A stretch of DNA of 32,000 bases, taken from the NCBI RefSeq assembly GCF_001457615.1, contig NZ_LN831024.1, positions 5,970,001 to 6,002,000 on the forward strand. The letters are read 5' to 3'. Shown piece by piece: positions 1 to 32,000 of this stretch. Each line of letters starts with the position of its first letter. Positions within the stretch are counted from its first letter, which is position 1. This DNA comes from Pseudomonas aeruginosa (GTDB taxonomy: Bacteria > Pseudomonadota > Gammaproteobacteria > Pseudomonadales > Pseudomonadaceae). A program made the position numbers and the translations under genes. The notes beneath the pieces are model-generated. The model had not been told where the DNA came from. It saw only the letters and a program-made list of their open reading frames with translations, and did no database searches.

Positions 1-338
1 TCCGCAGCCCGCCGCAAATGACGCAGCGCCTGCGGCCAGTTGCCTTCGCCGAGATCGCGCAGGCCGCTGTGCTCGGCCATCTGCACGCGACGCCGGCGGT
101 TGTAGCGCGACCAGGGGTTGACCACCCGCCCCGAGCTGCCGAGCAGGCGCAGGACCAGGCGCACCAGCACCACCAGCAGCCAGACCACCGCCAGCAGGGC
201 GAGGAACGACCACAGGCTGGATTCGTAACGGAAGCTCTTGTAGGCGATCAGCACATAGCCGGCCTGCTCGGAGATCGCCAGCCCAACCAGCGTGGCGACC
301 AGCACCACCGCCAGAACCAGGAGGTAGATGCGTCTCAT
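1..338 (-). CDS. hemY: HemY-like protein, N-terminal part (partial; gene continues past window start)
   Basis: Manual minus-strand translation from the ATG at 338 gives MRRIYLLVLAVVLVATLVGLAISEQAGYVLIAYKSFRYESSLWSFLALLAVVWLLVVLV..., two N-terminal TM helices typical of HemY_N. ATGA overlap with the hemX stop (335-338). Lies downstream of hemC-hemD-hemX. Not in the ORF track because it is open at the window edge. Confidence 0.75.
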   Translation of the reverse strand, partial: MRRIYLLVLAVVLVATLVGLAISEQAGYVLIAYKSFRYESSLWSFLALLAVVWLLVVLVRLVLRLLGSSGRVVNPWSRYNRRRRVQMAEHSGLRDLGEGNWPQALRHLRRAA

Positions 339-1465
339 GGACGGCCCTCCGTGGCCGGAGCCGCCTGCGCCTCGGGCACCAGGTTGCCGGCGGCCTCGCG
401 GCGCGACACGTAGGACTGCAAGGCGCTCAGGGCCGGTGCGAGGTCAGGGACCTGCACGGTGACCGGCTGCTTCGCCAACTCATCGATACGCAACTTCAAC
501 GCGCGGCTGTCGGCCAGCTCTACGTTGAAATAGCCGTCCAGCACGTCCTGGGCCTGCTTCAGCGCCTGCTCGTAGACTTCCTGCTTGCCATTCAGCGCCG
601 CCCACTGGGCTTGCTCCAGGGCCAGGCCGATGGTCAGGCGCACCTGCGCCAATTGCTCGCCGGCCAGCAGCGGACGAATGTCCTGGCCGGCATTGAAGTC
701 GATGCGGATGTAGCGCGAGATCTTCTCCCACCACAGCTCCCAGGTGCTGTTGCCGTCGCCCCAGGCGACATTGCTGGCACCGCTTTCGCCTTCCTTGAAG
801 GTCGGCGTGAGCGGTTGCAACTGGTTGACCTGCTCGCGCAACGCCGCCAGTTGCACGAACAGCCCGGTACGGTCCGGCTCCGGCAACGCACGCAGGGCCT
901 CGAGGCTGGCCGCCAGCTTGGCGCGGGCGGCATAGGCGCCGGGATCGTTCTGCGCGCGCAGGATGTCATCAGCGCCCTGCACCAGTTCGGTGGCGCTGCC
1001 CACGTCCTGCAAGGCGGACAGGCGCAGGCTGGCCAGGCGCAGCAGGTGTTCGGCCTCGGCCAGTCGCCATTGCTGGCGGCTCTGGCCGAGGACCTTCTTC
1101 AGTTGCTCGCTGAGATGCTGCTGGTCGCCCTGCAGCTCCACCACAAGGCGTCGCCGGGCCTCCAGTTCGTCCGCGGTAGGCAAAGCGTCCAGGCGGGCAG
1201 CCAGTTGCTGGTTACGCTGGGCCAGGGATTCGGTCTTGCCACGGGCATCTTCCAGCTGCGCCAGTTGGTCGCGCTCGGTGCCCTGCAACTGCTGGACCTG
1301 CCAGAAGCTCCAGCCACCCGCGCCGAGTCCCGCCACGCCAACCAGCAGGGCGAGCAACGCCAGGCCGGTGGCGGTACCGGAACGCCTGGATGCATCGGGT
1401 GCAACGGGAGAAGGGGTGGAAGTGGAAGTTCTTGCGTCGTCTTGGGGAGTGACTGCTTCGCTCAC
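335..1465 (-). CDS. hemX: HemX-like membrane protein (uroporphyrinogen-III methyltransferase-like family)
   Basis: 376-aa ORF with one N-terminal TM segment (GLALLALLVGVAGLGAGGW) followed by a long Q/L/A/R-rich coiled-coil region. Sits between hemD and hemY as in the gammaproteobacterial hemCDXY operon. Confidence 0.8.
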   Translation of the reverse strand: MSEAVTPQDDARTSTSTPSPVAPDASRRSGTATGLALLALLVGVAGLGAGGWSFWQVQQLQGTERDQLAQLEDARGKTESLAQRNQQLAARLDALPTADELEARRRLVVELQGDQQHLSEQLKKVLGQSRQQWRLAEAEHLLRLASLRLSALQDVGSATELVQGADDILRAQNDPGAYAARAKLAASLEALRALPEPDRTGLFVQLAALREQVNQLQPLTPTFKEGESGASNVAWGDGNSTWELWWEKISRYIRIDFNAGQDIRPLLAGEQLAQVRLTIGLALEQAQWAALNGKQEVYEQALKQAQDVLDGYFNVELADSRALKLRIDELAKQPVTVQVPDLAPALSALQSYVSRREAAGNLVPEAQAAPATEGRP

Positions 1466-1491
1466 AGGTCCATCCTTTGGTCAAGAAAGTT

Positions 1492-2247
1492 CTAGGCGGC
1501 GCTCGTCAGGGCCGCCAGCAAGGCCGGCGCGCTCGCGCCCCGGCAATCAATCACCCGTTGCGCACCCAGTTCGCGCGCCATCTCGGCGACCCGCGGGCTG
1601 GGTACGAACAGCGGCAACCGGCCTATCTCGGGCCAATCGGCTGCCGCCAACTGATACAGATTTTGCAAACCCTGTCCACTGCTGACCACCAGGCCGTTCA
1701 GGCGTTCCGCCCGCACCCTTGCCAGCAGCTCTCCGGCCGGATAGTCCGGAGCCCGGCGCCGGTAGAGTGGCAGGTAGTCCACCTGCACGCCTTGGCCGCG
1801 CAGGCGCTCGGCGAGGAATTCTCGGCCACCTTCGCCGCGCATGATCAGCACTTTCGGATCGTGCACGCGCAGGGAATCCTGGAACGCCGGCAGCGCCAGC
1901 AACGCTTCGCTGTCGTCGCCCTGTTCAGGGTAGGTTACGTCGAGGCCGTAGGCCTCGAGGATCGCCGCGGTCGCCGCGCCGACGCTGCACCAGGTCTGCT
2001 GCGGCGGCTGCGGCCAGTAGCGGTCGAGCCGCTCCAGCCCCAGGCGCGCCGCCGGCTTGCTGACCACCACCACCGCGCAGTAGCGGTCCAGGTCGAGCAT
2101 CAGCGTACGCTGCTCCGGGGTTTCTTCCAGCGGATCGATCGCCAACAGCGGCAGGCTGCTGCTATGGACGCCCGCCTCGCCGAGGCTGGCGGCCAGGGCC
2201 GCGCACTCCTCGTCGGGGCGCGTCAGCAGGAGCCGCCAGCCGCTCAC
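1492..2247 (-). CDS. hemD: uroporphyrinogen-III synthase
   Basis: 251-aa ORF with a 4-bp overlap with the hemC stop (2244-2247). Size and position are typical of HemD. Confidence 0.85.
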
Positions 2248-3185
2248 GGATGTCCGGCCTCGCCGTAGACGGCTTCGAGAATCGCTTCGGCGCCCTGCTC
2301 CAGCAGGTCCTCGGCCACCCGCACGCCCAGCGCCTCGGCTTCCGCCAGTGGCGCCCGCCCCTCGGCGCGCAGCAACTGGGTGCCATCAGGCTGGCCGACC
2401 AGGCCGCGCAGCCACAGTTGGTCGCCCTCGCGGATGGCGTAGCAGGCGATCGGCACCTGGCAACCGCCGTTGAGCCGCTTGTTCAGCGCGCGCTCGGCAG
2501 TGACCCGCAGAGCCGTGTCGGTATGGTGCAAGGGTTCCAGCAAGGCATGCAGGTCGCTGTCGGCCGTACGGCATTCGATGCCGACGGCGCCTTGTCCGCC
2601 GGCGGGCAGGCTGTCGTCGACACTGATCGAGGAGCGGATGCGCGACTCGAAGCCGAGGCGGATCAGGCCGGCGGCGGCGAGGATGATCGCGTCGTATTCG
2701 CCGGCATCCAGCTTGGCCAGGCGGGTATTGACGTTGCCTCGCAGGAAACGGATCTGCAGGTCCGGCCGGCGCGCCAGCAGCTGCGCCTGGCGGCGCAGGC
2801 TGGAGGTGCCGACCACGCTGCCGGCTGGCAGTTGCTCGAGGCTGGCGTAGGTGTTCGAGACGAAAGCGTCACGCGGGTCTTCGCGCTCGCAGATGGTGTA
2901 GAGGCCGAGCCCCTCGGGAAAGTCCATCGGCACGTCCTTCATCGAATGCACCGCGATGTCGGCGGCGCCTTCGAGCAGGGCGGTTTCCAGTTCCTTGACG
3001 AACAGGCCCTTGCCGCCGATCTTCGCCAGCGGTGCGTCGAGCAGCTTGTCGCCGCGACTGGTCATCGGCAGCAGGGTGACGGTCAGGCCAGGATGAGCCT
3101 GCTCCAGGCGCGCCTTGACGTATTCGGCCTGCCACAAGGCGAGGGCGCTCTGGCGAGTGGCGATGCGGATTTCGCGGGACGACAT
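2244..3185 (-). CDS. hemC: porphobilinogen deaminase (hydroxymethylbilane synthase)
   Basis: The ORF track gives 2244..3215. I trimmed it to the internal ATG at 3185 ([23 protein letters not shown]...), which gives 313 aa. The N-terminus and the body of the protein are typical of HemC. Confidence 0.95.
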
Positions 3186-3293
3186 GGGATATTCCGTGCA
3201 CAGGGATGCGCCCATGATAACAGTTCGAACCCGAGTGCGCGGACGCTGGGCCCGATAGCCGCACCCGGGTCGCTGGCGAACCGCCGACCGCCG

Positions 3294-4039
3294 TCAGAGC
3301 TGATGCATCAGACGCCTGACCCCGGCCACGTGCCGCCGGCTGACGGTCAGTGCATCGCCGTCGAGGCCTTTCAGGTAGAGCTGGAAATGCCCCAGCGGCG
3401 TACGCTGCAGGCGTTCGATCCGTTCGCGGGCGACCAGCGCGTTGCGGTGGATGCGCACGAAGCGCTCGCCGAACTCGTCTTCCAGCGCCTTCAACGGCTC
3501 GTCCAGCAGCACCTCGCCCTGCGCATGGCGCAAGGTCACGTACTTGTGGTCGGCAATGAAGAAGATCACCTCTTCCAGCGGGATCAGCTCGATCCCCTTG
3601 CGGGTCCGTGCACTGATGTGGCTGCGCGGACCGCTGCCGCCGGAGGCCGGGGCTTGGTCAGCGCGGCCAGTTGCACGCGGTTCGGTCGCGAGGCTTTCTT
3701 CAACGCCTCGGCCAGGTCTTCGCTGCGCACCGGCTTGACCAGGTAGCCCACGGCGCTGACCTGGAAGGCTTCCAGGGCGAATTCGTCATGGGCCGTGCAG
3801 AAGATCACAGCCGGCGGCGCTTCCCGCTCGCAGAGTCTGGCCGCGACCTGGAGGCCGTCCAGACCGGGCATGCGGATATCCAGCAGGACGATATCGGGCT
3901 TGAGGCTGTCGATCAGCGTCAGCGCTTCTTCGCCATTGCTGGCCGAGGGCTCGAGGACGCGATAGCCGTCCAGTTGCCCTACCAATCGGGCCAGGCGCTC
4001 TCGCGCCAGAGGTTCGTCATCGACAATCAGGACATTCAT
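3294..4039 (-). pseudogene. algR: algR, LytTR-family response regulator, disrupted by a 1-nt frameshift
   Basis: The receiver domain (MNVLIVDDEPLARERL...DIRMPGLDG...) starts at ATG 4039 and runs into a stop at 3584 after an out-of-frame tail (..ALTKPRPPAAAVRAATSVHGPARGSS). The LytTR domain (..IFFIADHKYVTLRHAQGEVLL..RIHRNALV..) continues in another frame to the stop at 3294. The ATG-to-stop span is 746 nt, one short of the 747 nt needed for 248 codons plus stop. Frame is restored by adding one base at 3647-3652 (ccgggg). Confidence 0.85.
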
Positions 4040-4043
4040 AAGC

Positions 4044-5120
4044 TCAGGCTTCCTGCATGAGTCGCGCACATGGATAGCGTAGACAGGTGTAGTGCCGTCC
4101 GTCACGGCGCTCGACGCTGAGACTCGCTTTAGGCCCGAAAAGTGCCCCAAGTCGTGCATCGATATTGTGTAACGCCTGTCGCGTGCCTTTCGACGGGGGC
4201 GACTCGAGCGCCTCGTCGTAGGGGTTGCTCACACATAGCTGGAACACTCCTTCACGATAAACCGCCTCGACCTGCACCAGGCCACCTTCGACCCGCGGCT
4301 GGATGCCATAGATAAGCGCATTTTCCAGCAGCGGCTGCAAGGTCAGTTGGGGGATCGGCAGGTTGGCCGGCACCCCGTGCACCTGCCAGTCCAGTTGCAG
4401 GCGATCGCCAAGACGATACTGCTCAATGGAAAGATAGCGCCTTGCCAGCGCCAGTTCCTCCTCCCAGGAAACTAAAGTGCCGGGCTTCGCCAGGCTGGCC
4501 CGGAACAGGTCGGACAGGTCCAGCACCGCATGCTCGGCCTTCAGCGGGTCCAGCTCGATCAGGCTGGCGATGCTGTTCAGGCTGTTGAACAGGAAGTGCG
4601 GGCGAATCCGCGCCTGCAGCGATTCCAGGCGCGCCTGCAACTCGGCCTGCTGCTGCCGGCGCCACTGGCTCTGCAGGTAAAAGTAGCGCAGCACCAGGGC
4701 GGACATGATCAGCGCGATCAGCGCGTGCCGCAGATACAGATTGACCTCGCCGGCACGCGTCAGTTCTCCGCCCAGCTGATAGTGCTCGGCGACCGCCGTG
4801 CAGCCCAGGGTGAGGGCCACCACCAACAGGCAGCAGGCACTCCCCGCCAGCGCCACCGGCAGGCGTGCGAGCAATGGCCGCAGGCGGCAGAACAGCGCCG
4901 CCGAGAGCAGTACGATCCACTGCACGAACAGCGACGCCAGGGCCAGGCGCACCCAGTTGAAGCTCGGCGTCATCGGCTCCGCCAGCACCAGCACGAGCAC
5001 CAGCAGCTCCGCCAGCAGCACCAGGGTGAACAGGGCTTCGGCTTCGCAGAGCTCGGGAATGAAGAAGTCGTCTTGGACGGCCGGCCGGGTCGAGCGGCCG
5101 GGCTTGAATCGGATAGGCAT
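4044..5120 (-). CDS. algZ: sensor histidine kinase AlgZ/FimS (LytS/HisKA_3-type, cognate to AlgR)
   Basis: The track ORF 4044..5279 was trimmed to ATG 5120 ([31 protein letters not shown]...), giving 358 aa. It has several N-terminal TM helices and then the [12 protein letters not shown] histidine-kinase motif. It ends 4 nt before the algR start. Confidence 0.9.
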
Positions 5121-5344
5121 CGACAGAGTTTCCGCAAGGCCCGTGGCGCCCGCAAGACAGCCGCGGGCGTATGGGCGAAATAAAGCACCGAAATGCCATC
5201 TGCCGCAAAAAACCGCGAAACAGCGCTCGTTCCGGCTTCGTCGACGAGCCGCCGGTTTTTCCTCCCGGCCTGCTATCATCGTCGCACTTTGCCCGTCACG
5301 CAGGCCGCGCGGCCTGTCCGTTTCTTGTTGCAGCGAGAGATACC

Positions 5345-6739
5345 ATGAGCGTAGAGAAGACCAACCAGTCCTGGGGCGGCCGCTTCAGCGAGCCCGTCGA
5401 CGCCTTCGTCGCCCGTTTCACCGCCTCCGTCGACTTCGACAAGCGTCTCTACCGCCACGACATCATGGGTTCCATCGCCCACGCCACGATGCTGGCCAAG
5501 GTCGGCGTGCTGAGCGACGCCGAGCGCGATGCGATCGTCGACGGCCTGCAACAGATCCAGGCGGAAATCGAAGCCGGCAGCTTCGACTGGCGCGTCGACC
5601 TGGAAGACGTGCACATGAACATCGAGGCGCGCCTGACCGACCGCATCGGCGTCACCGGCAAGAAGCTCCACACCGGCCGCTCGCGCAACGACCAGGTGGC
5701 CACCGACATCCGCCTCTGGCTACGCGACGAGATCGACACCATCCTCGCCGAGATCACCCGCCTGCAGGAGGGCCTGCTGGGCCTGGCCGAAGCGGAAGCC
5801 GACACCATCATGCCCGGTTTCACCCACCTGCAGACCGCCCAGCCGGTGACCTTCGGCCACCACCTGCTGGCCTGGTTCGAGATGCTCGGCCGAGACTACG
5901 AGCGCCTGGTCGACTGCCGCAAGCGGGTCAACCGCATGCCGCTCGGCTCGGCGGCCCTGGCCGGCACCACCTACCCGATCCAGCGCGAGATCACCTGCCA
6001 GTTGCTGGGCTTCGACGCGGTTGGCGGCAACTCCCTGGACGGCGTCTCCGACCGCGACTTCGCCATCGAATTCTGCGCCGCCGCCAGCCTGGCGATGATG
6101 CACCTGTCGCGCTTCTCGGAAGAGCTGGTGCTGTGGACCAGCGCGCAGTTCCAGTTCATCGACCTGCCCGACCGCTTCTGCACCGGCTCCTCGATCATGC
6201 CGCAGAAGAAGAACCCCGACGTGCCGGAGCTGGTACGCGGCAAGTCCGGCCGGGTGTTCGGCGCCCTCACCGGCTTGCTGACCCTGATGAAGGGCCAGCC
6301 GCTGGCCTACAACAAGGACAACCAGGAAGACAAGGAACCGCTGTTCGACGCCGCCGACACCCTGCGCGATAGCCTGCGCGCCTTCGCCGACATGGTCCCG
6401 GCGATCCGGCCCCGGCGCGAGATCATGCGCGAGGCGGCACGCCGCGGTTTCTCCACCGCCACCGACCTGGCGGACTACCTGGTGCGCAAGGGCCTGCCGT
6501 TCCGCGACTGCCACGAGATCGTCGGCCACGCAGTGAAGTACGGCGTAGACAGCGGCAAGGACCTCGCCGAGATGAGCCTCGACGAACTGCGCCGCTTCAG
6601 CGAGCAGATCGACGCCGACGTCTTCGACGTGCTGACCCTGGAAGGCTCGGTCAACGCCCGCGACCATATCGGCGGCACCGCGCCGAACCAGGTCCGTGCC
6701 GCCGTCGCCCGCGGCAGAAAACTGCTGGCACAGCGCTGA
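5345..6739 (+). CDS. argH: argininosuccinate lyase
   Basis: The track ORF was trimmed to ATG 5345 ([22 protein letters not shown]...), giving 464 aa. Contains the fumarate-lyase signature [12 protein letters not shown]. Confidence 0.97.
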
Positions 6740-6882
6740 AGTCGCGCCCAGTGCCCGGCAGATCTTCCTGTCCTACCCGAGACTTGATCACACGGCGGGA
6801 CAGGAACGCCCTTGTAGATCGACAGCCACTCTAGTGAAAGTCCTTCTTCGCTAACCGGTCGCAATGGCGGAATAACTCAGCA

Positions 6883-8088
6883 TCAGTGCTCATCATTGAA
6901 ATCATCGGCCCTGGGCGTGGCAAAAATGCCCTTGGCTTCCTGGCGCCGGTAATAGGCTTCGATGCTTAGCCCGGGATCGATGCGCGCCCTGACGATGCAG
7001 GGCTGCTGTTGCCAGGGATACTCATGCAGGCGTCGGTCCAGCTCCTTGCGCTCCTTGGCTGGCCAGCCCTGGTAGGTGCGCTGGCGCCAGTAATGGGGAT
7101 CGCGTCCGGTATGCCGATCATGCTCGGCGGTGACCGGATCCAAGGGGCGGCTCGGCTCCAGGACCGGCAGGTCGGGCAACGGCTGGGTCACGTCCATGTA
7201 GCGTTGCAGGCAGTCCCAGAAGGCCAGGGCATTGACCTTGTCGAGACCGAGGGAGTGGACGCGGGTGGCCAGACAGACCTTGTTGTCGGTATAGCGGTGA
7301 TGCAACCAGAGCGCATAGTCGTGGCTGCCGTAGCCACTGGGCAGCAATTGCAGCACCGGATCGAACTCGTCGAAGGGAGCGACGAACAGGCGGCGGAAGC
7401 GACGCTTGAAGCGGAGCATGCCGTCCAGGCGATTGAATTCACTGCCATCTTGCTTGAAGACTTTGCTGTAGAGCCAAAGGATGGCGCTGAAGCCGACTGC
7501 ACCCATAAAATAAGTAGCTACGCCTATCCAAATTGCTATTTGCAAACCATTGGTTCCAAATATTGTTCCATACTGGTACAAAGCCAATGGGATTGAAAAT
7601 AAAAAACCCGACATCTGAATAACGTGAAGATATTTTTTATTCGAAAGAAAGGCCACCATGGATATTACTGAAACAGCCACCACAAAGAATGAGCAAACCA
7701 AGGTGTAGAGTTGCTGTATGTCCCTCCTCCACTCTCCGGTGGCTTCTCCCATTATGCCAATTCCCAAAGCAATCCATACAAAAAAATAGCACAGCATCCT
7801 AAGCGTGAATATTATATAAGGAATTCTGCTAGAGTTCTGGAACTGCCAACGCATAGAGTTGCAATATGCCTCAGCACCTCCAACCTCTGACTTATCCTCA
7901 GCCCCGATCGAAAGCTGCCCTACAATCTCCATTTCCGGATCTAGATTGGCATAGTTCCCAAAGGCAAGATGGGTGTCAAAAATACCATTACGGTTAGACT
8001 CCTCCTTCCACCTTGGCGGCGGTAAAGAGTCGTTGACTTCACTGCGATAAGCACTGGCTGAGTACGTGGCATCCATGTGTACAGTCAT
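6883..8088 (-). CDS. polytopic inner-membrane protein, candidate immunity protein for the upstream T6SS effector
   Basis: 401-aa ORF whose ATG (8088) overlaps the effector stop (tcat at 8085-8088). Four hydrophobic helices at about aa 89-207 and a W/H/R/Y-rich C-terminal domain of about 190 aa. It is the last gene of the hcp-vgrG-effector string. Its 5' half has low GC. Confidence 0.7.
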   Translation of the reverse strand: MTVHMDATYSASAYRSEVNDSLPPPRWKEESNRNGIFDTHLAFGNYANLDPEMEIVGQLSIGAEDKSEVGGAEAYCNSMRWQFQNSSRIPYIIFTLRMLCYFFVWIALGIGIMGEATGEWRRDIQQLYTLVCSFFVVAVSVISMVAFLSNKKYLHVIQMSGFLFSIPLALYQYGTIFGTNGLQIAIWIGVATYFMGAVGFSAILWLYSKVFKQDGSEFNRLDGMLRFKRRFRRLFVAPFDEFDPVLQLLPSGYGSHDYALWLHHRYTDNKVCLATRVHSLGLDKVNALAFWDCLQRYMDVTQPLPDLPVLEPSRPLDPVTAEHDRHTGRDPHYWRQRTYQGWPAKERKELDRRLHEYPWQQQPCIVRARIDPGLSIEAYYRRQEAKGIFATPRADDFNDEH

Positions 8089-11000
8089 ACGTTGAACTCA
8101 CTGTTCTCTATCAACCAATAAGGTGGCGCAGCATGGGGGCCCAAGTCGTCCGGGGGAAGGTACCGATTGGCGGATGTGAATGCACTCCAACTCTTCGGGC
8201 TGGGTTGAGGCAGGACAAGCCGCTGCTCAGGCTGGTCGGCATTGAGTTCGAACTGTGCGCTGATCTTCAAACCCTGGGTCATGCGCATGCTATAGCGGGC
8301 CCGAGGAGACAACTGCGGAATCGGCAGGCTGGCCGGCAGCACATAGAGCACGCTGGCAGCATCCAACGGCAAGGCTTCGAGCTTGGCGGGGCCCGCGGGG
8401 ACCCGATGGTAGCGCTTGACGCCGAACAGGGTGCCCGGATCGATCGGCAAGCTGCTGAGAAACTCCTGGGCCACCAGGCGGAACGCCTTCTGGCCATTCT
8501 CGAACATGGCCAGGAGCGGGGAACTCAGCACCACGGCCCAATCGTTTGCCTCCAGCGCCTGCAACTTGGGGTCGATGCAGGATAGCGCAGTGCGGCTGAC
8601 CGCTTGGCGACCCCGTTCCGCTTCCTGCAAGACAGATCGATGCGCCGCCGGCGCCAATTTGCGCCAGTCTTCCAGGCGATGGACAAAGACCCGCGGATGG
8701 CCGAGGACTCCCAGCAATTGGCGATAGGCCGTTTGCGGGTCTTTCAGATGGGCGAAGCGCTGGTCCTGGCCCATCAGCGAATCGAGCAGGCCAGCCTCGG
8801 CGAATTGCCGGCCGAAGGGGCCTTTCTTTACGATGGTTTCCGCATCGCTGTCAGTCAGTAGATTAGCGACCACAGTGCCTCCGATCGCCAAAACCGCACC
8901 AGCCAGCAAAGCATAAGGGTTTACTATCCATCCTAGGACGTAGGCACCCCAAAGGCCCCCACCCACTGCGGCCACACCGTAGGCCGCAGCCGCATCGCTA
9001 TCTCCCTGCCTCAAAGCTCGGTAGCCATCCCATACACTGATGCCTGCACCGAATAGTGTGGCTGCGCCACCAAGCCCACGTAGCAACCCTAACTTAGGGC
9101 TGCCTGTTTGAACTTCTAGATTCCTGGCCCATCGAGGGGATATTTGGGCTACCGATATACGTGGGGTTTCTAGATACTTTGCAGTAGATGGTCCGAAAAG
9201 CAGCTTTGCATGGCTTCCTCCAGCGGCTGTTAAATCGATTACTGCACCGACAGCCCCGATCGTCCCTCTGTGCTTTTCTCCACTGTCTACAAAGCCACTG
9301 TATGCCTGCACCTGCACATTCAAGTTATAAATCGCAAACCCCAGCATCATCGTCGGCACGATGCGAGTGTTCTCCATCACCTGGGTCAACGTGCCTAACT
9401 GCGTACGGAATTTCGTGTAGGCAAGCAGGTCCGGGTGATCCTTGGGTACCGCCACCACCATGACGTTGCGCAGGTTGGCGCGACTCATGCCGGTGTCGCG
9501 GGGACTGGTGCCGGCCAGGGGATTGCCGGCACCGTCCTGAACGATGGCGCGCCGATAGCTCTTGCGCCTCAGCTCCTGGCGCTCGACCTCGGTCAGACCG
9601 TTGCGCAGGCCGGCTCCGCGCACGCCGACGACAACCATGTCGAGCGGCACCTGACTGTCGGGCAGCAGGCGGATACCTTTCATCTTCACCGAGAGGGCGC
9701 TCAGAGTATTGAAGGTCGGTGCGAACAAGCGGTCGAGCTGGATCTGGGTGGCGCCCTGGGACAGCCGGCCGAGTTGCTCGACTACGCTGGCGCCGAACAC
9801 GTCCAGCAGGTCGCCGAGGAAGTAGGCGAGGCTCTTGCCGGCGCTGGGCTGGTCGACCTCGCCCAGCAGACTGGCTCCCAGCATCAGCGTGCTGAGGCCC
9901 ATTGCGTCGGGGTCCGGCGTCCGCGGGCTATCGCGCAGCGCCTGCAGGCGCCGAACCGGCTCGGGAAGTTGTCCTTCGTCCTTGGCCAGGAGCATGGCGC
10001 CAAGCGGGTGGCTTGCCTGCAGAACCGTGCTGACCACCCGCTCGACATGTGCCGCCAGCGCCCGGTAGGCGGTACCGCTGTACAGTGCGTCGCAGCGGTC
10101 GGGAAGCTGGTTCAGCGCAGCCAGTGCCTCGCTCATCAGGCTGTAGGGCTCCAGCAGGGCTTCGTCGCACTGGTGGGTCCAGTCCTGCAACACCGGGTGC
10201 AAGGGGCCTTCCAGCAGGGCAACCAGATGCTCGACCTGCTGCGTCAGGTGGATTCGGCAAGACTGTCGCTCCTCGGCGAAGATCGCCTCGTCCAGTTCGG
10301 CCTGATCGACCTCGCCCCTGAGCTTGGCGAGCGGGCCGTCGAGCATGTTGCTCAGCACCTGTGCATAGCGTCCGTTGGGACGGTGCGGCAGCAGTGCATT
10401 GAGGCTGCGCAAGTAGGCGGCGCAGTGGCGCGCCTGCGCCGCAGCGTGGCGCAAGGCGAACAGCGAGTCGTCGAGCATCAGCCCGATGAGGTTGGGATGG
10501 CCACGCAGCTTGAGGGTTTCCAGTACGTCCTCTCCGGCTTCCAGAGTAGGTAGCGCAGAGGGCGGAGCCTGCTTCAGCAGGGGCGCCAATTCCTGCTGGC
10601 GTCGCTGCAACTGGCACACCAGCGACTCTTCGCGAAAGGCGGCGAACGCAGGTGTGAATTCCGCCGGGTCTTCCAGCGCGCTCTCGACGTTGAAGTCGCG
10701 AGGTCGCAAACCCTGGGCGTGATGATCAATGACCAGCGCGGGTTGATGGATGGAGGCTTTCCAGTGCTGGTTGGCCACCGAGGCGTTCCAAGCGGACGCC
10801 ATCTGCTGGCAGCGCCGGTTGACCCGCTGCGGGTCCTCCTCCAGCCAGTCGATGTACGACCAAGGCCAGGGAGTTTCGCTATAGGCCATGGTGTAGCGTG
10901 GGATCACGAACTGCCCCTTGACCAGCACCGGCACCAGGATCAGCGCTTGTGTCTTGCCTACGGCCGGACGCTTGTCCGCACGCTGGCTGCGCCCCTGCAG

Positions 11001-11354
11001 GAGATCGACTTCGAACAGGTTGCCCTTGCCATCACATTCCAGTTCGCGCCACAACTTGCCGTCCTGGAACAGGTAGATCCGTCCCGCCCGCGGTAGCGCG
11101 CCGGCGGGCAGCTGGTCGCCATAACCGGCCTTGCCCAGCGTTGGCAGGCGGACCAGCGGCATCACAGCCAGGAAGGTGTTCTGCTGGATACGCTCGTGCT
11201 CCTCATGGCCGAGCATATCGCTGGCCACCGGAATCTGCAGGATACCGCCGTCCTGTCGCTCGACGTTCAATGCCAGTCGTGCACGCCGATCGTTCTGGTA
11301 GGCGGTGCGCTTGCGCACGCCTTCGTCGATACTCTGGTCCTGGAATCCGCTCAT
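8085..11354 (-). CDS. large T6SS cargo effector candidate, VasX-like membrane-targeting toxin
   Basis: 1089-aa ORF whose ATG (11354) overlaps the vgrG stop (11351-11354). The N-terminal 200 aa (..AGRIYLFQDGKLWRELECDGKGNLFEV..ILVPV..TMAYSETPWPWSYIDWLEED..) resembles, from memory, the VasX N-terminal / BTH_I2691-family effector region. Gly/Ala-rich hydrophobic helices cluster at aa 665-832 (GLGGAATLFGAGISVW, AAYGVAAVGGGLWGAYVLGWIV, LLAGAVLAIGGTVVANLL). I recognised no catalytic motif. Confidence 0.7.
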   Translation of the reverse strand: MSGFQDQSIDEGVRKRTAYQNDRRARLALNVERQDGGILQIPVASDMLGHEEHERIQQNTFLAVMPLVRLPTLGKAGYGDQLPAGALPRAGRIYLFQDGKLWRELECDGKGNLFEVDLLQGRSQRADKRPAVGKTQALILVPVLVKGQFVIPRYTMAYSETPWPWSYIDWLEEDPQRVNRRCQQMASAWNASVANQHWKASIHQPALVIDHHAQGLRPRDFNVESALEDPAEFTPAFAAFREESLVCQLQRRQQELAPLLKQAPPSALPTLEAGEDVLETLKLRGHPNLIGLMLDDSLFALRHAAAQARHCAAYLRSLNALLPHRPNGRYAQVLSNMLDGPLAKLRGEVDQAELDEAIFAEERQSCRIHLTQQVEHLVALLEGPLHPVLQDWTHQCDEALLEPYSLMSEALAALNQLPDRCDALYSGTAYRALAAHVERVVSTVLQASHPLGAMLLAKDEGQLPEPVRRLQALRDSPRTPDPDAMGLSTLMLGASLLGEVDQPSAGKSLAYFLGDLLDVFGASVVEQLGRLSQGATQIQLDRLFAPTFNTLSALSVKMKGIRLLPDSQVPLDMVVVGVRGAGLRNGLTEVERQELRRKSYRRAIVQDGAGNPLAGTSPRDTGMSRANLRNVMVVAVPKDHPDLLAYTKFRTQLGTLTQVMENTRIVPTMMLGFAIYNLNVQVQAYSGFVDSGEKHRGTIGAVGAVIDLTAAGGSHAKLLFGPSTAKYLETPRISVAQISPRWARNLEVQTGSPKLGLLRGLGGAATLFGAGISVWDGYRALRQGDSDAAAAYGVAAVGGGLWGAYVLGWIVNPYALLAGAVLAIGGTVVANLLTDSDAETIVKKGPFGRQFAEAGLLDSLMGQDQRFAHLKDPQTAYRQLLGVLGHPRVFVHRLEDWRKLAPAAHRSVLQEAERGRQAVSRTALSCIDPKLQALEANDWAVVLSSPLLAMFENGQKAFRLVAQEFLSSLPIDPGTLFGVKRYHRVPAGPAKLEALPLDAASVLYVLPASLPIPQLSPRARYSMRMTQGLKISAQFELNADQPEQRLVLPQPSPKSWSAFTSANRYLPPDDLGPHAAPPYWLIENSEFNV

Positions 11355-13426
11355 GCCTCGCGCTCCGGTGGCAACAGTACGACCTGGCTTCCTTGCGCCG
11401 GGTCTCCCCAGACATCGACGATCAATTGTTCCGGCCCCTTCCGCTCGGGACGGCTACGCGCCGGGTTGTCCAGTACCTGGCCCGCTGTCGCCGCATCCGC
11501 GTCGAGCGGCGGCCCCGGCAACAGCGGCGCCGCGCCGCTGCCGTTGCCCGGGCTGCCGCCGGAGTTGACCCGGACGTTGGCCCCGGAGAGGGTCACGCCG
11601 CTGGCGTCGAGCTTGAGGAAGCTGCCGCCGCCCTTGAGGGTCAGTTCGGCGCCGGCCTCCAGCACCACCTTCAGACCGCTGCTCAGGTGGATCTCCTGGC
11701 CGGCCTCGACGAACTGGCCGCTGGCGATCTTCAGGTGCTGGTCGTTGGCTACGGTGAGGTGGTCGCTGGCTCGGACCTCCACCTTGCGCTCGGCGTGGGT
11801 GGTGCGGTGTTCCTCGGCCTTGAACTCGCTGTAGCTGTTCGCCTGCACGGTGTCGTGGCGTTGGTGACCGACGCGGATCTTCTGGTCGTGCTCGATGTTT
11901 TCGTCCCAGTCGCGCTGGGCATGGACGAAGATCTGCTCCTGGCCCTTGCGGTCCTCGATGCGCAGCTCGTTGTAGCCACCGCCGCCAGGGCTGCTGAGGC
12001 TCTTGAAGACGCTGCGGGTCTTGTGCCCCGGCAGTTCGTAGGGCACCGGATGTTCCCTGTGAAACAGGCAGCCGGTGACCAGCGGCTGGTCGGGATCGCC
12101 TTCGAGGAAGGTCACCAGCACCTCCATGCCGACCCGCGGGATGGCGATGGCACCGTAGTTCCTTCCCGCCCAGCCGGAGGCAACGCGTAACCAGCAACTG
12201 CTGCTGTCGTCGGCCTGGCCCTCGCGATCCCAGTGGAATTGCACCTTCACCCGACCGTAGCGATCGCAGTGGATTTCCTCGCCCTTCGGGCCGGTCACCA
12301 CCGCGCTCTGCGTGCCGAGGATGCGCGGCTTCGGCGGCGTCAGCGGGGGACGGAAGAACGCCTCCCAGGGCGTGGCCTGGAAGCGGTTGCGGTAACCCTG
12401 CCGGAAGTCGTCCGGGCTCGCCGAGGCATCGGAGACGATGCTTTCCTCCAGCACCTGAGGCTGCCGCCCCTCGTGAATCACCTCAGTGAGCAGCCAGAGG
12501 TCGTTCCAGCCCGCCTGGGGATGGGCGGCCAGCGGCAGGAAGTGGCCGCTGAGCAGCAACGGTTGGTCGCTGCGGCCCTCGGCCAGGCGGTAGTCGCTGC
12601 GCTGCCGTTCGAGGGCACGCCTGGCCAGGTGCTTGCCGCGCTCGCGGTCGACGAAGCGACCGGGATAGTCGTAGTCCTCGAGGTCCGGCCGGGCTTCGCC
12701 GCGGGCGGCGCTTTCCAGCGTCAGGCGCGGTTTCTCGAAGTCGTAGTCGCGGCGGGTGACGCGGCTGGTGCGGGTTTCCAGGCGTACGCCGAAGCGCTTG
12801 ACCGCCGGCCGGTCGGCGACCAGGCCGGAGTCCTGCTGGTAGGCCACCGGCGCGAGCCGCGGGAACACCGTCTGGTCGTCGCCGAACACCAGCAGGTGCG
12901 CCGTGGCGCTGTGCTGGAAATGAAAGTGGATGCCCTCCTCGCAGCACAGGCGCTGGATGAACTGCAGGTCGCTCTCGTCGTACTGCACGCAGTATTCGCG
13001 CTCGGGGTAGCGGGTGCCGAGCTGGAAGCGGTAGGCGTCGGGGAGGATGCCGTGTTCCTCCAGCACCCGGCCGACGATCTGCGGCACCGTGAGGTGCTGG
13101 AAGATGCGCTGGTTGGTGCGCTGGGCGAGGTAGGCCAGTTGCGGGACGAGGGTGATGCGGTAGCGGGTCAGGCGCTTGCCCGAGTCGCCCTGTCCGGCGC
13201 TGCGCACCAGGCCGTGGATACCGTTGCCGGCGGGCCCGAGGGTAAGGAAGGCGGGTTTGTGCAGCAGGCTTTCGAGGTCCGGCACGGGGCGTTCGCCGAC
13301 CAGCTCCAGGTCGAAGGCGAACGGCTGGCTGATGGCTTCGCGGCCGCTGAAGGAGAGCACCTGCAGGTCGAGGGCGAGGCCGTCGATGGCGAGGCTGAAA
13401 TGGGTCTGGTTGGCTGCTGCGAACAT
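11351..13426 (-). CDS. vgrG6: T6SS spike protein VgrG
   Basis: The track ORF was trimmed to ATG 13426 (MFAAANQTHFSLAIDGLALDLQVLSFSGREAISQPFAFDLELV...), giving 691 aa. The gp27/gp5-like core includes WAGRNYGAIAIPRVGMEVLVTFLEGDPDQPLVTGCLFH and C-terminal beta-helix repeats. It follows hcp. The symbol is assigned by synteny with PAO1 PA5266. Confidence 0.9.
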   Translation of the reverse strand: MFAAANQTHFSLAIDGLALDLQVLSFSGREAISQPFAFDLELVGERPVPDLESLLHKPAFLTLGPAGNGIHGLVRSAGQGDSGKRLTRYRITLVPQLAYLAQRTNQRIFQHLTVPQIVGRVLEEHGILPDAYRFQLGTRYPEREYCVQYDESDLQFIQRLCCEEGIHFHFQHSATAHLLVFGDDQTVFPRLAPVAYQQDSGLVADRPAVKRFGVRLETRTSRVTRRDYDFEKPRLTLESAARGEARPDLEDYDYPGRFVDRERGKHLARRALERQRSDYRLAEGRSDQPLLLSGHFLPLAAHPQAGWNDLWLLTEVIHEGRQPQVLEESIVSDASASPDDFRQGYRNRFQATPWEAFFRPPLTPPKPRILGTQSAVVTGPKGEEIHCDRYGRVKVQFHWDREGQADDSSSCWLRVASGWAGRNYGAIAIPRVGMEVLVTFLEGDPDQPLVTGCLFHREHPVPYELPGHKTRSVFKSLSSPGGGGYNELRIEDRKGQEQIFVHAQRDWDENIEHDQKIRVGHQRHDTVQANSYSEFKAEEHRTTHAERKVEVRASDHLTVANDQHLKIASGQFVEAGQEIHLSSGLKVVLEAGAELTLKGGGSFLKLDASGVTLSGANVRVNSGGSPGNGSGAAPLLPGPPLDADAATAGQVLDNPARSRPERKGPEQLIVDVWGDPAQGSQVVLLPPEREA

Positions 13427-13625
13427 CCGTTGTCCCTCACTGGCGCAGGCGACCGATTCGATTGTCCTGCCTGGCGCGGGCGAGACAAGGGCGCGCAGGC
13501 TCGATCGGAAGCTGCCTACAACAAACAAAGCGGCATCGACCCGGCGCGGGCTTTCCTGGCCACGGCGCTATGGGTCATCGAGGGCACGACGGCCAGCGAG
13601 GCTGGCCGCGTGCGGCGGTCGCGGC

Positions 13626-14144
13626 TCAGCCGGCGACCGGGGAGCGCCAGTCGTCGGAGCCGGAGGTGCCGGAGACTTCGTGGGTCCAGGTGATCTTGCG
13701 GTAGGTGAAGTGCACGTCTTCCAGGTGGGTGAAGTGGGCGTTGCCCGGGTCCTGGCAGTTGTGCATGTAGTCCTTGATGTCGACGATGATCGCGTCTTCC
13801 AGGACGGTGGTGTAGTAGTGCTCCTGGGTGCCGGCGGCGGAGGTGCGGTACCACTGGATCTCCACCTTGGTCAGGCGCTCGCCGGAGGTCAGGGCGGCCA
13901 GCAGCAGCGGCGAGGCCTTGTCGAAGACCTTGGTGATGACCACCGGCTTGTGCACGCGCTGGCCGGTCGGCTGGCCGGACTGCGGGTCGCGCGGGATGAT
14001 CACTTCGTGGTTGAAGCCCTGGACCATCACCTGGTCCTCGTGGCCTTCCTGGTAGGTGTTGCCGACCGAATCCTCGGTGAAGGCGCCGGCGGTGATCAGG
14101 CCCTGCTTGGTGCCGGTGATGGACATATAGGCGGGGGTTGCCAT
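13626..14144 (-). CDS. hcpB: T6SS tube protein Hcp
   Basis: The track ORF was trimmed to ATG 14144 (MATPAYMSITGTKQGLITAGAFTEDSVGNTYQEGHEDQVMVQGF...), giving 172 aa. This is a typical Hcp (TssD) sequence lying directly upstream of vgrG. Confidence 0.93.
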   Translation of the reverse strand: MATPAYMSITGTKQGLITAGAFTEDSVGNTYQEGHEDQVMVQGFNHEVIIPRDPQSGQPTGQRVHKPVVITKVFDKASPLLLAALTSGERLTKVEIQWYRTSAAGTQEHYYTTVLEDAIIVDIKDYMHNCQDPGNAHFTHLEDVHFTYRKITWTHEVSGTSGSDDWRSPVAG

Positions 14145-14202
14145 GGATGCATTCCTTGTCAGTGGTAGCCGGGACGACATGTCCTGGTGCGGCAGCTACC
14201 CA

Positions 14203-14217
14203 ACAAGCTTCGTGCCA
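14203..14217 (-). promoter_or_regulatory. sigma54-like -24/-12 promoter element upstream of hcpB
   Basis: The minus strand reads TGGCACGAAGCTTGT, against the consensus TGGCAC-N5-TTGC. The -24 half is perfect and the -12 GC is replaced by GT. It lies about 60 nt upstream of the hcpB ATG. Confidence 0.4.
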
Positions 14218-14236
14218 ATAAAATATTTACCTTTTA

Positions 14237-14249
14237 AATCAAACTCTTG
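14237..14249. promoter_or_regulatory. IHF-like site (WATCAANNNNTTR) just upstream of the sigma54-like element
   Basis: The plus strand reads AATCAAACTCTTG, matching the IHF core consensus at every specified position. It sits in an AT-rich patch 20-35 bp upstream of the -24 element. Confidence 0.35.
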
Positions 14250-14295
14250 AAGAATCTCCCGGCCCGCACGAACGCTTTCCCCTGGGTTTACCCCG

Positions 14296-14342
14296 AAAAA
14301 GTGAGCAAGTTGTTGCACAGTGCTATGCAAAAACTTGCTCAC
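14296..14342 (-). terminator. rho-independent terminator of corA
   Basis: GTGAGCAAGTT (14301-14311) pairs with AACTTGCTCAC (14332-14342). The stem is extended by TTGCA/TGCAA across one mismatch and closes an 8-nt loop. On the minus strand a TTTTT run follows (14296-14300). The element is about 95 nt downstream of the corA stop. Confidence 0.7.
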
Positions 14343-14436
14343 TTCATCGAAGACCCCGTCAGGCCTTGGCCCCAGCGTGGTATCCACAGCTTTTCCCGAA
14401 GTTATCCAGCAAAAAGTTGCACACCTGCCGAGTGCC

Positions 14437-15417
14437 TCAGAGCCAGTTCTTGAACTTGAACCAGAGGTACGGAAGGATCGCCGATACCACCATCATCCCC
14501 AGCGCCATCGGATAGCCGATGGACCAGTCCAGCTCGGGCATGTCCTTGAAGTTCATGCCGTAGACCGTGCCCACCAGGGTCGGCGGCAGGAACAGTACGG
14601 CGGCGATGGAGAACACCTTGATGATGCTGTTCTGCTCGATGTTGATCAGGCCAAGGGTCGCGTCGAGGAGGAAGTTGATCTCGGTGGACATCTTCGCCAG
14701 GTACTCGTCCAGCGAGCGCACATCGCGCTCCACGGTCTTCGCCAGCACCTTGGCCGGCTCGGAAAGCCAGCCGTTGCAACCCTGGCGGAAATAGCTGTTC
14801 ATCCGATTGATGCTGAGCAGGCTGTCGTTGAGCTTGGACAGCAGCGAGCTGCTGCGCCCGAGGTGCTTGATGATCTGCTGCAGGTCGGTCTTCGGCTTGC
14901 GGGTCTGGGCGGTGGACTCGGCGAAGATCTCCCGCGACATGCTGCTCAGTTGCCCCTGTACGGCCTCCAACACGTCGGCGATGCGGTCCACCAGGCTGTC
15001 CATCATCAGGGCGAACAACTGGGTGCTGCTGCGGTTGGCGTCGAGCTGGCGGATGCAGCGGTTCTCGAACTCGCGGAACGAACGCAGGTCGGCGTAGCGC
15101 ACGGTAATCAGCCATTTCTCGCTGAGGACGAAGGTCACTTCCTCTGTGCTCGGCCGGTGCTCGGTGATCCCGCCGACCACCGAAGTGGTCATGTAGAGGA
15201 CGTTGCCGTCCTCGTAGAAGCGCGACGAATCCTCGATCTCGGCCATCTCCTCGCGGGTCGGGATGTTCACCTGCAGGTGGGATTCGAGCAGGCGCTCCTC
15301 TTCGGGGGTCGGGTGATGCAGGTCGATCCACAGGGTGCCCGGCGGCAACCCCCGCTGGGCATCGTCGTGCTGGCGTCGCTCCAGGCGGTCGCCGGAAAGG
15401 ATGTAATAGGTGATCAT
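14437..15417 (-). CDS. corA: magnesium/cobalt transporter CorA
   Basis: Contains the C-terminal YGMNF (GMN) motif and two TM helices, and ends ..LWFKFKNWL. The start was chosen at ATG 15417 (MITYYILSGDRLERR..), which aligns with the E. coli CorA N-terminus. An upstream ATG at 15444 is also possible. Confidence 0.9.
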   Translation of the reverse strand: MITYYILSGDRLERRQHDDAQRGLPPGTLWIDLHHPTPEEERLLESHLQVNIPTREEMAEIEDSSRFYEDGNVLYMTTSVVGGITEHRPSTEEVTFVLSEKWLITVRYADLRSFREFENRCIRQLDANRSSTQLFALMMDSLVDRIADVLEAVQGQLSSMSREIFAESTAQTRKPKTDLQQIIKHLGRSSSLLSKLNDSLLSINRMNSYFRQGCNGWLSEPAKVLAKTVERDVRSLDEYLAKMSTEINFLLDATLGLINIEQNSIIKVFSIAAVLFLPPTLVGTVYGMNFKDMPELDWSIGYPMALGMMVVSAILPYLWFKFKNWL

Positions 15418-15518
15418 GTCGGGTATCGCTACCTTCGCGGCCATCCGTTGGCCAAGCAGGGTGGACAACTTCCCGCCGCCGCACAAGCGGTACTTTGCGC
15501 CAGAACGAGGAACGCCCG

Positions 15519-15794
15519 ATGAGCGAACAGGACGACAACCAGGAAGACGGCTTCGCCGAGGAAAAACTGATCCAGGCCATCGAGAACCAGATCGAAAGCG
15601 AGAATCCGCCGGCGGCGCGCGCCGTGTTCAACAAGCTGACCCTGGTCGGCTACGAGCGCGACGAGGCGCTGGGCATGATGGCCTACGTGCTGGCCCACGA
15701 GATCAACGCCATGCTCGCCGCCGACCGCGCTTTCGACAGCGCCGGCTACGAGCATGCGCTGCGTGCCCTGCCGACGTTGCCGGACGACGAATGA
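15519..15794 (+). CDS. small acidic hypothetical protein
   Basis: 91 codons from ATG 15519 (MSEQDDNQEDGFAEEKLIQAIENQ...), preceded by GAGGA 8 nt upstream. The track ORF begins at 15495. I recognised no family. Confidence 0.6.
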   Translation: MSEQDDNQEDGFAEEKLIQAIENQIESENPPAARAVFNKLTLVGYERDEALGMMAYVLAHEINAMLAADRAFDSAGYEHALRALPTLPDDE

Positions 15795-15926
15795 GCGGAG
15801 CCGGGCCGACTGGTGCCGGCGAATGCCCCTCGTATCCATGCGGTTTTGTTTCGCCAAACGCCTGCCGCTCTGGTAGAAAGGTGGCGCCCACTCTCCGTGC
15901 CACCTGCTTTCGCGGAGCGATACCGG

Positions 15927-16694
15927 ATGCGATCCTGGTTCCACTTCCTGCCCATCTGCCTGCTGCTGGCCCTTTCCGGCCCGGCAGCGGCCGTCCCGAC
16001 AGAACCCCTGGTGCTCGGCGCCGAAGACGACTGGTATCCCTATACCGCCTACAAGGACGGCCGCATCCAGGGCATGAGCGCGGACATCGTGCGGGCCGCC
16101 TTCAGGGCTGCGGACACGCCGGTCCAGCTCAATCCCTACCCCTACTCCCGCTGCATGAAGCTGGCCCTGAAAGGCTTGATCGCCGGCTGCTTCAACACCT
16201 CGCCGAACCCGCACATCCTCGCCGACTACCGTCTGCCCCGGCATCCGTTGTTCCGCGCGGAGATCCAGCTCTGGGCGCGACGCGACGAAGCGCGGCCGGT
16301 GAATGCGGAGCAGGCGCTGAGCGGACGGAAAGTCGCGGTGACCCTCGGTTATGAATACGGCGACGGCTTCGATCGCCGCCACGACCTGGTGCGCATCCCG
16401 GTGCGCAAGGACTACTACGGTTTCCTCATGCTCCAGCGCGGCCGCGTCGACTACGCCCTGGCCTACCGCAATACGGCTCGCCAGTTGTTCAGCGAACATC
16501 CCGAACTGGAAGGCCAGTTCCAGCCGGTGACCACGGTCCACCGCCCGGAGCTGTACCTGTCGTTCTCGCGCCGCCACCCGCAGGCCGAGCATCTGCTCGA
16601 ACGCTTCGACCTCGGCATGCAGCGCATCCTCGCCAGCGGCGAGTACCAGAAGATCCTCGACGGCTGGAGCCAGGCCGCCGACGCTACGCCCTAG
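15927..16694 (+). CDS. periplasmic solute-binding protein (SBP_bac_3-like), orphan
   Basis: The track ORF was trimmed to ATG 15927. Signal peptide MRSWFHFLPICLLLALSGPAAA, then LVLGAEDDWYPYTAY... typical of family-3 binding proteins. There are no adjacent permease or ATPase genes. Confidence 0.7.
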   Translation: MRSWFHFLPICLLLALSGPAAAVPTEPLVLGAEDDWYPYTAYKDGRIQGMSADIVRAAFRAADTPVQLNPYPYSRCMKLALKGLIAGCFNTSPNPHILADYRLPRHPLFRAEIQLWARRDEARPVNAEQALSGRKVAVTLGYEYGDGFDRRHDLVRIPVRKDYYGFLMLQRGRVDYALAYRNTARQLFSEHPELEGQFQPVTTVHRPELYLSFSRRHPQAEHLLERFDLGMQRILASGEYQKILDGWSQAADATP

Positions 16695-16736
16695 TCCAAC
16701 TACACTCACCGGTGCTCAACACCGCAAGGAGCCGAC

Positions 16737-16970
16737 ATGGCCTTCACTCCCGAGCTGATCGACGAACTGGAACTGCTGGCGCTCTTCAACCTGAACAACA
16801 CCCAGGAAGGACTTAAGGTCCATCACACCGCCGACGGCAAGGCCGTCGCCGCCGCCCGACGCCTGCACGACAAGGGGCTGATCGACCAGCCCGACGGCGG
16901 CTACCTGACCAGTCTGGGGCTGGACGCCGCGGAGCAGGCACAGGGCCTGCTGACCATCCTCAAGGGTTGA
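16737..16970 (+). CDS. small conserved hypothetical protein (77 aa)
   Basis: The intact ORF MAFTPELIDELELLALFNLNNTQEGLKVHHTADGKAVAAARRLHDKGLIDQPDGGYLTSLGLDAAEQ.. is preceded by AAGGAG. From memory it resembles the small gammaproteobacterial TIGR02647 family. Function unknown. Confidence 0.6.
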   Translation: MAFTPELIDELELLALFNLNNTQEGLKVHHTADGKAVAAARRLHDKGLIDQPDGGYLTSLGLDAAEQAQGLLTILKG

Positions 16971-17118
16971 CGGAAGCGGCCATCGCGACCTGCTCCCGAC
17001 AGGCCGCGACGGTTGCCCCGGTTCGCGGTGCGGCGCTCAAGCCGCCGCGCTTCCGGGCGATACAATGGCATGACCGGAGCCAGGCACGGCGCCTGGCCTT
17101 GCCTGTGCCCGGACGCCC

Positions 17119-19971
17119 ATGAACCGACACCCCGCACTCAGCCTCGATCTCGACGATGGCATCGACCGCAAGGTCCTCGGCCAGTTGCGCCAACGCTTCC
17201 TGGCGGTCAATGCCGGTCGCCTGCAACGCGCCCGGCAGGCGTTGTCCAGCCGCCAGGAGCGGGTCCTGCGCCTGCTACCGCTGCTGTTCCACATCAACCA
17301 TCCGCTGCTGCCGGGCTACCTGTCGGCCAGCACGCCAGCGGGCCTGAGCGGTTTCGAGGCGGACGACGAAGTACTCGCCGAAGCCCAGCGCCTGGCCCGC
17401 TCGTTTGTCTACAAGCCACGCAGGCAGGAACCCGCACAGCAGCCAATCCACGGCCTGTTCCTGATGGGCAGCCTGGGGAGCCTGGCCCAGGAGGAACAGA
17501 GCGATCTCGACCTCTGGGTCTGCCATGCCCCAGAACTGGAGCCCGGCGCGCGCCAGGAGCTGCGCCGCAAGTGCGCGTTGATCGAGGACTGGGCGCGCAG
17601 CCAGGGCAGCGAGGTGCACTGTTTCCTGATCGACGTCGCCCGTTTCGGCCAGGACGAACGCAAAGACTGGAAAGAGTCCGGCGGCGACGGCAATACCCAG
17701 CACTTCCTGCTGCTCGACGAGTTCTACCGTAGCGCGATCTGGCTCGGCGGACGCACCCCTCTATGGTGGCTGGTGCCGCCGGCCCATGAACGGCGCTACG
17801 ACGAATACTGCCGGACCCTGCTCGGCAAACGCTTCATCCGCGCCGAAGAGGTGCTCGACCTCGGCCACCTGGCGCACATCCCCGCCCGGGAGTTCATCGG
17901 CGCCGGCCTCTGGCAGTTGTCCAAGGCCATCGATTCGCCCTACAAGTCGCTGCTCAAGCTGCTGCTCACCGAAGCCTACGCCAGCGAGCACCCGCGGGTC
18001 CGCTGCGTCGCCCTGCGCTTCAAGGAGCAGGTATTCGCCGGCCAGCTCGATCTCGACGAACTGGACCCCTACGTCCTGGTCTATCGCCATCTCGAACGCT
18101 ACCTGCGGGAACAGCAGGCGCCGGAACGCCTGGAACTCGTGCGGCGCTGCCTGTACCTCAAGGTCGGGCGCAAGCTCGGCGGTCGCCAGCGCCAGGCGCA
18201 GAAGGGCTGGCAGCACCTGTCGATGGAGCGGCTCGTCGCGGAATGGCAATGGGAGCCTCGCCGCTTGGCCCTGCTCGACAGCCGCAGCCAGTGGAAGATG
18301 CGCCAGGTGATGGAAGAGCGTCGCACGGTGGTCAACGAACTGACCTACAGCTACCGCCTGCTGTTCCAGATCGCCCGCCAGCAAGGCGCTGACAGCGGCA
18401 TCGACAGCCGCGACCTGGGCCTGCTCGGCCGCCGCCTGTATGCCGCCTTCGAGCGCAAGGCAGGCAAGGTGGAGAACATCAACCCGGGGATCGCCCCGGA
18501 TCTCGGCGAAGACGTCCTGACCCTGGTCCAGCTGCCCGCCGACGACGACCGCGAGCAGGCGCAGTGGGCGATCTTCCCCGGTGCCCTGGGCGCTCACCAG
18601 TGGCCTGACTACGCGCCGCTGAAACGCAGCCTCAGGCTGGTCGAGCTGCTCGCCTGGTGCCATCGCAACGGCGTCATCGACAGCGCCACCCGGCTGTCCC
18701 TGCATCCCGGCCAGAGCGACCTCGGCGATGCCGAACTGGACAATCTCCTGGGCAGCCTGCGGCAGTTCCTGCCGGTCCCCCTGGCGACCGTGGACGACGC
18801 CGACCTGCTGCAACCGCGTCGGCTCAAGAGCGTCCTGCTGCTGGTCAACGTCGGTGTCGACCCGCTGCGCCACCACAGCCAGATGAACCTGCACATGGCT
18901 ACCGGGCGTACCGACGTGCTTGGTTATGCCGGGGTGCGCGACAACCTGGTGCTGACCCTCGACCAGCTCAGCCTCAACAGCTGGAACGAACTGACGGTGC
19001 GCCATTACGCAGGCCCCCAGGCGCTGCCCGAGTGCCTTGCCGAGTTCCTCGACGCCGTCCGCGAAAAGCCCGGAAGCCCGCCGCAGCCGCCTGAACTGAT
19101 GGTGCGCTGCTTCTGTCGCAACCGGGCCGCCGCCATCGCCGTGCGGGTCGAAGAGCTGTTCCGCGAGACCTACGGGCAACTGCTTGGCGGCCAGCCAAGC
19201 CGCTACCTGCTGCAGATCCGCCAGCAGTACCACCTGCTGGAAATGTCGCCGGAAGCGGTCAGCCACGAGAGCCTGCCCGACCTGCCGAGCCTGCTCCAGC
19301 ACCTGGGCCGCGAGCGAGATGGCTACAGCGCCCTGAAGCTGGATCGTCACGCCCTGGAGGGCGAGGACCTCGGGCTGATCCTGTCCATGGGGCGGCCGGA
19401 CTGCATCCAGGTGTTCTACCGGCGCGACTTCGACAGCGCCGAGATCAGCCTGCTCGACGAACGCAACGCCCTCTGGCGCCAGCGCCAGGCATTGCGTGAC
19501 GAACGCAGCCTGCTCGCACCGCTGCAGCGCTTCCTGCAATCGCTGCTGTACCGGCGCAACGCCCTGTCGCTGGCGGAACAGGTGCCGGCCGCGCTGGATA
19601 TCCGCTACTACGAGTTGCTCTCCAACGACGGCAGAGTGCATGTCGAGCCTCGCGAGGCGCCGGAGGCCCTGGCCGGGCCCGCGCTGTACGAGCTACAGGC
19701 GCTACTCGAGCGCGGCGAACGCAAGCGCGTGCAGGTCACCCTGTACTGCGACCACCAGGAGTTTTCCGAACTGGAGTACGGCGCCGGCCTGTTCAAGGCG
19801 GTCGCCCGGCATATCCTGGCGCATCGCGCGGAAAGCGAACCCTACCCCTGCTACCTGACCGACCTCGACCTGTCGCGGCTGTTCGCCGACGAACAGCCGC
19901 AAACGCTGCACTATCTGCGTTATAAAAGCGTCCTGGAAACGGCGCTGAACCAGGCGCTGCTGGAACAATGA
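17119..19971 (+). CDS. cyaA: class I adenylate cyclase
   Basis: 950-codon ORF. The N-terminus ...RVLRLLPLLFHINHPLLPGY..., the DLDLWVC motif and the overall length are typical of enterobacterial-type CyaA. Confidence 0.92.
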   Translation: MNRHPALSLDLDDGIDRKVLGQLRQRFLAVNAGRLQRARQALSSRQERVLRLLPLLFHINHPLLPGYLSASTPAGLSGFEADDEVLAEAQRLARSFVYKPRRQEPAQQPIHGLFLMGSLGSLAQEEQSDLDLWVCHAPELEPGARQELRRKCALIEDWARSQGSEVHCFLIDVARFGQDERKDWKESGGDGNTQHFLLLDEFYRSAIWLGGRTPLWWLVPPAHERRYDEYCRTLLGKRFIRAEEVLDLGHLAHIPAREFIGAGLWQLSKAIDSPYKSLLKLLLTEAYASEHPRVRCVALRFKEQVFAGQLDLDELDPYVLVYRHLERYLREQQAPERLELVRRCLYLKVGRKLGGRQRQAQKGWQHLSMERLVAEWQWEPRRLALLDSRSQWKMRQVMEERRTVVNELTYSYRLLFQIARQQGADSGIDSRDLGLLGRRLYAAFERKAGKVENINPGIAPDLGEDVLTLVQLPADDDREQAQWAIFPGALGAHQWPDYAPLKRSLRLVELLAWCHRNGVIDSATRLSLHPGQSDLGDAELDNLLGSLRQFLPVPLATVDDADLLQPRRLKSVLLLVNVGVDPLRHHSQMNLHMATGRTDVLGYAGVRDNLVLTLDQLSLNSWNELTVRHYAGPQALPECLAEFLDAVREKPGSPPQPPELMVRCFCRNRAAAIAVRVEELFRETYGQLLGGQPSRYLLQIRQQYHLLEMSPEAVSHESLPDLPSLLQHLGRERDGYSALKLDRHALEGEDLGLILSMGRPDCIQVFYRRDFDSAEISLLDERNALWRQRQALRDERSLLAPLQRFLQSLLYRRNALSLAEQVPAALDIRYYELLSNDGRVHVEPREAPEALAGPALYELQALLERGERKRVQVTLYCDHQEFSELEYGAGLFKAVARHILAHRAESEPYPCYLTDLDLSRLFADEQPQTLHYLRYKSVLETALNQALLEQ

Positions 19972-20011
19972 CCCAGCGCCGCACCGCGCGGGGCTCGACA
20001 AGGACGTACGG

Positions 20012-20725
20012 ATGGCACTCCTCGGTATTACCCTGCTCGCTGGCGCCGCATTCGTGGGCGGCTATCTCTACCGCCGCGGCCTGGATCGCCGGCGCTACCG
20101 CTTCATCCAGCAATTCCGCCTGCCGCCGCGGGTCGCCCAGGCGGTCCGCGAGCGCTATCCGCAGCTCAGCGAGGAACAGGTCCAACGGGTGCTCGGCGGC
20201 CTACGCGAATACCTGCTGCTATGCCGCGCCGCCGGCAAGCGGATGGTCGCGATGCCGTCCCAGGTGGTGGATGTCGCCTGGCACGAACTGATCCTGCATA
20301 CCCGGCTCTACCAGCACGTCTGCCGCAAGGGACTCGGGCGCTTCCTCCACCATACGCCGGCCCAGGCGATGCGCAGCCCCCGACAGGCCCAGGAGGGCAT
20401 CCAGCGCGCCTGGAAGCTGGCCTGCCGCCGCGAGGGCATCGACCCACTGAATCCCACGCGCCTACCGCTGCTGTTCGCCCTCGACACGGAACTGGCGATC
20501 GCCGACGGCTTCCGCTACGCCCTGAACTGCGCGCAGCGGCAAGACGGCGGCGCAGCGGTGTATTGCGCCAGCCATATCGGTTGCAGCAGCGGCTGCGCCA
20601 GCGATAGCGGCAGTACCTTCGGTTCGGACGGACAGGATTCGCGCCACGGCTGCGGCGGCGATAGCGGCGGAGACGGCGGCAGCGGTTGCGGGGGTGGAGG
20701 ATGCGGGGGCGGTGGGGGCGACTGA
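20012..20725 (+). CDS. membrane-anchored protein with a GRDP-like domain and a Gly/Cys-rich C-terminal tail
   Basis: 237 aa with AAGGA 7 nt upstream of the ATG. N-terminal TM helix (ALLGITLLAGAAFVGGYLY). A central ..VVDVAWHELILHTRLYQHVC..GRFLHHTP.. segment. The tail reads GCSSGCASDSGS...HGCGGDSGGDGGSGCGGGGCGGGGGD. Confidence 0.7.
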   Translation: MALLGITLLAGAAFVGGYLYRRGLDRRRYRFIQQFRLPPRVAQAVRERYPQLSEEQVQRVLGGLREYLLLCRAAGKRMVAMPSQVVDVAWHELILHTRLYQHVCRKGLGRFLHHTPAQAMRSPRQAQEGIQRAWKLACRREGIDPLNPTRLPLLFALDTELAIADGFRYALNCAQRQDGGAAVYCASHIGCSSGCASDSGSTFGSDGQDSRHGCGGDSGGDGGSGCGGGGCGGGGGD

Positions 20726-20734
20726 GGGTCGCGA

Positions 20735-20758
20735 AGCCCGTCGCCGAATGGCGACGGG
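20735..20758. terminator. GC-rich hairpin between convergent genes (PA5273-like and rnk)
   Basis: GCCCGTCGCC (20735-20744), loop GAAT, GGCGACGGGC (20749-20758). This is a perfect 10-bp stem, but the flanking U-tracts are weak on both strands. Confidence 0.5.
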
Positions 20759-20768
20759 CGAAAACCGA

Positions 20769-21173
20769 TCAGCGCGCGTAGTCGCCGGCGGCTTCCGGCT
20801 GGTATTCGATTTCCAGCAGGGTCAGCTTCAGCGTCTTCCCGCTCGGCGCCGGCCAGTCGATGGTCTGGCCGATGGTCAGGCCCAGCAGCGCGGTGCCCAC
20901 CGGCGCGAGGATCGAGACCTTGCCTTCGCCGGCGACGTCTTCGGGATAGACCAGGGTCAGGGTGTACTCCTTGCCGCTGCTTTCCTCGCGGCAGCGCACG
21001 GTGGAGTTCATGGTCACGACGCCCGGCGGAATCTCGTCATGCCCCACCACCTGGGCGCGCGACAGTTCGGCCTCCAGCGCCTCGGCGGCGGGTCCGAATT
21101 CGTCCAGGCCATCCAGCAGGCGCTCCAGGCGCTGCAGGTCCAGACGAGTGATGGTGATCGGCGGCGTGCTCAT
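20769..21173 (-). CDS. rnk: regulator of nucleoside diphosphate kinase (GreA/GreB-family)
   Basis: The track ORF was trimmed to ATG 21173 (MSTPPITITRLDLQRLERLLDGL...), giving 134 aa. The C-terminal domain is GreA/B-like. Confidence 0.88.
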   Translation of the reverse strand: MSTPPITITRLDLQRLERLLDGLDEFGPAAEALEAELSRAQVVGHDEIPPGVVTMNSTVRCREESSGKEYTLTLVYPEDVAGEGKVSILAPVGTALLGLTIGQTIDWPAPSGKTLKLTLLEIEYQPEAAGDYAR

Positions 21174-21239
21174 GATCGCAGGCGTGCTCCTTGGTCCGGT
21201 TCGGTTGATCGATGAAAAGCAGGAATCGCAAAAAAGCAA

Positions 21240-21274
21240 AAACCCCGCCCGAAGGCGGGGTTTTCCCGGACACT
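21240..21274 (-). terminator. rho-independent terminator after the cyaY / small Cys-rich gene unit
   Basis: CCCCGCC (21253-21259), loop CGAA, GGCGGGG (21264-21270). On the minus strand the stem is followed by TTTTTGCTTTTTTG, and on the plus strand by TTTT. Confidence 0.75.
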
Positions 21275-21308
21275 AACACAGTCGCAGGAATTAGCAACAT
21301 CCCCCCTA

Positions 21309-21518
21309 TCAGGAGAGACGGCCCGCCAGCGACTGGCGTCGAGCGGCCTGTGACCTGATCTGCAAGCGGCGGGAATCGTCGGCCTTGCCCCACTCGCGGA
21401 TTTCCGCCAGGGAACGTCCGCAGCCGACGCAAACGTCCGCATCGTCGAGGCAGCACAGGCGCCGGCAAGGCGAGGCCACCGCCGGCGGCGAAGCCTCAGA
21501 GGCCGGGGAACTCGACAT
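21309..21518 (-). CDS. small Cys-rich protein, DUF1289-like (putative Fe-S/metal-binding)
   Basis: 69 codons from ATG 21518: MSSSPASEASPPAVASPCRRLCCLDDADVCVGCGRSLAEIREWGKADDSRR... The SPC..C.LD...C.GC.R...EI..W pattern matches my memory of DUF1289. The start lies inside the last 23 nt of cyaY. Confidence 0.6.
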   Translation of the reverse strand: MSSSPASEASPPAVASPCRRLCCLDDADVCVGCGRSLAEIREWGKADDSRRLQIRSQAARRQSLAGRLS

Positions 21519-21831
21519 CCTCGCCCCCCTGCTCCAGGGTCGCCCGGTTGAGCAGCGCGCCCAGCGGTTCCTGGCTGCCATCGTGGCGCCAGAGGCCGCT
21601 GGCCTCGTCGTAATCGAAGTGGAAGCCGCCCGACTTCGCCGCCACCCACAGCTGGCGCAACGGCGCCTGGCGGCTGAGGATCAGCTGCGAGCCGTTCTCG
21701 AAGCGTACGGTGAGCACGCCGCCGGCGTTCTCCAGGTCGAGGTCCAGGTCGCTGTCATCGAAGGCGTCTTCCACCTGCTGCTGGAGCGCATCGACCAGGT
21801 CGTGGAAACGCGCTTCATTCATCGTACTCAT
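21496..21831 (-). CDS. cyaY: frataxin homologue CyaY (iron-sulfur cluster assembly)
   Basis: ..MNEARFHDLVDALQQQVEDAFDDSDLDLDLENAGGVLTVRFENGSQLILSRQAPLRQLWVA.. aligns with E. coli CyaY. ATG 21831 has GAGG 7 nt upstream. ATG 21822 is an alternative start. Confidence 0.88.
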   Translation of the reverse strand: MSTMNEARFHDLVDALQQQVEDAFDDSDLDLDLENAGGVLTVRFENGSQLILSRQAPLRQLWVAAKSGGFHFDYDEASGLWRHDGSQEPLGALLNRATLEQGGEDVEFPGL

Positions 21832-22020
21832 GCATTGCCTCGGCATTCGCTAACGGGAAAAAAGGCGGACGACTACCTTCGTCTTGCCCTATTCCGACAA
21901 TTCTACGCTGGTATTGCCGTAGTCCGCGCTGTTTTGCCGCGACGCTCGCGGAAAACGCCGGCATCCCCTCTGCCACAGGCCATTCCCCTGCAAGCCCCGG
22001 CACACCTGATCCGGCTCGCA

Positions 22021-22049
22021 TAGGCAAGGCGCCGGGGGGTCGGTATACT
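22021..22049 (+). promoter_or_regulatory. possible sigma70 promoter for lppL-lysA
   Basis: TAGGCA (22021-22026), 17-nt spacer, TATACT (22044-22049), about 35 nt upstream of the lppL ATG. This is a sequence match only. Confidence 0.3.
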
Positions 22050-22084
22050 CCGGAACAATTCACGTTTTCTACAAGGATTCCGTC

Positions 22085-22225
22085 ATGAAGCGGCTGTTCC
22101 TGTCCTTCGTCGCGCTCGCCCTCCTCGCCGGCTCCATCGCCGCCTGCGGCCAGAAAGGCCCGCTGTACCTGCCGGACGACGAAAAAGCCAAGAAAGAACA
22201 CAGCAAAGACCGCTACGGTTTCTGA
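22085..22225 (+). CDS. lppL: small lipoprotein LppL (YifL/LptM-like)
   Basis: Found by hand and absent from the ORF track. The translation is [46 protein letters not shown], 46 aa, with a lipobox IAAC. It lies immediately upstream of lysA, as yifL does in enterobacteria. Confidence 0.8.
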
Positions 22226-22235
22226 GAGAGCGCCC

Positions 22236-23483
22236 ATGGACACATTCAGTTACCGCGACGGTGAGCTGTTCGCGGAAGGGGTGGCGCTTTCCCGCATCGC
22301 CGAGCGTTTCGGCACGCCCACCTACGTCTATTCCCGCGCACACATCGAGGCCCAGTACCGCGCCTATGCCGATGCCCTCGCCGGCATGCCGCATCTGGTC
22401 TGCTTCGCGGTCAAGGCCAACTCCAACCTCGGGGTGCTGAATGTGCTGGCGCGCCTCGGCGCCGGTTTCGACATCGTTTCCCGCGGTGAGCTGGAGCGTG
22501 TCCTGGCCGCCGGCGGCGATCCGGCCAAGGTGGTGTTCTCCGGCGTCGGCAAGACCCGCGACGACATGCGCCGCGCCCTGGAAGTCGGCGTGCACTGCTT
22601 CAACGTCGAGTCCGGCGAAGAGCTGGAGCGCCTGCAACGGGTAGCTGCGGAACTCGGCGTGAAAGCGCCGGTATCGCTGCGGGTCAACCCGGACGTGGAC
22701 GCCCAGACCCACCCCTATATCTCCACCGGCCTGAAAGAGAACAAGTTCGGCATCGCCATCGACGAGGCCGAGGCGGTCTACGCCCGCGCCGCCGAGCTTG
22801 ACCACCTGGAGGTGATCGGCGTCGACTGCCACATCGGCTCGCAGTTGACCCAGCTGGAGCCCTTCCTCGACGCCCTCGAGCGCCTGCTCGGGCTGGTCGA
22901 CCGCCTGGCCGGCAAAGGCATCGGCATTCGCCACCTGGACCTCGGTGGTGGCCTCGGGGTGCGCTACCGCGACGAACAGCCGCCGCTGGCCGGCGACTAC
23001 ATCCGCGCCATCCGCGAGCGCCTGCACGGCCGCGACCTGACCCTGGTGTTCGAGCCGGGCCGGTCCATCGTCGCCAACGCCGGCGTGCTGCTGACCCGTG
23101 TCGAGTACCTCAAGCACACCGAGCACAAGGATTTCGCCATCGTCGACGCGGCGATGAACGACCTGATCCGCCCGGCTCTCTACCAGGCCTGGATGGACGT
23201 GCAGGCGGTACGCCCGCGCGACGCCGCGCCGCGCCGCTACGACCTGGTCGGGCCGATCTGCGAGACCGGTGACTTCCTCGCCAAGGATCGCGACCTGGCG
23301 CTCGCCGAAGGCGACCTCCTGGCGGTGCGCTCGGCCGGCGCCTACGGCTTCGTCATGAGCTCGAACTACAACACCCGCGGCCGCGCCGCCGAGGTGCTGG
23401 TGGATGGCGAGCAGACCCACGAGGTCCGTCGCCGCGAGACCGTCCAAGAGCTCTATGCCGGCGAAAGCCTGCTGCCGCAGTGA
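22236..23483 (+). CDS. lysA: diaminopimelate decarboxylase
   Basis: 415 aa. Contains the PLP-site motif (..CFAVKANSN..) and the overall sequence is typical of LysA. Confidence 0.96.
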
Positions 23484-23493
23484 GGCCCAGACC

Positions 23494-24324
23494 ATGCTTT
23501 TGCGCTTCACCAAGATGCATGGCCTGGGCAACGACTTCATGGTCCTCGACCTGGTCAGCCAGCACGCCCATGTGCAGCCCAAGCACGTCAAGCTCTGGGG
23601 CGACCGCAACACCGGAATCGGCTTCGACCAGTTGCTGATCGTCGAAGCCCCGAGCAGCCCCGACGTCGACTTCCGCTACCGGATCTTCAACGCCGACGGC
23701 TCCGAGGTCGAGCAGTGCGGCAACGGCGCTCGCTGCTTCGCCCGCTTCGTTCAGGACAAGCGCCTGACGGTGAAGAAGAGCATCCGCGTAGAAACCAAGG
23801 GCGGCATCATCGAGCTGAATATCCGCCCGGACGGCCAGGTCACGGTGGACATGGGGCCGCCGCGCCTGGCCCCGGCCGAGATACCGTTCCAGGCCGAGCG
23901 CGAAGCCTTGTCCTATGAGATAGAGGTGAATGGCCAGCGCGTCGAACTGGCCGCGGTATCCATGGGCAATCCCCATGGCGTGCTGCGCGTCGAGAACGTC
24001 GACAGCGCACCGGTACACAGCCTCGGTCCGCAACTGGAAGTCCATCCGCGCTTCCCGAAGAAGGCCAACATCGGCTTCCTCCAGGTGCTCGATCCGCACC
24101 ATGCGCGCCTGCGCGTCTGGGAGCGCGGCGTCGGCGAGACCCAAGCCTGCGGCACCGGCGCCTGCGCCGCGGCGGTTGCCGGGATTCGCCAGGGCTGGCT
24201 GCAATCGCCGGTGCAGATCGACCTCCCCGGCGGCCGCCTGCACATCGAGTGGGCAGGTCCCGGCCAGCCCGTTATGATGACCGGGCCTGCCGTCCGCGTG
24301 TATGAAGGCCAGGTCCGCCTGTAA
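23494..24324 (+). CDS. dapF: diaminopimelate epimerase
   Basis: The track ORF was trimmed to ATG 23494 ([19 protein letters not shown]...), giving 276 aa. Both catalytic Cys motifs are present ([18 protein letters not shown]). Confidence 0.96.
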
Positions 24325-24354
24325 GGGCCGTCGCCCGCGAGAACCGAGACGCTT

Positions 24355-25056
24355 ATGACCGAGAAAAGCCAGGAACCGACAGCAGCGCTGGACGCCGAGC
24401 AGGTGGCCGCCTATCTGAGCCAGCACCCGGAGTTCTTCGTCGAGCATGACGAGCTGATCCCCGAGTTGCGCATCCCACACCAGCCCGGCGACGCAGTGTC
24501 GCTGGTGGAGCGCCAGGTACGCCTGCTGCGCGAGCGCAACATCGAGATGCGCCACCGGCTCTCGCAACTGATGGACGTGGCCCGCGAGAACGACCGCCTG
24601 TTCGACAAGACCCGCCGCCTGGTCCTCGACCTGCTCGACGCCACCAGCCTGGAAGACGTGGTCAGTACCGTCGAGGACAGCCTGCGCCACGAGTTCCAGG
24701 TGCCCTACGTGAGCCTGATCCTGTTCAGCGACAGTAGCGTCTCGGTGGGCCGCTCGGTGAGCAGCGCGGAGGCGCACCAGGCCATCGGCGGCCTGCTCTC
24801 CGGCGGCAAGACCGTCTGCGGCGTGCTGCGTCCGCACGAACTGGCGTTCCTCTTCGGCGAGAGCGACCGCGACGAGATCGGCTCCGCAGCGGTGGTCTCC
24901 CTGAGTTTCCAGGGCCTGCACGGCGTGCTCGCCATCGGCAGTCCCGATCCGCAGCATTACAAGAGTTCCCTCGGCACCCTGTTCCTCGGCTACGTCGCCG
25001 AGGTCCTGGCCCGCGTGCTGCCGCGTTTCTCCTCGCCGCTGCGCTCGGTCCGCTGA
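24355..25056 (+). CDS. DUF484 (YigA-like) protein
   Basis: 233 aa, beginning ..[40 protein letters not shown].. It sits between dapF and xerC, as yigA does in E. coli. Confidence 0.8.
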
Positions 25057-25075
25057 GCGCGGCGGGCGGTCCGAG

Positions 25076-25987
25076 ATGCGCGCCGACCTGGATGCCTTCC
25101 TTGAACATCTGCGCAGCGAGCGCCAGGTCTCCGCGCACACCCTCGACGGCTACCGCCGCGACCTGCTGAAGATCCTCGCCCTCGCCGAAAAGGCCGGGCT
25201 CTCCGACTGGAACGCCCTCGACACCCGCAGCCTGCGCACCTTCGTCGCCCGCCTGCACCAGCAGGGCCAGTCCAGCCGCAGCCTGGCACGGCTGCTCTCG
25301 GCGACGCGCGGCCTCTACCAGTACCTGCTACGCGAAGGGCGCTGCCGGCACGACCCTGCCAACGGCCTGAGCGCGCCGAAGAGTCCGCGCAAGCTGCCCA
25401 GGACCCTCGACGCCGACCGCGCCCTGCAATTGCTCGACGGTGCCGTGGAGGATGACTTCATCGCCCGCCGCGACCAGGCCCTGCTGGAGCTGTTCTATTC
25501 CTCCGGGCTGCGCCTCTCGGAACTGGTCGGCCTCGATCTCGGATGGCTGGACCTCAAGGAAGGCCTGGTGCGAGTGCGCGGCAAGGGCAACAAGGTCCGC
25601 GAGCTGCCGGTCGGCAAGGCCGCGCGCCAGGCGCTCGAAGCCTGGCTGCCGCTGCGCACCCAGGCCGCTCCGGAAGACGGTGCGGTGTTCATCGGCCGCA
25701 GCGGCAAGCGCCTGACGCCACGGGCGATCCAGCTGCGGGTGCGCCAGGCCGGCGTCCGCGAGCTGGGCCAGCACCTGCACCCGCACATGCTGCGGCACTC
25801 CTTCGCCAGCCATCTGCTGGAGTCGTCCGGCGACCTGCGCGCCGTGCAGGAACTGCTCGGCCACGCCGACATCGCCACGACCCAGATCTATACCCACCTG
25901 GACTTCCAGCACCTGGCCTCGGTCTACGACCGCGCCCATCCCCGCGCCAAGCGCAAGGGCAACGCCGATGGAGGCAACGACCCATGA
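25076..25987 (+). CDS. xerC: tyrosine recombinase XerC
   Basis: 303 aa. Contains the catalytic-region motifs ..[38 protein letters not shown].. The dapF-yigA-xerC-yigB gene order supports the call. Confidence 0.95.
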
Positions 25988-26682
25988 GCAGCCTGCGACT
26001 GATCACCTTCGACCTCGACGACACCCTGTGGGACGTCGCCCCGGTGATGAACAACGCCGAGGCCCTGCTCCGCGAATGGCTGGCGAGCAACGCGGCGCGC
26101 CTGGGTCCGGTACCCATCGAGCACCTGTGGGCGATCCGCACCCGCCTGCTGGATCGCGAGCCGATGCTGCGCCACCGTCTCAGCGAGCTGCGCCGGCGCA
26201 TCCTGTTCCATGCCCTGCTCGACGCCGGTTATCCACAGGCGGAGGCGGAAAGCCTGGCCGAGGCCGGTTTCCAGGTATTCCTCGAAGCGCGCCACCGGGT
26301 CACTCTGTTTCCCGAGGTCCACCCGACCCTGGAGATCCTCGCCGACCGCTTCACCCTCGGCGTGCTCACCAACGGCAACGCCGACGTGCGCCGCCTGGGC
26401 CTGGCCGACTACTTCCGGTTCGCCCTCTGCGCCGAGGAACTGGGCGTCGGCAAGCCCGACCCGACGCCATTCCGCGAAGCCCTGAAGCGCGCCGGCGTCG
26501 AGGCCTCGGCAGCGGTACACATCGGCGACCACCCCAGCGACGACATCGCCGGAGCGCGCCGCGCCGGCATGCGTGCCATCTGGTTCAACCCAAACGGCAA
26601 GCCCTGGGCCGGGGAGGAAGAGCCGAGCGCGGAGATCCGCAGCCTCGCCGAGCTGCCGGCCCTGCTCGCCCGCCTGCAATGA
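25984..26682 (+). CDS. HAD-superfamily hydrolase (YigB-like)
   Basis: The internal ATG at 25984 overlaps the xerC stop (ATGA). [17 protein letters not shown] carries the DxDxT motif I, and ..GVGKPD.. and ..[10 protein letters not shown].. carry the later HAD motifs. 232 aa. Confidence 0.85.
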
Positions 26683-26712
26683 CGGACCGGGCCCCCGGTC
26701 GCGGGTAGCGCC

Positions 26713-27882
26713 CTAGGCACGCGAAGCGCTGGCCTTGAAGCGCCCGACCCCGCGCAAGATGGAAAACGCCACCGCAACCGCAGCCAACGTCAGCGACACG
26801 CCGAAAAGCAGCAACGCCGTCGACGCACCGAAGCGATCCGCGATCAACCCGGTGAAGATCACCGGCAGGCTGAAGCCGAGGTAGGCCAACAGGAAGTAGC
26901 CCGCGCTGGCCCGCGGCTTTTCCGCACCGGCCAGGACATTCACCGCCGACAGCCCGCCCAGGTAGGTGAAGCCGTAGCAGGAACTGCTCGCGCCCAGCGC
27001 ACCGAACAGCACCGCAGCCAATGAGCCGTGGATCGCGCCCCAGGCCAGCAGGGCATAGCTCGGCGGCAGGATCACCAGCCCCAGGCAGGTCGCCGAGGCC
27101 GGCGCCATCCGCCGCGCCAGCGGCTGGAACAGCAGGCCGCAGCTGATCACGGTGAAGGTCGAGAAGCCCGACCAGCGCGCCAGCCCGTGGGCCGCCAGCA
27201 GCGAAGGCAGGACCGCGATGACCAGACCCACAGTGGCCCATGCCAGCAGGATCGAGAGACCGTACGGCAGGCTGCCGGCGGGAAAGAACGGCAGCCGCAG
27301 CATCGGCGTATCGCGCCCGCGCGGCGCCTCGTCCGGCAGGCCCGCCACCGCCGCCAGGGCCACGCAAGCCAGTCCCAACTGGACCCAGAAGCTGCCGGGC
27401 ACCAGGCTCTCCCGGAACAGCAGGAACAGACTGGTCAGTGCCGCGCCGAGGCCGAAGCCGAGCGAGGTGCTGGCGGTCACCCAGTTGGCCGAGGTGCGGG
27501 AATCCCCGCCCGCGATCAGTTCGCTCATGTAGGCCGTCCCGGTGGCCGATGCCAGGGCCGTGCCGACGCCGAGCAACAGGCGCGCCACGCCGAGCGCCTC
27601 CAGGCGCGGCCAGAGCGCCATCACCAGGGTGGCCACCATCGACAGCAGCAGCGCGACGACGATCGGCGGCTTGCGCCCGATCCGATCGGACAACCCGCCG
27701 AGTACCAGCAGCACCGGCAGTACGCCGAGCACATAGCCGGAGAAAGCGCTGGCGGTAGCTGCCGCGCCGTAACCGGAAAGCTCCGCGTAGGCGGTGTACA
27801 GCGGCGCCTGGAGGTTCACCGCCAAGGTGATCAGGCACAGGCCGAAGGCCAGGCATGCGGCGTGGCGACGGGTATTGCTCAT
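26713..27882 (-). CDS. MFS transporter
   Basis: 389 aa, hydrophobic throughout with about 12 predicted helices. Contains the loop motif GGLSDRIGRKP between TM2 and TM3. GGAGA lies upstream of the ATG. Confidence 0.85.
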   Translation of the reverse strand: MSNTRRHAACLAFGLCLITLAVNLQAPLYTAYAELSGYGAAATASAFSGYVLGVLPVLLVLGGLSDRIGRKPPIVVALLLSMVATLVMALWPRLEALGVARLLLGVGTALASATGTAYMSELIAGGDSRTSANWVTASTSLGFGLGAALTSLFLLFRESLVPGSFWVQLGLACVALAAVAGLPDEAPRGRDTPMLRLPFFPAGSLPYGLSILLAWATVGLVIAVLPSLLAAHGLARWSGFSTFTVISCGLLFQPLARRMAPASATCLGLVILPPSYALLAWGAIHGSLAAVLFGALGASSSCYGFTYLGGLSAVNVLAGAEKPRASAGYFLLAYLGFSLPVIFTGLIADRFGASTALLLFGVSLTLAAVAVAFSILRGVGRFKASASRA

Positions 27883-27984
27883 GCGTTTCTCCGTTCAAGG
27901 GCCTGCCGCGGCAGAGCGGTGGGCATTGGCTAGCCCGCGAGAAGAGGCGTCGACTATCCGGCGCGGCGGCGCTACGGAACAAGT

Positions 27985-28034
27985 AACAGCTGTTCGGATT
28001 TGTGCTTAACTGTTCGCCTGAAAAAACCGAACAG
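27985..28034. promoter_or_regulatory. triple heptamer repeat (CTGTTCG x2 direct, CGAACAG x1 inverted), candidate operator in the divergent promoter
   Basis: CTGTTCG occurs at 27990-27996 and 28010-28016, and CGAACAG at 28028-28034. The first copy is embedded in the perfect palindrome AACAGCTGTT (27985-27994). All copies lie between the MFS gene start (27882) and the regulator gene start (28045). Confidence 0.45.
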
Positions 28035-28044
28035 TGAGTCAGAC

Positions 28045-29421
28045 ATGCACCTCCGGATCGACCGCAATGCCAGCGAGCCGCTGGTGCAGCAGATCGTCGC
28101 AGGGGTCAGCGGCTGGATCCGCGGCAATCGCGTCCGCGCCGGCACGCGGATTCCGTCGATACGCCAGTTGGCCAGGGAAAACCAGCTCAGCCAGTCCAGC
28201 GTGATCGAGGCCTACGACCGCCTGGTCGCCCTGGGGATGCTGGAATCGCGGCACGGCTCGGGGTTCTTCGTCGCCGAGGCGCCCGCCGCCACTACCGACC
28301 TCGACAGCGAATGGCACGAAGGCGCGGAAAACGCATGGGGCCAGTTCAGCGGCAGCTCGACGAAACTCAAGCTCGGCTGCGGCTGGATTCCGGACAGTTG
28401 GCGGGAAGTCGAGGAACTCAGCTACGCGATCCGCCAGGTCGCCCGCAGCGAACTCGCCGGGCTGTTCGACTACAGCACTCCGCTGGGCCTGCCGGCGCTG
28501 CGCCAGCACATCCAGAAACGCCTGCGGCTGATCGATATCCATGTCGACCCGGAGCAGATCCTCACCACCACCGGCGCCAGCCATGCCCTCGACCTGTTGG
28601 TACGCACGCTGCTCAAGCCGGGCGACGTGGTGGTGGTGGAGAACCCCGGCTACTACAACCTGTTCAACCTGCTGAAGTTCCACGGGGTGAAGATGCTCGG
28701 CGTGCCGCGCACCCGCCACGGCCCGGACACCGCCGCGCTGGAGACGATCCTCCGCGCGCACAAGCCGAAGTTCCTTTTCACCAACAGCATGTACCACAAC
28801 CCCACCGGCACCAGCCTCAGCCCCTCAGTGGCCCACCGCGTGCTGCAACTGGCCGAGCAGCATGATTTCCACATCGTTGAGGATGACATCTACGCCGACT
28901 TCCAGAACGGCCCCAGCACCCGCCTGGCAACCCTCGATTCGCTGCGCCGGGTGATCTACCTGGCGAGCTTTTCGAAGACCCTCAGTTGCTCGCTACGGGT
29001 CGGCTACCTGATCGCCGGCCCCGAGCTGATCCGGCGCCTGGCGGATGTGAAGATGTACACCAGCATCGGCAGCCAGCGCTTCGCCGAATGCGTGGTCTCG
29101 ACCATGCTCGCCAACGGCAGTTACCGCAAGCTGGTGCAACGCCTGCGCCAGCGCCTGACCCGGCAGATGGCGGCGACCCTGCGGGTGCTTGGGGACAACG
29201 GCTGGGAGGTGTTCGCCGAACCGGTCGGCGGGATGTTCGTCTGGGCCCGTATCGGCGACTACCCGTTCGCCGAATTGCAGGCCGTGGCGACACGCCTGGA
29301 CGTGCTGCTGTCGCCGGGCAGCGGCTTCAGCCCGGAAGGCGAGGAGAGCGACTGGCTGCGTATCAACATCGCCTATGCCAGCGACCCGCGGGCCCTGGCG
29401 TTTTTCGAGGCGTTCGGGTGA
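28045..29421 (+). CDS. MocR/GabR-type regulator (GntR wHTH fused to a PLP-dependent aminotransferase-like domain)
   Basis: The track ORF was trimmed to ATG 28045, giving 458 aa. The N-terminus has ..IPSIRQLARENQLSQSSVIEAYDRLVALGMLESRHGSGFFV (GntR HTH). The C-terminal fold-type I domain has the SFSK lysine motif. Confidence 0.88.
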   Translation: MHLRIDRNASEPLVQQIVAGVSGWIRGNRVRAGTRIPSIRQLARENQLSQSSVIEAYDRLVALGMLESRHGSGFFVAEAPAATTDLDSEWHEGAENAWGQFSGSSTKLKLGCGWIPDSWREVEELSYAIRQVARSELAGLFDYSTPLGLPALRQHIQKRLRLIDIHVDPEQILTTTGASHALDLLVRTLLKPGDVVVVENPGYYNLFNLLKFHGVKMLGVPRTRHGPDTAALETILRAHKPKFLFTNSMYHNPTGTSLSPSVAHRVLQLAEQHDFHIVEDDIYADFQNGPSTRLATLDSLRRVIYLASFSKTLSCSLRVGYLIAGPELIRRLADVKMYTSIGSQRFAECVVSTMLANGSYRKLVQRLRQRLTRQMAATLRVLGDNGWEVFAEPVGGMFVWARIGDYPFAELQAVATRLDVLLSPGSGFSPEGEESDWLRINIAYASDPRALAFFEAFG

Positions 29422-29445
29422 GGCGCGCTCTTGCCCTCCCCTGCC

Positions 29446-30360
29446 TCACTGGTAGTCGAGCAGGATCACCATCGCGGCCAGGACCGAGCCGGGCGTGATT
29501 TTCTCGGCGGTCTGCACATAGGACGCTTTCATCGGGATCCAGTAAGCCCCGCCGGTGTTCTTGTCGTACGCGGTCACCGGCAACGAGAGTCCCATCCGTA
29601 GCGGAACGCCGGCCTCGTCGGTGACCCGGATCGATACGCCGGTCGCGGTGCTGCCCGCCAGGCGCGGCAGCACACCCGAGCCTTCGGCCACCGCGCCCCC
29701 CACCGCTTGAAGGCTGTAGCCGACGCGGTTGTACCCGCGAGGACAGCCGGCCACTACGAGATTGAACGGGGTAACGGCCGCGTAGGTGCCGACGCCGTTC
29801 AGCCGGGCGGCAGCGATCGACTGCAGCTTCACGGTCTGGTCGGCGACCTGGCAGGTCGCATTGATCGTGGTGACGCTCCCGGTCAACCTGATGGAGGAGG
29901 TGCCAGACGCGATAAGCCCGTCCTTGTAGGTAATGAGGAAGTACGAGTTGAACGCTCCGCTCGCGAACTGGCCGTCGGAGAGCGGCGTCGAGTTGCGGAA
30001 CAACTGGACCTCCGCGATTTGCGAGAAAGTGCCCTTGAAACGGCTGCTCGCCGGTATGCCATCCAGCAGCAGGCGCACCGAGAGGCCCGGCACGTTGGTA
30101 TTCAGGTCCGGACCATCGATCGGGTCCCAGACACTTCCCTTGTTGTACAGAGCGACGCCGATGAGATCGCAGCTGGGCTTGCCGCACAGTTGCATGGGAG
30201 TGAACGTGTAGCGCGACGTGACGTTTCCCTCGGGAAGGATCGAGGGGACGGCGATATCGCGGCCGCCGAAAGCGTACAGATTGGCAGCCATGCTGGTGCC
30301 GGCGGGAACGAACAGGAATGCCGCGATCAGCAGGGTTCTACGGAACGTCTTGAACTCCAT
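29446..30360 (-). CDS. orphan fimbrial (chaperone-usher type) adhesin-like protein
   Basis: The track ORF was trimmed to ATG 30360. Signal peptide MEFKTFRRTLLIAAFLFVPAGTSMA. The C-terminal half looks like a pilin domain (..INATCQVADQTVKLQSI...PFNLVVAGCP...) and ends ..VILLDYQ with the typical penultimate Tyr. 304 aa implies an extra N-terminal domain. Confidence 0.7.
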   Translation of the reverse strand: MEFKTFRRTLLIAAFLFVPAGTSMAANLYAFGGRDIAVPSILPEGNVTSRYTFTPMQLCGKPSCDLIGVALYNKGSVWDPIDGPDLNTNVPGLSVRLLLDGIPASSRFKGTFSQIAEVQLFRNSTPLSDGQFASGAFNSYFLITYKDGLIASGTSSIRLTGSVTTINATCQVADQTVKLQSIAAARLNGVGTYAAVTPFNLVVAGCPRGYNRVGYSLQAVGGAVAEGSGVLPRLAGSTATGVSIRVTDEAGVPLRMGLSLPVTAYDKNTGGAYWIPMKASYVQTAEKITPGSVLAAMVILLDYQ

Positions 30361-30724
30361 GGGATGACAACCGATGTGTCCGGCATGTCCGGGAAAATCC
30401 ACCGGAACCGGAGTGAACTTGATGGGTGGCTAATCTTTTCAGAACACCTGGAAAGGAGCCATAAGACAGGACCTACACGGCTCCGCGAATCCACCTAAGA
30501 ATCGCTAGGAAAATTCTTAAGCAAGCTCTACAGCTCGCTCTCTGGCAACCCCGGACGCCGCTTGGAGCGCCTGGATGGCAAGCAGCTTCGGTTGACGATG
30601 TGGAACGGTAGCGCTGCCACCGGAAAGGAAAAGGCCTTGGCCCGTCGCCAGCCGTGCCTGAACAGGCGAAAGATCGGCTCGCCAACCGGGATGCGGCGGG
30701 GCGAGATGCCCGTCAAAGTGACCG

Positions 30725-30779
30725 GCGCCATAGCACAAGGCCCGCCATCCCTTGCGGGAGGCGGGCCTTGGGATGGCGC
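30725..30779 (-). terminator. long compound hairpin immediately downstream of sutA
   Basis: CAAGGCCCGCC (30736-30746) pairs with GGCGGGCCTTG (30760-30770), with an inner TCCC/GGGA stem and an outer GCGCCAT/ATGGCGC stem. It begins 5 nt after the sutA stop. No clear U-tract. Confidence 0.5.
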
Positions 30780-30783
30780 GAAA

Positions 30784-31099
30784 TCAGATGGGGCGGCTGC
30801 CGTACTTGCTGTCCGGCTTCTTCGGCGGATCGGCCACCACGTTGGGTTCGATCTCCTGCACCTTTCCACCGCGGGAAAGGAACTCCTCCATCGCCTTGGC
30901 GAGGGCGTCACGCTCTTTCTGCTTGGCTTCGACCGAGGGCAGCTCCTCTTCCACCACGGCGGCTTTCGCCTTCTTCCCGGGGCGGGGCCTCGTCGCCGTC
31001 GCCGCTGTCCGCTTCGCCGTCGTCGGCCGCGGCCAGCTCTTCGCCGTCGTCCTCGTCAGCGCCGTCCAGCTCGTCCTGTTCCAGTTCTTCTTCGCTCAT
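30784..31099 (-). pseudogene. sutA: sutA (small acidic RNA-polymerase-associated factor), reading frame broken by an indel
   Basis: From ATG 31099 (GAGG 7 nt upstream) the translation is MSEEELEQDELDGADEDDGEELAAADDGEADSGDGDEAPP, followed by an out-of-frame tail to a stop at 30908. The conserved remainder, GKKAKAAVVEEELPSVEAKQKERDALAKAMEEFLSRGGKVQEIEPNVVADPPKKPDSKYGSRPI, reads in another frame to the stop at 30784. The total of 316 nt is not a multiple of 3. The junction is at the G/C runs at 30976-30987. Confidence 0.75.
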
Positions 31100-31176
31100 G
31101 GTCAACCTCTCGGTGCTGCAAAAGCAGGTTAGTTATAGCCCAGCCGCGCGTTTTGATGAGCGCCGCCGGAAAAAAT

Positions 31177-31602
31177 TCATACTGACTCGCCCTGCCAGGT
31201 GGCGAGCACGCGCCGTGCCCCGCCCCTGTCCCGGTGTTCACCGAGATAGATCCCCTGCCAGGTGCCCAGTGCCAACCCTCCCGACTGTATCGGCAGGGTC
31301 AGTTGGCAGCCCAGCAGGCTGGCCTTGAAATGCGCCGGAAGGTCGTCCGGACCTTCGTCGTTGTGTTCATAGCCGACTTCGCCGCGTGGCGCCAGCCGCT
31401 CGAAAAAACGCTCGAAATCCCGGCGTACGGCAGGATCGGCATTTTCATTCAGGGTCAGTGAAGCCGACGTATGTTGCAAAAGCAGGTGCAGCAGGCCGAC
31501 CCGGCACCGCCGAAGCTCCGGCAAGGCGTCGAGTATCTCCTCGGTGACGAGGTGAAAGCCCCGCGGACGCGGGCGCAAGGTGATCAGGGTCTGCTGCCAC
31601 AT
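31177..31602 (-). CDS. YjbQ/UPF0047 family protein (secondary thiamine-phosphate synthase-like)
   Basis: 141 aa. The sequence [39 protein letters not shown]...[16 protein letters not shown].....[14 protein letters not shown] is typical of YjbQ. Confidence 0.85.
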
Positions 31603-31831
31603 GCTGCTGTTCCAAATCGGCTCCGATCCGTCGCGCCGCGCATTCTAGCGCGGCATTTGAAAAAGCAAAGAGCGTAAGAGGCAGACCTGTGAAAGCTGAT
31701 GGTGGCGCAGTCCGCTGGCAGTCACTGAAAGACCGGTTGCGGAAAGGTGGTGGCAGTCGCGGGAAGCGCCCAGGACTTTCGACGCACAAGGGCATGGCGT
31801 TCGGCGAAGGCGAGCGCGGGAGGCAAACCGA

Positions 31832-31852
31832 CGCCCGGCGGAAAGCCGGGCG
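31832..31852 (-). terminator. hairpin downstream of amtB
   Basis: CGCCCGGC (31832-31839), loop GGAAA, GCCGGGCG (31845-31852). On the minus strand it is followed by TCGGTTTGCC, a weak U-tract. It lies 11 nt after the amtB stop. Confidence 0.45.
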
Positions 31853-31862
31853 CCGGCAGGTA

Positions 31863-32000
31863 TTACAGGTTGTAGCCGCGCTCGTTGTGCAGCGCCAGGT
31901 CGAGGCCGACCGCTTCCTCTTCCTCGGTGACCCGCAGGCCCATGACCAGGTCCAGCACCTTGAGGATCACGAAGGTCACCACGGCGGTGTAGACCACGGT
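31863..32000 (-). CDS. amtB: ammonium transporter AmtB, C-terminal end (partial; gene starts beyond window end)
   Basis: Manual minus-strand translation gives TVVYTAVVTFVILKVLDLVMGLRVTEEEEAVGLDLALHNERGYNL followed by a stop. This matches the conserved AmtB C-terminus (GLRV.EE.E..GLD...H.E..Y). Confidence 0.8.
   Translation of the reverse strand, partial: TVVYTAVVTFVILKVLDLVMGLRVTEEEEAVGLDLALHNERGYNL

Follow-up and report, generated by a model that had tools for sequence, protein, structure and literature searches.

The 32,000-nucleotide stretch of Pseudomonas aeruginosa DNA analyzed here (the window) carries a compact block of type VI secretion (T6SS) genes between argH and corA, which raises the question of what its two cargo genes do, which apparatus serves them, and whether they are new. 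A sequence-only reading had described four co-directional minus-strand genes encoding proteins of 172, 691, 1089, and 401 aa, the last three being joined by ATGA stop/start overlaps. All four genes were found between argH and corA as described, and both overlaps lie exactly at the proposed positions. The features of the locus are as follows:

5171-6739, plus strand: argH, flanking gene
6883-8088, minus strand: tpiX / tspI1b (PA5264), ORF of 401 aa (ORF list); inner-membrane immunity protein with four transmembrane (TM) helices and a conserved C-terminal soluble domain (model, context, literature)
8085-8088, minus strand: ATGA overlap of the tpeX stop and the tpiX start (sequence inspection)
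8085-11354, minus strand: tpeX / tspE1b (PA5265), ORF of 1089 aa (ORF list); MIX-containing, VasX-like membrane-depolarising effector (homology, model, literature)
8853-9350, minus strand: predicted long-helix membrane-insertion (pore) domain, aa 669-834 (AF2, Kyte-Doolittle, NF041559)
10863-10889, minus strand: C-terminal MIX motif hhYSxxxW, MAYSETPWP, aa 156-164 (regex)
11067-11093, minus strand: central MIX motif hRxGhhYhh, PRAGRIYLF, aa 88-96 (regex)
11351-11354, minus strand: ATGA overlap of the vgrG6 stop and the tpeX start (sequence inspection)
11351-13528, minus strand: VgrG ORF, giving 691 aa when begun at the inner ATG at 13426
11351-13426, minus strand: vgrG6 (PA5266), T6SS spike VgrG/TssI, 691 aa (PF05954, PF22178, PF04717, TIGR03361)
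13626-14180, minus strand: Hcp ORF, giving 172 aa when begun at the inner ATG at 14144
13626-14144, minus strand: hcpB (PA5267), T6SS tube protein Hcp/TssD, 172 aa (PF05638, TIGR03344)
14203-14217, minus strand: sigma-54 (RpoN) -24/-12-like element, TGGCAC-N5-TTGT, TGGCACGAAGCTTGT (motif scan)
14437-15486, minus strand: corA, flanking gene

The tube protein, beginning with MATPAYM at 14144, scored above the curated cutoffs of PF05638 (9.8e-38, 129.8 bits; cutoff 23.5) and TIGR03344 (1.6e-72, 242.9 bits; cutoff 58.9), and is an exact match to the UniProt entry MAJE_PSEAE. The spike protein features the gp27-like, OB, and gp5 C-terminal domains of a VgrG, with matches to PF05954 (gp27-like, Phage_GPD; 6.2e-84, 282 bits), PF22178 (7e-33, 113.6 bits), PF04717 (OB, Phage_base_V; 6.3e-15, 55.7 bits), and, above its cutoff of 186, TIGR03361 (6.3e-204, 678 bits). 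Its short C-terminal tail is the proposed effector-binding part. Exact P. aeruginosa database matches were obtained for all four island proteins, VgrG6 corresponding to a P. aeruginosa VgrG, the 1089-aa protein to one present on at least 1000 contigs, and the 401-aa protein to a hypothetical protein.

Pfam searches of the likely-gene ORFs of at least 200 aa revealed no T6SS core genes in the window, the remaining likely genes of this size belonging to non-T6SS families or having no Pfam match. Other genes encoded in the window are hemX, hemD, hemC, cyaA, lysA, dapF, and xerC, as well as those for a sensor kinase, an SBP, a DUF484 protein, an MFS transporter, a GntR-aminotransferase, and a fimbrial protein. 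Since core genes are absent, the module must be served in trans, as had been proposed, and the literature assigns it to the H2-T6SS. Judged by its composition, the island looks accessory, again in agreement with the earlier interpretation: the GC content falls from 0.66 across the whole window to 0.63 in the effector gene and 0.53 in the immunity gene. No DUF4123 adaptor gene was found beside the effector; vgrG6 and tpeX adjoin via their ATGA overlap, and therefore no gene lies between them.

Taken together, the block very probably represents the PAO1-type vgrG6 satellite island hcpB-vgrG6-tpeX-tpiX (PA5267-PA5264), functioning by the mechanism outlined below. The island is a real feature that is already known, and as originally stated it adds nothing new. 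The sequence-only reading had considered the cargo pair to be without experimental description, but PA5265 and PA5264 appear in the literature as TspE1b/TpeX and TspI1b/TpiX, respectively, and because a functional characterisation, together with the TpeX/TpiX names, was published in a 2026 preprint (10.64898/2026.08.24.746647), the claim of novelty is refuted by the criterion that the reading itself had set. The first interpretation is thus partly supported, its structural part being right and the term "uncharacterised" being wrong or out of date.

PA5265 is listed in the literature as a MIX-motif effector, and Robinson (2023) placed it among the pyocin-like pore formers under the name TspE1b, naming TspI1b as its immunity protein (PMC9846239). 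The intraspecies competition that had been suggested as a follow-up has been published as well: using prey lacking both PA5265 and PA5264, Rudzite (2023) observed potent, T6SS-dependent killing and ranked PA5265 among the two most potent H2-T6SS toxins (PMC10281587). The population genomics of Habich (2025) classified it as an accessory H2-T6SS effector with allele swapping at the locus (PMC11751169). According to the preprint, periplasm-targeted SS-TpeX is bactericidal in E. coli and dissipates the membrane potential, forms SDS-resistant oligomers after membrane targeting, and is toxic by its C-terminal helical fragment alone, toxicity being mapped to the C-terminal region with TM helices 714-838; the pore itself is modelled. 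Uptake of propidium iodide, cellular debris, and lysis of the prey were also reported, and in the LAGA assay, prey lysis was reduced with a tpeX deletion mutant and absent with a tssM2 mutant. The preprint grades its own evidence for TpeX secretion and for dependence on VgrG6, HcpB, and the H2-T6SS as indirect (10.64898/2026.08.24.746647). As established in the literature, the island is of biological importance: an important pathogen owes to it one of its most potent antibacterial H2-T6SS toxins, and its locus marks an effector-swapping hot spot between strains.

The cargo genes had been said to show no recognisable catalytic motif; however, the effector sequence by itself reveals MIX motifs and a hydrophobic helical domain. 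Both N-terminal MIX motifs of the VasX/BTH_I2691 type (hRxGhhYhh and hhF/YSxxxW) are present, and across 36 homologues, R89, G91, and Y94 of the central motif and M156, S159, E160, and W163 of the C-terminal motif are invariant. The gene context, with vgrG upstream and a membrane immunity gene downstream, is likewise that of the VasX/BTH_I2691 group, and a CDD match to MIX_I (class I MIX) was reported for PA5265 (PMC9846239). Profile searches of the cargo, which had been proposed as a check, yielded a sub-threshold match of the effector to NCBIfam NF041559 (BTH_I2691_fam; 1.6e-11, 43.5 bits, cutoff 150), but no Pfam match for the effector and no family for TpiX. The NF041559 match spans model positions 652-837 only, equivalent to effector aa 656-850 in the helical membrane domain, and represents significant homology of this domain without subfamily membership. 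Pfam VasX_N (PF20249) did not match the effector of the window at E-values up to 0.1, whereas 10 of 36 full-length effector homologues did (best 3.6e-7). An exhaustive HMMER profile search recovered 442 representative relatives, of which eight were sampled, six carrying VasX_N and all eight a BTH_I2691 signal. This wider superfamily was reached solely by the exhaustive search, the word-indexed profile search adding nothing to the Pseudomonadaceae set already obtained with the single sequence. Neither cargo protein was matched by PADLOC, and there is therefore no sign of an anti-phage defence role for the pair.

Structure prediction, the other check proposed, indicated a helical membrane domain in the effector and four TM helices in TpiX. 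The AF2 model of TpeX (pLDDT 69) places the MIX region first, followed by a helical scaffold, long hydrophobic helices (669-690, 694-714, 757-782, 786-806, and 813-833), and a C-terminal beta-sandwich; a Kyte-Doolittle plot marks a hydrophobic segment at 806-834. Searching the PDB with a sequence profile of 36 homologues gave chance-level matches only, and Foldseek with the effector model returned no PDB match at E ≤ 0.001, the top entries being arrestins and repeat proteins (E > 0.1); the cryo-EM structures of Ptx2 and Tke5 were not recovered in this search. Membership in the colicin-type pore domain family was rejected, as there was no match in Pfam, in the PDB profile search (E ≤ 1), or with Foldseek against the PDB (E ≤ 0.001), and the HHpred and Phyre2 colicin matches in the literature are weak (54-70%; including PMC9846239). 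The effector may act like a colicin, but membership in the colicin family is not borne out.

For TpiX, AF2 predicted TM helices at 89-116, 122-148, 153-173, and 181-210 (pLDDT about 90), Kyte-Doolittle analysis also marking hydrophobic segments, and these are followed by a highly conserved C-terminal soluble domain of approximately 190 aa. Homologous clusters of about 400 aa numbered 440. No Pfam or NCBIfam family was assigned, and Foldseek of the model returned nothing significant; the NCBIfam family MSEP-CTERM (13 bits versus a cutoff of 150) was rejected as a hydrophobic-segment artefact. As a four-TM inner-membrane protein encoded beside a toxin, TpiX resembles A-type colicin immunity proteins, a likeness of topology alone, without sequence or family match and with an extra C-terminal domain.

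The sigma-54-like element is located approximately 60 nt 5' of the hcpB ATG, within the additional bases (approximately 105) reaching to 14249. The window contains no second match, and since at least one match occurred in 21 of 100 shuffles, the motif is weak alone. It fits, however, the ChIP-seq results published for PA14, in which RpoN and Sfa2 binding was located upstream of the vgrG6-island hcp2 homologue (PMC8855297). A scan of 6650-14500 gave no sigma-70 promoters or intrinsic terminators, unlike the BPROM-predicted internal promoters cited in the preprint (10.64898/2026.08.24.746647).

In the proposed mechanism, an RpoN/Sfa2-dependent promoter upstream of hcpB would drive the operon along with the distant H2-T6SS cluster, as published for the PA14 vgrG6 island and as the matching motif suggests here. 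The H2-T6SS would then use the HcpB tube and the VgrG6 spike (literature), with TpeX riding on the VgrG6 C-terminal tail without a DUF4123 adaptor, for which the gene is absent here and the binding mode is an AlphaFold 3 prediction (10.64898/2026.08.24.746647). In the periplasm of a neighbouring cell, the hydrophobic helices (about aa 669-838) would enter the inner membrane and oligomerise, and TpeX would collapse the membrane potential, killing the cell, as published for the periplasm-targeted protein in E. coli, the pore being inferred. Finally, TpiX, with its four TM helices in the inner membrane, would bind TpeX and shield siblings, in line with its published partial protection and co-purification with TpeX.

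Killing might instead result from gross detergent-like or lytic disruption, or from action on a specific membrane protein target, rather than from a discrete colicin-like oligomeric pore. Propidium iodide entry, debris, and prey lysis would fit such an explanation, Tke5 and Ptx2 depolarising without large damage, as would the report that the related Bte2 co-opts the Rnf complex and the colicin pore domain going undetected by Pfam, PDB profile search, and Foldseek, with weak published HHpred/Phyre2 matches. Depolarisation, the SDS-resistant oligomers, and the toxicity of the helical fragment alone nevertheless point to a pore, and so do the significant homology to the BTH_I2691/VasX helical domain and the measured single-channel conductance of the family member Tke5; we consider the lytic or target-directed alternative improbable, at roughly one chance in five. 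It is far less probable still that the module is served by H1 or H3 rather than H2, or that it is mainly anti-eukaryotic like VasX, which also kills amoebae. The sequence cannot assign the T6SS, as no apparatus genes occur in the window, and the T6SS-negative control of Rudzite was a triple tssB1/tssB2/tssB3 mutant (PMC10281587). Against H1 or H3 stand the identity of HcpB with HcpA and HcpC of H2-linked islands, the co-regulation of the vgrG6 island with H2 by RpoN/Sfa2 (PMC8855297), the killing of sensitised prey at 25 °C, which matches H2 expression (PMC10281587), the abolished lysis in the tssM2 mutant (10.64898/2026.08.24.746647), and the dependence of Ptx2, at the same locus in PA14, on H2 and VgrG6; the presence of a dedicated membrane immunity gene points to an antibacterial function.

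The 401-aa protein could also serve the effector in an accessory or chaperone role, immunity being supplied elsewhere, and its size beyond that of colicin-type immunity proteins, its conserved domain of approximately 190 aa, and its lack of a family or fold match would be compatible with this. Furthermore, the protein gave no more than partial protection and, when simply co-expressed, failed to rescue E. coli (10.64898/2026.08.24.746647). However, a TpiX homologue lies directly 3' of the effector at every examined locus, the four predicted TM helices place it in the membrane targeted by the toxin, it co-purifies with TpeX, diversified paralogs in tandem arrays are typical of immunity genes, and prey lacking both genes become sensitive (PMC10281587), which makes the accessory role highly unlikely.

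The (hcp)-vgrG-effector-immunity module was also detected in P. taeanensis and M. otitidis in other chromosomal contexts, without an adaptor gene, and no DUF4123 gene was found at the related loci L001-L003 and L005; in the literature, adaptor absence is described as a trait of PAO1-type strains. In all loci examined, the TpiX homologue follows the effector directly, mostly with a 4-bp start/stop overlap. In a second P. aeruginosa allele, the effector diverges mainly at residues 651-750, and three to four tandem immunity paralogs follow, differing mainly in their transmembrane helices. This divergence pattern with tandem immunity paralogs may be new.

As a tentative proposal, to which we give somewhat less than an even chance, specificity in this adaptor-free VasX branch might be set within the membrane, between TpiX, through its four TM helices, and the first pore-domain helices of the toxin (aa ~651-750), and some P. 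aeruginosa strains might stockpile tandem orphan immunity paralogs here, one of them PAO1-type, against rival TpeX alleles. The proposal draws solely on a small number of loci with locally confined sequence divergence and was not found in the literature searched; it would contradict the low-confidence AlphaFold 3 model in which TpiX residues 170-180 occupy an N-terminal TpeX pocket (10.64898/2026.08.24.746647). The allele comparison offers a concrete, testable hint on how the unusually large TpiX neutralises the toxin.

Compared with TpeX/TpiX (TspE1b/TspI1b) of PAO1, the block shows no substantive difference: locus, gene order between argH and corA, and preprint residue numbers are the same, making it a copy of the described island. 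The VasX / TsiV2 / VasW system of Vibrio cholerae (VCA0020 cluster) likewise features a MIX effector of approximately 1085 aa after hcp-vgrG and then a membrane immunity gene, and VasX and TpeX share C-terminal hydrophobic helices dissipating the membrane potential. It includes, however, the DUF4123 adaptor VasW, for which the window has no equivalent, and similarity is restricted to the profile level, the window effector falling below the VasX_N threshold that some of its relatives pass. Ptx2 (TspE1c, PA14_69520) of PA14, encoded with Pti2 and Tap6, occupies the same chromosomal locus in the same hcpB-vgrG6 context and is H2-T6SS- and VgrG6-dependent, and the arrangement seen by cryo-EM, in which MIX, helical scaffold, and TMD precede a C-terminal beta-sandwich, resembles the one suggested by the AF2 model of TpeX. 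[quoted passage not shown] It requires the adaptor Tap3, absent from the TpeX locus, and causes depolarisation with no major damage to the membrane; for TpeX, by contrast, permeabilisation and lysis of cells have been reported. With colicins A, Ia, and E1 and pyocin S5, TpeX would share the logic of a helical hairpin entering the inner membrane from the periplasm and causing depolarisation, but colicins are imported by a receptor and Tol/Ton, whereas TpeX is delivered by the T6SS. Immunity proteins of pore-forming colicins have three to four TM helices in that same membrane, and TpiX, with four, is like the A-type, yet it far exceeds them in size and has an additional conserved soluble domain.

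The vgrG6 island is a real and correctly delineated feature, but one already known and characterised by experiment. The four co-directional minus-strand genes, with the sizes proposed in the sequence-only reading, were recovered in the ORF list:

6883-8088, minus strand: tpiX, immunity gene, 401 aa
8085-11354, minus strand: tpeX, effector gene, 1089 aa
11351-13528, minus strand: vgrG6 ORF, 691 aa counted from the inner ATG at 13426
13626-14180, minus strand: hcpB ORF, 172 aa counted from the inner ATG at 14144

ATGA stop/start overlaps connect vgrG6 with tpeX (11351-11354) and tpeX with tpiX (8085-8088), exactly at the positions that had been read. Hcp matched PF05638 (9.8e-38) and TIGR03344 (1.6e-72), and VgrG matched PF05954, PF04717, PF22178, and TIGR03361 (6.3e-204); judged from these profiles, the family identity of both proteins is unambiguous. 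All four island proteins are exact matches of Pseudomonas aeruginosa proteins, the window Hcp being identical to UniProt MAJE_PSEAE, and the window thus contains a vgrG6 island of the PAO1 type (PA5267-PA5264). At least 1000 contigs carry each of the two cargo proteins (1089 aa and 401 aa), labelled “hypothetical protein”. Clustering at 90% identity placed VgrG6 (691 aa) together with the unrelated 1089-aa effector in a single protein cluster of 3430 members, probably artefactually, through some fused or mis-called sequence running across the ATGA overlap.

The island is flanked by argH (Lyase_1 and ASL_C2) on one side and corA on the other, which confirmed the proposed location of the accessory block. 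GC content amounts to 0.53 for the immunity gene and 0.63 for the effector gene compared to 0.66 for the window, and drops to 0.51–0.52 in 1-kb windows over the immunity gene, which fits an acquired block. Other likely genes of at least 200 aa identified in the Pfam survey of the window were hemX, hemD, hemC, lysA, dapF, xerC, and those encoding a sensor kinase, an SBP, a class-I adenylate cyclase, a DUF484 protein, an MFS transporter, a GntR-aminotransferase, and a fimbrial protein, and a few were without any Pfam match. No T6SS core component was found among these surveyed genes, in agreement with the earlier statement that the window lacks them. The Fimbrial-domain ORF (Pfam 1.4e-16; 29446-30402, minus strand) lies close to the right end, is unrelated to the island, and adjoins the GntR-aminotransferase-type regulator gene (28000-29421).

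Upstream of hcpB, approximately 60 nt from its start, a sigma-54-type -24/-12-like element, TGGCACGAAGCTTGT, was located at 14203-14217 (minus strand), representing the sole match to TGGCAC-N5-TTGY in the window. Taken alone, this match is weak, because the motif also turned up once or more in 21 out of 100 shuffles. It fits the ChIP-seq data from PA14, in which RpoN/Sfa2 were shown to bind and exert control upstream of the hcp2 homologue belonging to the vgrG6 island (Allsopp 2022, PMC8855297); co-regulation of the island with H2 has thereby been demonstrated. A simple scan of the island revealed no sigma-70 promoters or terminators.

The effector sequence features a hydrophobic helical domain, a central MIX motif (PRAGRIYLF, aa 88-96), and a C-terminal MIX motif (MAYSETPWP, aa 156-164), of which R89, G91, Y94, S159, and W163 are invariant in 36 homologues (41–92% identity). 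TpeX of the window itself has no Pfam match, and VasX_N was matched by 10 of the 36 homologues. Furthermore, aa 656-850 matched NCBIfam NF041559 (BTH_I2691 family) at 1.6e-11 and 43.5 bits, far under the 150-bit cutoff. An exhaustive profile search retrieved 442 representative relatives at E-values up to 0.001, many of them being 1060–1700 aa long, with alignments that take in the N-terminal as well as the helical regions. Among eight relatives sampled, all showed a sub-threshold BTH_I2691 match and six matched VasX_N. On this profile evidence, TpeX is assigned to a divergent, mostly Pseudomonadaceae branch of the VasX/BTH_I2691 superfamily. The AF2 model of TpeX (pLDDT 69.3, pTM 0.66) predicted the following regions:

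aa ~25-160: N-terminal beta-rich domain
aa ~245-555: helical scaffold
aa 669-833: long helices
aa ~939-1088: C-terminal beta-sandwich

No family match was obtained for TpiX. Its AF2 model features four confident TM helices (89-116, 122-148, 153-173, and 181-210), followed by a soluble domain composed of a beta-sheet and helices; a PDB search with the model gave no match. Public annotations of tpiX (6883-8088, minus strand) differ in their start, giving products of 207, 278, 290, 323, or 401 aa. The 440 homologous clusters of approximately 400 aa each, the consistency of this length among homologues from other species, and conservation of the N-terminal part support the long 401-aa reading with the ATGA overlap. 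Within the immunity-family alignment (A2), the four-TM-helix region is least conserved (majority-residue frequency 35–44%), and the roughly 190-aa soluble domain at the C-terminus, which has no fold match, is most conserved (72–91%), with many invariant residues, e.g., in the FWDxLQRYMD stretch (aa 290-299).

Related modules were detected in other species. P. taeanensis encodes hcp-vgrG-effector (1100 aa)-immunity (402 aa) between rmf and argA, and Metapseudomonas otitidis encodes vgrG-effector-immunity-immunity in yet another chromosomal context; maintenance of the module in differing contexts marks it as a mobile, self-contained cassette. In most of these gene calls, vgrG, the effector gene, and the first immunity gene again overlap by 4 bp, the annotation of locus L002 giving a shorter immunity gene. 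Like the window island, the modules of P. taeanensis and M. otitidis lack a DUF4123 adaptor gene, indicating that adaptor absence is a trait of the whole branch. In M. otitidis (L003 11234-13652), the first immunity gene is followed by a second 402-aa gene, and in P. taeanensis (L001 11300-14278) by an additional 360-aa gene without Pfam match. One P. cichorii contig carries two immunity homologues side by side (PSCICN_22600 and PSCICN_22610).

The sequence-only reading regarded the cargo pair as uncharacterised. This proved incorrect, since several papers cover PA5265, including a named toxin/immunity pair and a published functional characterisation (Robinson 2023, Rudzite 2023, and a preprint); the existence of such a characterisation is what that reading itself had named as refuting it. 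Jones 2014 and Wettstadt 2019 listed PA5265 as a putative vgrG6-linked effector and, given the identity of HcpB with HcpA and HcpC, assigned the island to the H2-T6SS. Robinson 2023 (PMC9846239) named the pair TspE1b/TspI1b, attributing to TspE1b a MIX_I domain together with a pore-forming bundle of helices at the C-terminus, and to TspI1b four TM helices. The competition suggested earlier, using prey lacking both cargo genes, had already been performed by Rudzite 2023 (PMC10281587): PA5265-PA5264-deleted prey competed against T6SS+ and T6SS- parents revealed T6SS-dependent killing of the sensitised prey, the effect being visible at 25 °C and placing PA5265 among the two most potent H2-T6SS toxins. 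Habich 2025 (PMC11751169) counted tspE1b among the accessory H2-T6SS effectors and reported that the island was gained later than the most recent common ancestor of the species and that the vgrG6 3' end, effector, and immunity gene were swapped with PA14-type tspE1c by recombination.

Soscia et al. (August 2026 preprint, 10.64898/2026.08.24.746647) renamed the pair TpeX/TpiX and reported that TpeX is bactericidal once targeted to the E. coli envelope, with membrane potential and membrane integrity both lost, and forms at least dimers, its C-terminal helical region alone being partially toxic. TpiX co-purifies with TpeX and protects partially; prey lysis was reduced with a tpeX deletion mutant and nil with a tssM2 mutant. 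[quoted passage not shown] We infer only that TpeX would bind the VgrG6 tail, as well as the geometry of its putative pore and the presumptive way in which TpiX neutralises the toxin. The remaining value of the island is confined to these mechanistic questions and to a hint from alleles and immunity arrays.

This hint derives from a second P. aeruginosa effector allele of 1084 aa, 91% identical to TpeX and residing at the same corA-argH locus, which was compared with window positions 6883-11354 at two loci:

L005 (CP176811.1), 6001-13143: second-allele locus
L006, 264-8216: second-allele locus

Identity to the window TpeX is 62–66% over aa 651-750 and 82–98% in the rest. The 1084-aa allele is followed by three to four tandem immunity paralogs of approximately 400 aa each, whose C-terminal domains are 93–96% identical to that of TpiX, compared to 27–70% for the TM regions. 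The fourth immunity gene of L006, truncated where the contig ends, is of the PAO1 type in its TM region (90% identical) and looks like an orphan immunity gene. Neither of the two ideas to which this handful of loci leads was found in the literature searched. The comparison suggests that orphan immunity genes may build up at this locus, and that specificity may be set between the TM helices of the immunity protein and the beginning of the toxin's helical membrane domain, as is likewise the case for pore-forming colicins.

Follow-up and report, generated by a model that had tools for sequence, protein, structure and literature searches.

PA5265 (TpeX), a VasX-family type VI secretion effector of the orphan hcpB-vgrG6 island of Pseudomonas aeruginosa, compared with related membrane-acting toxins

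The closest described system is TpeX (TspE1b, PA5265) of Pseudomonas aeruginosa PAO1. An August 2026 preprint (bioRxiv 10.64898/2026.08.24.746647, hereafter the preprint) reports membrane depolarisation, propidium iodide (PI) entry, bactericidal activity, oligomerisation and PA5264-mediated immunity for this protein. When directed to the E. coli periplasm, TpeX kills, dissipates the membrane potential and admits PI, as measured by flow cytometry with DiOC2(3) and PI, and it is toxic only as a signal-sequence fusion (preprint). The same source gives a mass of 119.2 kDa for PA5265, reports it as MIX-I and names VasX as its top Foldseek match in AFDB-SwissProt (E 9.4e-13). TpeX ranks among the more potent antibacterial effectors delivered by the P. 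aeruginosa H2-T6SS; in sensitised prey, the cited literature places PA5265 in the top two H2-T6SS toxins by potency.

Identity and genetic setting

The window, meaning the whole stretch of 32,000 nucleotides of P. aeruginosa DNA that was analysed, contains a 1089-aa ORF on the reverse strand (Table 1). The earlier note had reported this ORF from the sequence, and it is real, with an ATG start in the ORF call and translation. All strings quoted from it were found in the product, namely AGRIYLFQDGKLWRELECDGKGNLFEV (aa 90-116), ILVPV (138-142), MAYSETPWPWSYIDWLEED (156-174), GLGGAATLFGAGISVW (760-775) and AAYGVAAVGGGLWGAYVLGWIV (790-811), and the conversion of aa 665-832 into nt 8859-9362 is numerically correct. 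The product has a computed mass of 119.15 kDa, and its sequence matches a cluster of 3430 P. aeruginosa proteins with 100% identity. ORFs and Pfam/NCBIfam matches give the gene order hcp, vgrG, effector and 401-aa membrane protein. The island is flanked by hemD, hemC, algR-like and fimS-like genes and argH on one side and by cyaA, lysA, dapF and xerC on the other. Since its position between argH/fimS/algR and cyaA is that of the orphan vgrG6 island of PAO1, the ORF was identified as PA5265. It encodes the same protein as in PAO1, with the same mass and the same neighbours (hcpB, vgrG6, PA5264, argH), and no difference was seen at the level tested. A megablast search against plasmids returned no match, and there was no sign of a plasmid origin.

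The ORF is therefore read, with a probability of roughly 0.93, as PA5265 (TpeX/TspE1b), a VasX/BTH_I2691 cargo effector of the orphan hcpB-vgrG6 island and an alpha-helical, membrane-depolarising T6SS toxin. Its gene, family, predicted pore module, immunity partner and membrane-depolarising activity are all in the literature. The finding is correct. It is not new, however, since the toxin had been described and tested before, and for the same reason it opens no new question.

Table 1. Coordinates of the features of the tpeX island within the window
Feature	Position	Strand	Basis or description
tpiX / tspI1b / PA5264, 401-aa inner-membrane immunity protein	6883..8088	-	ORF, hydropathy; start overlaps tpeX stop (ATGA)
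tpeX / tspE1b / PA5265	8085..11354	-	VasX (BTH_I2691)-family T6SS effector, predicted pore-forming
C-terminal region, aa 841-1089	8088..8834	-	GPFG motif and short helices, then beta-sandwich from about aa 936 (nt 8088-8549)
Gly/Ala-rich hydrophobic helical module, aa 661-840	8835..9374	-	composition, AF2, NF041559, profile match to Tke5 TMD, toxic fragment 742-840
Allele-variable patch, aa 651-750	9105..9404	-	just before and entering the hydrophobic module; allele comparison
Alpha-helical scaffold, aa 261-660	9375..10574	-	AF2 pLDDT 80-94 over aa 300-490; aligned to Ptx2 scaffold (Foldseek)
N-terminal MIX domain, aa ~27-260	10575..11276	-	beta-sheets and short helices (AF2 secondary structure)
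vgrG6 spike protein	11351..13528	-	longest ORF 725 aa; Pfam Phage_GPD, Phage_base_V, Gp5_trimer_C; TIGR03361 E 6e-204
hcpB (Hcp2-type tube protein)	13626..14180	-	longest ORF 184 aa; Pfam T6SS_HCP E 9.8e-38; TIGR03344 E 1.6e-72
Sigma-54-like -24/-12 element TGGCACGAAGCTTGT	14203..14217	-	about 60 nt 5' of hcpB start; 1 mismatch to TGGCAC-N5-TTGC

For hcpB, translation probably begins within the longest ORF, at the ATG at 14144; the resulting 172 aa match the gene call in a related genome (L001), in which vgrG6 is called as 689 aa; the equivalent vgrG6 start would lie here near 13420. The vgrG6 stop and the tpeX start overlap by 4 nt (ATGA), and tpeX is translationally coupled to vgrG6 upstream and, through the second overlap, to the membrane-protein gene downstream. 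A DUF4123 adaptor gene (VasW/Tap) was absent among the neighbours scanned with Pfam, and no ORF fits between the overlapping vgrG6, tpeX and PA5264. Such adaptors are a common accessory and not a defining feature of VasX-family toxins. Adaptor-less loading has been described as a trait of PAO1-type strains.

The element TGGCACGAAGCTTGT is the probable RpoN/Sfa2 promoter of the hcpB-vgrG6 island. The one argument for this reading is its position, since TGGCAC-N5-TTGC-like matches are no more frequent in the window than expected by chance. RpoN binding sites 5' of the hcp2 homologues of vgrG6 islands have been reported (PMC8855297). A consensus scan of positions 6600-14600 found neither a sigma-70 promoter nor an intrinsic terminator, and this stricter scan did not reproduce the internal promoters predicted with BPROM in the preprint.

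Family assignment and domain architecture

The N-terminal region carries the MIX motifs of the VasX/BTH_I2691 family (shhPhR, hRxGhhYhh and hhF/YSxxxWS/T). A regular-expression search located the central motif PRAGRIYLF at aa 88-96 (nt 11067-11093) and the third motif AYSETPWPWS at aa 157-166. Eleven residues in and around these motifs (R89, G91, Y94, F96, W102, R103, E104, S159, E160, W163, W165) are invariant among 39 homologues. TpeX itself matched no Pfam family at E 0.01 or even at E 10 and did not reach the gathering score of PF20249 (VasX_N). The same model matches 11 of the 39 close homologues (best E 3.6e-7) and six of eight remote relatives retrieved with the family profile, of which P0254 (46.4 bits) and P0139 (29.9 bits) reach or exceed the gathering score of 27 bits. 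Therefore, the miss is attributed to the sensitivity of the model, and the VasX-like N-terminus proposed earlier is upheld by the invariant MIX residues and the VasX_N matches in homologues.

A similar pattern was found for the NCBIfam model BTH_I2691 (NF041559). It aligns model positions 652-837 to aa 656-850 of TpeX (E 1.6e-11), scoring 43.5 bits against a curated cut-off of 150 bits. Since the eight remote relatives likewise score only 42-74 bits, the model is narrow. As no Pfam model is reached and NF041559 stays below its cut-off, the family assignment is based on transitive and structural evidence. The profile search for the TpeX family found 443 representatives. A profile of 39 sequences (A1) gave only chance matches to PDB sequences (E >= 0.24) and did not reach Tke5; a profile of 65 sequences (A2) matched Tke5 (9r8g_A) with E 8.8e-6 at profile positions 766-1084, and the MIX core aligns too.

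The structural evidence comes from an AF2 model of the full protein. A Foldseek comparison with the PDB retrieved the VasX-family toxin Ptx2 (9qpv) with E 2.7e-8 and a probability of 1.00 as the sole match at or below 1e-3. The global TM-score is low (0.28-0.30, rmsd 30 A) and the superposition therefore weak, which a difference in the modelled conformation of the hydrophobic module would explain. The model shows a MIX domain, a helical scaffold enclosing the hydrophobic module and a putatively Ig-like C-terminal domain (CTD), in a secondary-structure order that agrees with Ptx2 and Tke5, and the scaffold includes a well-predicted helix bundle at aa 297-555. The genetic setting also fits the family, as hcp and vgrG precede tpeX and a gene for a polytopic membrane immunity protein comes after it. 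The core of the earlier reading, a VasX-type T6SS effector with a membrane-acting Gly/Ala module, is thus supported by the hcp-vgrG context, the MIX domain, the matches to Ptx2 and Tke5, and published experiments.

The N-terminal region is also relevant to whether the main target is eukaryotic, with TpeX acting chiefly against hosts or amoebae through a PH-like lipid-binding domain, as VasX does against Dictyostelium. The preprint proposes such a domain at aa 60-296, VasX is a trans-kingdom effector, and the H2-T6SS has anti-eukaryotic effectors. However, this region coincides with the MIX domain, through which Ptx2 and Tke5 bind the adaptor or spike, and an antibacterial role is shown by the adjacent essential immunity gene and by the killing of E. 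coli and sensitised P. aeruginosa. A primarily eukaryotic target is therefore considered distinctly improbable.

The Gly/Ala-rich module at aa 661-840 is the membrane-inserting toxic part of TpeX. Gly and Ala make up 30% of aa 661-835 compared with 17-18% of the remaining protein, and this stretch holds 26 small-xxx-small motifs compared with about 8 per 175 aa elsewhere. This count was reached in none of 2000 shuffles of the whole-protein composition and in 8% of within-region shuffles. Consequently, of the glycine-zipper module claimed earlier, the Gly/Ala enrichment is real, whereas the GxxxG-type spacing is what this composition alone produces, and zipper spacing beyond composition was rejected. 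The estimate of four or five such segments agrees with the AF2 model, which has five Gly/Ala-rich helices at aa 670-690, 694-720, 757-782, 786-806 and 813-833. The last two are the most hydrophobic, and a Kyte-Doolittle mean above 1.4 over 19 residues occurs only at aa 793-835. The preprint predicts three TM helices within aa 742-840.

For this module, homology to the pore-forming domains of colicin A, colicin Ia and pyocin S5, fused here to MIX as a kind of T6SS pyocin, has to be considered. Published searches gave an HHpred probability of 54% and a Phyre2 confidence of 66-69% for aa 742-840 and 757-840 against these three proteins, and the immunity protein, with 3-4 TM helices, resembles those of A-type colicins. 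In contrast, the comparison with colicin pore domains suggested in the earlier note detected no similarity: no Pfam colicin family matched TpeX even at E 10, and neither the PDB profile searches nor the top 50 Foldseek matches contained a colicin or pyocin chain. With the published similarity being weak as well, true colicin homology is already disfavoured and regarded as very unlikely.

The region following the module begins with an invariant GPFG motif (aa 845-848). Modelled separately, the C-terminal region reached a pLDDT of 86 and a pTM of 0.83; Foldseek found nothing at or below 1e-3 for this model and weak beta-sandwich matches to arrestin (E 0.014), Ptx2 (E 0.033) and KirBac. An Ig-like fold is suggested by the model topology and by analogy, and in the profile search the sequence of this beta-sandwich was specific to the TpeX subfamily. 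A soluble tail (aa 841-1089) does follow the membrane module, as noted earlier. Its description as an extra domain did not hold: an addition of 257 aa relative to VasX-family toxins was rejected, since Ptx2 and Tke5 share the return to the scaffold and the Ig-like beta-sandwich.

Immunity protein and allele variation

The product of PA5264 belongs to no Pfam or NCBIfam family. Hydropathy places its hydrophobic helices at aa 88-118, 123-152 and 181-208. According to the preprint, PA5264 (TpiX) binds TpeX and gives partial protection.

A rarer TpeX allele of 1084 aa with 91% identity to the PAO1 allele was also observed, for instance in CP176811.1. The differences between the two alleles cluster in aa 651-750, which contain 36 of the 97 differences in addition to a 5-aa indel, and dN is 0.22 in this patch compared with 0.01-0.04 elsewhere. 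The patch is also the least conserved region among the 39 homologues (37% identity) and has a pLDDT below 50 in the AF2 model. The cognate immunity protein of the 1084-aa allele differs mainly in a loop and TM helices at aa 51-225. Downstream of this allele lie 3-4 immunity paralogues in tandem, and one of them is 91% identical to the TpiX of PAO1. The cluster in aa 651-750 and the paralogue arrays are possibly a new observation.

Tentatively, this comparison of sequences points to two or more TpeX immunity groups in P. aeruginosa, with the rarer allele diverging mainly in aa 651-750. If it is true, immunity specificity would be read inside or at the membrane on the helices preceding the TMD and not at the N-terminal region 56-197, to which an AlphaFold 3 model of low confidence in the preprint points. 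Strains with the minor allele would then keep a stock of orphan immunity genes as protection from the majority allele. The allele comparison provides a concrete and testable pointer to the residues that set effector-immunity specificity.

Mode of action and comparison with known toxins

In the proposed mechanism, the MIX domain would dock directly on the VgrG6 C-terminus, and the H2-T6SS would fire the spike into the periplasm of a neighbouring cell. The evidence for H2-T6SS dependence of TpeX delivery in PAO1 is indirect. TpeX would then oligomerise into an ion-conducting pore and collapse the proton motive force, and its C-terminal beta-sandwich probably helps to tether or orient the protein on the membrane, as shown for the beta-rich domain of Tke5.

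Alternatively, TpeX may disrupt membranes without a defined oligomeric pore, either by detergent-like or carpet destabilisation or by using an inner-membrane protein complex as a receptor, in the way that the distantly related Bte2 hijacks Rnf. In that case general membrane damage or lysis would come first, and depolarisation and PI entry would follow from it. This is consistent with the PI entry, cell debris and beta-galactosidase release, which indicate gross permeabilisation and lysis, in contrast to Tke5, and the subfamily-specific CTD is what would be expected of a receptor-binding part. Furthermore, the support for a pore in the preprint consists of dimers on semi-native gels, the only oligomers seen, and of AlphaFold 3 and Boltz-2 models, with the pore model reaching confidence only with added ligands. 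On the other hand, the periplasm-targeted fragment aa 742-840 alone suffices for partial toxicity in E. coli, a heterologous host, and the CTD adds nothing to heterologous toxicity (preprint). VasX, Ptx2 and Tke5 have moreover been described as ion-permeable channel formers. A mechanism without a pore is therefore judged unlikely. The observed lysis could be secondary.

Compared with colicins A and Ia and pyocin S5, which depend on a receptor and Tol/Ton import, TpeX is delivered by the T6SS, and its hydrophobic module sits in a much larger scaffold. Tke5 of Pseudomonas putida is a member of the BTH_I2691 family, and its hydrophobic module and the following region are the parts matched by the TpeX profile. 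The alpha region of Tke5 suffices for killing; the C-terminus, which is rich in beta structure and Ig-like, is not needed for this, yet it binds to membranes. Depolarisation by Tke5 leaves the membrane without major damage, while TpeX has been reported to make cells permeable to PI and to lyse them. These toxins also differ in their loading: an adaptor is required by Tke5 (Tap3) and by Ptx2 (Tap6, with DUF4123) and is used by VasX (VasW), while the tpeX locus has no adaptor gene.

Ptx2 (TspE1c, PA14_69520), whose structure was determined by cryo-EM, is encoded at the same chromosomal locus as tpeX in other P. aeruginosa strains. The two proteins share the domain order of MIX, helical scaffold, buried hydrophobic module and Ig-like CTD. 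Nevertheless, they are only about 14% identical, have been reported as too divergent to align and belong to different MIX clans (IV for Ptx2 and I for TpeX). By its published description, VasX (VCA0020) of Vibrio cholerae is similar to TpeX in length, in its MIX-I N-terminus and in its C-terminal hydrophobic helices. Its gene is likewise linked to hcp and vgrG, with a gene for a membrane immunity protein downstream, and VasX also dissipates the membrane potential.

Identity and setting of the effector

The VasX-like interpretation of the effector is essentially right, and the protein is an already known and experimentally characterised object. The 1089-codon ORF of the earlier note is genuine and starts with ATG; all peptide strings quoted from it were found at the expected positions, and the mapping of aa 665-832 to nt 8859-9362 is correct. 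The ORF is PA5265, based on 100 % identity to a cluster of 3430 P. aeruginosa sequences, the locus map, and a computed mass of 119.15 kDa that matches the published 119.2 kDa (10.64898/2026.08.24.746647). The gene order is that of the PAO1 map at the orphan vgrG6 island, PA5264-PA5267. The Hcp and VgrG genes directly precede the effector in the same orientation, and overlaps of 4 nt join the effector start to the VgrG stop and the effector stop to the start of a 401-aa ORF. The 401-aa product contains three to four helices of strong hydrophobicity and received no family assignment in Pfam and NCBIfam scans.

PA5265 has been listed as a MIX-motif effector with PA5264 as its partner, and for potency on sensitised prey it ranked in the top two of the H2-T6SS toxins (PMC10281587). 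Under the name TspE1b, a pore-forming helical bundle was predicted at aa 644-840, with TspI1b as its four-TM immunity protein (PMC9846239). It is an accessory effector, mutually exclusive at this locus with TspE1c/Ptx2, with which it is swapped by recombination together with the vgrG6 3' end and the immunity gene (PMC11751169). The G+C content of the window is 66 %. Over 7001-10000 it drops to 52 % in the immunity gene and about 61 % in the effector 3' two-thirds, with flanking genes at 65-70 %, which is consistent with the reported exchange of this module.

Features of the window
Feature	Position	Strand	Remarks
Hcp gene (hcpB)	13626-14180	-	T6SS_HCP E 1e-37; TIGR03344 E 2e-72
VgrG gene	11351-13528	-	TIGR03361 E 6e-204
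Effector (PA5265)	8085-11354	-	
Immunity gene (PA5264)	6883-8088	-	
Sigma-54-like -24/-12 element	14203-14217	-	TGGCACGAAGCTTGT; ~60 nt upstream of probable hcpB start
Antisense ORF	9435-10553	+	against effector
Antisense ORF	5720-6667	-	against argH
Antisense ORF	10949-12190	+	against vgrG
rnk_pseudo (Pseudomonas rnk leader)	21230-21331	-	Rfam, 75.5 bits
hemD, hemC, LytTR-type response regulator, His_kinase-domain sensor, argH			one flank of island
Class I adenylate cyclase, lysA, dapF, xerC			other flank of island

Several start sites are ambiguous. The longest ORFs of VgrG and Hcp cover 725 and 184 aa, versus 689 and 172 aa called in a related genome. Starting at the ATG that overlaps the stop of the effector, the immunity ORF encodes 401 aa (46.4 kDa); a mass of about 37.9 kDa is quoted in one paper, and 209-aa fragments are called in one genome. 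The long antisense ORFs (315-413 aa) are probably artefacts of high G+C content; the one scanned, opposite argH, had no family match. Of all Rfam families, only the rnk leader exceeds its gathering score in the window. The position of the putative sigma-54 element agrees with the published RpoN/Sfa2 control of hcp2-vgrG islands; such near-matches occur in the window at chance level, without enrichment. The island yielded neither a sigma-70 consensus nor an intrinsic terminator.

Membership in the VasX/BTH_I2691 family

The effector itself falls below both curated model thresholds. It has no Pfam match even at E 10, and NCBIfam BTH_I2691_fam matches aa 656-850 with 43.5 bits (E 1.6e-11) against a cut-off of 150 bits. 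The proposed VasX-like N-terminus is nevertheless borne out by its homologues: in an alignment of 39 sequences from Pseudomonas and relatives (39-92 % identity), the MIX core R89, G91, Y94 and F96 is invariant, as are W102-R103-E104, S159-E160, W163 and W165, and VasX_N matches 11 of them (best E 3.6e-7). Searching 1.84 billion representatives with a profile brought up 443 relatives (E ≤ 1e-3), most of them between 1000 and 1500 aa in length. All eight remote relatives sampled are matched by BTH_I2691_fam and six by VasX_N, two of these at or above gathering score. A 65-sequence profile including remote relatives matches P. putida Tke5 (9r8g; E 8.8e-6) over the hydrophobic module and beyond, with the MIX core also aligned; the 39-sequence profile did not reach Tke5 in the PDB sequence search.

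Structural similarity to a VasX-family toxin, a check proposed in the earlier note, was found as well. When the whole-effector AlphaFold2 model (mean pLDDT 70, pTM 0.65) was searched against the PDB with Foldseek, the cryo-EM structure 9qpv of P. aeruginosa Ptx2 was the sole match at E ≤ 1e-3 (E 2.7e-8, probability 1.00, 14 % identity). The low TM-score of 0.28-0.30 may be due to the hydrophobic module and domains being placed differently in the model, a difference already described between the cryo-EM structure and AlphaFold models of Ptx2. Taken together, transitive sequence evidence, fold and context make family membership well supported.

The C-terminal domain had been regarded as extra. 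Modelled separately (pLDDT 86, pTM 0.83), aa 836-1089 comprise an invariant GPFG motif, short helices and a beta-sandwich from about aa 936. A PDB fold search gave no significant match; it returned only beta-sandwich proteins of a generic kind, such as arrestin (E 0.014) and the cytoplasmic domain of KirBac, together with Ptx2 at E 0.033 over 109 columns. Since an Ig-like beta-sandwich, with the scaffold return just before it, also closes both Ptx2 and Tke5, the region is family-typical in kind. At the sequence level it is subfamily-specific: for most of the remote relatives the alignment stops at about profile position 900-910. In Tke5 the domain binds membranes, yet is dispensable for toxicity, and the TpeX (PA5265) fragments 742-1089 and 742-840 showed equal, partial toxicity, the longer being no more toxic (preprint 10.64898/2026.08.24.746647). 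Our best guess is a membrane- or receptor-tethering role.

Allelic variation and immunity paralogues

A second, rarer P. aeruginosa allele, found in small clusters, encodes 1084 aa with 91 % identity. Most differences fall in aa 651-750 (window 9105-9404; 36/97 plus a 5-aa indel), which is also the least conserved stretch across the 39 homologues and the least confidently modelled by AlphaFold2. Here dN is 0.22 and dN/dS 0.32, compared with 0.01-0.04 and 0.05-0.11 elsewhere. The dS of 0.34-0.69 over most of the gene falls to 0.11 in aa 841-1089, suggesting a recombinant mosaic history.

Downstream of the 1084-aa allele, three or four immunity paralogues stand in tandem (L001, CP176811.1, 6001-13143; L002, 264-8216; L003); their identities to the single copy in the window are 80 %, 64 %, 75 % and 91 %, the last of these in one contig. 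This looks like an orphan-immunity array, suggesting that minor-allele strains may retain orphan immunity genes; term searches in the main text of the two population papers turned up no such genes at this locus, although their supplements may mention them. Cognate immunity proteins differ mainly in aa 51-225 (window 7414-7938), covering a loop and TM helices, and residues 1-50 are almost the same in both alleles. The clustering of differences in these two regions suggests that specificity may be set by the pre-TMD helices in the toxin and by the membrane part in the immunity protein.

Hydrophobic module and mode of action

The module had been described as glycine-zipper-rich with four or five hydrophobic segments. 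Enrichment was confirmed: Gly and Ala make up 30 % of aa 661-835 versus 17-18 % elsewhere, and the region has 26 small-xxx-small motifs where the remaining effector has about 8 for every 175 aa. None of 2000 shuffles of whole-protein composition reaches 26. Shuffling within the region, however, attains it in 8 % of cases, and a zipper register beyond composition was rejected. Five helices are modelled (670-690, 694-720, 757-782, 786-806, 813-833), with mean hydropathy climbing from 0.5 to 1.75, but only 793-835 passes the classical TM threshold; three TM helices were predicted in TpeX 742-840 (10.64898/2026.08.24.746647).

The proposed pore-forming or membrane-depolarising activity had already been reported in the August 2026 preprint that renamed PA5265 TpeX, with essentially the same assays as the earlier note proposed. 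Periplasm-targeted TpeX is bactericidal to E. coli, dissipates the membrane potential, lets propidium iodide enter and assembles at least into dimers; PA5264 (TpiX) binds it and protects in part, and E. coli prey lysis is weaker with a delta-tpeX mutant (10.64898/2026.08.24.746647).

Architecture and genetic coupling are established here, while the toxic fragment, depolarisation, permeabilisation and immunity come from this literature. Since no DUF4123 gene is present by the effector, the MIX domain may dock directly onto VgrG6. After delivery, presumably via the H2-T6SS, shielded helices would be released, inserted from the periplasm and oligomerise into a pore.

No colicin or pyocin similarity was found in Pfam, PDB profile searches or the top 50 Foldseek matches, and the published HHpred and Phyre2 matches have weak values (10.64898/2026.08.24.746647; PMC9846239). 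TpeX works like the pore-forming colicins but should not be classed among the homologues of the colicin domain.
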